Positions 1-51,218 of a DNA stretch of 51,218 nucleotides are shown here, piece after piece. This DNA is from a virus (lineage: Duplodnaviria > Caudoviricetes). The stretch lies in the IMG/VR virus record IMGVR_UViG_3300036790_000100, positions 1-51,218 of that record; one strand, given 5' to 3'. Both the position numbers and the translations under genes were made by a program. How positions within the stretch are numbered: the stretch's first letter is position 1; each line of letters opens with the position of its first letter. The notes under the pieces were generated by a model. It was not told the DNA's origin. It saw only the letters and a list, made by a program, of their open reading frames with translations, and searched no databases.

Positions 1-127
1 TGGCGTCGGTGAACCTGACCTGGCGCCAGTTGCCGCCAAGACCTTCGTGCGTATGGAGATCGCTCGTGCCATCGAAGCAACTGAAACTCAGCGCTGAGCT
101 GTGGCCGGACCTGGCGCTCGAGGCCGG
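1..127. repeat. Terminal direct repeat (assembly overlap of a circular genome), copy 1
   Basis: Bases 1-127 are identical to 51092-51218. 127 is a common assembler k-mer length, and ORFs read through the junction. Confidence 0.95.
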
Positions 128-530
128 TGTTCCCAAAGGCGACAGCAGCAAGACCGAGGCAGCCGACCACTTCGCCCGGCAGATCGGCATGGTGCCGAAC
201 CTGGTGGCCGAGCGTGAGCACCAGTTCGCGAAGGCGAAGATGCAGCGCAACTGGGCATTCGATTTCTGCTTTCGCCAGTACATGGTCGCGGTCGAGATCG
301 AAGGCATGGCGGTGCAGCTGCGCTGTCCGAAGTGCTTCGGCCACGAGCTCATCATCCGCGGCCGCCACGGCTCGATCGGCGGCATCAACGAGGACATGGT
401 GAAGTACAACTCCGCAGCGTTGCTCGGCTGGACCGTGCTGCGCTTCGCCACCAAGGACGTGAAGCCGCGGCGCGCGTACGACATGACCATGCTGGTGCTG
501 GCCGCCCGCGGCTGGCAGATGCCGGCATGA
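66..530 (+). CDS. PD-(D/E)XK-type endonuclease (DUF559/Vsr-like phage nuclease) with CxxC insert
   Basis: Motifs EREHQFA..RNWAFDF..VAVEIEG..RH..D.VKYNSAALLGWTVLRF. GTG start at 66 follows GGAG. Confidence 0.75.
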   Translation: MPSKQLKLSAELWPDLALEAGVPKGDSSKTEAADHFARQIGMVPNLVAEREHQFAKAKMQRNWAFDFCFRQYMVAVEIEGMAVQLRCPKCFGHELIIRGRHGSIGGINEDMVKYNSAALLGWTVLRFATKDVKPRRAYDMTMLVLAARGWQMPA

Positions 531-730
531 GGAACGAGTGGGATCGCCATACCCGCGAGCAGACGTCTGCACTGGATGACACCGGACAATTCCGGACTTA
601 CCTGGACCGCCAGCTCGCCAGCATCGACCCGCCGGCGGCGCCGCGCCGATCGACCAGGTGGATCTGGTTCGCAGTTTTCGCGGTGGGTGTGCTGATAGGC
701 TTCGGCCTGCACGCTCACCTGGCGCACTGA
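527..730 (+). CDS. Small membrane protein
   Basis: ATGA overlap with the upstream stop; C-terminal hydrophobic helix WIWFAVFAVGVLIGFGL. Confidence 0.6.
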   Translation: MRNEWDRHTREQTSALDDTGQFRTYLDRQLASIDPPAAPRRSTRWIWFAVFAVGVLIGFGLHAHLAH

Positions 731-766
731 CCGACAATCACAAACATCACGGGGAGAGTTACGACG

Positions 767-1129
767 ATGGAGAAGATCGACAACGCGGTGCGCAACGGCA
801 TCGACCAGGCGCAGCAGCAACCTGAACAGTCACCGCTGCAGACCGCGATGGCGCGCCACGGAAAGGCGCTCCTCGAGCTCAACACGGACCCGAACACCGG
901 CATGATCGGCGTGGATCCGCGGCAGCTGATGATCGACATGGAGCTGCTTACGGTGCGCATGGAGGTTCTGTTCCTGGCGCTGATCAAGGAGCACCTGGTC
1001 GATGGCAACAAGATGACCGTGCTGCTGACCAACAAGCTCAATGACGAGGCGACGCAGATGGAAGCGGCCAAGGCCGCACAGGCGCCACAGATCCAGGTCG
1101 TACCCGGCAGCATCCTCGAGCGGCCGTGA
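767..1129 (+). CDS. Hypothetical protein
   Basis: GGGGAG RBS, typical codon usage, coupled to the next ORF. Confidence 0.7.
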   Translation: MEKIDNAVRNGIDQAQQQPEQSPLQTAMARHGKALLELNTDPNTGMIGVDPRQLMIDMELLTVRMEVLFLALIKEHLVDGNKMTVLLTNKLNDEATQMEAAKAAQAPQIQVVPGSILERP

Positions 1130-1614
1130 ACCTGCAGGTATCTGTGGCCCGATATCGACGCCCGACCATCCATGACCCTCCGGACCCACGGATCCCGCCG
1201 GCGCCGTTCATCAAGCGGCTGAACCCGGCGCAGATCAAGGCGCTCGGCCGCGAGACCGCGCTCGATCCGCGCTTCCGCGGCATCGACCGATTCTTGTGGC
1301 GCTGGTCGGTCGGCCAGGGCACGACACTGCCGATCGATGCCGAGGAAGCTGAAGGCCTGCCGTTGAGCCGGCCGACTCCGCTGCAACCGGACGTGGCGAT
1401 CGTGGTGGACCAGGCCATTCAGCGCTCGGCCGAGTGGGCCCGACGCTTCGTGTTCCTGTGGTTCCGCTCGGACCGCTCCACGCAAGAGATCGCCGTGCTC
1501 ATGCGCATCCGGCTGCGCGCGGTCTACGATGAACGCAAGATCGTGTTCAGCTACTACCTCGGCCGCTTCCACGAAATCGGCATTCGCATACCCAGCTGGG
1601 AGCCAGACCTATGA
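1126..1614 (+). CDS. Putative late regulator (antiterminator Q / sigma region 4-like HTH)
   Basis: C-terminal pattern VDQAI..FVFLWF..STQEIAVLMRIRLRAVYDERK resembles Q/sigma4 HTH. Lies shortly upstream of a promoter-terminator pair. Confidence 0.5.
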   Translation: MNLQVSVARYRRPTIHDPPDPRIPPAPFIKRLNPAQIKALGRETALDPRFRGIDRFLWRWSVGQGTTLPIDAEEAEGLPLSRPTPLQPDVAIVVDQAIQRSAEWARRFVFLWFRSDRSTQEIAVLMRIRLRAVYDERKIVFSYYLGRFHEIGIRIPSWEPDL

Positions 1615-2120
1615 CCCCGTTGCAACTCTCACTGCTGTTCGCCGTTGCGCACACATCGATCCAGGCCTCCAGCGTCAGCGGTGAGGAAGCGGACACCCTG
1701 GCCGCGATGAACACGCGCGCCGTCGGCCTCGTCACGACCGATGCGCAAGAGGGTCACTTCACCCTCACCGACCGCGGCCGCGCCTTCGTGACGCACGTCA
1801 CATCCCTGCCACTCCCGGAGCAGGTCACTGTGTGGCGCATCGCCGCGGCGAACTTCGAGTGGGCACAGAACAATCCGGCGGTACCGCTGGCCACGCTCGG
1901 TGGCTTCGGGCTGCCGCGCGCGTTGCCCGATGATGAAGGTCAGCCACCGCCGCCGGCGCCTCCTGCCAAGCGAATCAACGGCATCGAGGTGCCGAGCGAT
2001 CCGGAAGGCAAGCGGCAGCTGGGACTGCGGCTGATGGAGAGCGGCTTCGGTGTCGGTGAGGTCGCAGAGCTGCTCGGCGTGACTTCTCAAGAAGCCGATG
2101 GGTGGTTTCTGGGTAAGTGA
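1611..2120 (+). CDS. Hypothetical protein with N-terminal wHTH-like segment and C-terminal HTH
   Basis: GLV..FTLTDRGRAF wing motif and GFGVGEVAELLGVT HTH, joined by a Pro-rich linker. Confidence 0.55.
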   Translation: MTPLQLSLLFAVAHTSIQASSVSGEEADTLAAMNTRAVGLVTTDAQEGHFTLTDRGRAFVTHVTSLPLPEQVTVWRIAAANFEWAQNNPAVPLATLGGFGLPRALPDDEGQPPPPAPPAKRINGIEVPSDPEGKRQLGLRLMESGFGVGEVAELLGVTSQEADGWFLGK

Positions 2121-2136
2121 GATCCCACACCTAGCC

Positions 2137-2164
2137 TTGACAATTGCGCATAGTCAGGTAGCTT
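2137..2164 (+). promoter_or_regulatory. Putative late sigma70 promoter
   Basis: TTGACA-16 bp-TAGCTT in the intergenic region ahead of the morphogenesis operon. Confidence 0.6.
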
Positions 2165-2199
2165 TTCGGCCCATAGTTGGCGTAACTGCCAGCACCACC

Positions 2200-2240
2200 A
2201 GGCCCACCTCGAGCGATCGACGTGGGCCTTTTGCGTTTTC
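2200..2240 (+). terminator. Intrinsic terminator just downstream of the late promoter
   Basis: AGGCCCAC-c-TCGA-gcga-TCGA-c-GTGGGCCT hairpin followed by TTTGCGTTTT. Confidence 0.7.
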
Positions 2241-2378
2241 TCAGTGGCGAAACGTGCCTTCACCCCCGTGAGTGCGCGTCGCCAGACCTGGTGATCTGAC
2301 AGCCTTAGCCACCAGGACTTTGCAGGCCGCCCTTATCCGGCGGCCTGTTTTTTCCCACACCACGGAGCTCTCACCAGC

Positions 2379-2750
2379 ATGGCGACACTTGCAACAGAGG
2401 ACATGCAGGGTAATTTCCTGCGCTACAGCGGCGGCATCGGTGTCAACGCCAATGACGTGGTGGCAGGACCGATCGATGCGGGCCGGTACGACACGATCAC
2501 CTTCTTCTCAACCGCCGGCGCGATGAACCTGCTGGCGGCGATCGACAGCGTGCCGACACTGGTCGCCATGGCCTTCGAGGACCTGGGCGCCGCCTCCGCG
2601 GCCGGCCCGGTGTTCGTGACCGTCACCGCAGCGAACCGGCTCTACCGGATCCGCAATACCTTCTCGAAGGTGGAGCTCACCCAAAACGGCGCGACCGCTG
2701 TCACCGGCGCCACGATCATCCTCTCGCGCCTGGCGCTGCAGGGAACCTGA
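2379..2750 (+). CDS. Hypothetical beta-rich protein (possibly virion-associated)
   Basis: GGAG RBS; A/G/T/V-rich; first gene of the late operon. Confidence 0.65.
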   Translation: MATLATEDMQGNFLRYSGGIGVNANDVVAGPIDAGRYDTITFFSTAGAMNLLAAIDSVPTLVAMAFEDLGAASAAGPVFVTVTAANRLYRIRNTFSKVELTQNGATAVTGATIILSRLALQGT

Positions 2751-2773
2751 GCGTGCCGACGAATGGGGAGTCG

Positions 2774-2905
2774 ATGCGGCCAGCGCGGCAGAGTGAACGC
2801 GGCATAGCAGACGGCACTTTCGAGACCGTCGCCTTCGCAAAGCGCCGCGACAAGCGCCGGCAGAAGAACAAGCTGGCGAAGGCCGCGCGCCGCAAGAACC
2901 GTTGA
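2774..2905 (+). CDS. Small basic protein (43 aa, not in the ORF track)
   Basis: GGGGAG RBS; translates MRPARQSERG...KRRDKRRQKNKLAKAARRKNR. Confidence 0.5.
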   Translation: MRPARQSERGIADGTFETVAFAKRRDKRRQKNKLAKAARRKNR

Positions 2906-2908
2906 GCC

Positions 2909-3562
2909 GTGAGCGCCTACGCGAAGCTGCGCCGCCGGCGGCAGGTCTTTGTCGATGCCTATGTGAAAACAGGCGTCGGCGCCGATGCGATCCGGGCGAT
3001 CAACCCGCTGCTCAAGCGCCCGGATGTGGCGGCATCGAAGATGCTGGCCAACCCGGAGGTGAAGGCGGCGATCGCCGAGAAGCAGGCGCAGGCGATCGCA
3101 CGCGCCGGGGCTCGCGAAGTGCGCGTGATCGAGGAGCTGTGCCACCTGGCATTCTTCGATCCGGGCGAGCTGCAGGATGAGAACGGCCACTATCTGCCGT
3201 TGAATCAACTGCGCCCCGAAGTGCGTCGGGCGCTGCAGTCGATCGACGTCGAGGACAAGTTCGAGGGCACCGGCGACGCACGGCGCGTGGTCAGCCGCCG
3301 GCACCGCTACAAGGGCAGCACCAAGGAAGGCGCGCTCAAGATCCTGCTGCAGTACATGAAGGCGCTGCCCGAACAGGTGCAGGTCTCAGGTCCCGGCGGC
3401 GGTCCGATCGAGACGCGCAGCGAGGTGACCGACCTTGAGAAAGCCCGGCGCATCGCCTTCCTTCTGACCATGGGCCTTAAGGCGAAGCCCACCACCCCAT
3501 TGAGCGACCCGGCCGAGCCGGTCGCACCAGTTTCCGCCGACGGCAACGCCGGCGGAGTTTGA
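2909..3562 (+). CDS. terS: Terminase small subunit
   Basis: RRQVFVDAYV..AIRA..AASKMLANPEVKAAI..VIEEL..LAFFD pattern and VSGPGGGPIET tail, typical of the Terminase_2 family. Confidence 0.85.
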   Translation: MSAYAKLRRRRQVFVDAYVKTGVGADAIRAINPLLKRPDVAASKMLANPEVKAAIAEKQAQAIARAGAREVRVIEELCHLAFFDPGELQDENGHYLPLNQLRPEVRRALQSIDVEDKFEGTGDARRVVSRRHRYKGSTKEGALKILLQYMKALPEQVQVSGPGGGPIETRSEVTDLEKARRIAFLLTMGLKAKPTTPLSDPAEPVAPVSADGNAGGV

Positions 3563-3605
3563 CGATCTCCACCAAGCCAATCAGCACCAAGCAGGAGACA
3601 CCTCA

Positions 3606-4436
3606 GTGAAGCGACCCTTACGATCGATCTATGGCCAGTACGTGGCCACCGTGGATGACTTCCGGCTCATCGCGAGCTTAGGACTCATCACCGGGCAATG
3701 GGGCAACCAGATGCCCTTGGGCGATACGAACAATATCGTCATGTTTGACGACTTCGACGGCGCAGCCTTGCTCGGCACCTGGTCGGTGCTCAAGGGCACG
3801 GACGCGGCGGCCGCCAACTTCGCCACCAACGCCGGCGTGTCGGGCACCATCCTCGGTACCACCGGCGCGACCACCACGACCATGGCCGGCTCCGGTGTGC
3901 AGATCACCGGCGGTCTGAACTTCAAGGCGCAGGGCGCTGCCGGCACCGGCGGCACCAACAACCTGGAGTTCAACTCGCGCGTGAAGGTCGACGTCATCAC
4001 CAACCAGGTGATGTTCGTAGGCTTGACCAACGCGGCAACCTTGCAGATGCCCATTCAGGGCAGCGGCGTGGGCAATGCCTTCACCGGCAACGCCAACGAT
4101 GCGGTGGGCTTCCTGTTCGACACGACCATGACCACGGCGGCCTGGTGGTGTGTCGGTAACAAAGCGGGCGCCGGTCCGCAGGGTTTCCTGGCGACCGCGC
4201 CGGGCGGCTCCAACAATGCGCCAGTGGCGGCGACGTTCGCGCAGTTTGCGATCAGCGTGGATCAGCTGGGCAATGCGAACTTCTTCTACAACGGCGTGCA
4301 GGTCGGCGTGACGATGCTCGGTGCACTCACGCCAACGGTGGCCCTCACCCCGATCGTCGCGGTGTTCAACCGCACGGCCGCGGCCTCGAGGAACCCGCAG
4401 ATCGACTACATCATGACAAGCATGAATCGGATCTAG
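3606..4436 (+). CDS. Beta-sandwich (ConA/LamG-like) putative virion protein
   Basis: FDDF start motif, G/T/A-rich strands, ANFFYNGVQVG and IDYI C-terminal motifs; AGGAGA RBS. Confidence 0.55.
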   Translation: MKRPLRSIYGQYVATVDDFRLIASLGLITGQWGNQMPLGDTNNIVMFDDFDGAALLGTWSVLKGTDAAAANFATNAGVSGTILGTTGATTTTMAGSGVQITGGLNFKAQGAAGTGGTNNLEFNSRVKVDVITNQVMFVGLTNAATLQMPIQGSGVGNAFTGNANDAVGFLFDTTMTTAAWWCVGNKAGAGPQGFLATAPGGSNNAPVAATFAQFAISVDQLGNANFFYNGVQVGVTMLGALTPTVALTPIVAVFNRTAAASRNPQIDYIMTSMNRI

Positions 4437-4524
4437 TACGATCCGCCTCACGCCATTCAAGTGAAAACTGCGACCGCGTTCCGGGGAGGGGTGTTCCTCT
4501 CCCCGGGGCCGGCCAGGAACTGAC

Positions 4525-6129
4525 ATGGATCTGGACCAGGTGCTCAAGGCCCTCGAGGGATTGCCGCCTGGCCAGCGCGCGCAGCTCGAGGAGACTGCGC
4601 TGGATGACACAGCGAGCATGCGCTGGGTCCCAAACCCCGGCCCACAGACCGAGGCCTATTTCTCCGAGGCAGATGAGCTTTACTACGGCGGCGAGGCCGG
4701 CGGCGGTAAATCTGATCTGATCCTTGGCCTGGCGCTCAACTGCCACCAGCGCGCCTCGATCTTCCGTGAGTTCAAGGACGACGCGCGCGAGCTCGGCCGC
4801 CGTCTGTGCCAGATCACCGGCAACACCATCGGCTGGAATGATCAGCAGGCCCGCTGGCGATCGGGCCCGCAGGAGTTCATCTTCGACGGCCTGCCGCTGG
4901 AGACGGACAAAGAACACCACAAGGGCAAGGCGCGCGACCTGCACGCCTTTGATGAGATCCCGGACTTCACCGAGTCGCAGTACCTGTTCATCACCGGGTG
5001 GAATCGGTCGGCATCCCCTGGTCAAAGGTCGCGCATCGTGTGCACCGGCAACCCGCCGACGCGCGCGAAGGGCCTGTGGGTCATCAAGCGTTGGGGTGCG
5101 TGGCTTGATCCACGCCACCCGAACCCGGCCCGCGACGGAGAGCTGCGCTGGTACATCCGCGGCGATGATGGCCACGAGGTCGAGGTGGACGGGCCCGGCC
5201 CCTACCAGGTCGATGGCAAGGACACCTTCGCGAAGTCGCGCACCTTCATCCGCGCGAAGCTCGAGGACAATCCTGACCTCGCCAACAGCGGCTACGATGC
5301 CCAGCTCGCCCAGCTGCCCAAGGAGCTGCGCGATGCCTACCGCGGCGGCAAGTTCGATGCGTCGCTGAAGGATCACCCGTTCCAGGTGGTGCCAACGCAG
5401 TGGGTCCTGGATGCGCAGAAGCGCTGGAGCGAACGGCCGCCGCAGGGCGTACCGATGTGCGCGATGGGAGTGGATCCGGCCGAAGGCGGCGCCGACAACT
5501 ACACCATCGCGGTCCGCTACGATGGCTGGTACGGCCCGTACATTTCGATCCCCGGTGTCGAGATCCGCTTGGGGTCGCAGGGCGCAGGGCACATCATCAC
5601 CAATCGCCGCAACAACGCGGACATCGTGCTCGACATGGGCGGCGGCTACGGTGGTGGCACCTTCCAGACCCTCACCGAGAATCAGATCCCGGTGACGGTG
5701 TACAAGGGCGCCAACAAATCCTACGCGCGCACCGAGACCAAAAAGCTCGGCTTCGTCAACAAGCGCACCGAGGTCTACTGGCGATTCCGCGAAGCCCTCG
5801 ATCCGGACCAGGTGGGCGGCTCACCGATCTGCCTGCCGCCGGATCCGGAGATCGTCAGCGATCTGACCGTGGTCACCTGGGAAGTCACCGCCCGTGGCAT
5901 CAAGATCCTGGAGAAGGATGAGGTGAAGAAACTCCTCGGCCGATCGCCAGACAAGGGCGACGCCACAGTGCTCGCCTGGGCCGCAGGCCTGCGCGGTGTG
6001 AACCCGCATTTCGGTACCGGCCAGTTCGGCCGCGAGCAGCACATCCCGTTACCCGGTCAGCGTCGAGGACCAGGCGGCGGATTCAAAGTTGATCTAGGCC
6101 CGCGGCATCGAGCCCCGGGAAGGAAGTAA
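4525..6129 (+). CDS. terL: Terminase large subunit
   Basis: PNPGPQ, Walker A YGGEAGGGKS, Walker B FDE, TGNPP motif, nuclease motifs GVDPA and SPDKGDA. Confidence 0.95.
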   Translation: MDLDQVLKALEGLPPGQRAQLEETALDDTASMRWVPNPGPQTEAYFSEADELYYGGEAGGGKSDLILGLALNCHQRASIFREFKDDARELGRRLCQITGNTIGWNDQQARWRSGPQEFIFDGLPLETDKEHHKGKARDLHAFDEIPDFTESQYLFITGWNRSASPGQRSRIVCTGNPPTRAKGLWVIKRWGAWLDPRHPNPARDGELRWYIRGDDGHEVEVDGPGPYQVDGKDTFAKSRTFIRAKLEDNPDLANSGYDAQLAQLPKELRDAYRGGKFDASLKDHPFQVVPTQWVLDAQKRWSERPPQGVPMCAMGVDPAEGGADNYTIAVRYDGWYGPYISIPGVEIRLGSQGAGHIITNRRNNADIVLDMGGGYGGGTFQTLTENQIPVTVYKGANKSYARTETKKLGFVNKRTEVYWRFREALDPDQVGGSPICLPPDPEIVSDLTVVTWEVTARGIKILEKDEVKKLLGRSPDKGDATVLAWAAGLRGVNPHFGTGQFGREQHIPLPGQRRGPGGGFKVDLGPRHRAPGRK

Positions 6130-6137
6130 GCGCACCC

Positions 6138-6329
6138 GTGGCCAAATCCAAACAGCCGCCGCTGGATCCGATGGGGACCGCGGCCACCCCGCTCACCGAT
6201 TTCTCACCGGGCACCCTGGCGCACATGACGCCGGCGCAGCGCGGCAAGCAGCTGAAGAAGTCCAAGCGCGTCGCGGTCACCCCCGCGATGTTGCACACGC
6301 CGCCGAACCTCAACCTGCCGCAAACCTAA
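6138..6329 (+). CDS. Hypothetical protein
   Basis: Fills the gap after terL on the operon strand. Confidence 0.45.
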   Translation: MAKSKQPPLDPMGTAATPLTDFSPGTLAHMTPAQRGKQLKKSKRVAVTPAMLHTPPNLNLPQT

Positions 6330-6348
6330 ACCGAAGGAACCGCACCCC

Positions 6349-6588
6349 ATGGGATACGCAGCTGCAGGCCTCGCCGTGATCGTCGGCGGTGGTATGTTGA
6401 CGGGCAAAGGGCCCGCGGGAAGTTTGAAGCCCAAGACCGCGCTCAGTGCTCCGCCAGTAATGCCCGATCAGACGACGCAGAACCAGGCGGCGACACTCGC
6501 TGAAGCGCAGGCCGCGGCCGAGAGGAATGGTCGCGCCTCAACCATCCTCACCAGCAACTCCAACACCTCCGATCAGTTGGGGCCGTAA
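6349..6588 (+). CDS. Small pre-portal virion protein
   Basis: PPVMPD...GRASTILT...LG motif, typical of the gene preceding podovirus connectors. Confidence 0.7.
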   Translation: MGYAAAGLAVIVGGGMLTGKGPAGSLKPKTALSAPPVMPDQTTQNQAATLAEAQAAAERNGRASTILTSNSNTSDQLGP

Positions 6589-8261
6589 TGGCAGATCCTA
6601 TCGACACCCTCGAGCAGCGCGCGCTGCACATCAAGGGCAAACGCATGGCGCTGCTGCCGTTCTGGCAGGAGATCGCCGAGCAGTTCTGTCCGCTGCGCGC
6701 GCAATTTACCCGGCAGTTCTATCTGTCCGAGCAGTTCATGGACATCCAGCTGACCAGCACGCCGCTGATCATCGCCCGTGAATTGAAGAACACCTTCAGC
6801 GCGATGCTGCGGCCGCGCGACCAGGACTGGTTCTCGATGACGATCGACCGGCCCGAGCGCCTGGATCGACAGGGCAAAGCCTGGCTCGAGTGGGCCACCA
6901 AGGTGCAGTGGCGCGCGATGTACGATGCGAAGGCGCAGTTCCAACGCGCCACCAAGGAGGCCGACGGGGACTTCGCGAGCTTCGGCAACGCGGTGATCAC
7001 ACGCGAGACCGACTACATGGCCACGCGCATGCTCTATCGGTCCTGGCATCTGAAGGACACGGTGTGGGCCGAGCAGTACGATGGCTCGATCGGTGAGGTG
7101 TACCGCTGGTGGAACCCGACTGGCCAGGAGCTGAAGAAGCGCTTCCCGAAGACGTACGACAAGCGCATCGACCAGTGGATCAACGACACCCCGCACCGTG
7201 AGGTGCGCTGCATGCACGTCGTGATCCCGGGTGAGGACTACGATCGGGTGCCGCTGCCCGGTCAGAATCAACCGGGGAAGTTTCGCACCCCGTGGGCATC
7301 GCTCTACGTGGACCTCGAGAACAAAACGGTCCTCGAGGAGACTGGCTCCTTCAGCCGCATCTACACGATCCCGCGCTGGGAAACGGTGTCCGGATCGCAG
7401 TGGGCGTATTCCCCGGCCGCTGTCGCAGGCCTGCCGGATGCACGGCTGCTGCAGGCCATGACGCTGACACTGATGGAGGCGGGTGAAAACAGCGTGCGGC
7501 CGCCGCTGATTGCGACGCAGGAGGCGATCCGCTCGGATGTCGCGCTTTATGCCGGCGGCATCACGTGGGTGGACGCCGAGTACGACGAGCGCTTAGGTGA
7601 GGCGCTGCGCCCGCTGCAGCTGTCCACCGGCGCCGGGATCTCGGTCGGCATGGAAATGCTCAAGGACGCGCGCGAGAAACTGTCGGAGGCCTTCTACCTC
7701 AACAAGCTCTCGCTGCCCGGGCCCGATCGGGAAATGACCGCCTATGAGACCGGCCAGCGCATCCAGGAGTGGATCCGCCAGGCACTCCCGCTCTTTGAGC
7801 CGGTGGAGTCGGAGTACAACGCCGCGCTGTGCGATGACACCTTCGATGCGCTGATGCGCGTCAACGCCTTCGGTCCGTGGGCCGACATTCCGCAATCCCT
7901 GCGCGGCCAGGACATCAAGTTCGCTTTCGAATCGCCGCTGCATCAGGCGACCGAGCGCAAGAAAGGCGCGCTGCTGCTGCAGGCCGGTCAGCTGATCGGC
8001 CAGGCTGCTCAGCTTGATCCGAACGTCGCCGCCGAGCTCGATGTGATGGTGGCGCTGCGCGATGCGCTCACCGGCATCGGGGTACCGGCGACCTGGCTGC
8101 GCGATGAGGATGCGGTCGATCAGATCGTCCAGGAGAAGCAGCAGGCCCAGCAATCGGCACTGCAGACGCAGCAGATCCAGAACGCCGGCAATGCGGCGCA
8201 GTCACTGGGTCAGGCGGTTAAGACCTTCCAGGGCGGCGCCGGCGCAGCAAGTCCGATCTGA
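6588..8261 (+). CDS. Portal / head-to-tail connector (T7 gp8/BPP-1-like)
   Basis: 557 aa; WQEIAE, PRW..SG..AYSPA, PPL, MTAYE, FESPL motifs and Q-rich C-terminus. Confidence 0.93.
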   Translation: MADPIDTLEQRALHIKGKRMALLPFWQEIAEQFCPLRAQFTRQFYLSEQFMDIQLTSTPLIIARELKNTFSAMLRPRDQDWFSMTIDRPERLDRQGKAWLEWATKVQWRAMYDAKAQFQRATKEADGDFASFGNAVITRETDYMATRMLYRSWHLKDTVWAEQYDGSIGEVYRWWNPTGQELKKRFPKTYDKRIDQWINDTPHREVRCMHVVIPGEDYDRVPLPGQNQPGKFRTPWASLYVDLENKTVLEETGSFSRIYTIPRWETVSGSQWAYSPAAVAGLPDARLLQAMTLTLMEAGENSVRPPLIATQEAIRSDVALYAGGITWVDAEYDERLGEALRPLQLSTGAGISVGMEMLKDAREKLSEAFYLNKLSLPGPDREMTAYETGQRIQEWIRQALPLFEPVESEYNAALCDDTFDALMRVNAFGPWADIPQSLRGQDIKFAFESPLHQATERKKGALLLQAGQLIGQAAQLDPNVAAELDVMVALRDALTGIGVPATWLRDEDAVDQIVQEKQQAQQSALQTQQIQNAGNAAQSLGQAVKTFQGGAGAASPI

Positions 8262-8608
8262 TGGCCGCCGCCACCTCGAAGCCAACGGGCAGGCGCGGGC
8301 CGATCCCGAAGGCCCCTTCGCGCGACCCGTGGGTTCCGCCTGAGTGGGATCCGGAGGATGCGCACGCGGTCCAGGCGTTCATGCAGGGTCGGGCCAGTCC
8401 TGAACAGCAGCAGCGCGCGGCCGCCTTCATCGTCCACCAGCTGTGCGGCACGTACGATCAGTCCTTCCGACCTGGTGGCGATCGCGATACGTGCTTTGCG
8501 GAAGGTAAGCGCTTCGTGGGCCTGCAGCTGGTGAAATTCGTGAATCTCAACATCGCCCGGCTGCTCAACAAGAACAGCGAACAGGGCGCACCACCCAAGG
8601 AGCAATAG
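8261..8608 (+). CDS. Bbp19-like protein
   Basis: SFRPGG.RDTCFAEGKRFVGLQL motif; position between portal and scaffold. Confidence 0.75.
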   Translation: MAAATSKPTGRRGPIPKAPSRDPWVPPEWDPEDAHAVQAFMQGRASPEQQQRAAAFIVHQLCGTYDQSFRPGGDRDTCFAEGKRFVGLQLVKFVNLNIARLLNKNSEQGAPPKEQ

Positions 8609-8611
8609 ACC

Positions 8612-9751
8612 ATGCCAGAAGCAGCAACAGGAGCAACAGGTGCCACAGGATCCGCAGCGACGGGCGCGACGGGTGCCACGGGCACCGGAACAGGCACAGG
8701 TACTGGGACAGGCACCGGAACCGGCACAGGCGCCGGCGGGGCTACAGGATCAGCCGCAGGTAATGGCGGCGGCACGGGCGGCAGCCAAACGGGGACGGGG
8801 ACTGGAACGGGCACGGGCACGGGCACGGGTACGGGTACGGGTACGGGCGCCGATGCAGCAGCTGCCGCGGCCGCAGCCGCAGCCGCCGCTGCGGGTGGTG
8901 GCACAGGCACGGGTACCGGCACCAGTGCGGCCGGTGCGGAAGCCTGGGCCGCGAATTGGCGCGAGACCTATGCCGGTGAGGATGCCGCGAAGCTGAATGT
9001 GCTCAAGCGCTATGAGTCGCCGCGGGCGCTCATGGATGCGCTGTTCTCGGCGCGGCAGAAGATCGAGTCGGGGGAGCTCAAAACCCCGCTGCCGGCGAAC
9101 GCGACGGCCGAGCAGCTCGCCACCTTCCGCAAGGACAATGGCATCCCGGACAAGCCGGAGGACTATTTCTCGAACCTGCCGGACGGGGTGAAGATCGATG
9201 ACGCCGACAAGGTGATGCTCGGCGACTACGCCAAGACGATGCACGAGTTGAACCTGACGCCGGCGCAGGCGCAGAAGCTGTTCGCGACCCGCCAGGCCCA
9301 GCTCGACAAGATGATCGTGGACCAGGGCGCGCAGGACAACACGCTCAAAACTCAGGTCGAGGATCAGCTGCGCGGGGAATGGGGCAATGACTACCGGCCC
9401 AACCTCAACGCGATCCACAACCTGCTGAACGGCTTCCCAGAAGGTGCGCGTGAGGCGCTGCTGAATGCCCGCGGACCGGACGGCAAGGCGATCTTCAACA
9501 ACAAGGAGGTCATGCAGGCGTTTGCACAGATCGCCCGCACCGTGAGCCCCTTCGGTACCATCACCGGCGCCGACGGTGGCGCGCTGAATGCGAGCGGCGT
9601 CGAGTCGCGCATGGCGGAGATCGTGAAGATGATGGGCGCGCCGAAGGGCACGCCGGAGTACAAGGCCTACTACGAAAACCCGAAGGTGCAGGCCGAGTAC
9701 CGTGACCTGATCTCAGCGCAGGAGCGGTTGAAAGCCCGCAGCGCGGCGTAG
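8612..9751 (+). CDS. Capsid scaffolding/assembly protein
   Basis: Low-complexity N-terminus, [17 protein letters not shown] and L..EWG.DY motifs; upstream of the capsid gene. Confidence 0.8.
8625..8935 (+). repeat. Coding (Thr-Gly)n / poly-Ala low-complexity repeats
   Basis: ACNGGN hexamer runs encoding TGTGTG and GCN runs encoding poly-Ala. Confidence 0.9.
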
Positions 9752-9809
9752 CATAGGTATGCCCTAACAAAGGCATTCCAATGCCATTCTTAATCACCTG
9801 GAGATCTCA

Positions 9810-10091
9810 ATGCCCGACCCGACCACAGACCCGGCAGCCACCGCGGCCGCCGCAGCTCCCAAGCCGAAGCAGAAAGTGAGCCTCGGCCGAATCGTCCACC
9901 ACCGCGATGTGCACGGACTCACCCACGCGGCGATCGTGACCAAGGTGCACGCCGATGGCACCGCGAGCCTGCACGTGTTCCCGCACGATGCCCCCTCGCA
10001 TCACGTCCACCAAGTCGCCGAGGTCAGCGCAGAGCACGACCCGGAATCCGAGACCCACAGCAGCGGCTGGCACTGGCCGAAGCTGCTGTAA
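9810..10091 (+). CDS. Hypothetical His-rich phage protein
   Basis: GGAG RBS; SLGRIVH..AAIVTKVH..LHVF..WHWP pattern. Confidence 0.75.
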   Translation: MPDPTTDPAATAAAAAPKPKQKVSLGRIVHHRDVHGLTHAAIVTKVHADGTASLHVFPHDAPSHHVHQVAEVSAEHDPESETHSSGWHWPKLL

Positions 10092-10111
10092 CACCAGGAG
10101 GATCAGCAGAC

Positions 10112-10291
10112 ATGGCAAAGCACTGGATGGCCGAGGCCTTCAAGAACGCCCACGGCCAGCTGCACAAGGCGCTGGGCGTCTCGGCCGACAAGACGATCCC
10201 GCGCTCGAAGCTGAAGGAGGCGGTGAAGAAGGGCGGCGTGACCGGCCACCGCGCACAGGCGGTGCTCAACGCGCATCCGCTGTCTGACTGA
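10112..10291 (+). CDS. Small basic protein (59 aa, not in the ORF track)
   Basis: AGGAGG RBS; MAKHWMAEAFKNAHGQLHKALGVSADKTIP... Confidence 0.7.
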   Translation: MAKHWMAEAFKNAHGQLHKALGVSADKTIPRSKLKEAVKKGGVTGHRAQAVLNAHPLSD

Positions 10292-10307
10292 TCTGGGCTA
10301 CCGTCGC

Positions 10308-10337
10308 TTGACCTTTGCCGGTCATCGGCGGTAGCTT
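10308..10337 (+). promoter_or_regulatory. Putative capsid-gene promoter
   Basis: TTGACC-18 bp-TAGCTT; shares GGTAGCTTT with the promoter at 2137. Confidence 0.5.
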
Positions 10338-10521
10338 TCGACTCCAAGCTGATCGGCCGGACACCCCGCTCTAACAGGCGGCCCTGGCTCAGGTCAGTCG
10401 AACGTCAGACGTTCGGCACTGGAAGGCATCAGGCGGCACCGGCAACGGTCACCCCGCCGACGGCACGAAGGTCACCCCGAAAGTTGGGCAGTAAACCAAC
10501 CCATTTTCGGGAGTCACACAC

Positions 10522-11367
10522 GTGGCCGATAGTGCATTTCAAATCCAGTACCGCCAGGAGTTCATCGCACAGTTCGAGCAGCGCCAGAGCCTGCTGCGCG
10601 ACAGCTGCACGACCGAGGCGGTGATCAAGGGCAACACCGCGGTGTTCCTGGTCGCAGGTTCGGGCGGCGCGACGGCAGTCAACCGGGGTCTGAATGGCCT
10701 CATCCCTGCTCGAGCGGACAGCCTGACGCAGAATTCCGCCACCCTCAATGAGTGGCACGATCTGGTCCGCAAGACCAACTTCAACGTGTTCGCATCGCAG
10801 GGCAACCAGCGGGCGATCATGCAGCAGTCCACGATGGCGGTCATCAACCGTAAGACCGACCAGGACATCATCAGCCAGCTGCAGACGGCCACCGTCAACA
10901 CGGGTGCCGCGCAGCCCGCCTCCCTCATGCTGGTCACCCGGGCAAAGACGAAGCTCGGCAACGCCGGCGTGCCGTGGGATGGGAACATCACGTTCCTGAT
11001 CACCCCGGCCTTCGAGGGCTACCTGATGCAGATTCCGGAGTTCGCGAACCGGCTCTACATCAACAAGCCCCCGACCGATGGTGCACTTGCCGCCTGGCGC
11101 GACAAGCCGCAATCGTACTGGTGGAACGGTGCGATGTGGATCGTGCATCCGAACCTGCCGGGTGCGGGCACCAACGCGGAGCAGTGCTTCGCGTATCACA
11201 AGAGCGCGATCGGACATGCGATCGACTCCGCGGGCCTCGAGGCGCCCGTGGGATACGATGAGGAACAGGCGTACACCTGGGCCCGCGCATCCGCCAACAT
11301 GGGGAGCAAGGTGCTGCAGAACAGCGGCATCGTGCTGATCAACCACGACGGCAGCGCGCTGTCCTAA
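10522..11367 (+). CDS. Major capsid protein
   Basis: AFQIQYRQEFIAQFEQRQSLLR N-terminus, AYHKSAIG and KVLQNSGIV C-terminal motifs; follows the scaffold. Confidence 0.9.
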   Translation: MADSAFQIQYRQEFIAQFEQRQSLLRDSCTTEAVIKGNTAVFLVAGSGGATAVNRGLNGLIPARADSLTQNSATLNEWHDLVRKTNFNVFASQGNQRAIMQQSTMAVINRKTDQDIISQLQTATVNTGAAQPASLMLVTRAKTKLGNAGVPWDGNITFLITPAFEGYLMQIPEFANRLYINKPPTDGALAAWRDKPQSYWWNGAMWIVHPNLPGAGTNAEQCFAYHKSAIGHAIDSAGLEAPVGYDEEQAYTWARASANMGSKVLQNSGIVLINHDGSALS

Positions 11368-11393
11368 GCCGCTTACCTTCAGGAGTTTCGTCA

Positions 11394-11795
11394 ATGAAGC
11401 ACTACTTGCGAAACCGCGCATTCGGCGCGCGGCTGCCGCTGGCCCTGGCTCGGCTTGGGCTCTTTGCGTACAACACGGCGAACCCGCCGGTTGCCGTCTC
11501 GGTCGGCCCCCTGGCTGGCTTTGGCGCCAACGAGCCCGGCGGCACCAACACGATCCCGAAGCTCTGGGTCTACTCCAGCGCCGATGCGATCGCGACGGTG
11601 CAGGCCGCCGGTTACTTCACGAATGGCCTCACCCTGGGCATGCGGGTCGGCGATATCGTGTTTGTGATCGACAACAACCTGGTGCGCATGTACCCGTCAT
11701 TTGTGACGGTTGTCACGCCCACCGCCGGCGCTCCGGCTGTTGCCGGTACCGGCTCGTCCACCATCAACAGCACGACCACGTTGCTGGCGGACTGA
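11394..11795 (+). CDS. Capsid decoration/minor capsid protein
   Basis: W.Y.SADAIATVQAAGYF...MRVGDIVFV motif directly after the capsid gene. Confidence 0.7.
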   Translation: MKHYLRNRAFGARLPLALARLGLFAYNTANPPVAVSVGPLAGFGANEPGGTNTIPKLWVYSSADAIATVQAAGYFTNGLTLGMRVGDIVFVIDNNLVRMYPSFVTVVTPTAGAPAVAGTGSSTINSTTTLLAD

Positions 11796-11824
11796 CCCCA
11801 ACTGCGAAGATCGATTCGCACCTG

Positions 11825-11858
11825 AAGGGCGCCCCATCAACCGGGCGCCCTTTTTGTT
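11825..11858 (+). terminator. Intrinsic terminator after head genes
   Basis: AAGGGCGCCC-loop-GGGCGCCCTT followed by TTTGTTT. Confidence 0.85.
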
Positions 11859-11884
11859 TCTCCACCCAAACGAGGATCGCACCC

Positions 11885-12421
11885 ATGGCAGAGACCAACC
11901 AGCAAGCCGCCGTGAAGGCGGAAGCCGCGCAGCCTGCGCGCCTGATCGCTCCCATCAACGCCGATCGGCTCAGCTTCGCCGAGAGCAGCATGTGCCGCTG
12001 GCGGCTGGTGCTGCACGCCGGCACCGAGCCTGATGACATCCTGCCCGTTAGCTTCTGGGCAAACCTGGCGAGCTCCTTCGGCCCTCCGGAGAAGGCCGAC
12101 CAGGTGCGCGGCAGCGAAGTCGTCGTGCTCACCGAGGATATGAAATGGACCGCGGTGCTGATCGTCGTGGACTACGGTGCCAACTGGGCGAAGCTCGTGT
12201 TCCAGACCACCGCCAAGGGCGAGCGGCTGATCACGCAGCTGGGCGGCCTGCAGCGATCGCGCGTGGTGCACCTGCCCGGTCACACCGTCAACTACGGCGG
12301 CGTGTTCGGCAAGTGGCGCGTGGTGCGCGACATCGACGGGGCGGTGCTGCGCGATAAATTCAGCACCGAAGGCGAAGCCCACGGATGGCTGGCCGAGTAC
12401 GCCAAGAGCATCGCGGCATGA
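11885..12421 (+). CDS. Hypothetical protein
   Basis: GAGG RBS, typical codon usage, ATGA coupling to the next gene. Confidence 0.75.
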   Translation: MAETNQQAAVKAEAAQPARLIAPINADRLSFAESSMCRWRLVLHAGTEPDDILPVSFWANLASSFGPPEKADQVRGSEVVVLTEDMKWTAVLIVVDYGANWAKLVFQTTAKGERLITQLGGLQRSRVVHLPGHTVNYGGVFGKWRVVRDIDGAVLRDKFSTEGEAHGWLAEYAKSIAA

Positions 12422-14184
12422 AAAACCTGCGCCTCAAGCTGCTCGGCTTTGTGGCGCTGCTGCTGGGGGCGTCCGTCGCCCTCGGTCAGCAGCAGGTCAT
12501 CAACATCGGCACCGGCCCGAACATGGGCAACGGTGACCAGTTCCGCACCTTGGCGATCAAGGACAACGCCAACACGGCGCAGCTGTATGGTTCGCTGGGT
12601 CCGAACAGCCAGCTGAAAGCCACCGGCCTGATCGGTGTGCTGGATCTTGCGGCGCTGTGGAACTGCGGCTTCACCCCGCAGGCCATGCTCTCCAATGGCA
12701 GCTGCGGCACGCCCGGCACGGTCACCAGCGTGGGCCTGGCGGACCTTTCGACCACGCCGATCTTCGGCATCACCAATACCCCGGTGGTCGGAATCGGCAC
12801 GCTTGATCTGACCCTCAAGACGCAAAACGCCAACCTGGTGTTCGCAGGTCCCATCACCGGCGGCGCCGCGCAACCGAGCTTCCGCGCGCTGGTGTCAGCC
12901 GACTTGCCGCTGACCATCACCGGCCTGACCTCGGTCAGCTCCACCGCATTTGTCGGTGCACTCACCGGCAACGCCACGACGTCGACCACGGCGACCTCGG
13001 CCACGAATCTGCTCAACGGCGCCGCCGGCAGCATCCCCTACCAGACGGGCGCCGGCGCGACGAGCATGCTGGCTACGGCAAGCGGCGTCCTGGTCGGTGG
13101 CACGACGCCCGCCTGGTCCACGACCCCAACGCTCACCGGCACCAACTTCAGCGGCACGGCGGCATCCCTCACCACCGGCGCCGTGACCACCACCGCCTCA
13201 AGCACCAACAGCGCCTTCAACGTGCTGTTCGGGCTCACCAGCTCGACGCTGGGCTTCAAGAGCAGCGGCTTCACGTTCAACCCCTCGACCGGGGCGCTGG
13301 CCGCCACCAGCTTCACGGGCAACGTGACCGGCACGCTCACCGGCAACGCCAGCACCGCAACCGCGCTGGCCGCGGCTCCGAGCGGCTGCACCAACCAGTT
13401 CATGACCAGCATCGCGGCCAGCGGCAACGCGAACTGCTCCTCCGCGATCAGCCCCGTCATGACCGGCTCCTGGCTGTACACGGGCAACACGCAGTCGATC
13501 GGCGCCGGCAACAGCGGTGTGACCCTCGGCACGGACGGCAACAGCACGACCAATGCGCAGATGGCCTTTCTCAACAGCGCCGGGCAGGGATGGGCGTGCA
13601 AGATAGGCGCGCTCGCATCGGGTGACTTCGACTGCTACACCATGACGGCGCTGCAGACCGGCTTCGGTGACAGTTGGCTCGACGTGCGCGGCAGTCCATC
13701 AGCGATCACCTCGGTCTGGTTCAATTTGCCAGTGTCCACCAGCGCGCAGAGCGGGTACGTGTGCCACAACACCAATGCTGCCACCGGCGAGACATACGAC
13801 GGCACGAACACCTGCCTGGTCTCGAGCATCCGCTACAAGCAGGACGTGCAGCCGATCGATGAAGGTCTCGATGCGGTGATGAAGCTGCGGCCGATCACCT
13901 ATGAGCTCAAGGATCCGACCGACCGGGCGAGGATCGGCGATCAGTTCAAAGGCAACGCGCACCAGATCGGCTTCATTGCCGAGGAAGTGCAGAAGATCGA
14001 CCCGCGGCTGACACCGCTCGATGCGCAAGGTCTGCCGCGCGGTGTCGAATACGCGCAGATGACGGCACTGCTCGCCAAGGCGATTCAGCAGCAGCAGCAC
14101 GAGCTCTATGCGCTGTGGATCGCGGTCATCCTGCTGTTCACCTGGTCCGCTGGTTTAACCATCCGAGGACGCATCAAGCCATGA
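12418..14184 (+). CDS. Fibre-like protein with C-terminal intramolecular chaperone (peptidase S74) domain, N-terminal signal peptide and C-terminal TM helix
   Basis: SSIRYKQDV..LRPITY..IGFIAEEVQ..GVEY..L.KAIQ chaperone motif; T/G/S-rich GxLTGNA repeats; INIG..N.G.GD.FR N-terminal motif. Confidence 0.8.
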   Translation: MKNLRLKLLGFVALLLGASVALGQQQVINIGTGPNMGNGDQFRTLAIKDNANTAQLYGSLGPNSQLKATGLIGVLDLAALWNCGFTPQAMLSNGSCGTPGTVTSVGLADLSTTPIFGITNTPVVGIGTLDLTLKTQNANLVFAGPITGGAAQPSFRALVSADLPLTITGLTSVSSTAFVGALTGNATTSTTATSATNLLNGAAGSIPYQTGAGATSMLATASGVLVGGTTPAWSTTPTLTGTNFSGTAASLTTGAVTTTASSTNSAFNVLFGLTSSTLGFKSSGFTFNPSTGALAATSFTGNVTGTLTGNASTATALAAAPSGCTNQFMTSIAASGNANCSSAISPVMTGSWLYTGNTQSIGAGNSGVTLGTDGNSTTNAQMAFLNSAGQGWACKIGALASGDFDCYTMTALQTGFGDSWLDVRGSPSAITSVWFNLPVSTSAQSGYVCHNTNAATGETYDGTNTCLVSSIRYKQDVQPIDEGLDAVMKLRPITYELKDPTDRARIGDQFKGNAHQIGFIAEEVQKIDPRLTPLDAQGLPRGVEYAQMTALLAKAIQQQQHELYALWIAVILLFTWSAGLTIRGRIKP

Positions 14185-14849
14185 CACTCGCAACGCAGCT
14201 TTCGATTTACAACGGCGCCTGCACGGCGATCGGCGAGCGCATCCTGCAGCCGGCGAGCCCTGGCGGGACCTACTCGACCGAGAATCGCGAGAGCCGCCGC
14301 GCGCTCGATGATGTGTGGAACCGAGGGGGCGTACGCACCTGCTTGTCGATGGGCCTGTGGAACTTCGCCGGCCGCGGCATCCAGTGGAACTACGATCCGG
14401 ACTACACGCCACCCTTCGGGTACCAGTGCGCCTTTCAGCTGCCGACCGACTGGGTGCGCTGGATGATGGTGTGCACCGATCCTTACATGTCGAACCCGCT
14501 GATCCAGTACACCGACGAGGGTCAATATTTCTTCTGCGACCTGCAGATCCTCTACGTGAAGTACTGCTCGAGCGACCCCAAGTTCGGCATGAACATGGCC
14601 TTCTGGCCGGACAATTTCCAGCGCTACGTCGAGTACTACTTTGCACAGGCGATCTGCCTGCGCGTCACCGGGGATCAGAAGAAGCTCGAGGATGTGGCAA
14701 AGCTCGCCGATCAGGCGCTGAAGAAAGCGAAGTCCACCGACGCCATGAACGAATCGACCGCGATGCTCCCCGCTGGCCAGTGGCGCCAGGCGCGGCACGG
14801 CCGACGTGCGAATGTCGATCGCGGCAACCCTTACGATCTGTACGGGTAA
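14181..14849 (+). CDS. Tail tubular protein A (adaptor, T7 gp11-like)
   Basis: IYNGAC.AIG, WNFA, P.FGY..AFQLPTDW motifs; precedes tubular protein B. Confidence 0.85.
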   Translation: MTLATQLSIYNGACTAIGERILQPASPGGTYSTENRESRRALDDVWNRGGVRTCLSMGLWNFAGRGIQWNYDPDYTPPFGYQCAFQLPTDWVRWMMVCTDPYMSNPLIQYTDEGQYFFCDLQILYVKYCSSDPKFGMNMAFWPDNFQRYVEYYFAQAICLRVTGDQKKLEDVAKLADQALKKAKSTDAMNESTAMLPAGQWRQARHGRRANVDRGNPYDLYG

Positions 14850-14852
14850 ACG

Positions 14853-17696
14853 ATGCCCACCGAAAATCAAGCCACCCTCGCCTTCAACCGCGGGGTGCTG
14901 TCCACCCTTGGCTTAGCGCGTACCGATATCACCCGGTATCGCATGTCCGCCGAGGTCATGACCAACTGGATGGCCCGCGTGCTCGGCAGCATGATGCTGC
15001 GCGCCGGCGTGGGCTATGGCGGCGGTTCGCTGGGCAACGCCTTCGCGAAGTCGATCCCCTTCGTGTTCGCGGCAAGGGACACCGCGCGCCTGGAAATGAC
15101 CCCCGGGGCGATGCGCGTGTGGGTGAATGATGCGCTGATCACCCGGCCCGTGGTGAGCACGGCGGTGACCAACGGTACTTTCATCGGCAGCACCGCCGGC
15201 TGGACCGACAACAGCCAGGCCGGCTGCACCGTCACCTGGAACGGCAACTCGAACGTCTCCTTCGTCGGCACCGGCCCCTTGGGCAACAACGCGATCCTCG
15301 ACCAGGAGCTCACGGTCAACAATGACGGTAGCCAGACGCTGCGCAACGCGCTACGCATCATCGTCCTGCGCGGTCCGATCACCCTGCGCCTGGGCACCAG
15401 CGAAGGGGATGACAGTCTCATCAATGAGACGATCCTCAACCAGGGCACACATTCGCTGGCCTTTACACCGGGCGGTGCGACGGTGTGGGTCCGCTTCCAG
15501 GCCTCCGGCCAGCAACAGTCGATCCTGGGCTCGTGCGTCATCGAAGGCGCCGGTGTCATGCAGCTTCCGGCGCAATGGGCGGCAGTTGATCTTCCAAACC
15601 TGCGTTGGTCACAGTCGGCGGACGTGATCTATATCGGCTGCACGAGCGCTGCCGGCGGCTATGAGCAGCAGCAGGTCGAACGGCGCGCCACCGATTCCTG
15701 GTCGATGGTCTCCTACTTTGAGACCGCAACCCTTGGGCCCTTCCGCGCGATCAACATCACGAATGTGACGCTGACCCCAAGCGGGGTGACCGGGGATATC
15801 ACCCTCACCGCCAGCAATCCGCTGTTCAAACCCGGTCACGTGGGCGCGCTGTTTCGGCTGCTGTCGATCGGCCAGGTGGTGACGGCCGCGCTCGCCGCGG
15901 CGAACGTGTACACCGATCCGATCCTGGTGACCGGCGTTGGCGCGCAGCGTGCGTTGCAGTTGACCGCCACCGGCACTTTCTCCGGGGAGCTGGTGCTGCA
16001 GTACTCAGTTGGCGCACCTGGCACCTGGATCGACCAGGCGCCCCCGCCGCTCGCATTCCCGCTCAACTACAGCTACGTGGACGGCCTGGACAATCAGACC
16101 ATCTACTACCGCATCGGGATCCTGCCCGGGGATTACACCTCCGGGACGGCCAATGTGTCGCTCGCGATTCCGACCGGCTCGATCACCGGCATTGCGCGCG
16201 TGACCGGCTACCAAAGCAGCACAGTGGTGAACGCGGCCGTGCTCGAGGCCTTGGGGTCTACCGCGGCGACGGCCAACTGGTACGAGGGCGCCTGGTCAGC
16301 TTTCCGCGGCTTCCCGGCGACCAATCAGCTGTGGCAGGGAAGGCTGTGGTGGTTCGGCGTATCGATCTTTGGCTCGGTGTCGGACGACTACAATAATTTC
16401 GATGACACGGTGATCGGGGATTCCGCGCCGATCGTGGGACAGCTCGACGCCGGCGCGGTCGAGAACGTCTACTGGGCCGTGGCGCTGCAGCAGCTCGTCA
16501 TCGGCACCGCCTCGGCCGAGACCTCCGCTCGATCGACGTATTTGGGCGATCCGATCACACCCACGAACTTCAACATCTTGACCGGCAGCACGCAGGGCTC
16601 GGCCTTCGTGAATGCCGTGCAGGTGGACCTGGCCGGCATCTTCGTGCAGATCACCGGCAGCCGCGTGTTCTCACTGAACCTCGATATCTATACATACAGT
16701 TATAAGTCGCAGGAACTCACGCTCATGTGCCCGGACTTCAACGCTGCGGGCATCGTCGGCATCGCGCTGCAGAACAAGCCGGATCGACGCCTGCACTGCT
16801 GGCGCACCGATGGCACCGTCGGCGTCATGGTCTATGACCCGACCGAGAACGTGAATTGCTGGCTCGAGGTGGCGATCGGCGGCAACGGCTTTGTCGAGGA
16901 TGTGTGCGTGCTGCCCGGCTCCGGCATCCCGGAGGATCAGGTCTACTACACCGTGCGGCGCACGATCAACGGCCAGACGGTGCGCTACTTCGAGAAGTGG
17001 GCGCTCGAGCAGGACTGCACCGGCCTCATGGTGTGCAAGTGCATGGACTCCTTCGTGGAGTACTCAGGCGTCGGCACCACCAACCTGCCGCAGATCGCAC
17101 CTCATCTGCCCGGTCAGACCGTGTGCGTATGGGGCTGGAACGCGGTGAACCCGTACACCGATGGGAACGGCAACCAGGTGGGCGTGGATCTGGGCACCTA
17201 TCTGGTCGCGGCCGACGGCTCGGTCACCGGCCTGCAGCTCAACAACGCCCCCTACTTCGTGACCGATGCGGTGGTGGGCCTGCCGTACACCGCGCAGTGG
17301 CAGTCGATGAAGCAGGCCTTCGCCGCGGCGATGGGCACGCCATTGAACCAGCCCAAGCGCATCAGCCGGCTCGGCATGGTGCTGCAGAACACGCACAGCC
17401 AGGGGATCCTCATGGGCCCCGACTTCGATCACCTGGACAGCATCCCGCAGGAGGATATCCCACAGATCCTGGTCCAAGGCACCGCCGACACCACGACCCA
17501 GACGGCCGACTCGACCGGGAATATCGACACCGAGTTTGAAATGCCGGACCTCAACACGGTGTTCACCGAGTACGACACGCAGATGACCGCCTTCAATGAC
17601 ATCTGGTCCACCGACTCGCGCGTGTGCCTGCAGGCCGCATCCCCGCGGCCATGCACTGTTCTCGCCTTCACCGTAGGGATGACTGACAATGGTTGA
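14853..17696 (+). CDS. Tail tubular protein B (nozzle)
   Basis: 947 aa; AFNRGVLS start, IPFVF, QSADV, GFP....WQGRLW, VGLPY, SPRPCTVL end. Confidence 0.88.
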   Translation: MPTENQATLAFNRGVLSTLGLARTDITRYRMSAEVMTNWMARVLGSMMLRAGVGYGGGSLGNAFAKSIPFVFAARDTARLEMTPGAMRVWVNDALITRPVVSTAVTNGTFIGSTAGWTDNSQAGCTVTWNGNSNVSFVGTGPLGNNAILDQELTVNNDGSQTLRNALRIIVLRGPITLRLGTSEGDDSLINETILNQGTHSLAFTPGGATVWVRFQASGQQQSILGSCVIEGAGVMQLPAQWAAVDLPNLRWSQSADVIYIGCTSAAGGYEQQQVERRATDSWSMVSYFETATLGPFRAINITNVTLTPSGVTGDITLTASNPLFKPGHVGALFRLLSIGQVVTAALAAANVYTDPILVTGVGAQRALQLTATGTFSGELVLQYSVGAPGTWIDQAPPPLAFPLNYSYVDGLDNQTIYYRIGILPGDYTSGTANVSLAIPTGSITGIARVTGYQSSTVVNAAVLEALGSTAATANWYEGAWSAFRGFPATNQLWQGRLWWFGVSIFGSVSDDYNNFDDTVIGDSAPIVGQLDAGAVENVYWAVALQQLVIGTASAETSARSTYLGDPITPTNFNILTGSTQGSAFVNAVQVDLAGIFVQITGSRVFSLNLDIYTYSYKSQELTLMCPDFNAAGIVGIALQNKPDRRLHCWRTDGTVGVMVYDPTENVNCWLEVAIGGNGFVEDVCVLPGSGIPEDQVYYTVRRTINGQTVRYFEKWALEQDCTGLMVCKCMDSFVEYSGVGTTNLPQIAPHLPGQTVCVWGWNAVNPYTDGNGNQVGVDLGTYLVAADGSVTGLQLNNAPYFVTDAVVGLPYTAQWQSMKQAFAAAMGTPLNQPKRISRLGMVLQNTHSQGILMGPDFDHLDSIPQEDIPQILVQGTADTTTQTADSTGNIDTEFEMPDLNTVFTEYDTQMTAFNDIWSTDSRVCLQAASPRPCTVLAFTVGMTDNG

Positions 17697-18174
17697 GACC
17701 ACTCGGCGCGTCGTGCCGCACTTCCAGCGTGAGGAGCTCGCCGCCGTACGCTCGGCGCGGCTGCAGCTGCTGCTGATTGAGCACTGGAATGAGGTGGCCT
17801 ACTACAAGGACATCCCGCTCGAGGTGGACTGGCTGAAGTACGAGAAGATCGACGAGGCCAACAAGCTGCGCATCTACACCGCGCGCCACGAGCACCAGCT
17901 GATCGGCTATGCCTGCTACGTGGTGGACTTCCACGGCCACTATGCCAGCTGCTACCAGGCGATCCAGGACGTGCTGTTCCTCACGCCTGAATACCGGCAT
18001 GCCCGGATCGGTTCACAGCTGGTCGCCTTTGCCGACACGATGATGCGGGCCGAAGGGGTGCGCCTGGTGGCGCAGCACTCCAAGCTCGCGCACCCGATCG
18101 ATGCGGTGCTCAAGCGCCAACGGTATTCGCCGGTGGAGACGATCTGGATGAAGCGCCTGGACCAGGAGCAATAA
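17689..18174 (+). CDS. GNAT-family N-acetyltransferase
   Basis: LIGY, DVLFLTPEYRHARIGSQLV acetyl-CoA motif A; usual position after the nozzle gene. Confidence 0.8.
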   Translation: MVETTRRVVPHFQREELAAVRSARLQLLLIEHWNEVAYYKDIPLEVDWLKYEKIDEANKLRIYTARHEHQLIGYACYVVDFHGHYASCYQAIQDVLFLTPEYRHARIGSQLVAFADTMMRAEGVRLVAQHSKLAHPIDAVLKRQRYSPVETIWMKRLDQEQ

Positions 18175-18178
18175 GAAT

Positions 18179-18613
18179 ATGGGTGCAACCGCAATGATGG
18201 CTGGCACGGTAGTCGGCGGCTACATGAAGAAAAAGGCCGATGATCAGTCGGCCGCGCTGCTGCAGCAGGAGGCCGGCCAATCGGTCGCCAGCGGCATCCA
18301 GGGTGCGATCGCCGAGAATCGAAAAGCCACGTACGTCGCCTCGAACGCTCGAGCACGCAGCGTCGCCGGCGGTCTGGCGAGCACCAGTCCCAGCGTGATC
18401 AACAACGTCGGATTGATCAAAGGTCAGGGTGCGTACGATGCGCTCACCTCGATCTACCAGGGCGAGGATCGCTCCAGCGAGCTCGACACGCGCGCGATCG
18501 GCATGGAGAACGAGGGCAACGCTGCGATGGTATCCGGGTGGATCGGCGGTATGTCGAACGTCATGAAGGGGACGGGCAACAACAGCTTCTATAGCAAGTA
18601 CGGGAGCAGCTGA
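18179..18613 (+). CDS. Small internal virion (ejection) protein
   Basis: A/G/S-rich helical protein, first of the ejection-gene cluster. Confidence 0.7.
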   Translation: MGATAMMAGTVVGGYMKKKADDQSAALLQQEAGQSVASGIQGAIAENRKATYVASNARARSVAGGLASTSPSVINNVGLIKGQGAYDALTSIYQGEDRSSELDTRAIGMENEGNAAMVSGWIGGMSNVMKGTGNNSFYSKYGSS

Positions 18614-20850
18614 TGCCGCAGATTCCAGACTTCACCGCCGTCGGCAACACCGTCCCGACGCCGAGCTATCGCCGGCCATTTCTGGATGAGTCGGGCGCGG
18701 AGATCGCAAGCTCGATCACTGGCCTCGGCGCCGCGGCCGAGCAGATGGATGAGCAGCAGAAGAATCAGAATGTCGCCATGGCGCGCGCGCAGGCCTCCAA
18801 TGCGCTGCTCGATCACCAGCTCACCATCAAGACCACTGCGCAGGACATCCAGGACCAGGTGGCGAGCGGCCAGCTGTCGTGGGACCAGGCGGCGCAGACC
18901 TACCAGGACAAGGTGAGCAAGCTGCAGGCCCCGACGATCCTGAACCTGGATCCCTTGGGGCAGCAAAGCCTCACCCGCGGCATGCAGCAGCAGGTCAATG
19001 AGGGACAGCTGCAGGTCACGCAGATCGCCCGCAATGGCCAGCGCCAGGCCTTCAGCGATCAGTTCGGCCAGGCGATCGACAAACTCGGCAAGCTCGCCGG
19101 CATGCCCGGCGCCGATATCAACGACATCAATTCAAAGATTGATTCGTACCGGCCGCTCGCCCTCACCGCAGGCATCGCGCCGGCGACGGTGGATAAGGCG
19201 ATCCAGAACTTCAAGGATCAGAACTGGTTGAACCAGGCCACGCAGCGCTCGATGGAAGCCAAGGACAACATGGGCCAGCTGCAGCAGCTGCAGCACGACC
19301 TGGTGGATCCGGACGGGACCTACGCCAACAAGCTCGACACCGACAAGCGCAACATCGTGCTGCGCTCGGTGATCAATGATCAGCTGGTGCTGCAGAGCAA
19401 ACTGGAGCACGAGTCGGACAAGCGCGAAGCGAAGGCGCAGTCGGCGATCGGGCAGATCGATGAGCAGATCTCCTCCGGCGTGCCGGCGACGCCTTCGATG
19501 TGGGAGAAGTGGCAGACCACGACTCAAGGCACCAGCTTCGAGCAGGAGTACAAGCAGCGGCTCGGTGATGAGGACAAGGTGCAATCGGTGCTGCGCCTGC
19601 CGATCGATCAGCAGGAGAAGTACGTCCAGGACCAGGCGAGCGCCCTCGACACCAACGGCGGTAGCTTGCGCGATCGGGCGAACCTGATCCGCCTGCAGAC
19701 CGCGGTCAACCAGAACGTGAACCTGCTGCAGAAGGCACCGCTGTTGTTCAACGCCAACCGCAACGGCACCGAGGTACAGCCGCTCAACTTCACAGCGCTC
19801 ACGATGCCGGATGGTCAGCAGGCCTTCAGCGCGCAGATCGCCGATCGCATGGCGAGCCTGAAGGCGATGCGCACGCAGTACGGCGCCTCGGTCACCCCGT
19901 CGGTGCTCCTGCCGCAGGAGGCGGGGCAGCTCTCGAGCCAGCTGGAGAACGCCGACTACAAGCAGCGCACGCAGATGCTGCTGCAGCTGCGCCAGGCGAC
20001 CGGGGATGATGTGGCCTACCAGAACATCATGCGCCAGGTCGCCCCGCACTCCCCGGTGACCGCGATCGCCGGCCAGCTGGTGAATGCCAACGCGCCGGCG
20101 AACACGCCCAGCTGGTACGACAACAACTTCGCCCCGCAGATCACCGATGTGCAGCACGTGCTCCACGGCGAGGAGCTGCTCAACCCTGCATCGAACGGCA
20201 AGCAGGCGCAGGCCGAACAGGAGGCCGGCAAGGGCGCGATGAAGAACGGCATGCCAATGCCACAGGATGCGGGACCTGCGGGCATGCGCGCGATCTACGG
20301 GCGTGCGGCCGGGGACCTGTTCCGCGATCGCCCGGAAATGGCCGATGCCTACTACTCGGTGTTCAAAGACGCCTATGCCTCACTCCTTGCTCAAAAAGGG
20401 GACATGAAGGGCCTGGGCGATCCCACGCTGCAGCAGCAGGCCTTGAAGATCGCACTGGGCAACACGGTGCAGTTCAACGGCTCAACCGTCTCGGTGCCTC
20501 GAGGCATGGATCCGTCGAACTTCAACGGACTGCTCAAGGGCGCGATCGCCGGCACGATGCAACAGGCCGGGGCGCCGGCGGACTGGCAGCAGCGCGTGCG
20601 CGGCTACGGGCTGCGCGAGCTTGGCGCCGTCGGCAGCGGCCAGTACATGCTGGTCAGCGGCAACACCCCGATCCTGCGCCCGGATAAGCAAGGGCCGATC
20701 GTGGTGGACATGCGCGATCAGTACTTGGGCGCGCGCGGCGCGCATCGCGGCACGCCTGACTGGCAGATGGGCCAGTCCGTTCCCTATACCCGCCAGCCCA
20801 GCGCCGGCGGTGATGCGGCCACACAACCCGAACCTGCGGCAGGACATTGA
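18613..20850 (+). CDS. Internal virion (ejection) protein
   Basis: MPQIP start, Q/A-rich helical 745 aa, syntenic position. Confidence 0.7.
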   Translation: MPQIPDFTAVGNTVPTPSYRRPFLDESGAEIASSITGLGAAAEQMDEQQKNQNVAMARAQASNALLDHQLTIKTTAQDIQDQVASGQLSWDQAAQTYQDKVSKLQAPTILNLDPLGQQSLTRGMQQQVNEGQLQVTQIARNGQRQAFSDQFGQAIDKLGKLAGMPGADINDINSKIDSYRPLALTAGIAPATVDKAIQNFKDQNWLNQATQRSMEAKDNMGQLQQLQHDLVDPDGTYANKLDTDKRNIVLRSVINDQLVLQSKLEHESDKREAKAQSAIGQIDEQISSGVPATPSMWEKWQTTTQGTSFEQEYKQRLGDEDKVQSVLRLPIDQQEKYVQDQASALDTNGGSLRDRANLIRLQTAVNQNVNLLQKAPLLFNANRNGTEVQPLNFTALTMPDGQQAFSAQIADRMASLKAMRTQYGASVTPSVLLPQEAGQLSSQLENADYKQRTQMLLQLRQATGDDVAYQNIMRQVAPHSPVTAIAGQLVNANAPANTPSWYDNNFAPQITDVQHVLHGEELLNPASNGKQAQAEQEAGKGAMKNGMPMPQDAGPAGMRAIYGRAAGDLFRDRPEMADAYYSVFKDAYASLLAQKGDMKGLGDPTLQQQALKIALGNTVQFNGSTVSVPRGMDPSNFNGLLKGAIAGTMQQAGAPADWQQRVRGYGLRELGAVGSGQYMLVSGNTPILRPDKQGPIVVDMRDQYLGARGAHRGTPDWQMGQSVPYTRQPSAGGDAATQPEPAAGH

Positions 20851-21431
20851 TGACCGAGACCTATCAGAACTTCCGCCACCTGGTGAGCGGCTTCAACGTG
20901 CACCCGGCCGTCGCCGAGCTGGAAGGCAAACCGGAGCTGTGGAACCTGGTCGACGTCCGCCAGCGCTACGCCGGCAGCGCGCACGCCGACACCGAGACGA
21001 TCTTCCTGCGCGGGCCCAACTCTCTCGAGGACGTGTTCAACAACCTTGAGTGCATGGACTATGCAGTGATTCACCAGCTGCCCGCGGTGCTGGCGCTGCT
21101 GCGCGCGATCGCCAGCCGCTACCGGGTGCGCGATATCGGCCGAGTGATGCTGGTGCGCCTGAAGGCGGATGGGTTCATTCGCCCGCACACCGATGAGGGG
21201 GACTACGCCCGCTTCTATGCACGGCTGCACCTGCCGTTGGTCACCAATGAGACCTGCACCTTCAGCTGCGGGAATGAGATCGTGCAGATGAAGGCCGGGG
21301 AGCTGTGGTGGTTCAACCATCAGCGCCAGCACTCGGTGGCCAACTACGGCGCCGATCGGATCCACCTGATCATGGATATCAGCGCGCCCGGCTTCACCGG
21401 CGCCCTGGCTGATATCGCCCCGGTGGCCTGA
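20847..21431 (+). CDS. Aspartyl/asparaginyl beta-hydroxylase family 2OG-Fe(II) oxygenase
   Basis: GRVML.RL...I.PHTD (HxD), RLHLPL, GELWWFN....HSV.N...RIHLIMD. Confidence 0.88.
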   Translation: MMTETYQNFRHLVSGFNVHPAVAELEGKPELWNLVDVRQRYAGSAHADTETIFLRGPNSLEDVFNNLECMDYAVIHQLPAVLALLRAIASRYRVRDIGRVMLVRLKADGFIRPHTDEGDYARFYARLHLPLVTNETCTFSCGNEIVQMKAGELWWFNHQRQHSVANYGADRIHLIMDISAPGFTGALADIAPVA

Positions 21432-21432
21432 A

Positions 21433-21448
21433 TGTTCCACGTGGAACG
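21433..21448. promoter_or_regulatory. parS: parS-like palindrome
   Basis: TGTTCCACGTGGAACG with a perfect 14-bp palindromic core, filling a 23-bp intergenic gap; matches the bacterial chromosomal parS consensus. Confidence 0.8.
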
Positions 21449-21454
21449 CACGCT

Positions 21455-24400
21455 ATGAGCACCCCCTTCCCCCTCGAGGACCAGGCGAACCAGGAGTCGC
21501 TCACCGGGTACGTGAACCCGTGGCAGGGCGCAGCCCCGAAGCCAGCCTGGTACCAGGGCATCGGCTTCGATGAGGACAGCGCCTACCTCGGGCCCCTTGG
21601 GCGGGCGATCCAGGGTGCCGGCGAGGGTGTGGCCAAGGGGGAGGAGATGCTCGGCGGCTTCTGGCACTCGGAGTTCGCCGGCATCGGTGCTGCGGCCGGT
21701 GCGCTGGGCCTCACGAAGCTGCAGCAGGCGGCTCAGGAGTCTGGCCAGGACACCGATTCGATCATGGCCGATGCCCGGCAGCGGGTGAAGGCCCTGACGC
21801 CGGACCCAGCCACCGTGGGTGCGGCCGGCCAGGTCATCAGCGGGGTCACCTCCGGCTTCGCCAGGATGGGACTGGGCGCCCTGACCGGGACCGGGATGCT
21901 CGGTGGCGCGGCCGTGATGGGCGGCTCAGAGGGCGTTGATCGCGCTCAGGCGCTCCAGGAGCAGGGCGTCAGCCACGGGGCTGCAACCGTCGCCGGAGCG
22001 GTATCTGGCGTCCTGTCGGGCGCGGGGGCGGTCCTGCCGGCCGGTTTGGGCTCGACCCTGCTGTCCAAGGTGCTGACCGGCGCGCTGGGCAATGCCGCCT
22101 TCGGGGCGCTCAGCCGCTACGCCGATCACTCGATCCTGGACCACGCCGGTTACCACGACATGGCCGAGCAGCAGCAGGTCTGGGACGCCACCTCCATGGT
22201 CACGGACCTGATCCTCGGTGGCGGTTTCGGCGCCCTGGCGCACATCCAGGAAGCCCCGCAGCGGGCGGCCGAGCAGCAGCGGGCAGCGACCAACCTGGCG
22301 CTGGCCTCCATGTGGCAGAAGGCCGGCCTGCGCGATCAGCCAGGCGTTGAGGATGCCGCGCTGTCGATGAACCTGGCCATGCGCGACAAGGGTGCAGCCC
22401 CGGGTGTCGCGGTCGATCCGATGGCCGCCGGCGCCCACCAGGCCGCGCTCGAGGAGGCAACCGCCGACCTCATGGCGAACCGGCCAGTGAGTGTGGCGAG
22501 TGAGGGCTTGCAGAACGCCACCTTCGTCGGCCGGCCGGCCGAGGACACGACCGCGGCGCACAGCATGCTCGTGAGCGCGCTGCGCGAGGGCGGCATGCTC
22601 GAGGAGCAGCGCCACCTGCAGCTGCTCGAAGGAGCGCTCGGCGCGCGGATCCGCGGCGAGGAACTGCCGCCGGAAGTTGTGCGTACGCCCACGCAAATTG
22701 CACCCAGCGGCCCAGAAGTTGCGCCAGTAGCACCATCCGATGCGACAACAGCACCCTCGCCGATCCCGCGCGCCTCGAACCTCACGGAAGCCGATCGAGG
22801 GATCGAGAGCCGCTTCGCCGATCGGGTGGACAGCGACTACGAAGGCCTGAAGGCTCAGTACGCCGCGCACCCGGACACCAACGGCGGCAAGATCCTCAAC
22901 ACCGACACGGCCCGGGAGCTCTCGCCCGACTACCTGGCCGATCGCACCAAGTCGGCCGCGGTGCACGAGCCGGCCAGCTACTTCATCAAGAAGCTGTACG
23001 CCGAGAAGCTGGCTCAACCACCCGGACCTGGTGAGGATCCCACGGTGCTGTTCACCGCCGGCGGCACGGGCGCGGGCAAGACGACGGCCGTCAACGATGC
23101 GCTCAATGAGCAGGTTCAGCGCGCGCAGATCGTGTACGACACCAACATGAACGGCGCCAAGTCCGCGCAGGCGAAGATCGACCAGGCGCTGGCTGCGGGC
23201 AAGGATGTGAAGATCGCCTATGTGCATCGGGAGCCCTCGGAGGCCTTGACCAACGGCGCGCTGACGCGGGCGATGAAACAGCAGCGCAAGTTCGGCTCCG
23301 GACGCACCGTGCCGATCGAGGAGCATGTCAATACGCACGTGGGTGCGAACGACACGATCCGCGCGCTCGCCGAGCACTACAAGAACGATCCGGACGTGTC
23401 GATTCACATAATCGACAACAGCCGCGGCCGCGGCAACGCGCAGCTGATTGATTTGGAGCAGCTGCCCCGCCTGGACTACACTAGGACCCATGAGCAAGCC
23501 GTCGCAGCGCTCGAAGCGGCCCACACTGAGGGTCGTATCTCGGAACCCGTCTACCGGGGCTTCCGCGGAGAACGTGCAGGCTCAGAACCAGGAGTACGCG
23601 GACAGCCAGCAGCCGGATCAGCAGCCGATGCCGCCGATGCCGGGGAGCAGCCAGGCCGCACCCCCGCAGGGAACGGTGCAGCAGCCGCAGGCGAGTTGGG
23701 GTCAGCAAATGGTGAACAGCCTCAACCGCAACGCACTGGCGAGCCAACCAGTCAGCTAGTCGCGACCGCATCGGGGCGCCAGGTCAAGGTGCTCCCCAAG
23801 GTGGTCGAGGCCGCCGATCTCGTCACCTCCGATCATCCCAACTATCCGCAGGAGCTGCAGCCGCGTCAGCGTGGCGATCGCGTAGCGCTGCAGGAGCAGG
23901 TCCACAACATCGCGCAGAACCTGAGTCCGGAACGGCTGGGTAACTCGGCCGAGGCGGACCGCGGCGCGCCGATCACCGGCGAAGGCAACGTGATGGAGTC
24001 GGGCAACGGGCGCGTGATGGCACTGCGTGAAGTGTACGCAGGCAGCCCGGAGAAGGCGCAGGCGTACAAGGACTGGCTGACCTCGCAGGGCCATGACATC
24101 AGCGGCATGAAAGAGCCGGTGCTGGTGCGTGAGCGTCAAACGCCGATGAGCGATGCGGAGCGCCAGGCCTTTGCGGTCGAGGCCAACCAGGCCGCGACGG
24201 CCGAGCTCTCACCTGTCGAGCGCGCGCAGGCCGATGCGAAGTTGCTCGACGGTGGCACGCTCTCCCAGCTGCGCAACGGTGAGCTGTCCTCTGCGCAGAA
24301 CGCCCCCTTCGTGCGCTCCTTCCTCGAGAAGCTGCCCGCCGGCGAGCGCAACGCAATGGTCAACCCGGATGGCACCGTGTCGCAGCAGGGCGTGCGCCGG

Positions 24401-25162
24401 CTGCAGGCTGCGATTCTCGCCAAGGCCTACGGCGGCAACGCGCGCTCGAACGCAACGCTCGGCCGCATGCTCGAGTCCACCGACAATGACATGCGCTCGA
24501 CCATGGGCGCGCTGCTCGATGCCGCGCCGGCGTTCGCACGACTGCGCCAGGCGATCAAGGACGGCAAGGTCGCCCCTGAGTACGATCTATCGAAGGCGCT
24601 CACCGAGGCGGTCGAGACCGTTGCACAGGTCAGGGAAAAAGGGCAGGCAATCGGGGAGTTCCTTAAACAAGGCGACCTGCTGACTAAACGCGCGCCGATC
24701 GTGGACCAGCTGATGAAGGCCATGTTCGATGCGAAGGGCGAGCGGATCGCGGGGCGCGAGAAGGTGGCGCAGGCCTTGATGGACTATGCCGATCGGGCGC
24801 AGCGCCAACGTCTGGACCAGGGCAGCCTCTTTGGTGAATCGGCGATCCCGCCGGATCGGCTACTCGCCGCCAATGAGCCGCGGCCCGGCGAGGAGAAGGT
24901 CACCCCGATGCGCCCCGCGGCCGACATGTTCGGCGTGCGTACAGCGCCGGCGCGGCCGCCGCGTAGCGATGATGCAGCGGTGCAGTCGGGCCAGGATGTG
25001 ATCGCGCGCAACCCTAACCTCGAAATGCCTGATCAGAATGGCGACCTGGTGCGCGCCAGGTCCGAGCTGCTCGGCGCCGAGGATGATGTGAAGTCTGCAA
25101 ACGAGCGAGTGCCTGATGCACTCTCGATCGCCGCCAGCTGTGCTGGGCAAAGGGCTGCATGA
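21455..25162 (+). CDS. Polyvalent internal virion protein: hydrophobic N-terminus, zeta-toxin-like P-loop kinase, DdrB-like ParB domain
   Basis: Gly-rich TM-like N-terminus; ILNTDTARE..VHE..LFTAGGTGAGKT..YDTN..GRTVP; VVEAADL..YPQELQPR.R..L.PERL..GAPI..ESGNGR. Confidence 0.75.
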   Translation: MSTPFPLEDQANQESLTGYVNPWQGAAPKPAWYQGIGFDEDSAYLGPLGRAIQGAGEGVAKGEEMLGGFWHSEFAGIGAAAGALGLTKLQQAAQESGQDTDSIMADARQRVKALTPDPATVGAAGQVISGVTSGFARMGLGALTGTGMLGGAAVMGGSEGVDRAQALQEQGVSHGAATVAGAVSGVLSGAGAVLPAGLGSTLLSKVLTGALGNAAFGALSRYADHSILDHAGYHDMAEQQQVWDATSMVTDLILGGGFGALAHIQEAPQRAAEQQRAATNLALASMWQKAGLRDQPGVEDAALSMNLAMRDKGAAPGVAVDPMAAGAHQAALEEATADLMANRPVSVASEGLQNATFVGRPAEDTTAAHSMLVSALREGGMLEEQRHLQLLEGALGARIRGEELPPEVVRTPTQIAPSGPEVAPVAPSDATTAPSPIPRASNLTEADRGIESRFADRVDSDYEGLKAQYAAHPDTNGGKILNTDTARELSPDYLADRTKSAAVHEPASYFIKKLYAEKLAQPPGPGEDPTVLFTAGGTGAGKTTAVNDALNEQVQRAQIVYDTNMNGAKSAQAKIDQALAAGKDVKIAYVHREPSEALTNGALTRAMKQQRKFGSGRTVPIEEHVNTHVGANDTIRALAEHYKNDPDVSIHIIDNSRGRGNAQLIDLEQLPRLDYTRTHEQAVAALEAAHTEGRISEPVYRGFRGERAGSEPGVRGQPAAGSAADAADAGEQPGRTPAGNGAAAAGELGSANGEQPQPQRTGEPTSQLVATASGRQVKVLPKVVEAADLVTSDHPNYPQELQPRQRGDRVALQEQVHNIAQNLSPERLGNSAEADRGAPITGEGNVMESGNGRVMALREVYAGSPEKAQAYKDWLTSQGHDISGMKEPVLVRERQTPMSDAERQAFAVEANQAATAELSPVERAQADAKLLDGGTLSQLRNGELSSAQNAPFVRSFLEKLPAGERNAMVNPDGTVSQQGVRRLQAAILAKAYGGNARSNATLGRMLESTDNDMRSTMGALLDAAPAFARLRQAIKDGKVAPEYDLSKALTEAVETVAQVREKGQAIGEFLKQGDLLTKRAPIVDQLMKAMFDAKGERIAGREKVAQALMDYADRAQRQRLDQGSLFGESAIPPDRLLAANEPRPGEEKVTPMRPAADMFGVRTAPARPPRSDDAAVQSGQDVIARNPNLEMPDQNGDLVRARSELLGAEDDVKSANERVPDALSIAASCAGQRAA

Positions 25163-27843
25163 ACCCGGAATGTGAACAGGCCGTTACCGACTACCTCGGC
25201 CGAGATCTCAAACCCTCCGAGGCCAAGGCGGCCGATGATGCGGTGAGCCTGCAGATGCGCCTGGCGGCCCGACGTGATCCGCAAGCGTGGTTGCAGATGA
25301 GCCCGCAGGAGCGACTACAGGCTGGTGCAAAAGCCGCGGCCGCGGACATCATCGGGGATCTGAAACTCAAGCAGCGGCGCGTGGCACTGCAGATCGCCGC
25401 GCACGATCGCATCGAGAACGCGATCAATCAGGCGATCTCCCGGCTGCCCCCGGAGAAGGAGCACTGGTGGCAGTTCGGCCGCTCCAAACCCGGTAGCCAG
25501 TTGCGCGCGGTCAGCGAGCTGCTCGCCTTCGACCCCGCGGGGCACGGCATCACCTCGGTTGAGACCACCAGCCACGCGATCGCCAATGAGGCGCTCGGCA
25601 ACCTGATGCCGCTGTGGAATTCGGTCAAGGGCTTCGCGCACCTGTTCGAGGACCGCCAGGGAGTGAACGACCTGGTGCACGAGCTCTTTGGCGAGGACAG
25701 CGGCAATGCGGCCGCCAAGGCCGGAGCGAAGGCGTGGATCAAAGTGACCGATGAGCTGCGATCGCGGGCGAATGCGGCCGGCATGGACATCGGCAAGCTC
25801 GAGGACTGGCACTACCCGCAAAACTGGAGCCAGTCGCGCGTCGCCACGGCCGCCGGTGATCCTGCGGCATCGCTTGAGAAATTCGTCGGCGACATGCTGC
25901 CACTGCTCGATCGGGACAAGTACTTGAATCCCGATGGCACGCGCATGACCGATTCGGACCTCACGAAGATGCTGGGCAACGTGTTCGACACCATCACCAG
26001 CGATGGGATGAACAAGACGGTCGCGGAGTTCAAACGCCAGACCTCGAAGGGCACACCGACCGCGACGTATAGCGGGACCGGCTTCGGGGACATCATGGCG
26101 AACCGGCAAAGCGCGCACCGGGCGCTGTTCTTCAAGGACGCGGACAGCTACATGTCGGCGCAGGGCCTGTACGGCCAGGGGAGCCTGTGGCCCGCGCTCA
26201 CCGGGCACATCCGCTCGATCGCGCGCGATATCGGCTTGGTCGAAACCTTGGGACCGAACCCGGCGGCCAGCTTCAAGTTCTTCAATGACCGCACGCACCT
26301 GGATGAGCTGCGCCAGGCGCCGGAGTCAGCCAACTCGATCAACTCGGCCGCCAAGTTCAACGAGTCGCTGTTTGATTTCGTCTCCGGCCAGCGCGGCGCG
26401 GTGAACGCGAAGATCGAGGCGGTGGGCCAGGCCTTCCGCAACTTCGAGAGCGCCACCAAGCTCGGCAACGTGGTGCTGACGGCACTGGGCGATGAGGCTG
26501 GCATGGCGGCGACCTGCTTCGCCAACCGGGTCCCGTTCAGCGAAAACCTGATGCGCGAGCTCGCGCAGTTCAACCCGGCCAACTCCGATGCGCGCACCGC
26601 GGCCGCGCACAGCGGCGTCGGCATCAACTCCATGATCGGCGGCTTAAACCGCTTCGGCCAGGAGGATATGCGTACGCAGGGCGGGGAGGGATCAGGTGCC
26701 GAGGCGGTGCGCAATTTCACCGGCAAGCTCGCCACCGGAGTACTCACCGCCTCCGGAGCCGAGGGCATGTGGGACATTCGTCGGCGCGCGCTCGGCTCGG
26801 TGCTCATGAGCGCCATGGGCAACCTCACCCGCAAGTTCGAGAATTTCAAGGACATGTCCTTCGATGATGCCGGGATGCTCACCCGCAAAGGCGTCACGGA
26901 GACGGACTGGCAGGTGTGGAAAAACGCGGACCTCGAGGATTGGGGGATGAAGCACGGCGTGCTCACCCCGAAGGCCGTCTGGTCGATCCCGGATGAGAAG
27001 CTCGCCGGCATGGGCGACCCGACGGCGCTCAAGCGTCACGCCGCGAGCATGCTGCTCGGCCACGTCCTCGAGGAGACCGGGATGGGTGTCATGGACACCG
27101 GCGCCCGCGAGCGCGCGTCGATGATGTTCGGCACGACCCCTGGCACCGTCGCCGGCGAGCTCACCCGATCGGCATTGCTGTTCAAGAGCTTCAGCATGTC
27201 GATGATGATGAAGCACTGGGCGCGCGCGGCCTCGATGCCCACGGGACGCTCGAGCGCGATGTACGCGGCCACCCTGGTGGTCACCGGCACGATCATGGGC
27301 GCACTGGCCAACCAGATCCGCAACCTCACGCAGGGCAAGGATCCGGAGAACATGGCGAGCCCGCAGTTTTGGGGCAGCGCGATCCTGCGCGGAGGCGGCT
27401 TGGGCTTCTACGGGGATTTCCTGTACGACGAGCTCACCTCGCACGACACCTCACTGATCCCCGCGCTGATGGGGCCGCTGGCGACCTCGGCCGAGGAGGT
27501 GTGGAATCTCACCGGCGCCGCGGCCTTCAAGAACGCGAAAGGCGAACGCACCGATGAGGGGGCGAACCTGGTGCGCTTTGCCAAGAGCAACATCCCGTTC
27601 CAGAACATGTGGTATCTGCGTGCGGCTTTCGAGCACCTGATCTGGAACAACATGCAAGAGGCCGCCAGCCCCGGGTACCTCGATCGCATGCAGGCCAAGG
27701 CGTACGCGCAGCGCGGCAGCAGCTGGTGGTGGGATCCGCACGACACCACCCCGCAGTCAGCCCCCGATCTCTCCAAGGCGATCCAGCCGGACCGCGGCCG
27801 CCAGGAGCTCGACACGATCGCTCAAAAGACTGGAATGGAGTAG
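25159..27843 (+). CDS. Large internal virion (ejection) protein
   Basis: MNPEC..AV start, IGKLEDW.YPQ, HR.L.FKDADS, FKSF, RGGGLGFYGD, PFQNMWY, SPGYL motifs of epsilon15/BPP-1-like core proteins. Confidence 0.8.
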   Translation: MNPECEQAVTDYLGRDLKPSEAKAADDAVSLQMRLAARRDPQAWLQMSPQERLQAGAKAAAADIIGDLKLKQRRVALQIAAHDRIENAINQAISRLPPEKEHWWQFGRSKPGSQLRAVSELLAFDPAGHGITSVETTSHAIANEALGNLMPLWNSVKGFAHLFEDRQGVNDLVHELFGEDSGNAAAKAGAKAWIKVTDELRSRANAAGMDIGKLEDWHYPQNWSQSRVATAAGDPAASLEKFVGDMLPLLDRDKYLNPDGTRMTDSDLTKMLGNVFDTITSDGMNKTVAEFKRQTSKGTPTATYSGTGFGDIMANRQSAHRALFFKDADSYMSAQGLYGQGSLWPALTGHIRSIARDIGLVETLGPNPAASFKFFNDRTHLDELRQAPESANSINSAAKFNESLFDFVSGQRGAVNAKIEAVGQAFRNFESATKLGNVVLTALGDEAGMAATCFANRVPFSENLMRELAQFNPANSDARTAAAHSGVGINSMIGGLNRFGQEDMRTQGGEGSGAEAVRNFTGKLATGVLTASGAEGMWDIRRRALGSVLMSAMGNLTRKFENFKDMSFDDAGMLTRKGVTETDWQVWKNADLEDWGMKHGVLTPKAVWSIPDEKLAGMGDPTALKRHAASMLLGHVLEETGMGVMDTGARERASMMFGTTPGTVAGELTRSALLFKSFSMSMMMKHWARAASMPTGRSSAMYAATLVVTGTIMGALANQIRNLTQGKDPENMASPQFWGSAILRGGGLGFYGDFLYDELTSHDTSLIPALMGPLATSAEEVWNLTGAAAFKNAKGERTDEGANLVRFAKSNIPFQNMWYLRAAFEHLIWNNMQEAASPGYLDRMQAKAYAQRGSSWWWDPHDTTPQSAPDLSKAIQPDRGRQELDTIAQKTGME

Positions 27844-27852
27844 GAACCGACC

Positions 27853-30225
27853 ATGACATCGACCACCACCGATCGGCTCTACGGCGAAAGCACCTCGGTT
27901 GCGATCAAAGCCCCCGTGATCGCTGTGACCAACGGCGTGCAGCTGCCGCTCTCTGGGCTCACCACGGTTGCCGGCTACACCCCAAATCCGGGCGATCGCA
28001 TCCTGGTCAAGGACCAGGCCGATGCCACGACCAACGGCATCTATTGCGCAGCCACCGGCGCGTGGGCGCGCACCGGGGATTTCAACGGCCCGTACTCCTG
28101 CGTGCAGGGCACGCTTGTCATCGCGGTGCTCAGCAATGGGCAGAGCCTGATCTATCAGCTGAGCACCCCGACACCGATCATCGGCACCACGGACCTCAGC
28201 TTCGTGCCGTTCTGGAATCCGAACGTCACCTATCCGCAAACGCCGATCGAGGCCTTGAAGGGCGTGGTGCCCGTCAATGAGAACTACCAGTTCGGCAACC
28301 CTTTCCGCTATGGCGCCGTCGGTGGCGTCGTCAACCAGGTGCCCGCCGCGGATGACTCGGCCGCGATCCAGGACTGCTTCACGGTCGGCTATTGCGACCT
28401 GCCGGTGCTGGCGGCCTTCAAGGTCATCACGCCGTGTGCGATCGCCGGCCAGGTCACCATGTTGGGCAAAGGCAAAACTTCGCAGATCTACTGCGACAGC
28501 AACGTGGTCACGGTCACCAGCGGCAACTATTCCTTCTTCGACAACTTCGCCATGTTCAACGTCACCGACCCGTGGGTGATCACCCGGAACCCGGCGAACT
28601 GGACCGCCTTCCCCACCCTCACGCAATCGAGCACGGTGCTGGGCTACCAGCCGACGGTCAATGACGGGGATATCTGGTCGAGCCTCACCTCGGCTCAGCA
28701 GAATCAGCAGATCGGCCCGGTCCTGTTCTTCACAGGCCTCGCCACCGGCATCGAGGTGTCCCGCATCTACGGGCGCTTCGTGCGCGTGGAGATCCGCGAT
28801 GCGGTCAACTCGGTGATCCATGACTGCGACGTGCGCGGCGGCAAAGGGCAATGGGGGGTGCTGGAGTTCGACAACTGGACCAACAGCCTGCAGCGCGGCT
28901 CAAAGAATCGGGCGATCAACAACCGGGTGCAGTACGGCTCTTTCACCGGGACGTACTTCGCCTCGAACGATGACTTTGAGAATTCGGGCAACCACATCAG
29001 CTTCGGTGGTGAGAGCGGCACCAAGACGCTGCAGTGCAATGGCGTCACCTTCACCACTGTGACGCTCGCGCCCGGCACCACGACCGCGACGATCTCGCTG
29101 CCCGGCGGCGGCTTCCCGAACGGCATCTGGACCTTCTTGTTCCAGAATGGCGAGACACGGGCGGTGACGATCACCGGGAACACCACGGCCACGTGGGTCG
29201 GAGGCCTCGCCTCGGCAGTCACCTGCGCGTGCGCCTACCAGACGGCGCTCAACCCGCAGTGCTTCCGTGGGCAGATCGAGAACAATCGCTGCTCGCAGAT
29301 GTTTTACGACGGCCTGGACTGCGACAGCACCTTCGGGACCACCGTCGATTGCGCGATGAATTACCACCAGATCAACAACAACTATGCCTATAACAACGGT
29401 GGCAACGGCATCAATGCCGACGGGCAGTTCAACACCTACGTCGGGAACAAGATCTACGGCAATGGCCGCTACGGCTTCTGGGGCCTGTGCAGCTTCTCGC
29501 TGATCGAGGGCAACCACTTCATCGGCAACAACGTGACCACCAGCGGCTCGCAGGCAGATCTGCTGTGCGGCGCCCAGGGCAACACGATCATTGGCAACCG
29601 GATCTACTTCACGGCGGCCGCCGGCTTCCCGATGTACGCAGTGCAGGCGGCAATCCAGGTCCCGCACGTCATCAGCCGCAACGTCACGATCGGGGGCGCG
29701 AACTTCTACGGCAACCCTGGGACCATCGTGCCGTGCGTCTCTGACAACATCGATTCGACCACCGGGTACTACACCGACCAGGCCTTCACCGTCATCCTGC
29801 AAAACAACGGCGGCACGCTGCAGCACGTGTTCTACAGCGATGCCAGCGAGACGGCCTTCGGCCTGGCGGACAAGATCGTGGGTGCAACCGCCGGCGGCTT
29901 CACCAATACTCCCACCGGCACGGATGCCACGACGGCCTTCGGCGCGGGCGCGAAGATCAGCACCAACGTCACCAACGCCATGGTGTTCAACGTCGGTCCG
30001 CAGGACAGCAGCAATGTGCAGATGCTGGCGGTGGCGCACAGTCTCACCGGGACTGCCCTGGTCGCCGAGTGCGCCTTTGAGAACTTCAGTGTCAATGGGG
30101 TGGCGCAGAATCGGCTGATCATCAGCCTGTTCAACGCGACGACGGGCGGCGCGGTGGCTCTCACCACCGGGAATATCGGCGCCGGCACCAACATCAAAAT
30201 CCAGTTCCTCGGCAAGCTGGCCTAA
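27853..30225 (+). CDS. Tailspike with pectin-lyase-like beta-helix
   Basis: N-terminal anchor LSGL..GDRILVKDQ....NGIY...GAWAR; YGAVG..DDSAAIQ; Asn-ladder repeats (I.GN.I). Confidence 0.85.
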   Translation: MTSTTTDRLYGESTSVAIKAPVIAVTNGVQLPLSGLTTVAGYTPNPGDRILVKDQADATTNGIYCAATGAWARTGDFNGPYSCVQGTLVIAVLSNGQSLIYQLSTPTPIIGTTDLSFVPFWNPNVTYPQTPIEALKGVVPVNENYQFGNPFRYGAVGGVVNQVPAADDSAAIQDCFTVGYCDLPVLAAFKVITPCAIAGQVTMLGKGKTSQIYCDSNVVTVTSGNYSFFDNFAMFNVTDPWVITRNPANWTAFPTLTQSSTVLGYQPTVNDGDIWSSLTSAQQNQQIGPVLFFTGLATGIEVSRIYGRFVRVEIRDAVNSVIHDCDVRGGKGQWGVLEFDNWTNSLQRGSKNRAINNRVQYGSFTGTYFASNDDFENSGNHISFGGESGTKTLQCNGVTFTTVTLAPGTTTATISLPGGGFPNGIWTFLFQNGETRAVTITGNTTATWVGGLASAVTCACAYQTALNPQCFRGQIENNRCSQMFYDGLDCDSTFGTTVDCAMNYHQINNNYAYNNGGNGINADGQFNTYVGNKIYGNGRYGFWGLCSFSLIEGNHFIGNNVTTSGSQADLLCGAQGNTIIGNRIYFTAAAGFPMYAVQAAIQVPHVISRNVTIGGANFYGNPGTIVPCVSDNIDSTTGYYTDQAFTVILQNNGGTLQHVFYSDASETAFGLADKIVGATAGGFTNTPTGTDATTAFGAGAKISTNVTNAMVFNVGPQDSSNVQMLAVAHSLTGTALVAECAFENFSVNGVAQNRLIISLFNATTGGAVALTTGNIGAGTNIKIQFLGKLA

Positions 30226-30231
30226 AGGGAA

Positions 30232-30552
30232 ATGATGAATGCCGACACGATCGTCAAAGCGGTGCTCGGTGCCCTGGTCGCGGTGTTGGGGGCATTCGTG
30301 GCCCTTCTAAGCTACCTGGGAGGAGATGCCATGAAGCGACTACACCACCTGGAGGGCGATACCGTTCGCAAGTCAGACTGGGAGGCGCTGAAGAAACAGC
30401 TGCGCGATGAGCACGTTGAGAATCGCGAGACCATCAAGGCGGCCGCCGAGAAGACCCGCGATAACATCAAGGAGCTCACGGATGCGGTGACTGGCACGCA
30501 CCGGCGTATAGATGAGTTCATGCTCAAACAACTGGAGCTGGCCAAAAAATGA
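30232..30552 (+). CDS. Putative holin/antiholin (1 TM plus coiled coil)
   Basis: N-terminal hydrophobic helix then a charged coiled coil; precedes the lysin. Confidence 0.55.
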   Translation: MMNADTIVKAVLGALVAVLGAFVALLSYLGGDAMKRLHHLEGDTVRKSDWEALKKQLRDEHVENRETIKAAAEKTRDNIKELTDAVTGTHRRIDEFMLKQLELAKK

Positions 30553-31310
30553 AGCTGACCCGCGAAGAAGCGCTCAACAACCCCGGCGGCATCGTCCACA
30601 GCCACATCGCCTGGAACGGCATGGCGCCGGATCAGTCGGATGAGAAGTTTGTGAAGTTCCTCACCCCGGCCGACGGCCTGCACGCGCTGGTGATGAACCT
30701 CCTGGCCTACGGTCGCGAAGGCGTCAAGACGATTGCCAACGCCATCATCAAATGGGCGCCGGCGAAGGAGAACAATGTCGCGGCCTACATCGCAGACGTC
30801 TGCACGTACTGCCGCTGCCTGCCGACCGATCCACTGAAGCCGCGCGACCCGAACCAGGTCAAGGCGATCATCCACCACGAGAATGGCCGCGTGATCTACA
30901 CCGACGCACAGGTGGCGACCGCGATTGATTCAACCTACCAGAAGGCAACCCCTGTGAACCTACACCCAGACGCTCAGGAGCTCCCGCAGGCGCCCAAGCC
31001 GCGCACGTGGGCGGAAGATATTCAGCAGGCTACCGGCCGCGCCGGCGCTGAGTCCGTCCCTCTGCCGCAGCTGCCTGCGATCCCGCTGCCGGCCTCGCTC
31101 GATCGACAGACGCTGTGGAACTGGTTCTTGGCCAACGGCGACAAGCTGTTCGCGACCCTATGCGGCCTGGCGCTGTATCTTTACCAGACCGGCGCCTTCC
31201 CGCCGGCTTGGGGGAAAACCCTCACAATCATCTTCGGCGCCGCGGCGTGGATCCACCTGCACTACCTGCCGGCGCCGCTGCCTGTTTTCAAAAACGGCGC
31301 CCAGCAATAA
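30549..31310 (+). CDS. Lysozyme-like endolysin (structural protein P5 family) with C-terminal TM extension
   Basis: NNPGGI..F..F.TP..G..A..L..Y...TI...I.KWAP..EN....Y...IIHHENG motif, then a Pro-rich linker and two hydrophobic helices. Confidence 0.75.
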   Translation: MKLTREEALNNPGGIVHSHIAWNGMAPDQSDEKFVKFLTPADGLHALVMNLLAYGREGVKTIANAIIKWAPAKENNVAAYIADVCTYCRCLPTDPLKPRDPNQVKAIIHHENGRVIYTDAQVATAIDSTYQKATPVNLHPDAQELPQAPKPRTWAEDIQQATGRAGAESVPLPQLPAIPLPASLDRQTLWNWFLANGDKLFATLCGLALYLYQTGAFPPAWGKTLTIIFGAAAWIHLHYLPAPLPVFKNGAQQ

Positions 31311-31342
31311 CGCTGCGGCGCCCACCACCACCTGGAGACTCG

Positions 31343-31780
31343 ATGAATACGAACACCCCTTTCCTGATCAAGATCGGCACCGACCTCATCGTCGGGGCGA
31401 TCATCCGCGCCGGTACCAGCGGCGATAAGACCAAGCAGGGCGCGCGCGCGCAGGAGGTCATCGTCATCAACGCTGCACTCACGCAGCTGAACAATGGCGA
31501 TGTGACCGACGGCCTGGCCTCCCTCGAGGCGGCCACCAACACCACCGCGCTTGATCCTTCAGAGGCGGCCGCGTTGGTGAGCGCTGTCGGCTTTATCTCC
31601 TCCAAAGCGGCAGCACTGCAGAACCTGGAATCCGGTACCGCGATCGGCGTGGTCGCAACGCAGATCGCCGGCCAGGTGCTGACCGAGGCAACCACGGTGG
31701 CGCAGGCCTACGTGACGGCCGCGATCCCGCCGAAGACCGACACAACCACTGGCGCTACCGCCGCCGGCGCGTCCAGCTAG
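31343..31780 (+). CDS. Hypothetical Ala-rich protein
   Basis: GGAG RBS before ATG 31343; ends before a terminator. Confidence 0.7.
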   Translation: MNTNTPFLIKIGTDLIVGAIIRAGTSGDKTKQGARAQEVIVINAALTQLNNGDVTDGLASLEAATNTTALDPSEAAALVSAVGFISSKAAALQNLESGTAIGVVATQIAGQVLTEATTVAQAYVTAAIPPKTDTTTGATAAGASS

Positions 31781-31799
31781 ACCCCTTCGTCCTCAACCC

Positions 31800-31837
31800 A
31801 AGGCGCCAGCGGCTTGATCGCCCTGGCGCCTTTTTTT
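31800..31837 (+). terminator. Intrinsic terminator
   Basis: AAGGCGCCAG-loop-CTGGCGCCTT followed by a T run. Confidence 0.8.
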
Positions 31838-31851
31838 ATGGAGCACTGTAA

Positions 31852-32130
31852 ATGCCACTCGCAGAAATCCTGATCCTGGTCCAGATCGCCGCGGGCCTCG
31901 CCGGTACCGCGAACGGTCTGATCCAGATCATCGAGTCCGTGAAGAAGGATCCGTCGCTGGATCCAGTTGAAGAATTGAAGGCGGCGATCAAAGCGGCCGC
32001 GACGCCGAAGGCAATGACAGCGCTCTGGGGTATCAGCTCGGTGCTGCATGACAAGGCGGTAGAGATCATCCAAGGAAGTCCCGCCGCGGCGCCGGCGGCC
32101 GCCGTCACTCAAGGAGGTGCAGCCCCGTGA
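31852..32130 (+). CDS. Hypothetical protein with hydrophobic N-terminus
   Basis: GGAG RBS; coupled to the next gene. Confidence 0.65.
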   Translation: MPLAEILILVQIAAGLAGTANGLIQIIESVKKDPSLDPVEELKAAIKAAATPKAMTALWGISSVLHDKAVEIIQGSPAAAPAAAVTQGGAAP

Positions 32131-32714
32131 CCATCAACAACGCGAAGGTCGATCACGTCGACGTCAGCCTGGTGGCCAACAGCGGCTGGAGCTCAAAGGC
32201 GATCGAATGGTTCGGCGCCGGCAGCTTCAGCCACATCGACAACGTGCTGCCGGACTGGTACTGCAAACAGAACGGCCACCGGCTCGGATCCCTGCTCGGC
32301 GCCCGCTCGGATCACGTGGGCGGCCAGCGCCCTGGCGTGCGGATCCGGCCGCCCGACTATGAGAACTGGCCCAAGCGGGTGATCCTGCGGGTGCCCTGCA
32401 CGCCCCTGGCAGCCCACGCCTGGCTCAACTACGGCACCGCCCAGCTGGGCAAGCCGTACGACACCGTGGGACTCCTGGAGAGCTTTGGTGGCATGGCGTT
32501 CAGGCGCACCCGGCGCGACTGGCGGGATCCTGTGGCCTGGTGGTGCTCGGAGCTGTCAGCCCGGATGGGCGAGTTGGGCACGATCTTCAGTCATCTGCCG
32601 ATCCCGGTCTGGAAGATCACCCCGGGCGACTGCGCCCTGCTGTACTCGGCCGCCGGCGGCGAGGTGATCTTCACCAAGGGCATCAGCTACGAAAAGCCAC
32701 CGTTGCACCACTAG
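32127..32714 (+). CDS. Permuted papain-like (YiiX/YebB NlpC/P60) protein
   Basis: FSH...QLGKPYD...WWCSEL...ITPGD, with His before Cys. Confidence 0.8.
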   Translation: MTINNAKVDHVDVSLVANSGWSSKAIEWFGAGSFSHIDNVLPDWYCKQNGHRLGSLLGARSDHVGGQRPGVRIRPPDYENWPKRVILRVPCTPLAAHAWLNYGTAQLGKPYDTVGLLESFGGMAFRRTRRDWRDPVAWWCSELSARMGELGTIFSHLPIPVWKITPGDCALLYSAAGGEVIFTKGISYEKPPLHH

Positions 32715-32967
32715 TCAGCTCCACCAGCTGCTTCGAGAGCCAGCGGAACTGGCCGGTTTTCAACAAGAACAATTCCCACGACGCCGCCGGCATTGACCTG
32801 GCTTCGCGTCCCTGCTCCCAATTGGCCCAATTCCGCGGCGAGGTGTAGATCACCGCCGCGGCCTCCTCCTGCGTCAACCCCGCCTTCTCACGCGCATCGC
32901 GCACCTCCTCGCACTTCGGCTCACGCCCGGCGATCGGGTTATTCTTGCTGCGGTTGCTGTGTGCCAC
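32683..32967 (-). CDS. XRE-family HTH protein
   Basis: VRDAREKAGLTQEEAAAVI...NWANWEQG.....MP.ASWELF. Confidence 0.85.
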   Translation of the reverse strand: MAHSNRSKNNPIAGREPKCEEVRDAREKAGLTQEEAAAVIYTSPRNWANWEQGREARSMPAASWELFLLKTGQFRWLSKQLVELTSGATVAFRS

Positions 32968-33246
32968 TCAACTCTCCCCTTCGGCCTGTTTGGTATCGCC
33001 CTGGTGGTCAGCGCACCACTGGCGTATGTCTCTCGCCCGCTGCAGATACTGCGCCGGCGTCGCTCCGTTCTCCATGCCCATGATCTCACCGAGCTCGGTC
33101 ATGAATTCGCGCACGGCCTCGAGGTGCGATCGCTGCTCGGCCGGCGCCGGGAATGTTTTGCCCCCCGCCTGCGCGCGCGCCACACAAGACCCGAAGGCCT
33201 CGCAGCGCTTGTGATCGCTGCACTTGGACCAGAAGCAACTGATCAC
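32968..33246 (-). CDS. Hypothetical protein (Cys-containing N-terminus)
   Basis: Part of a chain of coupled - strand ORFs. Confidence 0.55.
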   Translation of the reverse strand: MISCFWSKCSDHKRCEAFGSCVARAQAGGKTFPAPAEQRSHLEAVREFMTELGEIMGMENGATPAQYLQRARDIRQWCADHQGDTKQAEGES

Positions 33247-33500
33247 CGCCCCCCCGCTTTGCGCAACGCCTCACGAGCTCGGCCGACCGCCGGATGATCC
33301 CCTTCGGGATACTCGCCGTGCTCGGCGATCGGGATCAGCTCCTCGAGCGCTTCGACCAGGACGGTGTTCACCTCACGCAGCTGGTCGCGCTCATCCTGGA
33401 GGTGGGTGATCAGATTGACCGCGGTGGCCTGGACCTTCTCGATCTTCTCGAGCAGCTCGGCGACCGGCACCGGCACGGGTTCAACGGTTGCCATGATCAA
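33243..33500 (-). CDS. Hypothetical coiled-coil protein
   Basis: LVEALEEL...AREAL pattern of phage early genes; ATGA coupling. Confidence 0.6.
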   Translation of the reverse strand: MIMATVEPVPVPVAELLEKIEKVQATAVNLITHLQDERDQLREVNTVLVEALEELIPIAEHGEYPEGDHPAVGRAREALRKAGGR

Positions 33501-33842
33501 TTCCCCAACGTCCGGCGGAAGGCCTCGAGCTCGTTATGGATCAGCTCCATGCGGCGCAGATCCTGAACGGTGGGTTCCCTATCCGCATCCATGATGCCGA
33601 TCATGCTGGCGTACAGGTGCTGGGCGCCGAGCATGTAGGCCTTCCTCATTTCGCGCACCTGAGTCTTGTCCGCCTTGGCCAGGCCAGACACCGCGACGAA
33701 GGATGGTGCCGATCTTCGCGCCCACGCTGCTGGTGAAATGCTTGGCAGCCAGGACCGCTTCCTCGGCCGAGACGAACTCGCGCACGCGCTCATAGCTCTC
33801 GTCGGGGAAGAACTGGTAGACGCTGAACTCGCCGGCGCTCAT
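33497..33842 (-). pseudogene. Two small early genes possibly fused out of frame by a deletion near 33700
   Basis: One frame is protein-like from 33842 to about 33700 (EFSVYQFFPD...) and then degenerates. A second frame is protein-like from about 33700 to 33497 (QVREMRKAY.LGAQHL...) with no clear start before it. Confidence 0.35.
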
Positions 33843-34141
33843 CGCAACCACACGCATTCGGTGACTTCGCTCTCGCCGGCGCTGTAGTGCCGAGCACTCA
33901 TCGATGCCAAGAAGGTGCCAGGCGGTAACACACGGCGCGTGCCGTCGGCCATGACCGCAGGCAGCGGCACCAGAGTCTTGCCGATCGACCAGACCCACTC
34001 CTCCCGCGCGGCATCGCAGTAGTCGATATCATCTTTGAACAGGCGATCGAGGACGTAATCTCCGACCGATGTTCTTTCGCAGCCGGCGATATCGATCGCG
34101 TTGCCGTCCTGCAGCTTTCGCTCCATGGCTTTGTTGTTCAC
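33839..34141 (-). CDS. Hypothetical protein
   Basis: Coupled ORF; DYCDA..E.W.WSIG motif. Confidence 0.6.
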   Translation of the reverse strand: MNNKAMERKLQDGNAIDIAGCERTSVGDYVLDRLFKDDIDYCDAAREEWVWSIGKTLVPLPAVMADGTRRVLPPGTFLASMSARHYSAGESEVTECVWLR

Positions 34142-34461
34142 TTCTGATCTGCCTTCGATATTGCCGCGCGCAGCTCCTCGAACTCGTACCAGGCAAACAC
34201 GCGATCGGTTTCCTCACCGTCGGCCCACTGTGACTCGGTGCCCGTGTCCTCGAGGAGCTTCACCAGGTTGCGTGCCGCCGTCAGCAGCTGCTCGTGGCAG
34301 TTGAACCGATCGACCATGAGCTGGCCCCAAAGGTCACGGCCGATGCCAATGTAGGCGATCGTGCGCTTCCCATGCTTGATCGCGATCCTGGTCTCGGTCT
34401 TATCGTCCAGCACCAACTGAGCGCCGGCGTTGCTCTTGGCGAATTGCTGGATGACGCTCAC
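34138..34461 (-). CDS. Hypothetical protein
   Basis: Coupled ORF ending LRAAISKA. Confidence 0.55.
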   Translation of the reverse strand: MSVIQQFAKSNAGAQLVLDDKTETRIAIKHGKRTIAYIGIGRDLWGQLMVDRFNCHEQLLTAARNLVKLLEDTGTESQWADGEETDRVFAWYEFEELRAAISKADQK

Positions 34462-34871
34462 TGCGGCGCCCACTGCGGCCTAGTCAGCACGCGGATGCAA
34501 ACTCCCAGCCGATGCTCTGAGTACTCGCCGAGCTGAGCTTCGTTCATGGACTTGAGCAGCGCCTGGTCATCAGCAGCACAGTCGTCGCTCATCCACCCGC
34601 GCAACCAGGTCGGCCGCTGGTCGCCGGTCAGCATGTGCTCCTGGCTGCCGCCCTCGGTGTTCTCGACGTATAGGAAGATCGGCGCTTCCTTGAGCAGCTC
34701 GGTGCGTTCATTGACCGAGCGCACGATCAGCTGTGCGACCTCCTGGCCGTCACCGTGACCGGCATAGATCAGCGCGATCGCACGGCCGTGGCCATCGTGT
34801 ATCGCGACGCCTGTGGTCTTGAACCCATCGACAGTGCGCGGCCGCACAATGCCGTCAGTCTCGAATTTCAT
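34458..34871 (-). CDS. Hypothetical protein
   Basis: Coupled ORF in the early operon. Confidence 0.6.
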   Translation of the reverse strand: MKFETDGIVRPRTVDGFKTTGVAIHDGHGRAIALIYAGHGDGQEVAQLIVRSVNERTELLKEAPIFLYVENTEGGSQEHMLTGDQRPTWLRGWMSDDCAADDQALLKSMNEAQLGEYSEHRLGVCIRVLTRPQWAPQ

Positions 34872-35266
34872 ACCAGCGTCCCCTGCTCGATCCGTTCATA
34901 GATCGCGTCGATGACCGCGCCGAACTGCTCACCCTCGGCGACGTGGTAGTCGCTGATGATGTCCTCCCCATTGCCCTCGACCAGCATCACGCCCCGCGTG
35001 CCCCAAGTCAGCTTGCCTTGGTGCGTGAAGTGCAGCGTCGGTGCGTGCATGTCGTAGTCGGCAAAGACTGAGAACACGTCCTCATCGGTGAGCGGCCGCT
35101 CGATCTGGTCCGGAGGATCGGTTGCCGACACCTCGACCAATGTCTGCTCCCGATCGGCAATGCCGACCACGTAATCCTCACCAGTCCACACCGCTGCCGG
35201 TTGGTACCCGGCAGCGCGCATGTCCTTCATGAGAGTTTTGAGAATCAAGGCCTCGACCATCTTCAT
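34868..35266 (-). CDS. Hypothetical acidic protein
   Basis: GGAGG RBS; V.LV.GNGEDIISDY motif. Confidence 0.7.
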   Translation of the reverse strand: MKMVEALILKTLMKDMRAAGYQPAAVWTGEDYVVGIADREQTLVEVSATDPPDQIERPLTDEDVFSVFADYDMHAPTLHFTHQGKLTWGTRGVMLVEGNGEDIISDYHVAEGEQFGAVIDAIYERIEQGTLV

Positions 35267-35457
35267 ACGATACCCTCCGCTTTCCGCAGCGCCTCACGCG
35301 CGCGCCGCACGTTGCCTTCCGCTACCTGCAGATCTCGACAGCATTCGTGGCCGTCGCCAGAGCACTCCTGGTTCCAGTGGACACAACGCTCCTCGGCAAC
35401 GGCCCTGGCGCGCTTCGCGTCCTGCAGCTTGAACAGCAATGACTGCCTAGCACTCAT
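35263..35457 (-). CDS. Small hypothetical protein
   Basis: MSARQSLL...; ATGA coupling at both ends. Confidence 0.5.
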   Translation of the reverse strand: MSARQSLLFKLQDAKRARAVAEERCVHWNQECSGDGHECCRDLQVAEGNVRRAREALRKAEGIV

Positions 35458-35894
35458 ACGACACCCGCCACGCTCACCGCTTCCCGAATCAGCATCAGGG
35501 ACAGGTGCGGTCGCTGATCGGCGATCAGATCGACCACGTTGCCGCGATCGATCGTCACGCCGGCCGCCCGTGCATTGGCCACGAGCTCGATCACATCGGT
35601 GCTGAGCTTCCTGATTAGGACCTCCTGCATCTGGGCCAGTCGATCGGCGCGGAACCTGTCGTACGACTCCTGCGTGACCAAGCGCGGATTGCAGTGCCCG
35701 AAGTACTCCCGGCCGATCGTGTGGTCGTGGACTCCGGTCATCTGGCGGCCGCTGCCACCCTGAATCTCCTGCAGGATGTGAACGCCCTTGACGGTGCTGA
35801 TGATCCGGAAGAAGCCAGGCTGGTTGCACTGGTCGCCGGAGTAGTGGACATGGCTGCCGATCTCCAGGACCGGCTGTTGAGGCTGCCTGTTCAT
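35454..35894 (-). CDS. Hypothetical protein
   Basis: GGGAG RBS; coupled ORF. Confidence 0.6.
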   Translation of the reverse strand: MNRQPQQPVLEIGSHVHYSGDQCNQPGFFRIISTVKGVHILQEIQGGSGRQMTGVHDHTIGREYFGHCNPRLVTQESYDRFRADRLAQMQEVLIRKLSTDVIELVANARAAGVTIDRGNVVDLIADQRPHLSLMLIREAVSVAGVV

Positions 35895-36148
35895 GACCGC
35901 TCCCACTCGGCCCGCGCGATCTCGGCCTGGTGGCTCACCACCGCCCGGTCCATGATCGCATCGAACTGAGCCTTCGGATCCGGCACGTACTCCACCTGGA
36001 AGCCCAGCGCGCCGATCTGCACCAGCTGCTCCCTCGAGAGAGTCTTGACACCGATCAGCTTGGCGAAGCGCTGCGCCTGGTCACAGGCCGGATAGTTCTT
36101 GGACACCCCGTACACGTTGCGGCTGTACACCTTGATCTGGGTGATCAT
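35891..36148 (-). CDS. Hypothetical protein
   Basis: RNVYG...YPAC..A..FA.L.G.KTL......I..LGF motif. Confidence 0.7.
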   Translation of the reverse strand: MITQIKVYSRNVYGVSKNYPACDQAQRFAKLIGVKTLSREQLVQIGALGFQVEYVPDPKAQFDAIMDRAVVSHQAEIARAEWERS

Positions 36149-36411
36149 CGTGAGAGCACATCGTTGGCGAGCCAGTCTTCGTACCGGATCACACCGGGGC
36201 CGTCGTACATGGGGCCGGCGAGCTGCTCGAACTTCGGCTGGCCGATCAGTTCAGCTCGCAGCTGGATCCTGTCGCCGGGCCGCTGCTCGATCACGCCGAC
36301 CTGTTTGAAGCCTCGGACTTCCATCACCGAGGCCAGGTTCTCGATCGCGAACTGAGAAGCCACCAGCTTCTTGTCCGCCATCTGAACCAGGTTGACCTTC
36401 TGGACACTCAT
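36145..36411 (-). CDS. Hypothetical protein
   Basis: GGAGGG RBS; RAEL.GQP.F..L.GPMYDG..IRYE. Confidence 0.7.
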   Translation of the reverse strand: MSVQKVNLVQMADKKLVASQFAIENLASVMEVRGFKQVGVIEQRPGDRIQLRAELIGQPKFEQLAGPMYDGPGVIRYEDWLANDVLSR

Positions 36412-36466
36412 CGCTCATCCCTCCACCCCTGTTTGATCGGCCGAGGTGCGCCCTGCGAAATGAATA

Positions 36467-36727
36467 CTACGCCCGTGGCGCAGTTACTGCAAGCTCCAGC
36501 AACTCGGCGTTGAGCTGCTCCAGTAGAGCCTCCAGGGCAAACGGATGCTGCCAGGCCGGCGCGTGAATCAACGGCTGGCTGTCCTGATCGTACTCAACCA
36601 GGCACCAACTGCCTGGAATCGTCCAGGGGTAGAACTCCAGTGCGGTGCGGAACGGACCCAGCACGTACACCTCCGCGGGCGTGGCGTCCTCGAGATTGAA
36701 CCAGCGCTTCTTGCCCGGATAGATCAT
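36467..36727 (-). CDS. Hypothetical protein
   Basis: ATG at 36727 is coupled to the upstream stop. Confidence 0.5.
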   Translation of the reverse strand: MIYPGKKRWFNLEDATPAEVYVLGPFRTALEFYPWTIPGSWCLVEYDQDSQPLIHAPAWQHPFALEALLEQLNAELLELAVTAPRA

Positions 36728-37005
36728 GGGCTCTTGGGCTTGTTCGCTGGGTGCGCTTCCCACATTTTCGCGTGCTTCGGGCATAGGTCCTTATCGGGCT
36801 TCGGCGAGGTGGTGCAGCTCTCGCAGATCGGCTGATCACAGGTGGTGGTCGGGCCGACCTTCCAGTCGCACATCCTAGTGGCGAGCTTGCCGCAGTGACA
36901 GCGCGACTCGACCGGGAAGCTCCCCGTGAGGATTGCGGTACCGCCGCCGGGGAGCTTCACGCGGATGCAGCCTCTCTTACGCTTAGTGCGTGCCTTCGAC
37001 GCCAC
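36724..37005 (-). CDS. Small Cys-rich zinc-finger protein
   Basis: CHC...CD....CD..IC..C.......LCPKH. Confidence 0.65.
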   Translation of the reverse strand: MASKARTKRKRGCIRVKLPGGGTAILTGSFPVESRCHCGKLATRMCDWKVGPTTTCDQPICESCTTSPKPDKDLCPKHAKMWEAHPANKPKSP

Positions 37006-37381
37006 GGTTCTGGCGCTCCTTCGTCCTGGCGTGCAGCGCGTACTGCGCGTTCTTAAGGTTCACCAGCGCCTCGCCGTTATAGGTGCTGGCGAACTTGCCA
37101 GCCTGGAAGGCCTCGAGCCGATCAATCAGGATCGCAAGCAGCGCCTCGTGCGTGATCCCGTTGACTCCCACCTCGCCGATCGGTCCGTTCTGGAACAGGA
37201 TGGTGGAATGCTGCGCGGGTTGACCATGGCGCTTTGTCCACGGATCGCTCGGATTGCTTTGACTGTTGAAGCCGGTGACCTCGTACAGGTGATTTGCGCC
37301 ACCCGAACCTGGTTCATCCAGCACCGTGACGTGGAGCTGCTCATTGGCGAAGTTCACTACGTGGGAAAAAATCTCTCGCAT
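36983..37381 (-). CDS. tad1: Tad1-like anti-defence sponge (Thoeris anti-defence 1 family)
   Basis: ANHLY, FQNGPIGEVGVNGIT.E.L..ILIDRL..FQ...F and terminal RT.ER..RGVEGTH match the Tad1 signature as I recall it. Confidence 0.8.
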   Translation of the reverse strand: MREIFSHVVNFANEQLHVTVLDEPGSGGANHLYEVTGFNSQSNPSDPWTKRHGQPAQHSTILFQNGPIGEVGVNGITHEALLAILIDRLEAFQAGKFASTYNGEALVNLKNAQYALHARTKERQNRGVEGTH

Positions 37382-37392
37382 TGTGGGATCTC

Positions 37393-38004
37393 CTACTTGG
37401 TTGCTCGGTCAAGCCCGTCGTCGCGGGCCACGTTGATCCTGGCCATGGCTGCATCGCCGCCACCACGATCGGGATGATGCTCGGTCGCGAGCTTGCGGTA
37501 GGCCTCCTGGATCTCCCCGCGGCTGGCGTCCTGCTTGACGCCTAGCACCTGCCACCACTGCTCGACGCTCGGCAGCGCCGTAAAGCCGGTGAAGGCGCGG
37601 TCCAGGATCTCGGCGCCGCCGTGCCGCTCGATCGCACGCAGGGCCTCCAGCGTCGCGGCGATCGCCGCCAGGTTGTCGGCCACCGAGTGATAGGCGTCGA
37701 TCGCCATCGAGCGCCGCTGGCCTTTCTTCGTGAGCCAGTAGACGGCGACGCCCGGATCCATCACCGACTCATCCTTCGGCAGACCGTCCATCCGCAGCTT
37801 CAGGTTGGTACTGATCACGATGTCATGGCGCTCGACACCGAGCTTGCCGAGCTCCTCGAGGACGCGCATCGCGCTATCGCCAGGGTTCAGACGTTTGAAC
37901 CCGCTGGACGTCTTTTTGCCGAAGGAGCCTGACTTGCGGCCGTAGCTCATGCGCTTCCAGCCGGCGGGCCACGCCAGGGGAAATGCGTTGATCTGGTCGG
38001 CCAT
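37393..38004 (-). CDS. DnaJ (J-domain) protein
   Basis: WWQVLGV...IQEAYRKLA..HHPDRGG....ARIN.A; N-terminal AFPL.WP.GW domain. Confidence 0.9.
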   Translation of the reverse strand: MADQINAFPLAWPAGWKRMSYGRKSGSFGKKTSSGFKRLNPGDSAMRVLEELGKLGVERHDIVISTNLKLRMDGLPKDESVMDPGVAVYWLTKKGQRRSMAIDAYHSVADNLAAIAATLEALRAIERHGGAEILDRAFTGFTALPSVEQWWQVLGVKQDASRGEIQEAYRKLATEHHPDRGGGDAAMARINVARDDGLDRATK

Positions 38005-38351
38005 CAGATCTTCACCGTGCGCATGCGGCTCATCGAATCCTTGGCGGCCTGCACGAAGGCGTCGCGCTGCGCTTCGTTGTTGAAGTACACGACCACGGCC
38101 AGCTTGCCGGCGAGCTCCGGAGCTGCGGCGATCGCCTCGGCATCAGGACGGCTCAGGGCCTCACGGGCGCGCTCGCGTACCTCGTTTCCAAAAGTAGCCG
38201 CAGCCCAAGGTTGCCCCGATTTGGTCGGCAGGAATGGTTCCCGCGGCGGCGCGTTGTTCCGGGTTGCCATGATCAGCTGCGCGAACAGGATATCGAGCGC
38301 CTCTTGGTACTTATCGCAGGCCTCGAGCAGCTGCTTGGCCAGCTCCTTCAT
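38004..38351 (-). CDS. Hypothetical protein
   Basis: Coupled ORF. Confidence 0.6.
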   Translation of the reverse strand: MKELAKQLLEACDKYQEALDILFAQLIMATRNNAPPREPFLPTKSGQPWAAATFGNEVRERAREALSRPDAEAIAAAPELAGKLAVVVYFNNEAQRDAFVQAAKDSMSRMRTVKI

Positions 38352-38632
38352 GACTGCGCCGCGTCCGAGATCTCCTCACGGGCGATCTCGCGCACCAGGT
38401 CCTCAAGGGTCGGCGGCTCCGGCAGCTCGATATGCTGCTGCTTGTGTTGCTGCGGCGGCAGCAGGTGCGCGGCCTCGACACATTTGCGGCACCACTGTTG
38501 CTCGTGTTTCTGCGAGCTGCCGTGGTGGTGATTGCGATAATTCTGGATGGTGACCCCCACCTTCCAAAATTGGTCGCTGTCCATTTCGACCTCGCCGCAC
38601 TTGTCGCACACGTAAGTGATCGTGACCGTCAT
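38348..38632 (-). CDS. Zinc-ribbon protein
   Basis: CDKC ... CRKC; AGGAG RBS. Confidence 0.65.
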   Translation of the reverse strand: MTVTITYVCDKCGEVEMDSDQFWKVGVTIQNYRNHHHGSSQKHEQQWCRKCVEAAHLLPPQQHKQQHIELPEPPTLEDLVREIAREEISDAAQS

Positions 38633-38644
38633 CGACTCGACTCC

Positions 38645-39103
38645 TTAGCTGGCATGGCGTAGCTTCCCCCTGGCCTCATCCTTCTGCCGATCGGCGGCCG
38701 CCAGCTGTCCGCTCTGGCAGATCTCCACGGCCCGCTTGCACATCGGCACATCGAACATCCCGATATGGCATTGATCAACTGGGATCCCCAAGAGCTGAGC
38801 CAGCTGCTTATAGCGGCCTCCACGCGCCATCCATACTTTGTACTTGGGGTCATCGAGCACGCGAAGCTCATAGCGCCGGCGCCAGATCGGATCAAAGACG
38901 TGGTGAACGGCTCGTTTCCACTTGCGCAGCTCCGCATTCGCCAGGCGGCCGAGCGGACGATTCGTACCGGGATGACAACCCACGTAAGCGTTGCACACGT
39001 TGCAGCACCACACGGGACCATAGTCGCGACCCTGGTAGATCTGCGCGCTCGAGGGTAGGTACACCGCGGTGGCAGTGCAGTAGGGGCATATCGGCGCCGT
39101 CAC
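38645..39103 (-). CDS. DUF3268-type zinc-finger protein
   Basis: CPYC..IY.G.DYG..W.C..C.AYVGCH.GT..PLGRLANAELR...H..FDP.W...CHIGMFD. Confidence 0.85.
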   Translation of the reverse strand: MTAPICPYCTATAVYLPSSAQIYQGRDYGPVWCCNVCNAYVGCHPGTNRPLGRLANAELRKWKRAVHHVFDPIWRRRYELRVLDDPKYKVWMARGGRYKQLAQLLGIPVDQCHIGMFDVPMCKRAVEICQSGQLAAADRQKDEARGKLRHAS

Positions 39104-39126
39104 AGGGCCGGCCGCAGCCTGCCCCC

Positions 39127-39351
39127 TCACCACGGATTCCTCCGGTCCCACACGATCATCGCGCCGATGCCGGTGAACGCTGCGATCACCACCGCGAAGA
39201 TCCCGCCGGCGAGGATCGACCAGACCACCGCGAGCCACACGAACACGAAGAACGCGAACACCAGGCCGAGCAGCATGGTGAGCAACGTCGGCCACCAGCG
39301 GTGATACCAGGAGGTCACGTGCATCGGCCGCATCATGCGTGTCTGGTGCAT
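39127..39351 (-). CDS. Small two-TM membrane protein
   Basis: Two hydrophobic stretches. Confidence 0.55.
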   Translation of the reverse strand: MHQTRMMRPMHVTSWYHRWWPTLLTMLLGLVFAFFVFVWLAVVWSILAGGIFAVVIAAFTGIGAMIVWDRRNPW

Positions 39352-39355
39352 CAGG

Positions 39356-39646
39356 TCAGCCACCGGAACCGACCCCGCCGCGGTTGGCGAACGTGTCCAG
39401 CACTTTGATTGAGAGCGCCACGTACCCTGGCTGCAGGCCGGGTAGCCGATAGACGGCCGCGACGTGGGCGAACAGCGGCGGCTTGCCCTGAACATACTCA
39501 CCTCGCAGCGTGTCCCATGCCTGGAACTCGATCTGGTCGCCGGACTGGAAGCACCGATCGGTGTCGTCGCGGACCTGGAAGGTCATGCGGCCCGACTGCA
39601 CCTCGTCGTACCAATGGTTCCAGATCTTCAGTTTGATCGTTCGCAT
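39356..39646 (-). CDS. ASCH/PUA-like DUF3850 protein
   Basis: LKIW..WYD.V.SG.MTF.VR..DR.FQ.GD...L.PGYVALSI. Confidence 0.85.
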   Translation of the reverse strand: MRTIKLKIWNHWYDEVQSGRMTFQVRDDTDRCFQSGDQIEFQAWDTLRGEYVQGKPPLFAHVAAVYRLPGLQPGYVALSIKVLDTFANRGGVGSGG

Positions 39647-39649
39647 CGC

Positions 39650-40042
39650 TCATTCCCCCTTCCCGTAGTACTGGTCATACTCGGTGCGCGCCTTGGGCAT
39701 CAACTGCGAGAGCAGCTCGTCCCATTTGTGGGCGCCAGGATGCCGCTGGGCGTTGCTGGCGAGGCAGCGCTGCATCGCTTCCCAATCTCCGCTGTGCGTG
39801 AAGTACTCCTGCAGGACCTGGACCGCGACCATGTTGGCATCGGGCTCACGGCGCACGATCTTGCCGACTTCTTCCCAGCACCCGCGCAGCATGTTGAGGC
39901 CGGTGTCGGGCCGGTCCATGTGCTCCTTGATGATCTGGATCTGCACCCACGCGATCGCCATGGTCTCCAGGAGAGACTGCGGCATGCGGACAAAGACGAT
40001 GCGCACCTGGCGCCCCGCATGCTCCTCCCCGTCGGTGGCCAT
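39650..40042 (-). CDS. Hypothetical protein
   Basis: ATG at 40042 overlaps the ParB stop. Confidence 0.5.
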   Translation of the reverse strand: MATDGEEHAGRQVRIVFVRMPQSLLETMAIAWVQIQIIKEHMDRPDTGLNMLRGCWEEVGKIVRREPDANMVAVQVLQEYFTHSGDWEAMQRCLASNAQRHPGAHKWDELLSQLMPKARTEYDQYYGKGE

Positions 40043-41652
40043 CACTTCTTCTTCCTCGCCTTGACGATCACGGATCCCTTGCCCGCGGGCACTGGTTTCA
40101 CGGGCGCCTTGCGGTCGGCGATCACCTGTGCGCGGATCTTCTTCACGTCGATCTTCAGTGAGGCGGCGATCTTCGTGCCGTCCAGGCCCATGCCATTGAA
40201 GTCCGAGTAGGTCGAATCCAGCCAATCGCCCAGGAGCAACTCGAACAGCAGCTGCGTGAGTTTCGCATCGGGCAGCTTCAGCACCTGCTTGAGATCCAGG
40301 CCTGAACTGCCGGGCTTGTCCCAGATATCGCAGACCGCATCGGGGATCACCCCGTAGTCCATTTCGTGGTCGATGAGCTGCTCGAGCATCGGCCGGGTGA
40401 CCTTGGTCGGCGCCTTCGCGTGCAGCGCGAGGTAGACGCGCCGGCGGAACTCCTTCTCGATCTCCTTGGTCTCACGCTCCTTGGCGGATTCACCCGGCCG
40501 CTGCGTCGGCAGCTTGCGCTCCGGCTTGATCGTGCCCTCCTTCTGCAGCTGCTTGACCGTGCTGGCGACGTCGACCACCGCCACCACATCGCCCTTCGGG
40601 GTCTGCAGCAGCGCCGTCTTGGCGCCGCGGCCGAGCAGCTGCTTGAACGTGCGCCGCTTCGGATCTGCCTGGCAGGTATCCTCGAGCTTCGCGTAGCCGC
40701 CGCTGATGTAGCTGGCACCATGCGGGGCGATGCGCTTCGCTTCCGCGCCGGTGATGACCTTGCGGCCCTCCTCACGCGCGGCCTCGAGCTGCATCTTTCC
40801 CCAATTGACCTTCTTCTGGTTGAAGCACACCGGGTCCGTGCAGATGTCCGCACTGCCGATGTCCTCGAACAACTCCGGCTGGTTGCCGGTGCGCTTCGGG
40901 CACGTGCCGCACGGGCCGGCGCTCACCAGGATGGTCGGATCGCCAGTCGGGAACGGCGCCTCCTTCAGCCGCAGCAGGTACTTGTTGCTGAGCAGCTGCT
41001 GCGCCTCACGGTAGGACATGACCCCGCCGCCGCGATACTCCGGCTGCTTGGCGGTCACCTCCTTCAGCATTTCATCGCGCAGCGCCGCCACCGGAATGCG
41101 CGCGATCAGCAGCGCCACGCTCGAGGAGAGCGTGCCATCGTAGAAGGCCTTGCGCGCGGCCGCGGACAGCGTGAGCAGCTGCATGCGCGTGTAGATCGTG
41201 CGCCGCGACTTGCCGACCATGACCGCGATCTCATCGGCCGACTTGCCCATCTTGAGCAGGTCCTCGTACCCTTCCGCCTCGGCGAGCTCCGTCAGGTCCT
41301 CACGCTGCAGGTTCTCGATCAGCTGCAGCTGTAGAGCCTCCTCGTCCGACAGGTCGCGCACCATGGCGGGAATCGTCATCCGCAGCGCCTCCTCGGCCGC
41401 GATCACGCGCCGCTCGCCGGCGACCACCTCATAGCGCTCGAGCGTGTCGGTCTCCCCTCGAGGAGCCAGCGGGCGCACCAGGATCGGCTGGATCACACCC
41501 TTCGCCCGCACGCTCTCGAGCAGCTCGGCGGCGTCGGCCTCCTTGAAGTGCGCGCGCCGTTCCTTCTGGCAGCGGGTCTCCGACAGCACCAGGGCGTTCA
41601 GATCGATGTGCCGGAATTCGCTGTCGTTCTCGATGTTGCTGTCCAGGCTCAT
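40042..41652 (-). CDS. parB: ParB/RepB/Spo0J family protein with Cys cluster
   Basis: ELLESVRAKGVIQPILVRP..YEVVAGERR..IPAMVR..ENLQREDL..EAEGY, HTH, CGTCPKRT..CTDP.CF. Confidence 0.9.
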   Translation of the reverse strand: MSLDSNIENDSEFRHIDLNALVLSETRCQKERRAHFKEADAAELLESVRAKGVIQPILVRPLAPRGETDTLERYEVVAGERRVIAAEEALRMTIPAMVRDLSDEEALQLQLIENLQREDLTELAEAEGYEDLLKMGKSADEIAVMVGKSRRTIYTRMQLLTLSAAARKAFYDGTLSSSVALLIARIPVAALRDEMLKEVTAKQPEYRGGGVMSYREAQQLLSNKYLLRLKEAPFPTGDPTILVSAGPCGTCPKRTGNQPELFEDIGSADICTDPVCFNQKKVNWGKMQLEAAREEGRKVITGAEAKRIAPHGASYISGGYAKLEDTCQADPKRRTFKQLLGRGAKTALLQTPKGDVVAVVDVASTVKQLQKEGTIKPERKLPTQRPGESAKERETKEIEKEFRRRVYLALHAKAPTKVTRPMLEQLIDHEMDYGVIPDAVCDIWDKPGSSGLDLKQVLKLPDAKLTQLLFELLLGDWLDSTYSDFNGMGLDGTKIAASLKIDVKKIRAQVIADRKAPVKPVPAGKGSVIVKARKKK

Positions 41653-42251
41653 GACTGCAGGCTCCGGCAAACCCACTCTGGCACCTCGATATCCAGGCGC
41701 CGATTCGGCCGGCGCACTTCGCGGTGCAGGACGATATGTCGCAGGAGGGACATTTCCATCCACACATCGTTGAGGCAGTAGTTGATGACGCGGCCGCGCT
41801 GCCCGCGCTGCCACCAGATCGGCGCCATCGCGCCGTCGCCAGTCTTGTTGATGCGCAGCGTCTCTCCGCACACCGCATCAAGTCCCCATCCGCCATGCGT
41901 CGCCGGCTGAAACCGATCCGGGTCCAGGCCCTGCGCCACCCAGATCTGCTCGAGCATGTCGTAATGCAGCTCGTCATTCAGCTGCAGGCCGTGCTCCTCG
42001 AGGAGCGGCTTGTCGAAGCGGCGCGTGTTGAAGCCGGCGGTCGCCCGGTTGGTGAGGTAGCCCTGCAGCTCCTGCAGGTCCTCTTTGAGCCAGGCGCCGG
42101 TGAGGCCGGTCACCAGGTCATAGGTGCACACCACGGTGATGCCCATGCCCTTGAAATCGCGCCAGCCCTCGCAGTACTGGATGTCCGGGTGGCGCACCTG
42201 CCCGCGATAGGGCGGGATTGCTTTCTCGATTTCGACGTCGACCACGATCAT
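41649..42251 (-). CDS. RNase H-like / DEDD 3'-5' exonuclease
   Basis: VVDVE, GFN...FD..LL, L..V...L...KTG.G..A...W, YCLNDV. Confidence 0.8.
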   Translation of the reverse strand: MIVVDVEIEKAIPPYRGQVRHPDIQYCEGWRDFKGMGITVVCTYDLVTGLTGAWLKEDLQELQGYLTNRATAGFNTRRFDKPLLEEHGLQLNDELHYDMLEQIWVAQGLDPDRFQPATHGGWGLDAVCGETLRINKTGDGAMAPIWWQRGQRGRVINYCLNDVWMEMSLLRHIVLHREVRRPNRRLDIEVPEWVCRSLQS

Positions 42252-43708
42252 GTCGTTTCCTCCGCTGTGGTGGTTTCTTCTGCATCGCGCGCGTGGCCGT
42301 CCTCAATGACGAAGCCGATCTTGCCGCTGGCATCGACCCGCTCGATCCACACCTGGAACTTCCGGTCCTTGGCCTTCGCCTCCAGGATCTTCATGCTGTC
42401 CGGATCCAGCAGCGAGCCGTCGCGGATCCGGATCACGCGCAGCTTCGGGCTCATGGCCATGGCGATATCGCACGAGGCGGCGAGCTGCTCGGCATCCGAG
42501 CCCTGGTTGAATGGCACGCCATTGAGCAGCACCTCCTCATCCCCGAAGCCGATGCCGGTGACCGGGATCTGCGCCGCGGCGATCGCGGTGTTCTTCTCCG
42601 CCTCCCGATCGGTGATCTTCTTCGTGAGCGCCTTGGACTCCAGCTCCAGGCGTGCGGCGTTCTGCTCGTGCACGTTGCGCTGGCGCAGCCGCTCGGCCTG
42701 CGCGTTGGCGGCGGTGGCAGCATCGATGCGCTTGGCCAAGGCCTCCGTGTCGATCGGCGCCGGGAGCACCTCGGCCTCATCCAGCTGCTTTTGCGCCTCG
42801 GCCGCCGCAGTTTCAAACTCCTGCGCATTGCGCTCGACCTGCGCCTGGTGCTGCTCCAGCTCGTGTTTCTCGCCGGCGTCCAGGCTATCGAGCTTCAGCC
42901 GCTCGTTCGCAATCTCCGCCTCGAGCTCCTGGATCCTGGCGCGCAGCTCAGCGGCGTGCGAGGCGTAGCGCTTGGCGATCTGATCAATTCCGACGGCGCT
43001 GCTCTCCCGGATCTGCGCGGCGCGGTTGCGCGATGCCACGACACCTTCCGCGATCGCCTGGCGCCGGACCTTCCGGGTCTCGATCGAGGTGTTGAAGCCG
43101 CCGGCCTCGCCGAGCTGCTCGACCAGGGCCTTCACGTCCACCAGGTCGGTGGTGGTGCCTTCGGGCACGACGATCACGGCCGCGGCGCCGCGTTGCTCCT
43201 CGGCCGCCCGGTTGATGTCCTGGCGGCGCGTGTAGTCGCCACGGTTGGCGTCGGCGATCGCCTTGAAGTCAACGCCCGGCACAAAGCGCTTCAGCTGGTC
43301 GTACTGCTCGCGCGGCTTCATGCGGGCGAACTCGAGCGGATCGAAGGTCAGCGCGCCGAAGAATGCATCGAGCATCTTCTGCGGGGACTTGTACATCGCC
43401 CCGTCCGGGCTCTCCACGGTGATCGAGGTGGTGAGCTCCCCGCCGGCCCTGATCTTGAAGGTACGAGTAACGATGAGCTCAGGCTGTCCATCGCCGAGCA
43501 CCAGGATGATGCTGCCTTCTTGGTTCCCCTTTCTGATCGGTGTGGACTGGATCGCATCCTTGCCGTCGAGCGCCCACCAGATGCTGTCGAGTACCGAGGT
43601 TTTCCCGTTGCCGTTTTTGCCCGTGATCTGGACCAGGTTGCCACGCGGCTTTATCTGGACAGCGACGATCCGCTTGATGTTCTCAGCCTGAAAATTAATT
43701 ATTTGCAC
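42248..43708 (-). CDS. SMC/Rad50-like (AAA_23) coiled-coil ATPase
   Basis: Walker A GKNGNGKTS, long coiled coil, signature-like QGSDAEQ, Walker B/D-loop IRIRDGSLLD. Confidence 0.9.
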   Translation of the reverse strand: MQIINFQAENIKRIVAVQIKPRGNLVQITGKNGNGKTSVLDSIWWALDGKDAIQSTPIRKGNQEGSIILVLGDGQPELIVTRTFKIRAGGELTTSITVESPDGAMYKSPQKMLDAFFGALTFDPLEFARMKPREQYDQLKRFVPGVDFKAIADANRGDYTRRQDINRAAEEQRGAAAVIVVPEGTTTDLVDVKALVEQLGEAGGFNTSIETRKVRRQAIAEGVVASRNRAAQIRESSAVGIDQIAKRYASHAAELRARIQELEAEIANERLKLDSLDAGEKHELEQHQAQVERNAQEFETAAAEAQKQLDEAEVLPAPIDTEALAKRIDAATAANAQAERLRQRNVHEQNAARLELESKALTKKITDREAEKNTAIAAAQIPVTGIGFGDEEVLLNGVPFNQGSDAEQLAASCDIAMAMSPKLRVIRIRDGSLLDPDSMKILEAKAKDRKFQVWIERVDASGKIGFVIEDGHARDAEETTTAEETT

Positions 43709-43712
43709 AAAA

Positions 43713-43777
43713 TCACCCTACCGTGCCTTAGCCCACCTGGCCCCGCCTTGCGCGGCCCCGGTCTGCCATGCCACGCC
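43713..43777 (-). ncRNA. GGY-NN pentamer array downstream of the RAMP-like gene (putative guide RNA, 13 units)
   Basis: + strand reads tcacc ctacc gtgcc ttagc ccacc tggcc ccgcc ttgcg cggcc ccggt ctgcc atgcc acgcc. 10 of 13 units are exact NNRCC, and the array fills the intergenic gap. Confidence 0.8.
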
Positions 43778-43781
43778 GAAA

Positions 43782-44402
43782 TTATTTGAGACGCTCGAAA
43801 CGCGTGAGGTCGAACCTGCCATAGGTCGGACGGAAGTCACCCACCCCGATGAGCCGGCCGGCGATGCCGAGCAGCTCGCGCAGGAAGATCTCGTCCACAT
43901 ACTCAGGTAAGTTCACCATCAGATCGAACTGAGCCTTCCAGCCGGCACGCATTGCAGGCCGAACGCGCGTGATCGCACTGCGCTGGATCACGACACGGCG
44001 AGCATCCTCATAGTCCCAATCCTTCACGCCCAGCGGTGCAAGTGGCGTAAGGGAAATCACACCAGCCTTCACCAGGTCCATGGCGCTCTTGCGCGGGCTG
44101 CGCGGATCCTGGCGGAACTTGGCCGCATTGACGACAGCGCCGCGTAGATACTCTCCGGGGAGGCACAGGCCACCCTTGGCATCGCGGTACACATAGCTCT
44201 CAACGTTGTCCGTCTTTTTGCTCGCAGAACCTTTGCGTGCTGCGGCCTTCTCGGCGACAGCTTCGTTATTCCAGCGATGAAACAGAAGGTCCGCGCTGCC
44301 GGTGATCTGCACCCTGGCAGTCCACGGCTCGCTCAGCTCGATCTGTTCCTTCGCACCATTGGTCGCGTCAGCAATGCTGACGACTTTCGCAGCCTCTTTC
44401 AT
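43782..44402 (-). CDS. Stand-alone RAMP/Cas7-like RNA-binding protein (Vipr-like)
   Basis: N-terminal strand V.ITG..DLLFH, LPGEYLRGAV (RAMP IPG.S.KG equivalent), RVRP thumb, C-terminal Gly-rich loop AG.LIGVGDFRP.YGRF; AAGGAAGG RBS; no other cas genes. Confidence 0.75.
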   Translation of the reverse strand: MKEAAKVVSIADATNGAKEQIELSEPWTARVQITGSADLLFHRWNNEAVAEKAAARKGSASKKTDNVESYVYRDAKGGLCLPGEYLRGAVVNAAKFRQDPRSPRKSAMDLVKAGVISLTPLAPLGVKDWDYEDARRVVIQRSAITRVRPAMRAGWKAQFDLMVNLPEYVDEIFLRELLGIAGRLIGVGDFRPTYGRFDLTRFERLK

Positions 44403-44425
44403 TGAACACCTTCCTTATAAAAACG

Positions 44426-44630
44426 GAACCTTACCCAACCCAACCCAGCACCGGCTCGCTAGGCCCGATCCGATCACACCTCACCGCACCGCGGATTGCC
44501 CCGCATGGCCATGCCACACCAAAACTTGCCCCACTCCGCCCGGCCGTAGCTCGCCTAACCATGGCGCGTCAAGCGGTGCCATACCATGCTCGACCTAACC
44601 GGACCTTTCCCCGTCCAGGCTTGACTCGCC
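44426..44630 (-). ncRNA. GGY-NN pentamer array upstream of the RAMP-like gene (41 in-phase units)
   Basis: Strict 5-nt period over 205 bp: 23 of 41 units exact NNRCC on the + strand, 17 more with one mismatch. Confidence 0.8.
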
Positions 44631-44638
44631 TAATTCAA

Positions 44639-44698
44639 GAGGCATGCAGTGCCAGGCCACACCGAACCACAGCATTGCTAGCCCGACACTGCCGTACC
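44639..44698 (-). ncRNA. Third GGY-NN pentamer block (12 units, shifted phase)
   Basis: gaggc atgca gtgcc aggcc acacc gaacc acagc attgc tagcc cgaca ctgcc gtacc; 7 exact units; separated from the long block by the AT-rich linker TAATTCAA. Confidence 0.7.
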
Positions 44699-44702
44699 AG
44701 AT

Positions 44703-45809
44703 TCATAATTTACCGCCCTCGGCCAGCGCTTCCTTCTTCTCGACGTAGGCGGCATGCACGGCGTTCGGGATCTCCCGGGTGCTCGCGGCGTAGTCGGTCC
44801 ACACCTTCGTCTTGATCAGCTCCAGTTGCTTGAGCGTGGTGCTGGCGCGCAGCTCGAAGGCAGCCGTGTCATCCGAGTAGTACGGCACGTAGTTGCTGGA
44901 CGGCTTCTTGTCTGGCTCCTTGGCCGCCGCCGGCGTCACTTCCTGTTTTGCTTCCGGTTTTGAGGCCGCGGCCGCGGGCTGCTCGGCCGCCTTGCGCAGT
45001 GCCTCCTTGGCGGCATCCGCGCGGCTCGCCGGGGTCGCGCCCTCCAGCTGCGGGAAGGACTCATCCACCGTCGCATCGCCCTCCTTGATCGCAGTCTTGA
45101 TGCCAGTGAGCAAGGTGAGCTGATCGATGCCGATGTCAGCTTCTCCGGTCACCTCGAGCACCGCGAACACGCGCGCCTGGTCGATGCCCAGCTTGCGGAT
45201 CCAGTCCATGACCTGGCCGCGGCGCTTGGCCAGCGTCGTCGCATCCCCGATCGCCACGCGCCGCGCCTCGGTCTCGAGTTTGCGGCACAGCGCCTTCGGC
45301 ACCACCGTGAAGGTCGCATCGCGGCGGGCCTTCGCCAGGCACGCCTTCGCCACCACCACGCGCATGCGCTCGCTGTAGGGCTTGTTGTACTTGTCCACCG
45401 TGGACTCGATGACCTCCGATTCGCTGGCGAAGTTGGTCTCCAGGTCGTGCGCGTAGCCCTTGGCCTTCACGTAGCGCGGCGTCATTTCCACGATCATCGC
45501 GCCCACGCGCAGGTTGCCGTAGCAGCCGCCGACGATCTCGGCCATGCGGATCGACATGCCTTCGGCGAACTTGCCGCCGCCGACGGGCCGGCTGTACAGG
45601 CACGACTCGGCCGTCTCCTCATCGAGCGTCACCATTTCGAGCGCGCGCTTCTGGAACTTGGCGATCGATCGCGGGTAGGCATGGGCGGTGGCGATCTGCC
45701 GATCGATCTGCGCATCGGTGATCGACTTCAGCGCCTGGTTCACGCTGTCCTGGACGGAGACGATCTCCCCGGTGTCGCCGTCGATGACCTGGCTGCCTTC
45801 GGTGCTCAT
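44703..45809 (-). CDS. Putative single-strand annealing/recombination protein (partner of YqaJ)
   Basis: IDRQIATA..YPRS..EG.SIR.AE...GNL core with flexible C-terminal tail; coupled to the YqaJ gene. Function inferred from position only. Confidence 0.55.
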   Translation of the reverse strand: MSTEGSQVIDGDTGEIVSVQDSVNQALKSITDAQIDRQIATAHAYPRSIAKFQKRALEMVTLDEETAESCLYSRPVGGGKFAEGMSIRMAEIVGGCYGNLRVGAMIVEMTPRYVKAKGYAHDLETNFASESEVIESTVDKYNKPYSERMRVVVAKACLAKARRDATFTVVPKALCRKLETEARRVAIGDATTLAKRRGQVMDWIRKLGIDQARVFAVLEVTGEADIGIDQLTLLTGIKTAIKEGDATVDESFPQLEGATPASRADAAKEALRKAAEQPAAAASKPEAKQEVTPAAAKEPDKKPSSNYVPYYSDDTAAFELRASTTLKQLELIKTKVWTDYAASTREIPNAVHAAYVEKKEALAEGGKL

Positions 45810-46861
45810 GAGTTTTCGGTCTCCTGAAGTGTGATGATCTCGATGTTGCGGTTGCAGTCCGGGCAGAACTTGCCGCTCGCCCCATCGATGGCGCGGACCC
45901 AGGCGACGGCGTGCGGGTGCAGGCAGTCTCCCTTCAACTTGTTGAGGAACGGCCGGGCGCCGGCGCGCTCCTTCAAGTACTTCGGGTAGAGCGTCGGGTG
46001 CTCGAAGGCGAACTTGTCCACGTCGAACACGTTGGAGGCTTTGTTCTGCCGCCAGGTCACAAGCGGCGCGCCGGTGACGTCGACCAGCTCGCTGATCGTG
46101 CCCATGACGGACTTCACCGCGAGCTCCAGTTCCTCCTTCTCGGCCTCGAACTGTTTGATGTTGGCGCGCACGCGGTGGTGGCGCTGCAGGGCCTCGAGTG
46201 TCTCCGGGGTGATCTTCGCCTTGGTGCCCTTCGCATCCTTCGGCCAGGCGATCTTCGCATCCTCGAGGCTCACGGCCGCCGGCGGCGACTTGGCTTCCAC
46301 CAGGTCCCAGAACGCGCGCTGCTGCCGGGTGAGCAGCTGGATCAGTTCCTCATCGCGCTGGATGCGGTAGAGCCGGAACTGCCGGTTGGTGATGATCAGC
46401 GGCATCCACGCATGCTCAAGGCCCGTGCAGGCCATGCCGTGCTGACACTGCAGCAGGTACTGCATCGGCACCGAGCCATCCTCCAGCGGATCGCCCCAAT
46501 CATCAGGGGACGCAAAGCCGGTGCTCTTGGCCTCGACCAGTCCCATATCGGAGCTGATGCCATCGAGCGTGACCCAGCGACGCGGCCACTGCGGATCCAC
46601 CACCTTGCGCTGCCGATCGGTGACCTGGAACTTCGTGCGAAACGTGAAGCGCGAGAGCGCCACCGGCTCAAGCGCAATGCCCATTTCCAGGTGCAGCGCC
46701 AGCTCCTCCTCGGTGTCCGGATCGGCGACCACCTCGCTGCCCATCTTCTCCATGAACAGCTGCAGCTGGGTTTTCCAGGGGCTCAGACCCACGGACGCGG
46801 CGGCCTCGGATGCGCCGAGACCCGTGCGGCGCTCAGCGAGCTCCGCTTCGGTGAACTTCAT
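45806..46861 (-). CDS. YqaJ / lambda-exonuclease family recombinase nuclease
   Basis: RR.GLGASE..G.SPWKT..L, G..LEP, TLDG...VEAK, YLLQCQH.M.CTG. Confidence 0.92.
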   Translation of the reverse strand: MKFTEAELAERRTGLGASEAAASVGLSPWKTQLQLFMEKMGSEVVADPDTEEELALHLEMGIALEPVALSRFTFRTKFQVTDRQRKVVDPQWPRRWVTLDGISSDMGLVEAKSTGFASPDDWGDPLEDGSVPMQYLLQCQHGMACTGLEHAWMPLIITNRQFRLYRIQRDEELIQLLTRQQRAFWDLVEAKSPPAAVSLEDAKIAWPKDAKGTKAKITPETLEALQRHHRVRANIKQFEAEKEELELAVKSVMGTISELVDVTGAPLVTWRQNKASNVFDVDKFAFEHPTLYPKYLKERAGARPFLNKLKGDCLHPHAVAWVRAIDGASGKFCPDCNRNIEIITLQETENS

Positions 46862-46866
46862 GATGA

Positions 46867-47109
46867 CTACCTTCCCCGTTTCTTATCGAGATTGGACAAG
46901 AGGGAGCCGATCACGACGCCCTCCCTGAAAATCTGTAGACGCTCGCGGAACCGGCCGGCGTCATGGCCGAGGCCTCCGGGCATGCCAGGCGCATCGATGG
47001 CGCGCGTCACCCGGTCGATCCAGTCGAACACCACGCGCACGCCGTGGGCGTGAGGTGATGCACCTGGCCGCGGCGTCACCACCGCGACCTTCTTCGCCTT
47101 GCGCGCCAC
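46867..47109 (-). CDS. Hypothetical protein
   Basis: Fits the early operon. Confidence 0.45.
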   Translation of the reverse strand: MARKAKKVAVVTPRPGASPHAHGVRVVFDWIDRVTRAIDAPGMPGGLGHDAGRFRERLQIFREGVVIGSLLSNLDKKRGR

Positions 47110-47113
47110 GGAC

Positions 47114-47368
47114 CTACAGCGCTTGCGGGCGCAGGCCGGGCGGGAACGGGCCGGGCAGGTTCAGGCGCTGCTTGCGCTCAGCCCGCACCCCGCGCACGAA
47201 CCCGACGCGCTCGGCGCGCACCAGGGCCAGGGCGACCTGCGCGGTGGTCAGCACCGGCTCCTCGCCGAGCGCCAGGATCACATCGCGCAGGTTTCGGATC
47301 GGCTGCACGTCCTGCGATACCGCGGGTACAGCCTTCGCTGAGCCGCTCACCGGATCACCAGCCAGCAC
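47114..47368 (-). CDS. Hypothetical protein (start uncertain)
   Basis: Fits the early operon. Confidence 0.45.
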   Translation of the reverse strand: MLAGDPVSGSAKAVPAVSQDVQPIRNLRDVILALGEEPVLTTAQVALALVRAERVGFVRGVRAERKQRLNLPGPFPPGLRPQAL

Positions 47369-47465
47369 AGCGTATCCATGACGGCCATGAACAGCACCAC
47401 GCGCACCAGCGCGGCCCGATTGATCACCCGTGCAGACATCCGCACGGGCTGGTTGTTGCTACCGC

Positions 47466-47567
47466 TCACCCGAGCACACGGGCGAACTGTACGGCCAGGA
47501 TCACGAAGGCCAGCGCCGAGGCTACACCGGCGGCCTTCACCACAAACATCGCTGATTTCTTGAACAT
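47466..47567 (-). CDS. 33-aa single-TM peptide, first gene of the leftward operon (not in the ORF track)
   Basis: AGGAG RBS; MFKKSAMFVVKAAGVASALAFVILAVQFARVLG. Confidence 0.55.
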   Translation of the reverse strand: MFKKSAMFVVKAAGVASALAFVILAVQFARVLG

Positions 47568-47612
47568 GGCAATTCTCCTGAGCTTGACTGTCTGCACACC
47601 TTCTACGCGCCA

Positions 47613-47641
47613 ACGCTACGCCCACGGCGCAAGCGCGTCAA
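47613..47641 (-). promoter_or_regulatory. Leftward early promoter
   Basis: TTGACG-17 bp-TAGCGT on the - strand. Confidence 0.65.
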
Positions 47642-47646
47642 GCTAC

Positions 47647-47675
47647 TTGATGCCAGTTGGCACCCATGCTAGGTT
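47647..47675 (+). promoter_or_regulatory. Rightward early promoter
   Basis: TTGATG-17 bp-TAGGTT, placing the start site next to ATG 47684. Confidence 0.6.
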
Positions 47676-47683
47676 GCGCCCCT

Positions 47684-47920
47684 ATGGTCAAGTGCCTCGA
47701 AGCCTATATTGCCCTCGTCGGGAACGCTGCTAACGCCGCGAAAGTATTCGGAATTGATAGCAGCTTGCTGTCTCGATACCGCAGCGGAAAGCGGGTCGCA
47801 ACCGTTCATTTCATCATGCGGATGCACGAGCGCAGCGGTATTCCCATTGAGGACCTCGTACGCGACTTTGCGGCAGGTGCGACTGAGCCTGAGCCGGAAA
47901 TGTCCACGGCTGACAGTTAA
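47684..47920 (+). CDS. Cro-like HTH regulator
   Basis: NAANAAKVFGIDSSLLSRYRSGKR...MHERSGIPIEDL. Confidence 0.8.
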   Translation: MVKCLEAYIALVGNAANAAKVFGIDSSLLSRYRSGKRVATVHFIMRMHERSGIPIEDLVRDFAAGATEPEPEMSTADS

Positions 47921-48112
47921 GTCCTACGAATCAGCAAGTTGTGATCTGACTCATTGCGCAGGCCGCTTGCCCGGCGCCATGATCGGCCGATAAGTACGGG
48001 GGAGTGTTCGATGATTGCCGTGGTTCCACGCCGCCCAATTGGGCATAATCCTGGCGCACCCTTCCAGGGCCTGGCTGGCACACCTTCCGCCACAGGCAAT
48101 CAGGTGCTCCCC

Positions 48113-48148
48113 AGGCCTCGACGGCCGGCAATCCGTCGGGGCCTTTCT
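48113..48148 (+). terminator. Possible terminator/attenuator upstream of the replication gene
   Basis: AGGCCTCGACGG-loop-CCGTCGGGGCCT followed by a short TTCT tail. Confidence 0.45.
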
Positions 48149-48168
48149 ACGTGTGGGACCCGGCTCTG

Positions 48169-49056
48169 ATGGTCGATCTGCCGAGGCCACCGATCGATCC
48201 GGACGTGGACCTCCGGAACTTCCCCTACCTTCCGCTCGATGTGGTAAGGCTCCGCGACAGCGACCTGGCGGCCTCGCCGCACCCCGAAGTTTTCCGCTGC
48301 GCGGTGCTCAGCTGGTGTGTCGCCTGGCACCAGACGCCAGCCGGCAGCCTGCCAGACGATGACGTGATTCTCGCCAGGCTGCTTGGCTATGGTAGAGACA
48401 TCAGAGGGTGGCAACGCATCCGCAAGAAGGGTGGTTTGCGTGGCTGGGCGCTTCATTCTGATGGTCGGTTGTACCATCCCGTTGTGGTGGAAAAGGCTAT
48501 AGAATCATGGCTTAAGAACAAGTCCAACCGGGCTAAAACGGAGGCGGCACGGCTGGCTAAACTCAAGCTGTCACAAGGTCAGTCACAACCTCTGTCACAG
48601 AGCCTGTCACTACCACTGTCACAGACGGAATCTTCCACTGTCACTGGATCCAAGGGAAGGGAAGGGATAGGAAGGGAAGAGAAGGGAAGGGACGTCGGAC
48701 CCTCCGTAGGTGCCCGTGACGCTCCTCCGGAGCCACCCACGCCGGATGAGAACCGGCGCGTGTTCCTGGCCTGCAAGTCCAAGTACCCCGGAGGGCTGCA
48801 CCGTGGCGATCACTGGCTGCTCGCCGAGCGCGAGATTGGGCTGAGGCTCGATGAGGGCACGCCAGGTGACGCGCTGATCGGGAACACTGAGGCCTATTGC
48901 GCTCAGCAGGAAGCCTTGGGCACGATCGGGACCGAGCGGGTGATGCGGCCGAATAATTTTTACAACGGCTCCGGCGCCTGGCGCGGTCCGTTCCCGCTGC
49001 CGGTCGCGAAGTCCAATCGAGCATCTGACCGAATCACTTACGTGCCGGAGGAGTGA
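48169..49056 (+). CDS. DUF1376 (YdaU-like) replication initiator
   Basis: DLRNFPYLPLDVVRLRDS..WHQ.PAGSLPDDD..LA.L..GW....DGRLYHPVV.EKA; internal iterons; C-terminal YP/FYN domain. Confidence 0.85.
   Translation: MVDLPRPPIDPDVDLRNFPYLPLDVVRLRDSDLAASPHPEVFRCAVLSWCVAWHQTPAGSLPDDDVILARLLGYGRDIRGWQRIRKKGGLRGWALHSDGRLYHPVVVEKAIESWLKNKSNRAKTEAARLAKLKLSQGQSQPLSQSLSLPLSQTESSTVTGSKGREGIGREEKGRDVGPSVGARDAPPEPPTPDENRRVFLACKSKYPGGLHRGDHWLLAEREIGLRLDEGTPGDALIGNTEAYCAQQEALGTIGTERVMRPNNFYNGSGAWRGPFPLPVAKSNRASDRITYVPEE
48568..48685 (+). repeat. Putative replication origin: C(T/A)GTCAC iterons plus purine tract
   Basis: Copies at 48568, 48580, 48592, 48604, 48616 (12-bp period) and 48638, followed by GGGAA repeats. 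Confidence 0.7.
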
Positions 49057-49592
49057 CCATGGACCTGCAACGCGACTACCCGAAATTCAAGCTGCTGCTG
49101 CAGCGCCTGTGCGAGACGCTCGACAAACCCTGCAAGGACGAGCTCGTGGAGTCGTGGTGGAAATCTCTGCGCCACGTTGAGCTGGTTTCGGTGGAGCGTC
49201 GGATCGATGCGTTCCTGGCGACCGCGACGGCCGACACGAAGTTTCCTCGACCAGCGATGATGCGCGATGCTGATGCCGAGCCGCCGCAACCGACCGATGT
49301 GAACTTCCAGCGCGGCTATTGGCGCAGCGGAATCGTGTCGTGTCTGTGCACTCACACGCGCCTGACCTATCGCGAGCTCGAGCAGGTTCTGATCCAGAAT
49401 CGCGACGGGCTGGAGCGTCCGCTGCAAGAGTTGCTGAACGATTACGCCACGCGCGAGCCTGGCGATGAAGGCGCGCTCGCGACGCTCGATCGGCGTTGCG
49501 TTGACTTGGTGGCTCACGCCGGAGCTTTCGCCTCGCATCGAACCCATCTTTCCCGCGAGCAGCTCACTGCGTCAGCTGGTGCGCTGCTGTAA
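49053..49592 (+). CDS. Putative helicase loader/replication accessory protein
   Basis: WW..L...FPRPA N-terminal pattern; coupled to the initiator gene. Confidence 0.5.
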   Translation: MTMDLQRDYPKFKLLLQRLCETLDKPCKDELVESWWKSLRHVELVSVERRIDAFLATATADTKFPRPAMMRDADAEPPQPTDVNFQRGYWRSGIVSCLCTHTRLTYRELEQVLIQNRDGLERPLQELLNDYATREPGDEGALATLDRRCVDLVAHAGAFASHRTHLSREQLTASAGALL

Positions 49593-49627
49593 TCTCCACT
49601 CCGTTCACCCTGGAAGCCATTGCCACC

Positions 49628-50485
49628 ATGACCACGACCAAACAGCAATCTCCGCTGGTGCTCGATGACGCACCGGCCAATGCGAAGAAGATCTCAAACA
49701 ACCTGCTGAACTTCGGCACCGAGAAGGTCCCGGCGTTCACGATCCCCATGGAAGGCCTGCAGCTGCTCGAGGCGGCCGTTGATCGGCTGTTCGGCAAGTA
49801 CACCTTCCGCAGCTGGTTCAACCAGGATGCGCAGACGCTGCTGTGGTCACCGATGCCCTGGTGGTCGCTGCTCGAGGGCGGCACGCTGAAGTTCTCCATC
49901 GAGCTCGCACTCGATGACGTGGAGATCCTGGTCGAAGGCGCGACGCGATCGCTCCTGTTTGAACACGACCAGGACAGCGAAGGCAAGGACCGGCCGATCG
50001 GCAAGATCAGCGGCATCACCGCGAAGGCCCTCGTCGCCGGCATCGTGGAGCTGGGCTTCAGTCTCACGCTGCGTCCAGGTCTTGGTGAGGAGAATCTCGG
50101 CCTGCAGGAAAACCAGTACAAGCCGGTGCTGATCACGCTCGGCGATACGCGGCTTATCCAAAAACCCGGTGACAAGCAGCAGTCGCTGGACCTCAAGCCA
50201 CCAGGCGCTGCGCCGGCGCCAGAAGCTGCAGGTTCGCCGCCGGCGACCGACGTGAGCAACGGGGAAGGTCAACCGGCCTCCGGAGACGTGCGCGATCACG
50301 GCGCCGTCGGGGAGCACCTGGAGGGTCCGAGCGGCGATGGTCCCGAAGGCCTGACACGCCTCGAGGAAAACCTGCGCAAGCAAACCGAAGCGGTGACCGC
50401 ACGTCCTGGTCAGGTGGTCGATGGCACCACAGCTGCCAGTCGCGCGACGCGCAGGTCGCGAGTCGATGTCTCGCCCAAGCATTGA
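49628..50485 (+). CDS. Hypothetical protein
   Basis: Long ORF with typical codon usage and a disordered C-terminus. Confidence 0.7.
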   Translation: MTTTKQQSPLVLDDAPANAKKISNNLLNFGTEKVPAFTIPMEGLQLLEAAVDRLFGKYTFRSWFNQDAQTLLWSPMPWWSLLEGGTLKFSIELALDDVEILVEGATRSLLFEHDQDSEGKDRPIGKISGITAKALVAGIVELGFSLTLRPGLGEENLGLQENQYKPVLITLGDTRLIQKPGDKQQSLDLKPPGAAPAPEAAGSPPATDVSNGEGQPASGDVRDHGAVGEHLEGPSGDGPEGLTRLEENLRKQTEAVTARPGQVVDGTTAASRATRRSRVDVSPKH

Positions 50486-50594
50486 TCCGTTCTGCGGGCC
50501 GGCTGTTTGGTTTGGGTTGCAGCACCTGATCCAGACGCGGCCCGATCTGTTCCGCCCACTTGTTCCCACAAAAGCCCACGAGGAGATCCCGCAC

Positions 50595-50849
50595 ATGAGC
50601 AGCGTCAGCATCACGGCCACCGGCGCCACGAAGGCCGCAGTCATCACCGCGCTTGAGGCACAGAAGCCAGCCGGTCACTCGAGCCTGCAAGGCGGCTTGG
50701 TCGATCACCTGGTCGAGCACGTCGAGGACCTTCCCGATGATGCCGCCGATATCAGCGTGTCGCTGTCGGCGCATATCGGCTACAGCGTCGAGGAAGCTGC
50801 GGCCGACACCAAAGCTGCGGCCGCCGGCTCCGACCAGGGCGGCGCGTAA
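50595..50849 (+). CDS. Hypothetical protein
   Basis: GAGGAG RBS before ATG 50595. Confidence 0.7.
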   Translation: MSSVSITATGATKAAVITALEAQKPAGHSSLQGGLVDHLVEHVEDLPDDAADISVSLSAHIGYSVEEAAADTKAAAAGSDQGGA

Positions 50850-50870
50850 CACCAGCGGCCGGGTGCCACC

Positions 50871-51188
50871 ATGGGTTCCAGATCCAAGCGCCGCGAGCGT
50901 GAGCTGCTACGCCAGTCACACTTCGCCACGCGGCTGATCGAGATCGGTGTGCCTGCGGAGCTGGCTGCGCGTACGGCAGCTGACCGCGGCATGCGCGATC
51001 GCATCCAGGCATCCGGCCATTGGCATGACGGTTCGAAACCGGCGCCGTTCCAGAATCCGTACCAGGTGATCGGGCCCGCGAGCCTTGCACCTGGCGTCGG
51101 TGAACCTGACCTGGCGCCAGTTGCCGCCAAGACCTTCGTGCGTATGGAGATCGCTCGTGCCATCGAAGCAACTGAAACTCAGCGCTGA
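50871..51188 (+). CDS. Hypothetical protein
   Basis: Ends inside the terminal repeat, overlapping the nuclease start across the circular junction. Confidence 0.55.
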   Translation: MGSRSKRRERELLRQSHFATRLIEIGVPAELAARTAADRGMRDRIQASGHWHDGSKPAPFQNPYQVIGPASLAPGVGEPDLAPVAAKTFVRMEIARAIEATETQR

Positions 51189-51218
51189 GCTGTGGCCGGA
51201 CCTGGCGCTCGAGGCCGG
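51092..51218. repeat. Terminal direct repeat, copy 2
   Basis: Identical to 1-127. Confidence 0.95.

What the first reader, a model, noticed from the sequence alone, without database searches (positions are those of the whole stretch)
43592..43777. Downstream array decodes to the Walker A motif of the neighbouring ATPase family, skipping the wobble base
Seen: the NN pairs 5'-3' on the - strand are GT AT AG GG CG AA GG CA GG AA AC AG GA. With one free base after each they allow V-I-S-G-R-N-G-Q-G-K-T-S-(D/E), a canonical GxNGxGKTS P-loop. The next gene, starting 5 bp away, has QITGKNGNGKTSV at 43592-43630 (CAG ATC ACG GGC AAA AAC GGC AAC GGG AAA ACC TCG GTA). That gives 7 of 13 pairs matching fully and 3 half, and its Ser is TCG where the guide specifies AG. 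Inference: the guide reads DNA as NN-x-NN-x, targets the orthologous ATPase gene of a competing related phage at codon positions 1-2 (so most synonymous changes do not allow escape), and spares this phage's diverged allele.
Basis: partly seen in the sequence, partly recalled or inferred. Interest (0 to 1): 0.95.

Follow-up and report, generated by a model that had tools for sequence, protein, structure and literature searches.

The report
Phage VIPR guide RNA targeting ATPase P-loop
The repeat array is a guide RNA of a recently described phage-borne VIPR system, and its variable bases spell the ATP-binding-loop codons of the same ATPase family in other phages while matching this phage's own copy poorly.

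Summary
It describes a system published in 2026 preprints, VIPR (Viral Interference Programmable Repeat).

- **System identity:** The gene at 43782-44402 (-) encodes a Vipr homologue. A profile of it hits PDB 36pp 'SUSP1 Vipr protein' at E 9e-12, and its predicted fold is Cas7/Csm3-like. Both GGY-NN arrays that flank it are vrRNA arrays.
- **Association:** 79 of 80 related viral loci carry such arrays on the gene's strand.
- **The guide:** The 13-unit array at 43713-43777 (-), read by the published 1-nt-skip rule, matches the phage's own Walker A codons at only 17 of 26 bases (65%). That is below the published 80% target threshold, and 79 of 2000 shuffled guides do as well in that gene.
- **External targets:** Among 80 orthologous ATPase loci, the best site is mostly the in-frame Walker A. 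Six loci reach at least 21/26, and the maximum is 23/26. No unit shuffle out of 1000 reached 23. Skips of 0, 2 and 3 nt gave maxima of 20, 18 and 18.
- **Near-perfect hits:** An exact search with units 2-12 found 8 metagenome and 3 viral contigs. All are in frame on 'xISGRNGQGKTSx' and score 23-25/26.
- **The ATPase is not an accessory gene:** none of the 80 Vipr loci has it nearby.

This is a new member of a known kind. RNA expression and binding are untested.

The parts
43713..43777 (-). Downstream vrRNA guide array: 13 units of GGY-NN. It starts 4 nt after the vipr stop codon and ends 4 nt before the ATPase start. The last unit, GGTGA, doubles as a likely Shine-Dalgarno sequence.
   Evidence: external targets
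43782..44402 (-). vipr gene (206 aa), a RAMP/Cas7-like protein that would polymerise on the GGY-NN repeats, one protomer per unit
   Evidence: PHROG phrog_4652. Profile A1 against PDB 36pp_D 'SUSP1 Vipr protein', E 9e-12. hhalign to phiSUSP1 ALH47069 gives 98% probability. AF2 pLDDT 87. Top Foldseek hits are Cas7/Csm3.
44426..44630 (-). Upstream vrRNA array, block B: 41 units in one register, many of them degenerate. Probably several guides. It ends 23 nt before the vipr ATG.
   Evidence: no target found in 1.87 Mb of held loci
44644..44698 (-). Upstream vrRNA array, block A: 11 units, separated from block B by a 13-nt AT-rich spacer
43592..43630 (-). Own Walker A codons (QITGKNGNGKTSV). This is the homologous but non-target site, at 17/26 = 65% guide identity.
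42248..43708 (-). SbcC/RecF-like AAA_23 ATPase (phrog_1499). It is a phage recombination/replication-module gene, not a VIPR accessory gene.
   Evidence: (0 of 80 Vipr loci have a homologue within 3 kb)
44188..44219 (+). Site within the window's vipr (antisense of codons 62-72, KKTDNVESYVY) that matches a vrRNA of another phage (L049) at 21/22
43813..43841 (+). Site within the window's vipr (antisense of the G-loop codons 188-197, GDFRPTYGRF) that matches a vrRNA of another phage (L030) at 20/20

Best explanation
The window is a complete-looking 51-kb tailed-phage genome. It carries a minimal VIPR cassette, one vipr gene flanked by GGY-NN arrays, inserted in its recombination module between an SSAP-like gene and an SbcC-like ATPase gene.

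The proposed mechanism follows the published SUSP1 work; none of its steps was shown for this phage. Vipr protomers would bind the transcribed array one per pentamer, burying GGY and presenting each NN. The filament would then pair the NN dinucleotides with double-stranded DNA, skipping every third target base, and block transcription.

The 13-unit downstream array is a guide whose NN string spells codon positions 1-2 of V-I-S-G-R-N-G-Q-G-K-T-S. This is the Walker A loop of the phrog_1499 ATPase family as it occurs in other phages. Synonymous third-base changes therefore give no escape. The phage's own allele (QITGKNGNGKTSV, with Ser as TCG) differs at 9 of 26 informative bases and is predicted to be spared.

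- **Shown here:** the homology, the array anatomy, the code statistics, the natural near-perfect targets, and the low self-match.
- **Inferred from the papers:** RNP assembly, DNA binding and silencing.
For: - **Vipr homology and fold:**. The GGY-contacting residues of SUSP1 Vipr (H17, R138, D177, W178, R179, E71, K82; numbering from bioRxiv 10.64898/2026.04.26.720927, Results read) align to H42, R148, D189, F190, R191, E84 and K95. All are invariant or at least 90% conserved in 43 homologues.
- **Arrays go with the gene:** 79 of 80 Vipr loci have same-strand arrays, across GC 0.38-0.71. The unit profile over 4441 units has position 3 as C or T in 95%, and positions 4-5 near uniform.
- **Code:** the 1-nt skip is reproduced.
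- **Target:** searches give 6 of 80 loci at 21/26 or better, a maximum of 23, 0 of 1000 shuffles at 23, and only 2 of 1000 reaching 21. Other skips give maxima of 20, 18 and 18.
- **Near-perfect hits:** searches give 11 contigs at 23-25/26, all in frame. Their third codon bases vary among the hits.
- **Internal control:** one search shows that 33 ten-unit windows of the upstream arrays give at most 2 hits at 17/20 or better each, whereas windows of this array give 18-41 hits, the listed ones at the Walker A site.
- **Family consensus:** [EQ]ITG[KR]NGQGKTSV in 120 homologues.
- **No self target:** nothing in the genome reaches 80% (maximum 18/26).
Against: - No exact 13-unit target exists in viral contigs. 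The best hits are 25/26, always missing the last base.
- No hit for units 2-12 in 185,579 reference genomes.
- The target ATPases are distant (24-43% identity), so an actual co-infecting rival is not identified.
- No 3' tail or pseudoknot, promoter, terminator or ribozyme was found, so biogenesis of a discrete vrRNA is unshown.
- The ATPase-locus set is phylogenetically related, so its hits are not independent events.
- The 80% threshold is a bioinformatic convention of the papers, not a measured binding limit.
Confidence: 0.8

Rival explanations
1. The array is mainly a cis-acting element of the polycistronic mRNA. A Vipr filament on the 13 units would cover the GGTGA Shine-Dalgarno sequence 4 nt upstream of the GTG and throttle ATPase translation. 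Alternatively, the RNP would bind the phage's own Walker A region weakly as feedback. On this view the external matches merely reflect family conservation.
For: The array abuts the start codon, and its last units look like the ribosome-binding site. The same is seen in L001, L002 and L004. No separate 3' tail was found. Another phage's guide (L030) matches its own vipr at 18/20, so some self-directed regulation in this clade is conceivable.
Against: The guide matches foreign alleles at 88-96% but the phage's own at 65%. It departs from the own allele exactly where the family consensus differs (R against K, Q against N). A purely cis role does not need NN bases that spell a P-loop; 0 of 1000 shuffles reach 23/26. 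This rival is compatible with the main explanation as a second function.
Confidence: 0.1
2. The guide is aimed at a host or prophage chromosomal ATPase gene (RecF-, RecN- or SbcC-like) rather than at competing phages.
For: GxNGQGKT-type Walker A loops occur in cellular RecF/SMC-like ATPases (recalled, not tested). Published VIPRs often target resident prophages and, via satellite vrRNAs, host repeats.
Against: The exact 11-unit pattern has 0 matches in one genome for each of 185,579 species. It has 3 in IMG/VR viral contigs and 8 in metagenome contigs. Where the match is full length, these encode homologues of the phage ATPase. One of them (L172) also has a YqaJ-like exonuclease gene nearby.
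Confidence: 0.05
3. Coincidence: a G-rich dinucleotide string happens to resemble a glycine-rich loop.
For: The self-match alone is unremarkable: 79 of 2000 shuffles match it in the gene, and 1424 of 2000 do so genome-wide.
Against: Composition-preserving shuffles do not reproduce the external matches. The upstream-array windows do not either. Only the 1-nt skip works.
Confidence: 0.03

Closest known systems
VIPR (Viral Interference Programmable Repeat) systems. The type II examples are Escherichia phage SUSP1 and a Pseudomonas fulva prophage. Sources: bioRxiv 10.64898/2026.04.26.720920 (Results, Discussion and three Methods sections read), 10.64898/2026.04.26.720927 (Results read), 10.64898/2026.10.15.759431 (abstract and two sections read).
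   Same: - A roughly 200-aa RAMP-like Vipr with conserved GGY-binding residues.
- Same-strand GGY-NN pentamer arrays flanking the gene.
- Array length of 13 units, within the reported 9-16.
- The 1-nt skip falls on the wobble base.
- Targets lie in other mobile elements, and the self-match is below 80%.
- vipr genes themselves are targets of foreign guides.
   Different: - Only about 30% identity to SUSP1 Vipr over residues 30-200.
- No conserved accessory (vap) gene in 80 loci of this clade.
- Arrays of up to more than 700 nt sit directly between ORFs of an operon.
- No detectable 3' tail, pseudoknot or hammerhead.
- The target is the Walker A loop of a phage ATPase. The words Walker, ATPase and P-loop do not occur in the main text of the first paper, and Walker and ATPase do not occur in the third. 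Their supplementary target tables could not be seen.
- The VIPR type (I-VII) could not be assigned from the text available.
Class 1 CRISPR-Cas backbone proteins (Cas7/Csm3 of types III and VII) with crRNA
   Same: RRM/RAMP fold with thumb and glycine-rich loop. The top Foldseek hits are 8z4j_J, 6ifl_F and 9ash_F, at E about 1e-6 and TM 0.53-0.59. The protein forms a helical backbone on a guide RNA and periodically disrupts the guide-target duplex.
   Different: The period is 5 nt on the RNA against 3 nt on the DNA, instead of 6 against 6. There is no CRISPR repeat-spacer array, cas1/cas2 or effector nuclease in the window. The guide information is non-contiguous.
TRAP with its (G/U)AG-NN RNA site, and the TMV coat protein with its G-every-third-base assembly origin (both recalled, not tested)
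   Same: One protein subunit per short periodic RNA unit.
   Different: Those use the periodic triplet only for protein binding. Here the spacer bases carry target information.

Membership tests
VIPR system | Vipr protein: a RAMP homologue with RRM core, G-loop and thumb | tested here: met
   Profile against PDB 36pp_D 'SUSP1 Vipr protein', E 9e-12. hhalign probability 98%, 167 columns. AF2 pLDDT 87.2. 126 Foldseek PDB hits at E<=1e-3; the listed top-ranked hits are Cas7/Csm3/gRAMP chains.
VIPR system | Residues that hold G1, G2 and Y3 of each repeat (SUSP1 H17, R138, D177, W178, R179, E71) | tested here: met
   They align to H42, R148, D189, F190 (aromatic kept), R191 and E84, all invariant or at least 90% conserved in alignment A1. 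The bundle residues K33 and R39 do not align to basic residues, so that part is inconclusive.
VIPR system | Tandem GGY-NN (YNNGG) pentamer arrays next to vipr, on its strand, with hypervariable NN | tested here: met
   in the window. 79 of 80 related loci. Over 4441 units, position 3 is C/T in 95% and positions 4-5 are near uniform.
VIPR system | 9-16 repeats per vrRNA | tested here: met
   The downstream array has 13 units and upstream block A has 11. Block B has 41 units with unknown internal boundaries.
VIPR system | Targets obey the 1-nt skip rule, with the skip on the codon wobble position and on either strand | tested here: met
   for this guide, which is in the sense orientation. for the clade: antisense examples with the skip on the third codon base, and 0 hits at skip 0 or 2.
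VIPR system | No self-target at 80% NN identity or better | tested here: met
   For this guide the genome maximum is 18/26 = 69%. Ten-unit windows of the upstream arrays give one own-genome hit of 17/20, at 16337, which is within the chance expectation.
VIPR system | Conserved structured 3' tail (a pseudoknot in the SUSP1 clade) | tested here: not met
   The array ends 4 nt before the next start codon. The fold z-score is -0.55. There is no Rfam hit at E<=1, and relatives end the same way. The paper describes other architectures for other types, so this is a clade difference, not an exclusion.
VIPR system | Accessory vap gene beside vipr ('typically') | tested here: not met
   Besides vipr (80 of 80 loci) and its antisense shadow ORFs, the most widespread ORF cluster is present in only 16 of 80 loci. 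The ATPase is absent from all 80. The paper lists six vap genes for seven types.
VIPR system | vrRNA is expressed, co-purifies with Vipr, and the RNP binds and silences a 1-nt-skip DNA target | not testable with these tools
   This needs small-RNA sequencing, pull-down, EMSA and a reporter assay.
CRISPR-Cas (class 1) | CRISPR repeat-spacer array plus cas1/cas2 or other cas genes | tested here: not met
   No repeat-spacer array in the tandem-repeat scan. No Rfam CRISPR direct-repeat hit. The neighbours are YqaJ, the phrog_3657 protein, an AAA_23 ATPase and ParB.

The most novel reading that the evidence does not exclude
In this vap-less Vipr clade, guides may be selected to hit the codons of near-universal catalytic motifs. 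Examples are the Walker A loop of SbcC-like ATPases, helicase motif I (PTGGGKT), and the G-loop and KKTD motifs of rival Vipr proteins. One 11-13-unit guide would then interfere with whole protein families across phages only 24-43% identical: motif-level, broad-spectrum interference rather than lineage-specific targeting. The carrier would escape through the few conservative or six-fold-codon changes that alter codon positions 1-2 (Ser AGY to TCN, Arg to Lys, Gln to Asn). In addition, the arrays are embedded in operon mRNA without a tail, and their last units serve as ribosome-binding sites. This implies a different vrRNA biogenesis and a coupling of guide loading to translation of the downstream gene.
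Probability: 0.35. Interest if true: 0.6.

Novelty: new member of a known kind. Interest (0 to 1): 0.45.

Why it matters
The finding places an uncultivated soil-metagenome phage in the VIPR family and supplies a clean natural guide-target pair outside the Escherichia and Pseudomonas systems studied so far.

- **Independent check of the rule:** the 1-nt-skip rule is reproduced here on a distant Vipr clade.
- **Choice of target:** a guide can be aimed at the most constrained codons of a gene, the P-loop, where escape by amino-acid change is costly and synonymous change is useless.
- **Self versus non-self:** the phage's own allele differs at 9 of 26 informative bases. One of the differences is a Ser codon-family switch.
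- **Both sides of the conflict:** the phage's own vipr is a predicted target of guides carried by other phages.
- **Annotation:** long 'non-coding' G-rich intergenic tracts next to phrog_4652 genes can now be annotated as vrRNA arrays.

Tried and rejected
**Hypotheses dropped**

- Before the PDB hit I considered a TRAP-like or coat-protein-like RNA operator, two-tier G-quadruplexes, SSAP or ssDNA phasing sites, Chi-like arrays, iterons and a partition site. All were dropped once the flanking gene proved to be a Vipr homologue.

**Searches that found nothing**

- Rfam at gathering scores over the whole window: no match. At E<=1 over 43600-44800: no match either, so no hammerhead.
- No tRNA.
- blastn of 43560-44760 against 50,697 phage records: no match.
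- First literature search on pentanucleotide repeats: nothing relevant.
- The search for related loci with the single ATPase protein: 43 pattern matches, none confirmed. Repeated with alignment A2.
- Exact 13-unit pattern in viral contigs: 0.
- 80 Vipr loci scanned for the guide: no site at 8/13 units or better at any skip. These loci turned out to hold no ATPase homologue, so this was not a test of the claim.
- Upstream-array guides (33 ten-unit windows) against 1.87 Mb of held loci and the window: only 4 scattered 17/20 hits, about what chance gives. No target identified.
- A database-wide search for the upstream guides was not run. It would have required typing derived patterns.
- The look-up of sequencing runs: one DNA holder that may be the source sample, and no RNA holder listed.

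**Limits on the literature**

- The papers' supplementary data (target tables, type assignments) were not available. They may already list this clade or P-loop targets.
- A fourth preprint, 10.64898/2026.10.21.760802, was seen only in a search listing.

**Rows dropped**

- L011 and L034 were left out of alignment A1 because of in-frame stops.
- A1 used 42 of the 80 loci, and A2 used 40 of the 120 listed homologues.
Full report
**What is there.** The window is the whole assembly, one contig of 51,218 bp at 64.5% GC. It is a tailed phage. PHROG hits include terminase large subunit, portal/adaptor, tail and virion structural proteins on the + strand. A - strand module holds a YqaJ/RecE-like exonuclease (45806-46861), a phrog_3657 protein (44703-45809), a phrog_4652 protein (43782-44402), an AAA_23/SbcC-like ATPase of phrog_1499 (42248-43708) and a ParB-like protein.

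Two stretches on the - strand, and nothing else in the genome, show a strict 5-nt periodicity of GG. The first is 43777-43713: 13 units beginning 4 nt after the stop of 43782-44402 and ending 4 nt before the ATPase GTG. The second is 44698-44426: 11 units, a 13-nt AT-rich spacer, then 41 units in one register, ending 23 nt before the ATG of 43782-44402.

**Check of the observation.** The NN pairs, the QITGKNGNGKTSV reading of 43630-43592, the count of 7 full and 3 half matches, and the TCG serine are all as stated. The self-match by itself is not impressive. 79 of 2000 unit-shuffled guides reach 17/26 within the ATPase gene. 1424 of 2000 reach it somewhere in the genome. The real guide's best own-genome site is 18/26, elsewhere in the genome at 37282.

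**What the arrays belong to.** A search of IMG/VR with the 206-aa protein returned 80 loci at 54-78% identity. In 79 of the 80, 5-nt GG-periodic tracts lie on the gene's strand, and by the listed coordinates they sit directly beside it. Some exceed 700 nt, and the loci span GC 0.38 to 0.71. The exception, L048, is cut at the gene's end.

Over 4441 units selected only for GG, the third base is C or T in 95%. The fourth and fifth bases are close to uniform. The only ORF cluster shared by all 80 loci is the gene itself. Besides that cluster and its antisense shadow ORFs, the most widespread cluster is in 16 loci, and none of the 80 has a homologue of the ATPase.

**Identity.** A profile of 43 homologues (A1) hit one PDB sequence, 36pp_D 'SUSP1 Vipr protein', at E 9e-12. 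hhalign to the phiSUSP1 protein ALH47069 gave 98% probability over 167 columns. The AlphaFold model (pLDDT 87.2) is closest to Cas7/Csm3 backbone subunits of type III and VII CRISPR complexes, at E about 1e-6.

The literature search then found three 2026 preprints that define VIPR systems. Their components are a Vipr protein and vrRNAs of 9-16 YNNGG repeats. GGY is held by the protein, and the NN dinucleotides pair with DNA while every third target base is skipped. The skipped base usually falls on the codon wobble position, and the targets lie in competing phages, satellites and other VIPR systems.

The SUSP1 residues reported to hold G1, G2 and Y3 align with H42, R148, D189, F190, R191 and E84 of the window protein. 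All are invariant or nearly so in A1. The SUSP1 upstream intergenic region read here shows the same GGY-NN units.

**Test of the specific claim.** The papers call a site a natural target at 80% NN identity or better, and report no self hit at that level. The own Walker A scores 65%.

The family's Walker A in 120 protein homologues is [EQ]ITG[KR]NGQGKTSV. The guide's CG (Arg) and CA (Gln) therefore fit the family better than the phage's own Lys and Asn do.

I fetched 80 ATPase-orthologue loci from IMG/VR with alignment A2. In most of them the best guide site on either strand is position 1579, in frame on the Walker A. Six of the 80 reach 21/26 or better: L143 at 23, L112 at 22, and L086, L099, L100 and L152 at 21. 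Sixteen reach 20 or better.

Controls on the same loci:
- Of 1000 unit shuffles, none reached 23 and 2 reached 21.
- Of 1000 base shuffles, 3 reached 21.
- Reversed unit order gave a maximum of 19.
- Skips of 0, 2 and 3 gave maxima of 20, 18 and 18.

The exact 13-unit pattern has no match in viral contigs. Units 2-12 as an exact pattern gave 8 metagenome contigs, 0 reference-genome contigs and 3 viral contigs. All 11 sites are in frame on V/E/T-ISGRNG(Q/H)GKTS-V/L and score 23-25 of 26. There are nine distinct 39-mers, which differ mainly at third codon positions and in the first and last codons. Where the alignment is long, the ORFs are homologues of the window ATPase at 24-43% identity. The one base never matched is the last, in the unit GGTGA, which probably also serves as the ribosome-binding site.

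As an internal control, 33 ten-unit windows of the upstream arrays gave at most 2 hits at 17/20 or better each in 1.87 Mb. Windows of this array gave 18-41 hits, the listed ones at the Walker A site.

**The code in this clade.** 1693 distinct 11-unit guide windows from L001-L080 were scanned against all held loci. They gave 71 hits at 20/22 or better with a 1-nt skip, none with skip 0 or 2, and 0, 0 and 1 in three shuffled sets. Most of these hits are in vipr genes of other loci, in antisense orientation, with the skipped base again on the third codon position.

Two of them hit the window's own vipr:
- The last 11 units of the L049 array match 44188-44219 at 21/22. L049's own vipr scores 16/22.
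- Ten units of the L030 array match 43813-43841 at 20/20. L030's own vipr scores 18/20.

Another L030 guide matches a PTGGGKT helicase motif in L170 at 20/22.

**How it most likely works.** The homology, array anatomy, code statistics, natural near-perfect targets and poor self-match are shown here. The rest is inferred from the SUSP1 work. The array would be transcribed with the operon. Vipr would coat it one protomer per pentamer. The filament would then form a gapped R-loop on a rival phage's ATPase gene at the P-loop codons and block its transcription. The phage's own allele differs at 9 of 26 informative bases, including both bases of the 3'-proximal unit 12, and would be ignored.

Biogenesis is open. 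No promoter, terminator, ribozyme or stable 3' structure was found. The arrays are bounded by AT-rich stretches.

**Comparison and novelty.** This is a VIPR system by every sequence-level criterion I could test. It differs from the characterised type II examples in four ways:
- It lacks a conserved accessory gene.
- It lacks a tail.
- Its long arrays are wedged between ORFs.
- Its target is a Walker A loop, which the main texts do not mention. The supplements were not visible.

Because the kind is published, I rate this a new member of a known kind with moderate interest.

**Limits.** The hits come from related gene families and from overlapping data sets, so counts of loci are not counts of independent events. 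No host is known. No RNA data exist for this phage (one search is reported under Tried and rejected). The 80% threshold is a convention, not a measured binding limit.

Noticed in passing
window 44188-44219 and 43813-43841 (inside vipr, + strand coordinates): The phage's own vipr gene is a predicted target of vrRNAs carried by two other viral contigs. L049 matches at 21/22 on the KKTDNVESYVY codons, and L030 at 20/20 on the G-loop GDFRPTYGRF codons. Both are antisense, with the skip on the wobble base.
   Followed up: yes
L030:3629-3678 against L030 vipr (about 3578, - strand): The L030 guide that hits other phages' vipr G-loop codons also matches its own vipr at 18/20 (90%), above the published 80% self/non-self line. 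This could be autoregulation, or a sign that the threshold is too simple.
   Followed up: partly
L030:3819 guide against L170 about 4219 (- strand): Another natural guide matches helicase motif I codons (VLFVLPTGGGKT) at 20/22. P-loops may be recurrent VIPR targets.
   Followed up: no
window 44426-44698 (-): The upstream arrays (11 + 41 units) have no identifiable target in the 1.87 Mb of loci held. Many units are degenerate (GTC, GCC, GAC, AGC, and so on), and internal vrRNA boundaries are unknown.
   Followed up: partly
window 43680-43712 (-): The 4 nt before the start codon and the first codons of the ATPase gene are markedly AT-rich in a 64% GC genome. AT-rich stretches also bound the other array ends (44631-44643, 44403-44425, 43778-43790). 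These are possible processing or initiation signals.
   Followed up: no
window 48568-48692 (+): Six GTCAC motifs about 12 nt apart are followed by (AAGGG)x8. Both lie inside ORF 48151-49056 (301 aa, low-complexity LSQ.../KGREG... segment). It has a 5-nt period, but the third base is A and the repeat is invariant, so it is not a vrRNA-like array.
   Followed up: partly
L011, L034, L044: The vipr homologues of L011 and L034 carry in-frame stop codons. L044 holds two vipr copies (3001-3576 and 5292-5867), each preceded by an array.
   Followed up: no
L028:2335-2931, L065:2682-2817, L033:3292-3401 (- strand): A few Vipr loci also have long GG-periodic arrays on the strand opposite to vipr.
   Followed up: no
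window 8623-8886 (+): Several 6-18-nt tandem repeats (ACGGGC x10 and others) lie inside ORF 8612-9751 (phrog_3742). This is a Gly/Thr/Pro-rich repeat segment of a structural-region protein.
   Followed up: no

Follow-up and report, generated by a model that had tools for sequence, protein, structure and literature searches.

The window, by which we mean the whole 51,218-nt stretch of DNA analysed here, is a phage contig of 51 kb that encodes a terminase large subunit, a portal-like protein, a major head protein and tail genes. Positions 43709 to 44702 of its minus strand hold a compact cassette in which a single gene, vipr (43782..44402; 206 aa, a minimal Cas7-like RAMP protein), is accompanied on both sides by tracts of GGY-NN pentamers. 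Three arrays can be distinguished on the minus strand, two upstream of the gene and one downstream: array A (44639..44698; 12 units, 7 with exact GGY), array B (44426..44630; 41 units in a single register and without a separator, 23 exact) and array C (43713..43777; 13 units, 10 exact). The open reading frame is as described in the initial annotation, and the array coordinates and counts given there (13, 41 and 12 units, 40 of 66 exact) were reproduced exactly. Array A starts 4 nt past the stop codon of the upstream gene and is separated from array B by 8 AT-rich nucleotides (44631..44638, minus strand; TTGAATTA) that shift the pentamer register. A T-run and a ribosome-binding site (44403..44425, minus strand; CGTTTTTATAAGGAAGGTGTTCA) separate array B from the start codon of vipr, while array C begins 4 nt past the vipr stop codon and ends 4 nt before the GTG of a Rad50/SbcC-like ATPase gene (phrog_1499; 42248..43708, minus strand). 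The cassette is located in the recombination module, between this ATPase gene and a phrog_3657 gene, and the genes adjoining vipr are recombination genes.

The pentamer pattern is well above chance on the gene's strand. Across positions 1 to 5 of the pentamer the information amounts to 1.10, 0.89, 0.85, 0.07 and 0.03 bits, respectively, and all 16 NN dinucleotides are present. At most one mismatch to GGY was found in 63 of 66 units and a pyrimidine at position 3 in 64 (40 of 41 on either count in array B). In comparison with 2000 dinucleotide-preserving shuffles of each tract, the number of in-phase GGY units was 24 for the upstream tract (shuffled 7.5 +/- 1.4, maximum 13), 23 for array B (5.8 +/- 1.2, maximum 11) and 10 for the downstream tract (2.9 +/- 0.8, maximum 7). 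When the period-5 power of G was computed over the minus strand of the whole window, the top 25 of about 5100 sliding 100-nt windows all fell inside the two array tracts; all 39 minus-strand 205-nt windows with at least 13 in-phase units lie within 44319-44713, and on the plus strand no 205-nt window exceeds 9. The only other run in the whole window, at 47134-47168 on the plus strand (5 of 7 units), is marginal. The arrays were not called by Tandem Repeats Finder because their NN positions vary, and this program detected nothing like a repeat-spacer array. A PADLOC scan of six proteins of the module returned no Cas-family match, only generic ATPase matches for the neighbouring ATPase; both results agree with the earlier description of a locus devoid of long repeats, spacers and other cas genes.

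VIPR (Viral Interference Programmable Repeat) systems were described in 2026 in three bioRxiv preprints (10.64898/2026.04.26.720920, 10.64898/2026.04.26.720927, 10.64898/2026.10.15.759431), and the protein encoded here is homologous to the Vipr protein of phage SUSP1, which bears out the link to VIPR suggested in the initial annotation. A phmmer search of PDB sequences retrieved 36pp_D, the 'SUSP1 Vipr protein' (E 9.6e-9, residues 69-199 against 56-187); the protein also matches phrog_4652 (E 2.8e-18), and tblastn found phiSUSP1 and 121 further phage records. The AF2 model (pLDDT 94.7, pTM 0.86) has Csm3 and type VII Cas7 as its top Foldseek matches (E 1.4e-7, TM 0.55), and a Cas7/Csm3 fold, as anticipated in the initial annotation, can be predicted with confidence from this model. 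The fold expected of Vipr is a minimal RAMP that combines one RRM core with a glycine-rich loop and a thumb. As published, Vipr protomers polymerise on the RNA with one protomer per pentamer, sequester the GGY and present the NN, which pairs with double-stranded DNA while every third target base is skipped, so that transcription is blocked. The earlier proposal that one protomer binds each GGY and displays NN as a non-contiguous guide coincides with this published mechanism, which would apply to the present locus by homology.

The residues reported to bind GGY in SUSP1 Vipr (H17, R138, D177, W178, R179 and E71; 10.64898/2026.04.26.720927) align with H42, R148, D189, F190, R191 and E84, respectively; five of the six are identical and W178 is replaced by another aromatic residue. 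H17, R138, D177 and R179 are the majority residues of their columns in 59, 72, 67 and 71 of 73 family members, respectively, whereas E71 is merely the commonest residue of its column (29 of 73). The glycine-rich C-terminal loop GVGDFRPTYGRF is aligned with the SUSP1 G-loop residues D177/W178/R179, and the LPGEYLRG motif with the helix-1 residues E71/M72; both had been singled out as RAMP/Cas7 hallmarks from the letters of the sequence. A beta-hairpin of the model (residues 131-151) bears R148, the counterpart of the thumb residue R138. Lysine K33 of SUSP1, a backbone contact to the target, is not kept (A55), in a region where the alignment is uncertain. The family as a whole is large, with 7079 of 7398 candidate proteins accepted at E <= 1e-3 and with 1435 cluster representatives.

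Homologues with flanking period-5 GGY arrays, a further expectation of the initial annotation, are the rule among relatives: GGY-NN runs on the gene's strand occur within 1 kb of vipr in 94 of 97 related loci, with 4892 units on the gene's strand compared to 271 on the opposite strand nearby and none on the opposite strand farther off. The two NN positions carry 0.04 and 0.01 bits in these loci, no guide of this locus recurs in its relatives above the shuffled background, and no hammerhead or other ribozyme was found inside the arrays of 20 related loci. These observations bear on the idea that the tracts do not serve as guides at all and instead represent translated low-complexity peptides, satellite DNA or protein-binding sites beside an orphan Cas7 of a lost CRISPR-Cas system. 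Spurious ORFs do traverse the arrays on both strands and form artefactual clusters across loci. However, no reading frame is compatible with a period of 5, GGY is fixed while NN is free, and the arrays accompany the gene in unrelated neighbourhoods; the reading as translated peptides was rejected on these grounds. Since, in addition, the protein matches a solved Vipr, the six scanned module proteins include no Cas family and array C decodes to a target under the published rule (see below), any non-guide explanation appears exceedingly improbable.

The genomic neighbourhood of the cassette is variable. The neighbour genes in the window recur beside vipr in at most one of 99 loci, and vipr has no conserved partnership with the Rad50/SbcC-like ATPase gene; of the real neighbour families, the largest covers 17 of 100 loci, this locus not among them. 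VIPR loci are described as 'typically' carrying vap genes, with six vap genes and seven types named (10.64898/2026.04.26.720920). A homologue of SUSP1 vap1, or of the 147-aa ORF that follows the gene in phage DSL-LC04, was not found within the window.

The arrays also differ in their ends from what has been published. The discovery paper describes a structured 3' tail for type II systems and a pseudoknot in the SUSP1 clade, gives 9-16 repeats per vrRNA and mentions staggered arrays (10.64898/2026.04.26.720920). Here arrays A, B and C are each followed by a different short AT-rich stretch, a common 3' tail is absent, and the 3' portion of array B together with the flanking sequence folds no better than its shuffles (z -0.09). 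As the tail was described for type II, its absence may reflect the type rather than the family. Ends that resemble that of array B, with a GGY unit followed by a T-run and a ribosome-binding site, occur in four relatives (L001 and L003-L005). An Rfam search of 43400-45000 gave no match, a scan of the tracts with sigma-70 promoter and intrinsic terminator consensus sequences gave nothing, and the sequencing runs containing the stretch comprise one DNA run, perhaps the one from which the contig was derived, and no RNA run. The unit counts of array C (13) and array A (12) are inside the published range, and array C is the best-supported candidate of the three for a single vrRNA. Array B, with 41 units, exceeds this range and therefore probably represents several guides. 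Array A forms a long hairpin (fold energy z = -2.70, equalled by 1 of 200 shuffles), and it may therefore be a structured element instead of a guide, or both.

The discovery paper lists as criteria for natural targets the xNN one-nucleotide skip, an NN match of at least 80%, a skip that coincides with the codon wobble position and the lack of a self-target (10.64898/2026.04.26.720920). If its NN pairs are taken as codon positions 1 and 2, array C decodes to V-I/M-S/R-G-R-K/N-G-H/Q-G-K/N-T-S/R-D/E. A 10-unit seed gave 3 matches in IMG/VR and an 11-unit seed gave 11 in metagenome contigs; all 14 are in frame under the one-base-skip rule, the base passed over being that of the codon wobble, and in every case the codons are those of the Walker-A box, V-I-S-G-R-N-G-Q/H-G-K-T-S. 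Agreement extends to 23-25 of 26 NN bases (88-96%), whereas the wobble bases vary among the matches. Shuffled guides produced 0-1 matches on the rival contigs compared to 13 observed. Eleven of the matches lie in phage Rad50/SbcC-like ATPase genes, homologues of the ATPase gene next to the cassette, and the remaining three in recF. One of the matched contigs (G003, 39 kb) has the same gene order as the window, with a RecE-like exonuclease, an unassigned ORF in the place of the phrog_3657 gene and a phrog_1499 ATPase, and carries no vipr; the rival contigs G001-G003 and G007 have just one or two genes in common with this phage. Judging from the matched sequences, array C appears to target a DNA-repair gene that competing phages carry.

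The phage's own copy of this gene family seems to be spared. Its Walker-A site (43593..43630, minus strand; Q-I-T-G-K-N-G-N-G-K-T-S-V) is the counterpart of the site matched elsewhere and agrees with guide C at 17 of 26 NN bases, no more than the background, which reaches 18 of 26 in the window. Among the 120 closest ATPase homologues, none of the 100 Walker-A peptides that could be parsed fits guide C at more than 10 of 13 residues; the Walker-A pattern found nothing in the other 20. The own allele and these 100 closest parsed relatives carry E/Q-I-T-G-K/R and would therefore escape guide C.

The three recF matches raise the alternative that the locus is a VIPR system whose guide C is directed to the recF gene of the host, for host takeover or control of recombination, and not to rival phages. 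The matched ORFs (L119, L124 and L125) are partial, yet they are assigned to TIGR00611 RecF at E 3e-33 to 5e-38 and are matched on their Walker-A codons, and vrRNAs directing VIPR to sites in the host genome have been reported (10.64898/2026.10.15.759431). However, phage-type ATPase genes account for 11 of the 14 matches, including two on viral contigs with a rating of complete, and with up to 3 mismatches allowed array C matched neither the 2.8-Mb MAG that holds the contig nor any of 201 genomes from the order of that MAG. Natural VIPR targets are moreover described as mostly mobile elements (10.64898/2026.04.26.720920), and we regard a guide meant for host recF as unlikely.

For array A and most of array B, sequence searches yielded no convincing target. 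When all three arrays were scanned with the xNN rule across the window and 99 loci, nothing exceeded the unit-shuffled background, and at the protein level decoded arrays A and B found only background-level matches in the six frames of the window. Neither array matches the rival contigs G001-G003, and G007 has a single match to array B and nothing else. Exact-seed scans of IMG/VR gave 0 matches for units 1-9 and 4-12 of array A and for units 1-9, 10-18 and 16-25 of array B, whereas units 29-37 of array B gave 4, three of which ended with the seed and were scattered over unrelated sites. The one match that could be extended comprises units 27-37 and lies in an SbcC-like ATPase gene of another phage contig, with 22 of 22 NN bases matched but out of the wobble register. 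As these scans required exact matches and covered array B in part, real targets with mismatches would be missed by them.

This shortage of targets is one of several features that would be expected if the cassette were a decaying remnant, with an intact protein gene and arrays too eroded to guide. Exact GGY is down to 56-77% of the units, a lower share than in any of the listed close relatives, and array A folds on itself; as the total of 40 of 66 is below that of most relatives, part of arrays A and B could indeed be decayed. Against general decay, the degenerate units 4, 6 and 10 of array C have NN pairs that are perfect to the target in all 14 matches, the position-3 pyrimidine and the near-GGY triplet persist in almost all units (64 and 63 of 66), and the contact residues of Vipr are intact. 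The validated SUSP1 vrRNAs include xGY units and are degenerate in a similar way, and frequent internal degeneracy of arrays is mentioned in the discovery paper (10.64898/2026.04.26.720920). A useless remnant is a quite improbable explanation.

Altogether, there is a strong case that 43709-44702 is a VIPR cassette in a phage genome, with one vipr gene and vrRNA arrays A and B upstream and C downstream, all on the minus strand, and that it likely silences the early recombination operon of competitors. From the homology we infer that the arrays are transcribed and processed and that Vipr protomers polymerise on the array RNA, one per pentamer, with GGY sequestered and NN presented; the NN pairs would then bind double-stranded DNA, skipping each third base, and block transcription. 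Array C would act as one 13-unit guide that spells codon positions 1 and 2 of the Walker-A box V-I-S-G-R-N-G-Q-G-K-T-S. This box is found in phage Rad50/SbcC-like ATPase genes of another subfamily and in part of the bacterial recF genes, and the own ATPase allele and its close relatives would escape. Assuming co-infection, the most likely function is to silence the early recombination operon of phages that compete within the same host.

A more specific version of the VIPR interpretation is tentative, and we hold it somewhat less probable than an even chance. It proposes a stripped-down form of VIPR, lacking vap and tail and with guides placed in inter-ORF spacers, that was inserted into the recombination module of the phage. 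Its motif-directed guide would cover a whole subfamily of rival Rad50/SbcC-like ATPases, plus some recF, whatever their synonymous variation, as guide C spells Walker-A codon positions 1 and 2 and a single guide may therefore span the subfamily. The own allele, which begins 4 nt past the guide, would be immune through four amino-acid differences, the two forming a linked 'poison and immune allele' pair when phages compete with each other. If this is correct, a wobble-skipping code allows a single guide to cover a diverse gene family, and at least one clade can do without vap genes and structured tails, which would matter for applying VIPR as a small programmable DNA binder.

The novelty implied by the initial annotation does not hold, as that annotation had itself cautioned: systems of this kind are already published, so the locus opens no new field, and it or its clade may already be among the 664 loci reported in the discovery paper (10.64898/2026.04.26.720920). 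The target set of array C is the new part here. The locus, from a soil phage, offers a clean and testable natural example beyond the studied Escherichia and Pseudomonas clades, with a minimal cassette roughly 1 kb long, one guide with a computable target set in a conserved motif of a recombination ATPase and, beside this guide, the own ATPase allele as an obvious negative control.

Among known systems, the SUSP1 VIPR of an Escherichia phage, the type II exemplar, shares with the present locus a small RAMP protein with sequence homology and conserved GGY-contact residues, a phage context, gene-strand GGY-NN arrays both upstream and downstream of the gene, internal degenerate xGY units, the lack of a self-target and guide NN pairs that fit a coding target and pass over its wobble bases. 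The two proteins are about 30% identical across 63% of the query. In contrast to SUSP1, the locus has no vap1 homologue, its arrays have no repeated leader, invariant tail or pseudoknot and fill the inter-ORF spacers from 4 nt past stop codons to the T-run at the next ribosome-binding site, and 41 units follow one another in one array with no separator. The closest homologue from a cultured phage, that of DSL-LC04 (OR003939.1; 56.9% identity over 99% of the protein), likewise has GGY-NN arrays upstream of its gene. It differs in that the gene is annotated as a 'helix-turn-helix transcriptional regulator' and is directly followed by the 147-aa ORF, which has homologues in 6 other loci and none in the window, and in that one array is flanked by an inverted repeat and the last array ends in a hairpin and a T-run. 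The Cas7 subunits of class 1 CRISPR-Cas systems (Csm3 of type III-A, Cas7 of type VII and Cas7-11) resemble Vipr in fold (Foldseek E 1.4e-7 to 1e-5; TM 0.5-0.57 over about 205 columns; 156 matches at E <= 0.001) and have in common with it the G-loop, the beta-hairpin thumb and one protomer per fixed step of guide RNA. However, their sequence identity to the Vipr protein described here is only 10-16%, class 1 loci have the CRISPR repeats, spacers and Cas neighbours (Cas5, large subunit, Cas6 and others) that Tandem Repeats Finder and the scan of six proteins did not detect at this locus, and the VIPR step is 5 nt rather than 6, with a guide that is read non-contiguously and a published target that is double-stranded DNA.

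The cassette at 43713-44698 is a genuine VIPR (Viral Interference Programmable Repeat) locus and belongs to an already-described kind of system. VIPR has been described in three bioRxiv preprints. The first (10.64898/2026.04.26.720920) presents Vipr as a minimal RAMP protein with a guide RNA (vrRNA) in which 9-16 YNNGG repeats precede a tail, and gives double-stranded DNA as the target, on which consecutive NN pairs skip one base, as a rule the codon wobble position; the loci are mostly viral, typically with an accessory (vap) gene, and fall into seven types. The structural paper (10.64898/2026.04.26.720927) assigns one Vipr protomer to each repeat, and the third (10.64898/2026.10.15.759431) shows a phage in competition with its satellite. 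The initial annotation had proposed that each protomer binds one GGY and displays the variable dinucleotide (NN), a mechanism identical to the published one, because the preprints define the protein, the repeats, the skipped-base reading and the protomer per repeat.

All elements of the cassette lie on the minus strand. Array A (12 pentamers, 44639-44698) begins 4 nt after the stop codon of a 368-aa gene (44703-44705) and is divided by the separator TTGAATTA (44631-44638) from array B, which holds 41 pentamers in a single register (44426-44630). The 23 nt between array B and the 206-aa vipr ORF (43782-44402) read as a T-run and a ribosome-binding site; array C (13 pentamers, 43713-43777) follows the ORF after 4 nt and is succeeded by TTTT, directly after which a 486-aa ATPase gene opens with a GTG start at 43708. 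The surrounding recombination module has the order RecE/YqaJ-like exonuclease, phrog_3657 protein, VIPR cassette, phrog_1499 Rad50/SbcC-like ATPase, 200-aa ORF and ParB-like protein, and the contig is that of a phage, with terminase, portal-like, major head and tail genes. Elsewhere, a plus-strand tract (48568-48692) within a replication-protein gene (phrog_22470, 48151-49056) contains six or seven CTGTCAC copies at ~12 nt spacing and then (AAGGG) x 8, and looks like an iteron-type origin; its period-5 purine part was ruled out as a GGY-NN array, the NN positions being constant.

For the Vipr protein, a Pfam search gave no match, and PHROGs returned a family of unknown function (phrog_4652, E 2.8e-18). 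A sequence search of PDB chains identified 36pp_D, 'SUSP1 Vipr protein' (E 9.6e-9, residues 69-199), from the Escherichia phage that exemplifies type II, and the match takes in the loop GVGDFRPTYGRF of the window protein, aligned with GVGDWRPRFGRF in SUSP1. The SUSP1 residues contacting the GGY motif are named in the structural preprint (10.64898/2026.04.26.720927); in an alignment of the window protein, the SUSP1 Vipr sequence of the phage record and 72 family members, H17, R138, D177, R179 and E71 were kept as H42, R148, D189, R191 and E84, respectively, W178 was aligned to F190, and K33 to A55 at a position where the alignment is uncertain. The AlphaFold2 model (73 sequences) is confident, with a pLDDT of 94.7, and its best solved structures in Foldseek are Cas7 subunits (Csm3 of type III-A, Cas7 of type VII and Cas7-11; best E 1.4e-7, TM ~0.55), in agreement with the RAMP/Cas7 fold anticipated from sequence. 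No VIPR entry was among the Foldseek matches, the library ending on 8 April 2026. The protein family is large and unnamed, comprising 7079 of 7398 candidates at E <= 1e-3 and 1435 cluster representatives.

The periodic GGY-NN tracts reported beside the ORF are equally real, and a recount reproduced the earlier unit numbers exactly: GGY is perfect in 10/13 units of array C, 23/41 of array B and 7/12 of array A (40/66 in total), with at most one mismatch in 63/66 units and a pyrimidine at position 3 in 64/66. At the NN positions the information content is 0.07 and 0.03 bits, with all 16 dinucleotides present. In-phase GGY counts exceeded the maximum in 2000 dinucleotide-preserving shuffles for the upstream tract (24 vs 13), array B (23 vs 11) and the downstream tract (10 vs 7), and the top 25 windows for period-5 signal in the whole 51-kb stretch all fall within the upstream and downstream tracts. 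The arrays would be transcribed, processed and bound by Vipr. Neither an Rfam match over the cassette region nor a promoter or terminator consensus in the tracts was found. Folding is stronger than in shuffled sequences for arrays A and C (z -2.70 and -2.9, respectively), and no stronger for the two halves of array B (z -0.1 and -0.6). Array A forms a long hairpin of ~13 bp with an inner stem, made of degenerate units, and may be a structured cap or terminator-like element instead of a guide.

Gene and arrays co-occur across the family. The related loci comprised 80 from IMG/VR (102 of 108 candidate stretches confirmed) and 18 from GTDB genomes, one being the window's own contig; with this left out, 94 of the 97 loci have five or more consecutive exact GGY-NN units within 1 kb of the gene and on its own strand. 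Such runs are upstream of the gene in 50 loci and downstream in 77, and 33 loci have both. The three run-less loci are a contig terminating at the gene's end, a partial match and L021. Near the gene, runs held 4892 units on its own strand vs 271 on the opposite one, and further away 275 vs 0; across these units the NN positions carry 0.04 and 0.01 bits. In one subclade, conserved elements of 62-104 nt, mostly 82-104 nt, stand between the arrays (L037:2920-3999, L044:1036-1603, L047:2481-2819, L045:3666-3937, L050:3831-3914). They have two hairpins, with stems that covary from copy to copy, and a 3' end ...GATACACGAGAGACAAGCGA right before the next array; an Rfam search of them gave no family, not even weakly, and they could serve in processing or as tails. 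About 2.5 kb upstream of vipr and outside the arrays, the minus-strand segment L050:392-468 matches the type-P5 twister ribozyme at 40 bits, against a gathering score of 37.6. In a Raineya MAG locus with all arrays upstream of vipr, two tRNA genes (L096:3617-3676 and 3783-3853; Rfam 49 and 72 bits) stand directly 3' of the gene. Two of the closest relatives, read by eye, have a small XRE-like helix-turn-helix ORF after the first downstream array (L002 ~3690-3865, L004 ~3150-3320), of which no counterpart was seen by eye in the window.

For array C, conversion by the published rule led to a specific target set. Its first ten units (20 specified bases) had 3 matches in IMG/VR, and an eleven-unit pattern 11 further matches in the metagenome collection. 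All 14 are in frame on codons V-I-S-G-R-N-G-Q/H-G-K-T-S, with 23-25 of 26 NN bases matched per site; the skipped base is the wobble position, which varies among the matches, and the three degenerate units of the array fit just as well as its exact units. On the rival contigs, shuffled guides had one match at most. Eleven matches lie in phage Rad50/SbcC-like ATPase genes homologous to the window's neighbouring ATPase (31-44% identity), whose carriers include two viral contigs rated complete, both without vipr; the complete, vipr-less G003 shares the window's gene order (RecE-like exonuclease, unassigned ORF at the phrog_3657 position, phrog_1499 ATPase). The other three are in bacterial recF. 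The phage's own allele is spared, its site Q-I-T-G-K-N-G-N-G-K-T-S-V matching at 17/26 with a window background of up to 18/26. All 100 parsed among the 120 closest ATPase homologues have E/Q-I-T-G-K/R-type boxes, none fitting array C at more than 10/13 residues, and the full pattern at up to three mismatches was found neither in the MAG holding the contig nor in 201 genomes of its order. We infer that the targets are silenced and that the role lies in phage-phage competition rather than in controlling a host recF. The only organism-named records among the 120 homologues (P0366, P0368) are from Steroidobacter and Steroidobacteraceae, one on a 901-kb contig, and hint at the host lineage of the phage.

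For arrays A and B, exact-seed IMG/VR scans with five other seeds gave no match, and array A had none. Of the four matches to a seed of units 29-37 of array B, three do not reach past it; the fourth covers units 27-37 (22/22 NN bases) at L117:2818-2850 in the complete phage contig G007. It falls in a gene for a 663-aa SbcC-like ATPase (phrog_77 at 2e-32, phrog_1499 at 6.6e-14), the same class as the targets of array C, adjoining the CPCC zinc-hook motif and with codon position 2 as the skipped base. This target is suggestive only.

None of the window's neighbour genes travels with vipr, each recurring in 0-1 of 99 other loci, and the locus lies outside the largest real neighbour family (17/100 loci). 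The closest cultured-phage homologue of Vipr (57% identity), annotated 'helix-turn-helix transcriptional regulator', is in phage DSL-LC04 (OR003939.1, L099:3995-4612), where the inverted repeat CTTAGTGGGGC ... GCCCCACTAAG encloses one upstream array and a hairpin and T-run terminate the last one. The window has no homologue of the 147-aa ORF 3' of vipr in DSL-LC04, nor of SUSP1 vap1. Whereas every SUSP1 vrRNA carries a repeated leader and a conserved tail, the window's three arrays have differing short AT-rich ends. The locus differs from the studied type II VIPR systems in having no recognisable vap gene, no shared tail and a 41-unit array, features that may already be covered by the published types.

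Follow-up and report, generated by a model that had tools for sequence, protein, structure and literature searches.

Phased GGY pentamer arrays beside a small RAMP gene in a complete phage genome: a probable, partly decoded VIPR locus

Around one small gene of a complete viral genome, the minus strand is filled with five-base units that share a fixed triplet and differ in the two bases that follow. The genome, with its terminal repeats, comprises 51,218 bases and is the whole stretch of DNA analysed here (the window). The locus raises the question of whether the variable pairs are guides and, if so, what reads them. Based on the sequence and a structure model, positions 44426-44698 very probably hold the upstream guide RNAs of a VIPR system carried by the phage. 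This kind of system is already in print, and the locus is a further, partly decoded example of it. VIPR, first described in 2026, is a CRISPR-related RNA-guided DNA silencer. As described in that preprint, Vipr is an ancestral RAMP of ~20 kDa, its vrRNAs consist of 9-16 GGY/NN repeats, and the NN pairs recognise double-stranded DNA with one skipped base per unit, usually the wobble position; competing phages and satellites are silenced, and disturbing GGY abolishes silencing (bioRxiv 10.64898/2026.04.26.720920). A cryo-EM preprint describes one Vipr protomer per repeat (10.64898/2026.04.26.720927). The systems of SUSP1 and of a Pseudomonas fulva prophage are assigned to type II (10.64898/2026.04.26.720920), and their biology is treated in a further report (10.64898/2026.10.15.759431).

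Direct reading of the minus strand gave 12 phased GGY+NN pentamers at positions 44698-44639 (array A1) and 41 at positions 44630-44426 (array A2). The coordinates and both NN series (12 and 41 units) given by an earlier sequence-only reading proved exact when the strand was read again and a pentamer HMM was applied. Over the whole 51,218-base genome and both strands, the HMM found exactly three arrays, all on the minus strand; the third (A3, 43713-43777) consists of 13 pentamers and is located downstream of the 206-aa gene. The same HMM found no array on either strand of 10 dinucleotide-preserving shuffles of the window. In A1, the first position is G in 10/12 units, the second is G in 9/12, and the third is a pyrimidine in 11/12; 7 units have a full GGY and 5/12 do not. 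The corresponding counts in A2 are 34/41, 30/41, and 40/41, with a full GGY in only 23/41 units. Positions 4 and 5 are mixed in A1 and A2 alike. In the HMM, all 41 units of A2 keep a single phase over 205 bases, with no one-base shift.

The arrays are placed in a run of early genes on the minus strand. A RecE/YqaJ-like exonuclease gene (46861-45806) is followed by the gene of a phrog_3657 protein (45809-44703), a gap of 300 bases, the 206-aa gene (vipr, 43782-44402), a gap of 73 bases, the gene of an SMC-like ATPase (phrog_1499, 43708-42248), and the gene of a ParB-like protein. Phased G-G-pyrimidine-N-N units fill both gaps and stop a few bases short of the ribosome binding site or start codon of the gene that follows (vipr or the ATPase gene); A2 is followed by CGTTTTTAT and then by the ribosome binding site and start of vipr. 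No Cas family was detected in 13 neighbouring proteins with Pfam or in 6 with PADLOC, and Tandem Repeats Finder gave no long-period repeat of the repeat-spacer kind around vipr. Elsewhere in the genome, the plus strand at 48568-48693 contains 24-base direct repeats (2.4 copies) and eight copies of a GGGAA/AAGGG pentamer, upstream of the replication-protein gene (48151-49056, phrog_22470). These repeats are probably iterons of an origin. The GGGAA/AAGGG repeats are unrelated to the VIPR arrays because their third position is not a pyrimidine.

The 206-aa protein (phrog_4652) has no match in Pfam or PADLOC. Its AlphaFold2 model, built with 41 homologues, has a pLDDT of 89.4 and a pTM of 0.80. 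Foldseek returned 153 PDB matches at E <= 0.001 (top E ~2e-7), and among the matches listed all are CRISPR Cas7-family chains (type VII Cas7, Csm3, Cmr4, and Cas7-11). As modelled, the protein is a small stand-alone Cas7-type RAMP, in agreement with the Vipr build, in which an RRM core carries a glycine-rich loop and a thumb. In a translated search (tblastn) of 50,697 phage records, 122 records contained a homologue. A hypothetical protein of phiSUSP1, whose gene is located between arrays of GGTNN units with a ~40-base tail after each, was 30% identical over residues 71-199 (E 4e-7, tblastn). Pairwise comparison with SUSP1 Vipr gave an E value of 6e-15, and the identity was 27-30% across searches. 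The cryo-EM preprint names H17, R138, D177, W178, and R179 as the GGY readers of SUSP1 Vipr (10.64898/2026.04.26.720927). In the pairwise alignment, these residues correspond to H42, R148, D189, F190, and R191 of the present protein, all of which vary little or not at all among 42 homologues.

Homologues of this Vipr clade share 52-78% identity and occur both in viral contigs and in MAGs that span many phyla. The closest cultured relative is Phage DSL-LC04 (57% identity; OR003939.1, L083 4706-4958), which carries three arrays upstream of vipr; a perfect 12-base inverted repeat (TCTTAGTGGGGC / GCCCCACTAAGA) encloses the middle one, and the vipr gene is annotated as a helix-turn-helix regulator. 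The whole phage studied here also occurs as one contig in a MAG that bears the label Steroidobacteraceae (L084). Vipr homologues with 49-68% identity are present in MAGs labelled cyanobacteria, Planctomycetes, Patescibacteria, Bacteroidota, Bacillota, and others (L085-L101). This spread is unusually wide for so conserved a small protein.

The combination of arrays and gene recurs in relatives. With the HMM, same-strand pentamer arrays were found next to the vipr homologue in 96 of 98 related viral and genomic loci, where 257 arrays lie on the strand of the gene and 14 on the opposite strand. A simple run finder detected same-strand arrays in 78 of the 80 related viral loci. Over 5575 units from these 80 loci, positions 1 to 3 are G in 95%, G in 87%, and a pyrimidine in 90%, the first two figures being inflated by the run detection and the third not; the NN positions are nearly uniform. 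In-phase runs in the related loci peak at 10-16 units and reach 142, and 23 of 85 short linkers consist of one base. In the fetched flanks of vipr (up to 3 kb on each side), an ATPase homologue was found in none of the 98 loci, and homologues of the exonuclease and of the phrog_3657 protein in one locus each. The neighbours are not conserved; therefore, the conserved module consists of the arrays and vipr, with no evident accessory gene. The Cas7/RAMP fold, the homology to SUSP1 Vipr, the retained GG-binding residues, and the recurrent same-strand arrays together support the assignment to VIPR. A mark of VIPR is tandem GGY+NN (YNNGG) arrays of at least four units that flank the gene on its own strand; the three arrays here have 12, 41, and 13 units.

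If the published mechanism applies, transcription of the array would go along with that of the vipr gene or precede it. Each GGY triplet would be held by a single Vipr protomer, and the resulting filament would present the NN pairs. These pairs would bind double-stranded DNA and leave every third base unread, in most cases the wobble base, and the genes of competing phages would be silenced.

The NN pairs of two blocks could be assigned to targets. In A2, a 16-base seed from units 5-12 matched at least 20 viral contigs. In one of these (L223, GC 0.59), the match extends to units 3-14 (44561-44620, minus strand) with 24/24 bases, including 8/8 flanking bases; ~3e-4 such cases are expected over 20 matches. 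The NN pairs of these units correspond to codon positions 1-2 of MANVMMRYGLPQ on the opposite strand of a phrog_342 gene of other phages. The site encodes M-A-N-V-M-M-R-Y-G-L-P-Q, a conserved motif in a 1153-aa frame, and the skipped base is at the wobble position. This frame belongs to phrog_342, "internal virion protein with endolysin domain" (E 1.1e-97). Four homologous contigs (L237-L240, 67-77% identity) match 20-22 of the 24 bases at the same motif. No clear homologue of the target was found in the phage itself: its 1235-aa protein is not homologous, and the best tblastn hit elsewhere has an E value of 0.014.

The sequence-only reading had proposed that the arrays are gapped guides whose specificity resides in the NN pairs alone, read as codon positions 1-2; this coincides with the published VIPR rule and agrees with the 24/24 match of units 3-14. 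Its suggestion that the 41-unit block may be several guides was supported in part. Because units 3-14 match at 24/24, the block contains at least one 12-unit guide and is not a single 41-unit guide. Its peptide reading DKWGKPYRII... was on the wrong strand, since the target codes for MANVMMRYGLPQ on the complementary strand. The likeness that it had noted to the DKYNKPY codons of the upstream gene is noise: it amounts to 11/14 bases, and the whole block scores 29/82 against a background of 20.4 +/- 3.8.

The second decoded block is A3. Its NN pairs encode V-I-S/R-G-R-N-G-Q-G-K-T-S, which are the Walker A codons of the SMC-like ATPase genes of rival phages. An exact 9-unit (18-base) core was found in at least 72 viral contigs, whereas another 18-base pattern used as a control was found in none of the same collection. 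All 71 scorable sites encode ..GRNGQGKTS.., the Walker A motif, in frame. Over the full guide, the matches at these sites were 25/26 (1 site), 24/26 (31), 23/26 (25), 22/26 (12), 21/26 (1), and 19/26 (1). A homologue of the ATPase of the window is present in 70 of the 72 loci found with the core. The Walker A codons of the phage's own ATPase gene (42248-43708) are located at 43592-43630 on the minus strand and read ITGKNGNGKTSV; A3 matches them at only 17/26.

The one-base skip was examined by comparing every array with every locus. At skip 1, there were 640 seed matches with a top score of 25, against 357 (top 16) for skip 0, 406 (top 16) for skip 2, and 397 (top 18) for a reversed decoy. In the phage's own genome, no self-target was found at an NN match of 80% or more. 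The best 12-unit window there reached 19/24 (79%) at skip 1, which is at the noise level, and 17/24 at skips 0 and 2; over skips 0-3, the self-target searches returned only the trivial skip-3 self match.

These results allow a comparison with the known systems. Like the VIPR systems of SUSP1 and P. fulva, the present one has a stand-alone RAMP that keeps the GG-binding residues and whose gene is flanked on either side by GGY+NN arrays on its own strand. The code is again read with a one-base skip at the wobble position, and the targets found belong to competing phages, with no self-target. A one-base-skip target was found for A3 and for A2 units 3-14, and none for A1 or A2 units 15-41. As is reported for relatives of SUSP1, guides of other VIPR loci are aimed at the vipr gene. 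A site in the GDFRPTYGRF codons (43813-43841, plus strand) is matched at 20/20 by a guide of locus L031 (3629-3678), and a second one in the KKTDNVESYV codons (44188-44219, plus strand) at 21/22 by a guide of locus L050 (2918-2972). Both guides also match many other vipr homologues, and the sites are conserved motifs.

The locus differs from SUSP1 in having no structured 3' tail of ~40 nt after the arrays, which end in short T runs, and no conserved vap neighbour, where SUSP1 has a 146-aa gene after vipr. Thus, neither a structured 3' tail on each 9-16-unit tract nor vap1 after vipr, the marks of type II, is found here. Whereas published vrRNAs have 9-16 units, A2 is one uninterrupted block of 41. 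The long in-phase runs of the related loci (to 142 units) resemble the long VIPR arrays that, in the published descriptions, are cut into several vrRNAs without long spacers; unlike those arrays as described, A2 stays in one phase without a one-base shift. Compared with the backbone of class 1 CRISPR-Cas complexes (Cas7, Csm3, and Cmr4), the fold is the same, and one subunit per fixed guide step and periodically unpaired bases are common to both. However, the step is five bases with three sequestered, rather than six with one flipped, and the guides are written into the repeat. No CRISPR repeats and no other cas or adaptation genes were found among the neighbours tested.

The remaining units are less clear. 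Scans of the collections for targets used exact seed patterns only, and targets with mismatches in the seed could therefore have been missed. With these scans and the flank test, no convincing target was obtained for A2 units 15-41, and the exact 18-base pattern of units 1-9 occurred in no viral contig. Units 29-36 matched at least 112 contigs exactly, with a best flank score of 10/22, and were dismissed as noise. In contig L340, units 27-37 match 22/22 bases out of register with a 683-aa ORF, where ~0.03-0.1 such cases are expected; judged by this match, the site is an unconfirmed candidate target. Units 17-25 had at least 22 exact matches in metagenome contigs, 19 of which share a sense-frame motif, PGT[VI]GTRGGNFV. 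The three ORFs examined resemble what we take to be a thiamine-pyrophosphate enzyme of ~600 aa. The flanks reach at most 8/20, and we rejected this motif as a target, reading it as one chance match multiplied by homology. Two further features were seen beside the decoded guide. Units 15-20 (44531-44560), set against the six codons upstream of the target (L223 3291-3326), each match exactly one of two bases in 5/5 homologous contigs, and units 1-2 match the target flank perfectly if one codon is skipped. This pattern may be a trace of former collinearity with a longer stretch of a variant gene.

For A1, the exact-seed scans and the following sequence sets gave no convincing target. At full length with up to 3 mismatches, A1 was found neither in the MAG that holds the phage nor in any of 201 genomes sampled from its family. 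A1 and A2, compared with 171 loci, five whole genomes of ATPase-target rivals, and five partial genomes of virion-protein-target phages, gave noise, the known site aside. Units 3-10 matched at least 8 contigs exactly (best 20/24). Two of these matches, read on the opposite strand, fall in the genes of two proteins that are homologous to each other (E 4e-6), at the codons of the HTH recognition helix (..TDTIYR..); this is only a hint that A1 might read such a helix. Units 1-8 matched at least 20 contigs exactly, 14 of them a single low-GC phage cluster at 21/24; the flanks were not significant, and this candidate was dropped.

The AT-rich linkers and T runs that the sequence-only reading had described are present. 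A1 and A2 are separated by TTGAATTA (44631-44638, minus strand), the GAATCT linker overlaps the stop codon of the upstream gene, and the AATTTC linker follows the stop codon of vipr. T runs follow the 41-unit A2 and the 13-unit A3. The decoded guides begin 0-2 units past a linker, and T- or AT-rich linkers of a similar kind recur between arrays among the 98 related loci analysed with the HMM. These two observations fit a putative role of the linkers as processing boundaries only loosely. No promoter or terminator was found in a scan of 43500-45000, and a DNA search of the array region against the phage collection gave no match. Rfam at gathering thresholds gave no family in the whole window; therefore, no hammerhead or other known RNA lies between the arrays.

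The predicted fold of A1 has an energy of -32.7 kcal/mol (z -4.2 against dinucleotide shuffles and -3.3 against unit permutations). All three delimitable blocks (44639-44698, 44561-44630, and 43713-43777, minus strand) fold with their ends paired, the z scores against unit permutations being -3.3 for A1, -2.4 for A2 units 1-14, and -4.1 for A3. Some imperfect triplets pair with each other, such as the GTC in unit 2 and the GAC in unit 13. Hairpin closure as a feature of the whole clade was rejected; the 122 related arrays with 9-20 units had a mean z of -0.18, and z was below -2 in 7.

The assignment of every unit to a working guide can be questioned. Only 23/41 units of A2 have a full GGY, and disturbance of GGY is reported to abolish silencing; therefore, parts of A2 may be inactive. 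It is possible, though in our judgement doubtful, that A1 and A2 units 15-41 are decayed guides or structural or decoy RNA, and that only a minority of the units still silence. Full GGY is missing in 18/41 units of A2 and 5/12 of A1, the searches with exact seeds found no significant target for these parts, and A1 forms a stable hairpin (z -4.2). Solo vrRNAs acting as decoys are described in one preprint. However, the pyrimidine retained at position 3 in 40/41 units and the unbroken phase over 205 bases argue for continued selection. The characterised vrRNAs of SUSP1 also have imperfect units, 6 such units occur within the decoded guide (units 3-14) itself, and the sensitivity of exact-seed searches is low.

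Several other ideas were considered early and dropped, namely a TRAP-like leader, a CsrA sponge, G-quadruplex or switch-region-like DNA, and binding sites of an annealing protein. TRAP sites are (G/U)AG triplets with 2-3-base spacers and are bound by a ring protein. The five-base period resembles this triplet-plus-spacer layout, and the arrays end a few bases before the ribosome binding site or start of vipr and the ATPase gene, as mRNA-leader sites might do if a ring or filament protein controlled downstream translation. Such a role is nevertheless very unlikely, in view of the match, far above chance, between the NN pairs of two blocks and conserved runs of codons in foreign phage genes, which gives these pairs target information, and of the skip-1 signal, which is absent at skips 0 and 2. 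Moreover, the fixed triplet of the arrays is GGY and not (G/U)AG, and no TRAP-like family was found in the 13 neighbouring proteins. Least probable of all is a DNA element whose G-rich non-template repeats stimulate recombination through G-quadruplexes or R-loops beside the genes of the exonuclease and the annealing protein. A GG at five-base intervals on one strand would permit two-tier quadruplexes, and the RecE/YqaJ-like exonuclease gene adjoins the locus, but in related loci the arrays accompany the RAMP gene rather than recombination genes (exonuclease and phrog_3657 homologues in 1/98 loci each), and quadruplexes account for neither the strict pyrimidine at position 3 nor the decoded NN targets.

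The VIPR reading thus remains the preferred one, and it bears on how guides are made and used in this clade. Tail-less guides might be cut from long in-phase arrays and delimited by AT-rich linkers and self-complementary ends, with some departures from GGY serving as compensatory stem partners; in addition, allele-discriminating guides might silence the ATPase Walker A of rivals while the phage's own copy is recoded. We consider this combined proposal rather unlikely as it stands. The clade lacks both the tail and a conserved vap neighbour, and A2, with 41 units in one phase, prompts the question of what sets the guide ends. The gapped-guide logic of VIPR, published only in 2026, was recovered here by reading raw sequence. 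The locus adds a complete 51-kb soil-type phage whose natural targets are identifiable, namely the internal virion protein gene of a rival clade and the Walker A codons of rival ATPases. The guide in A3 spares the phage's own ATPase allele by only a few codon changes, and guides of other VIPR loci match the phage's own vipr.
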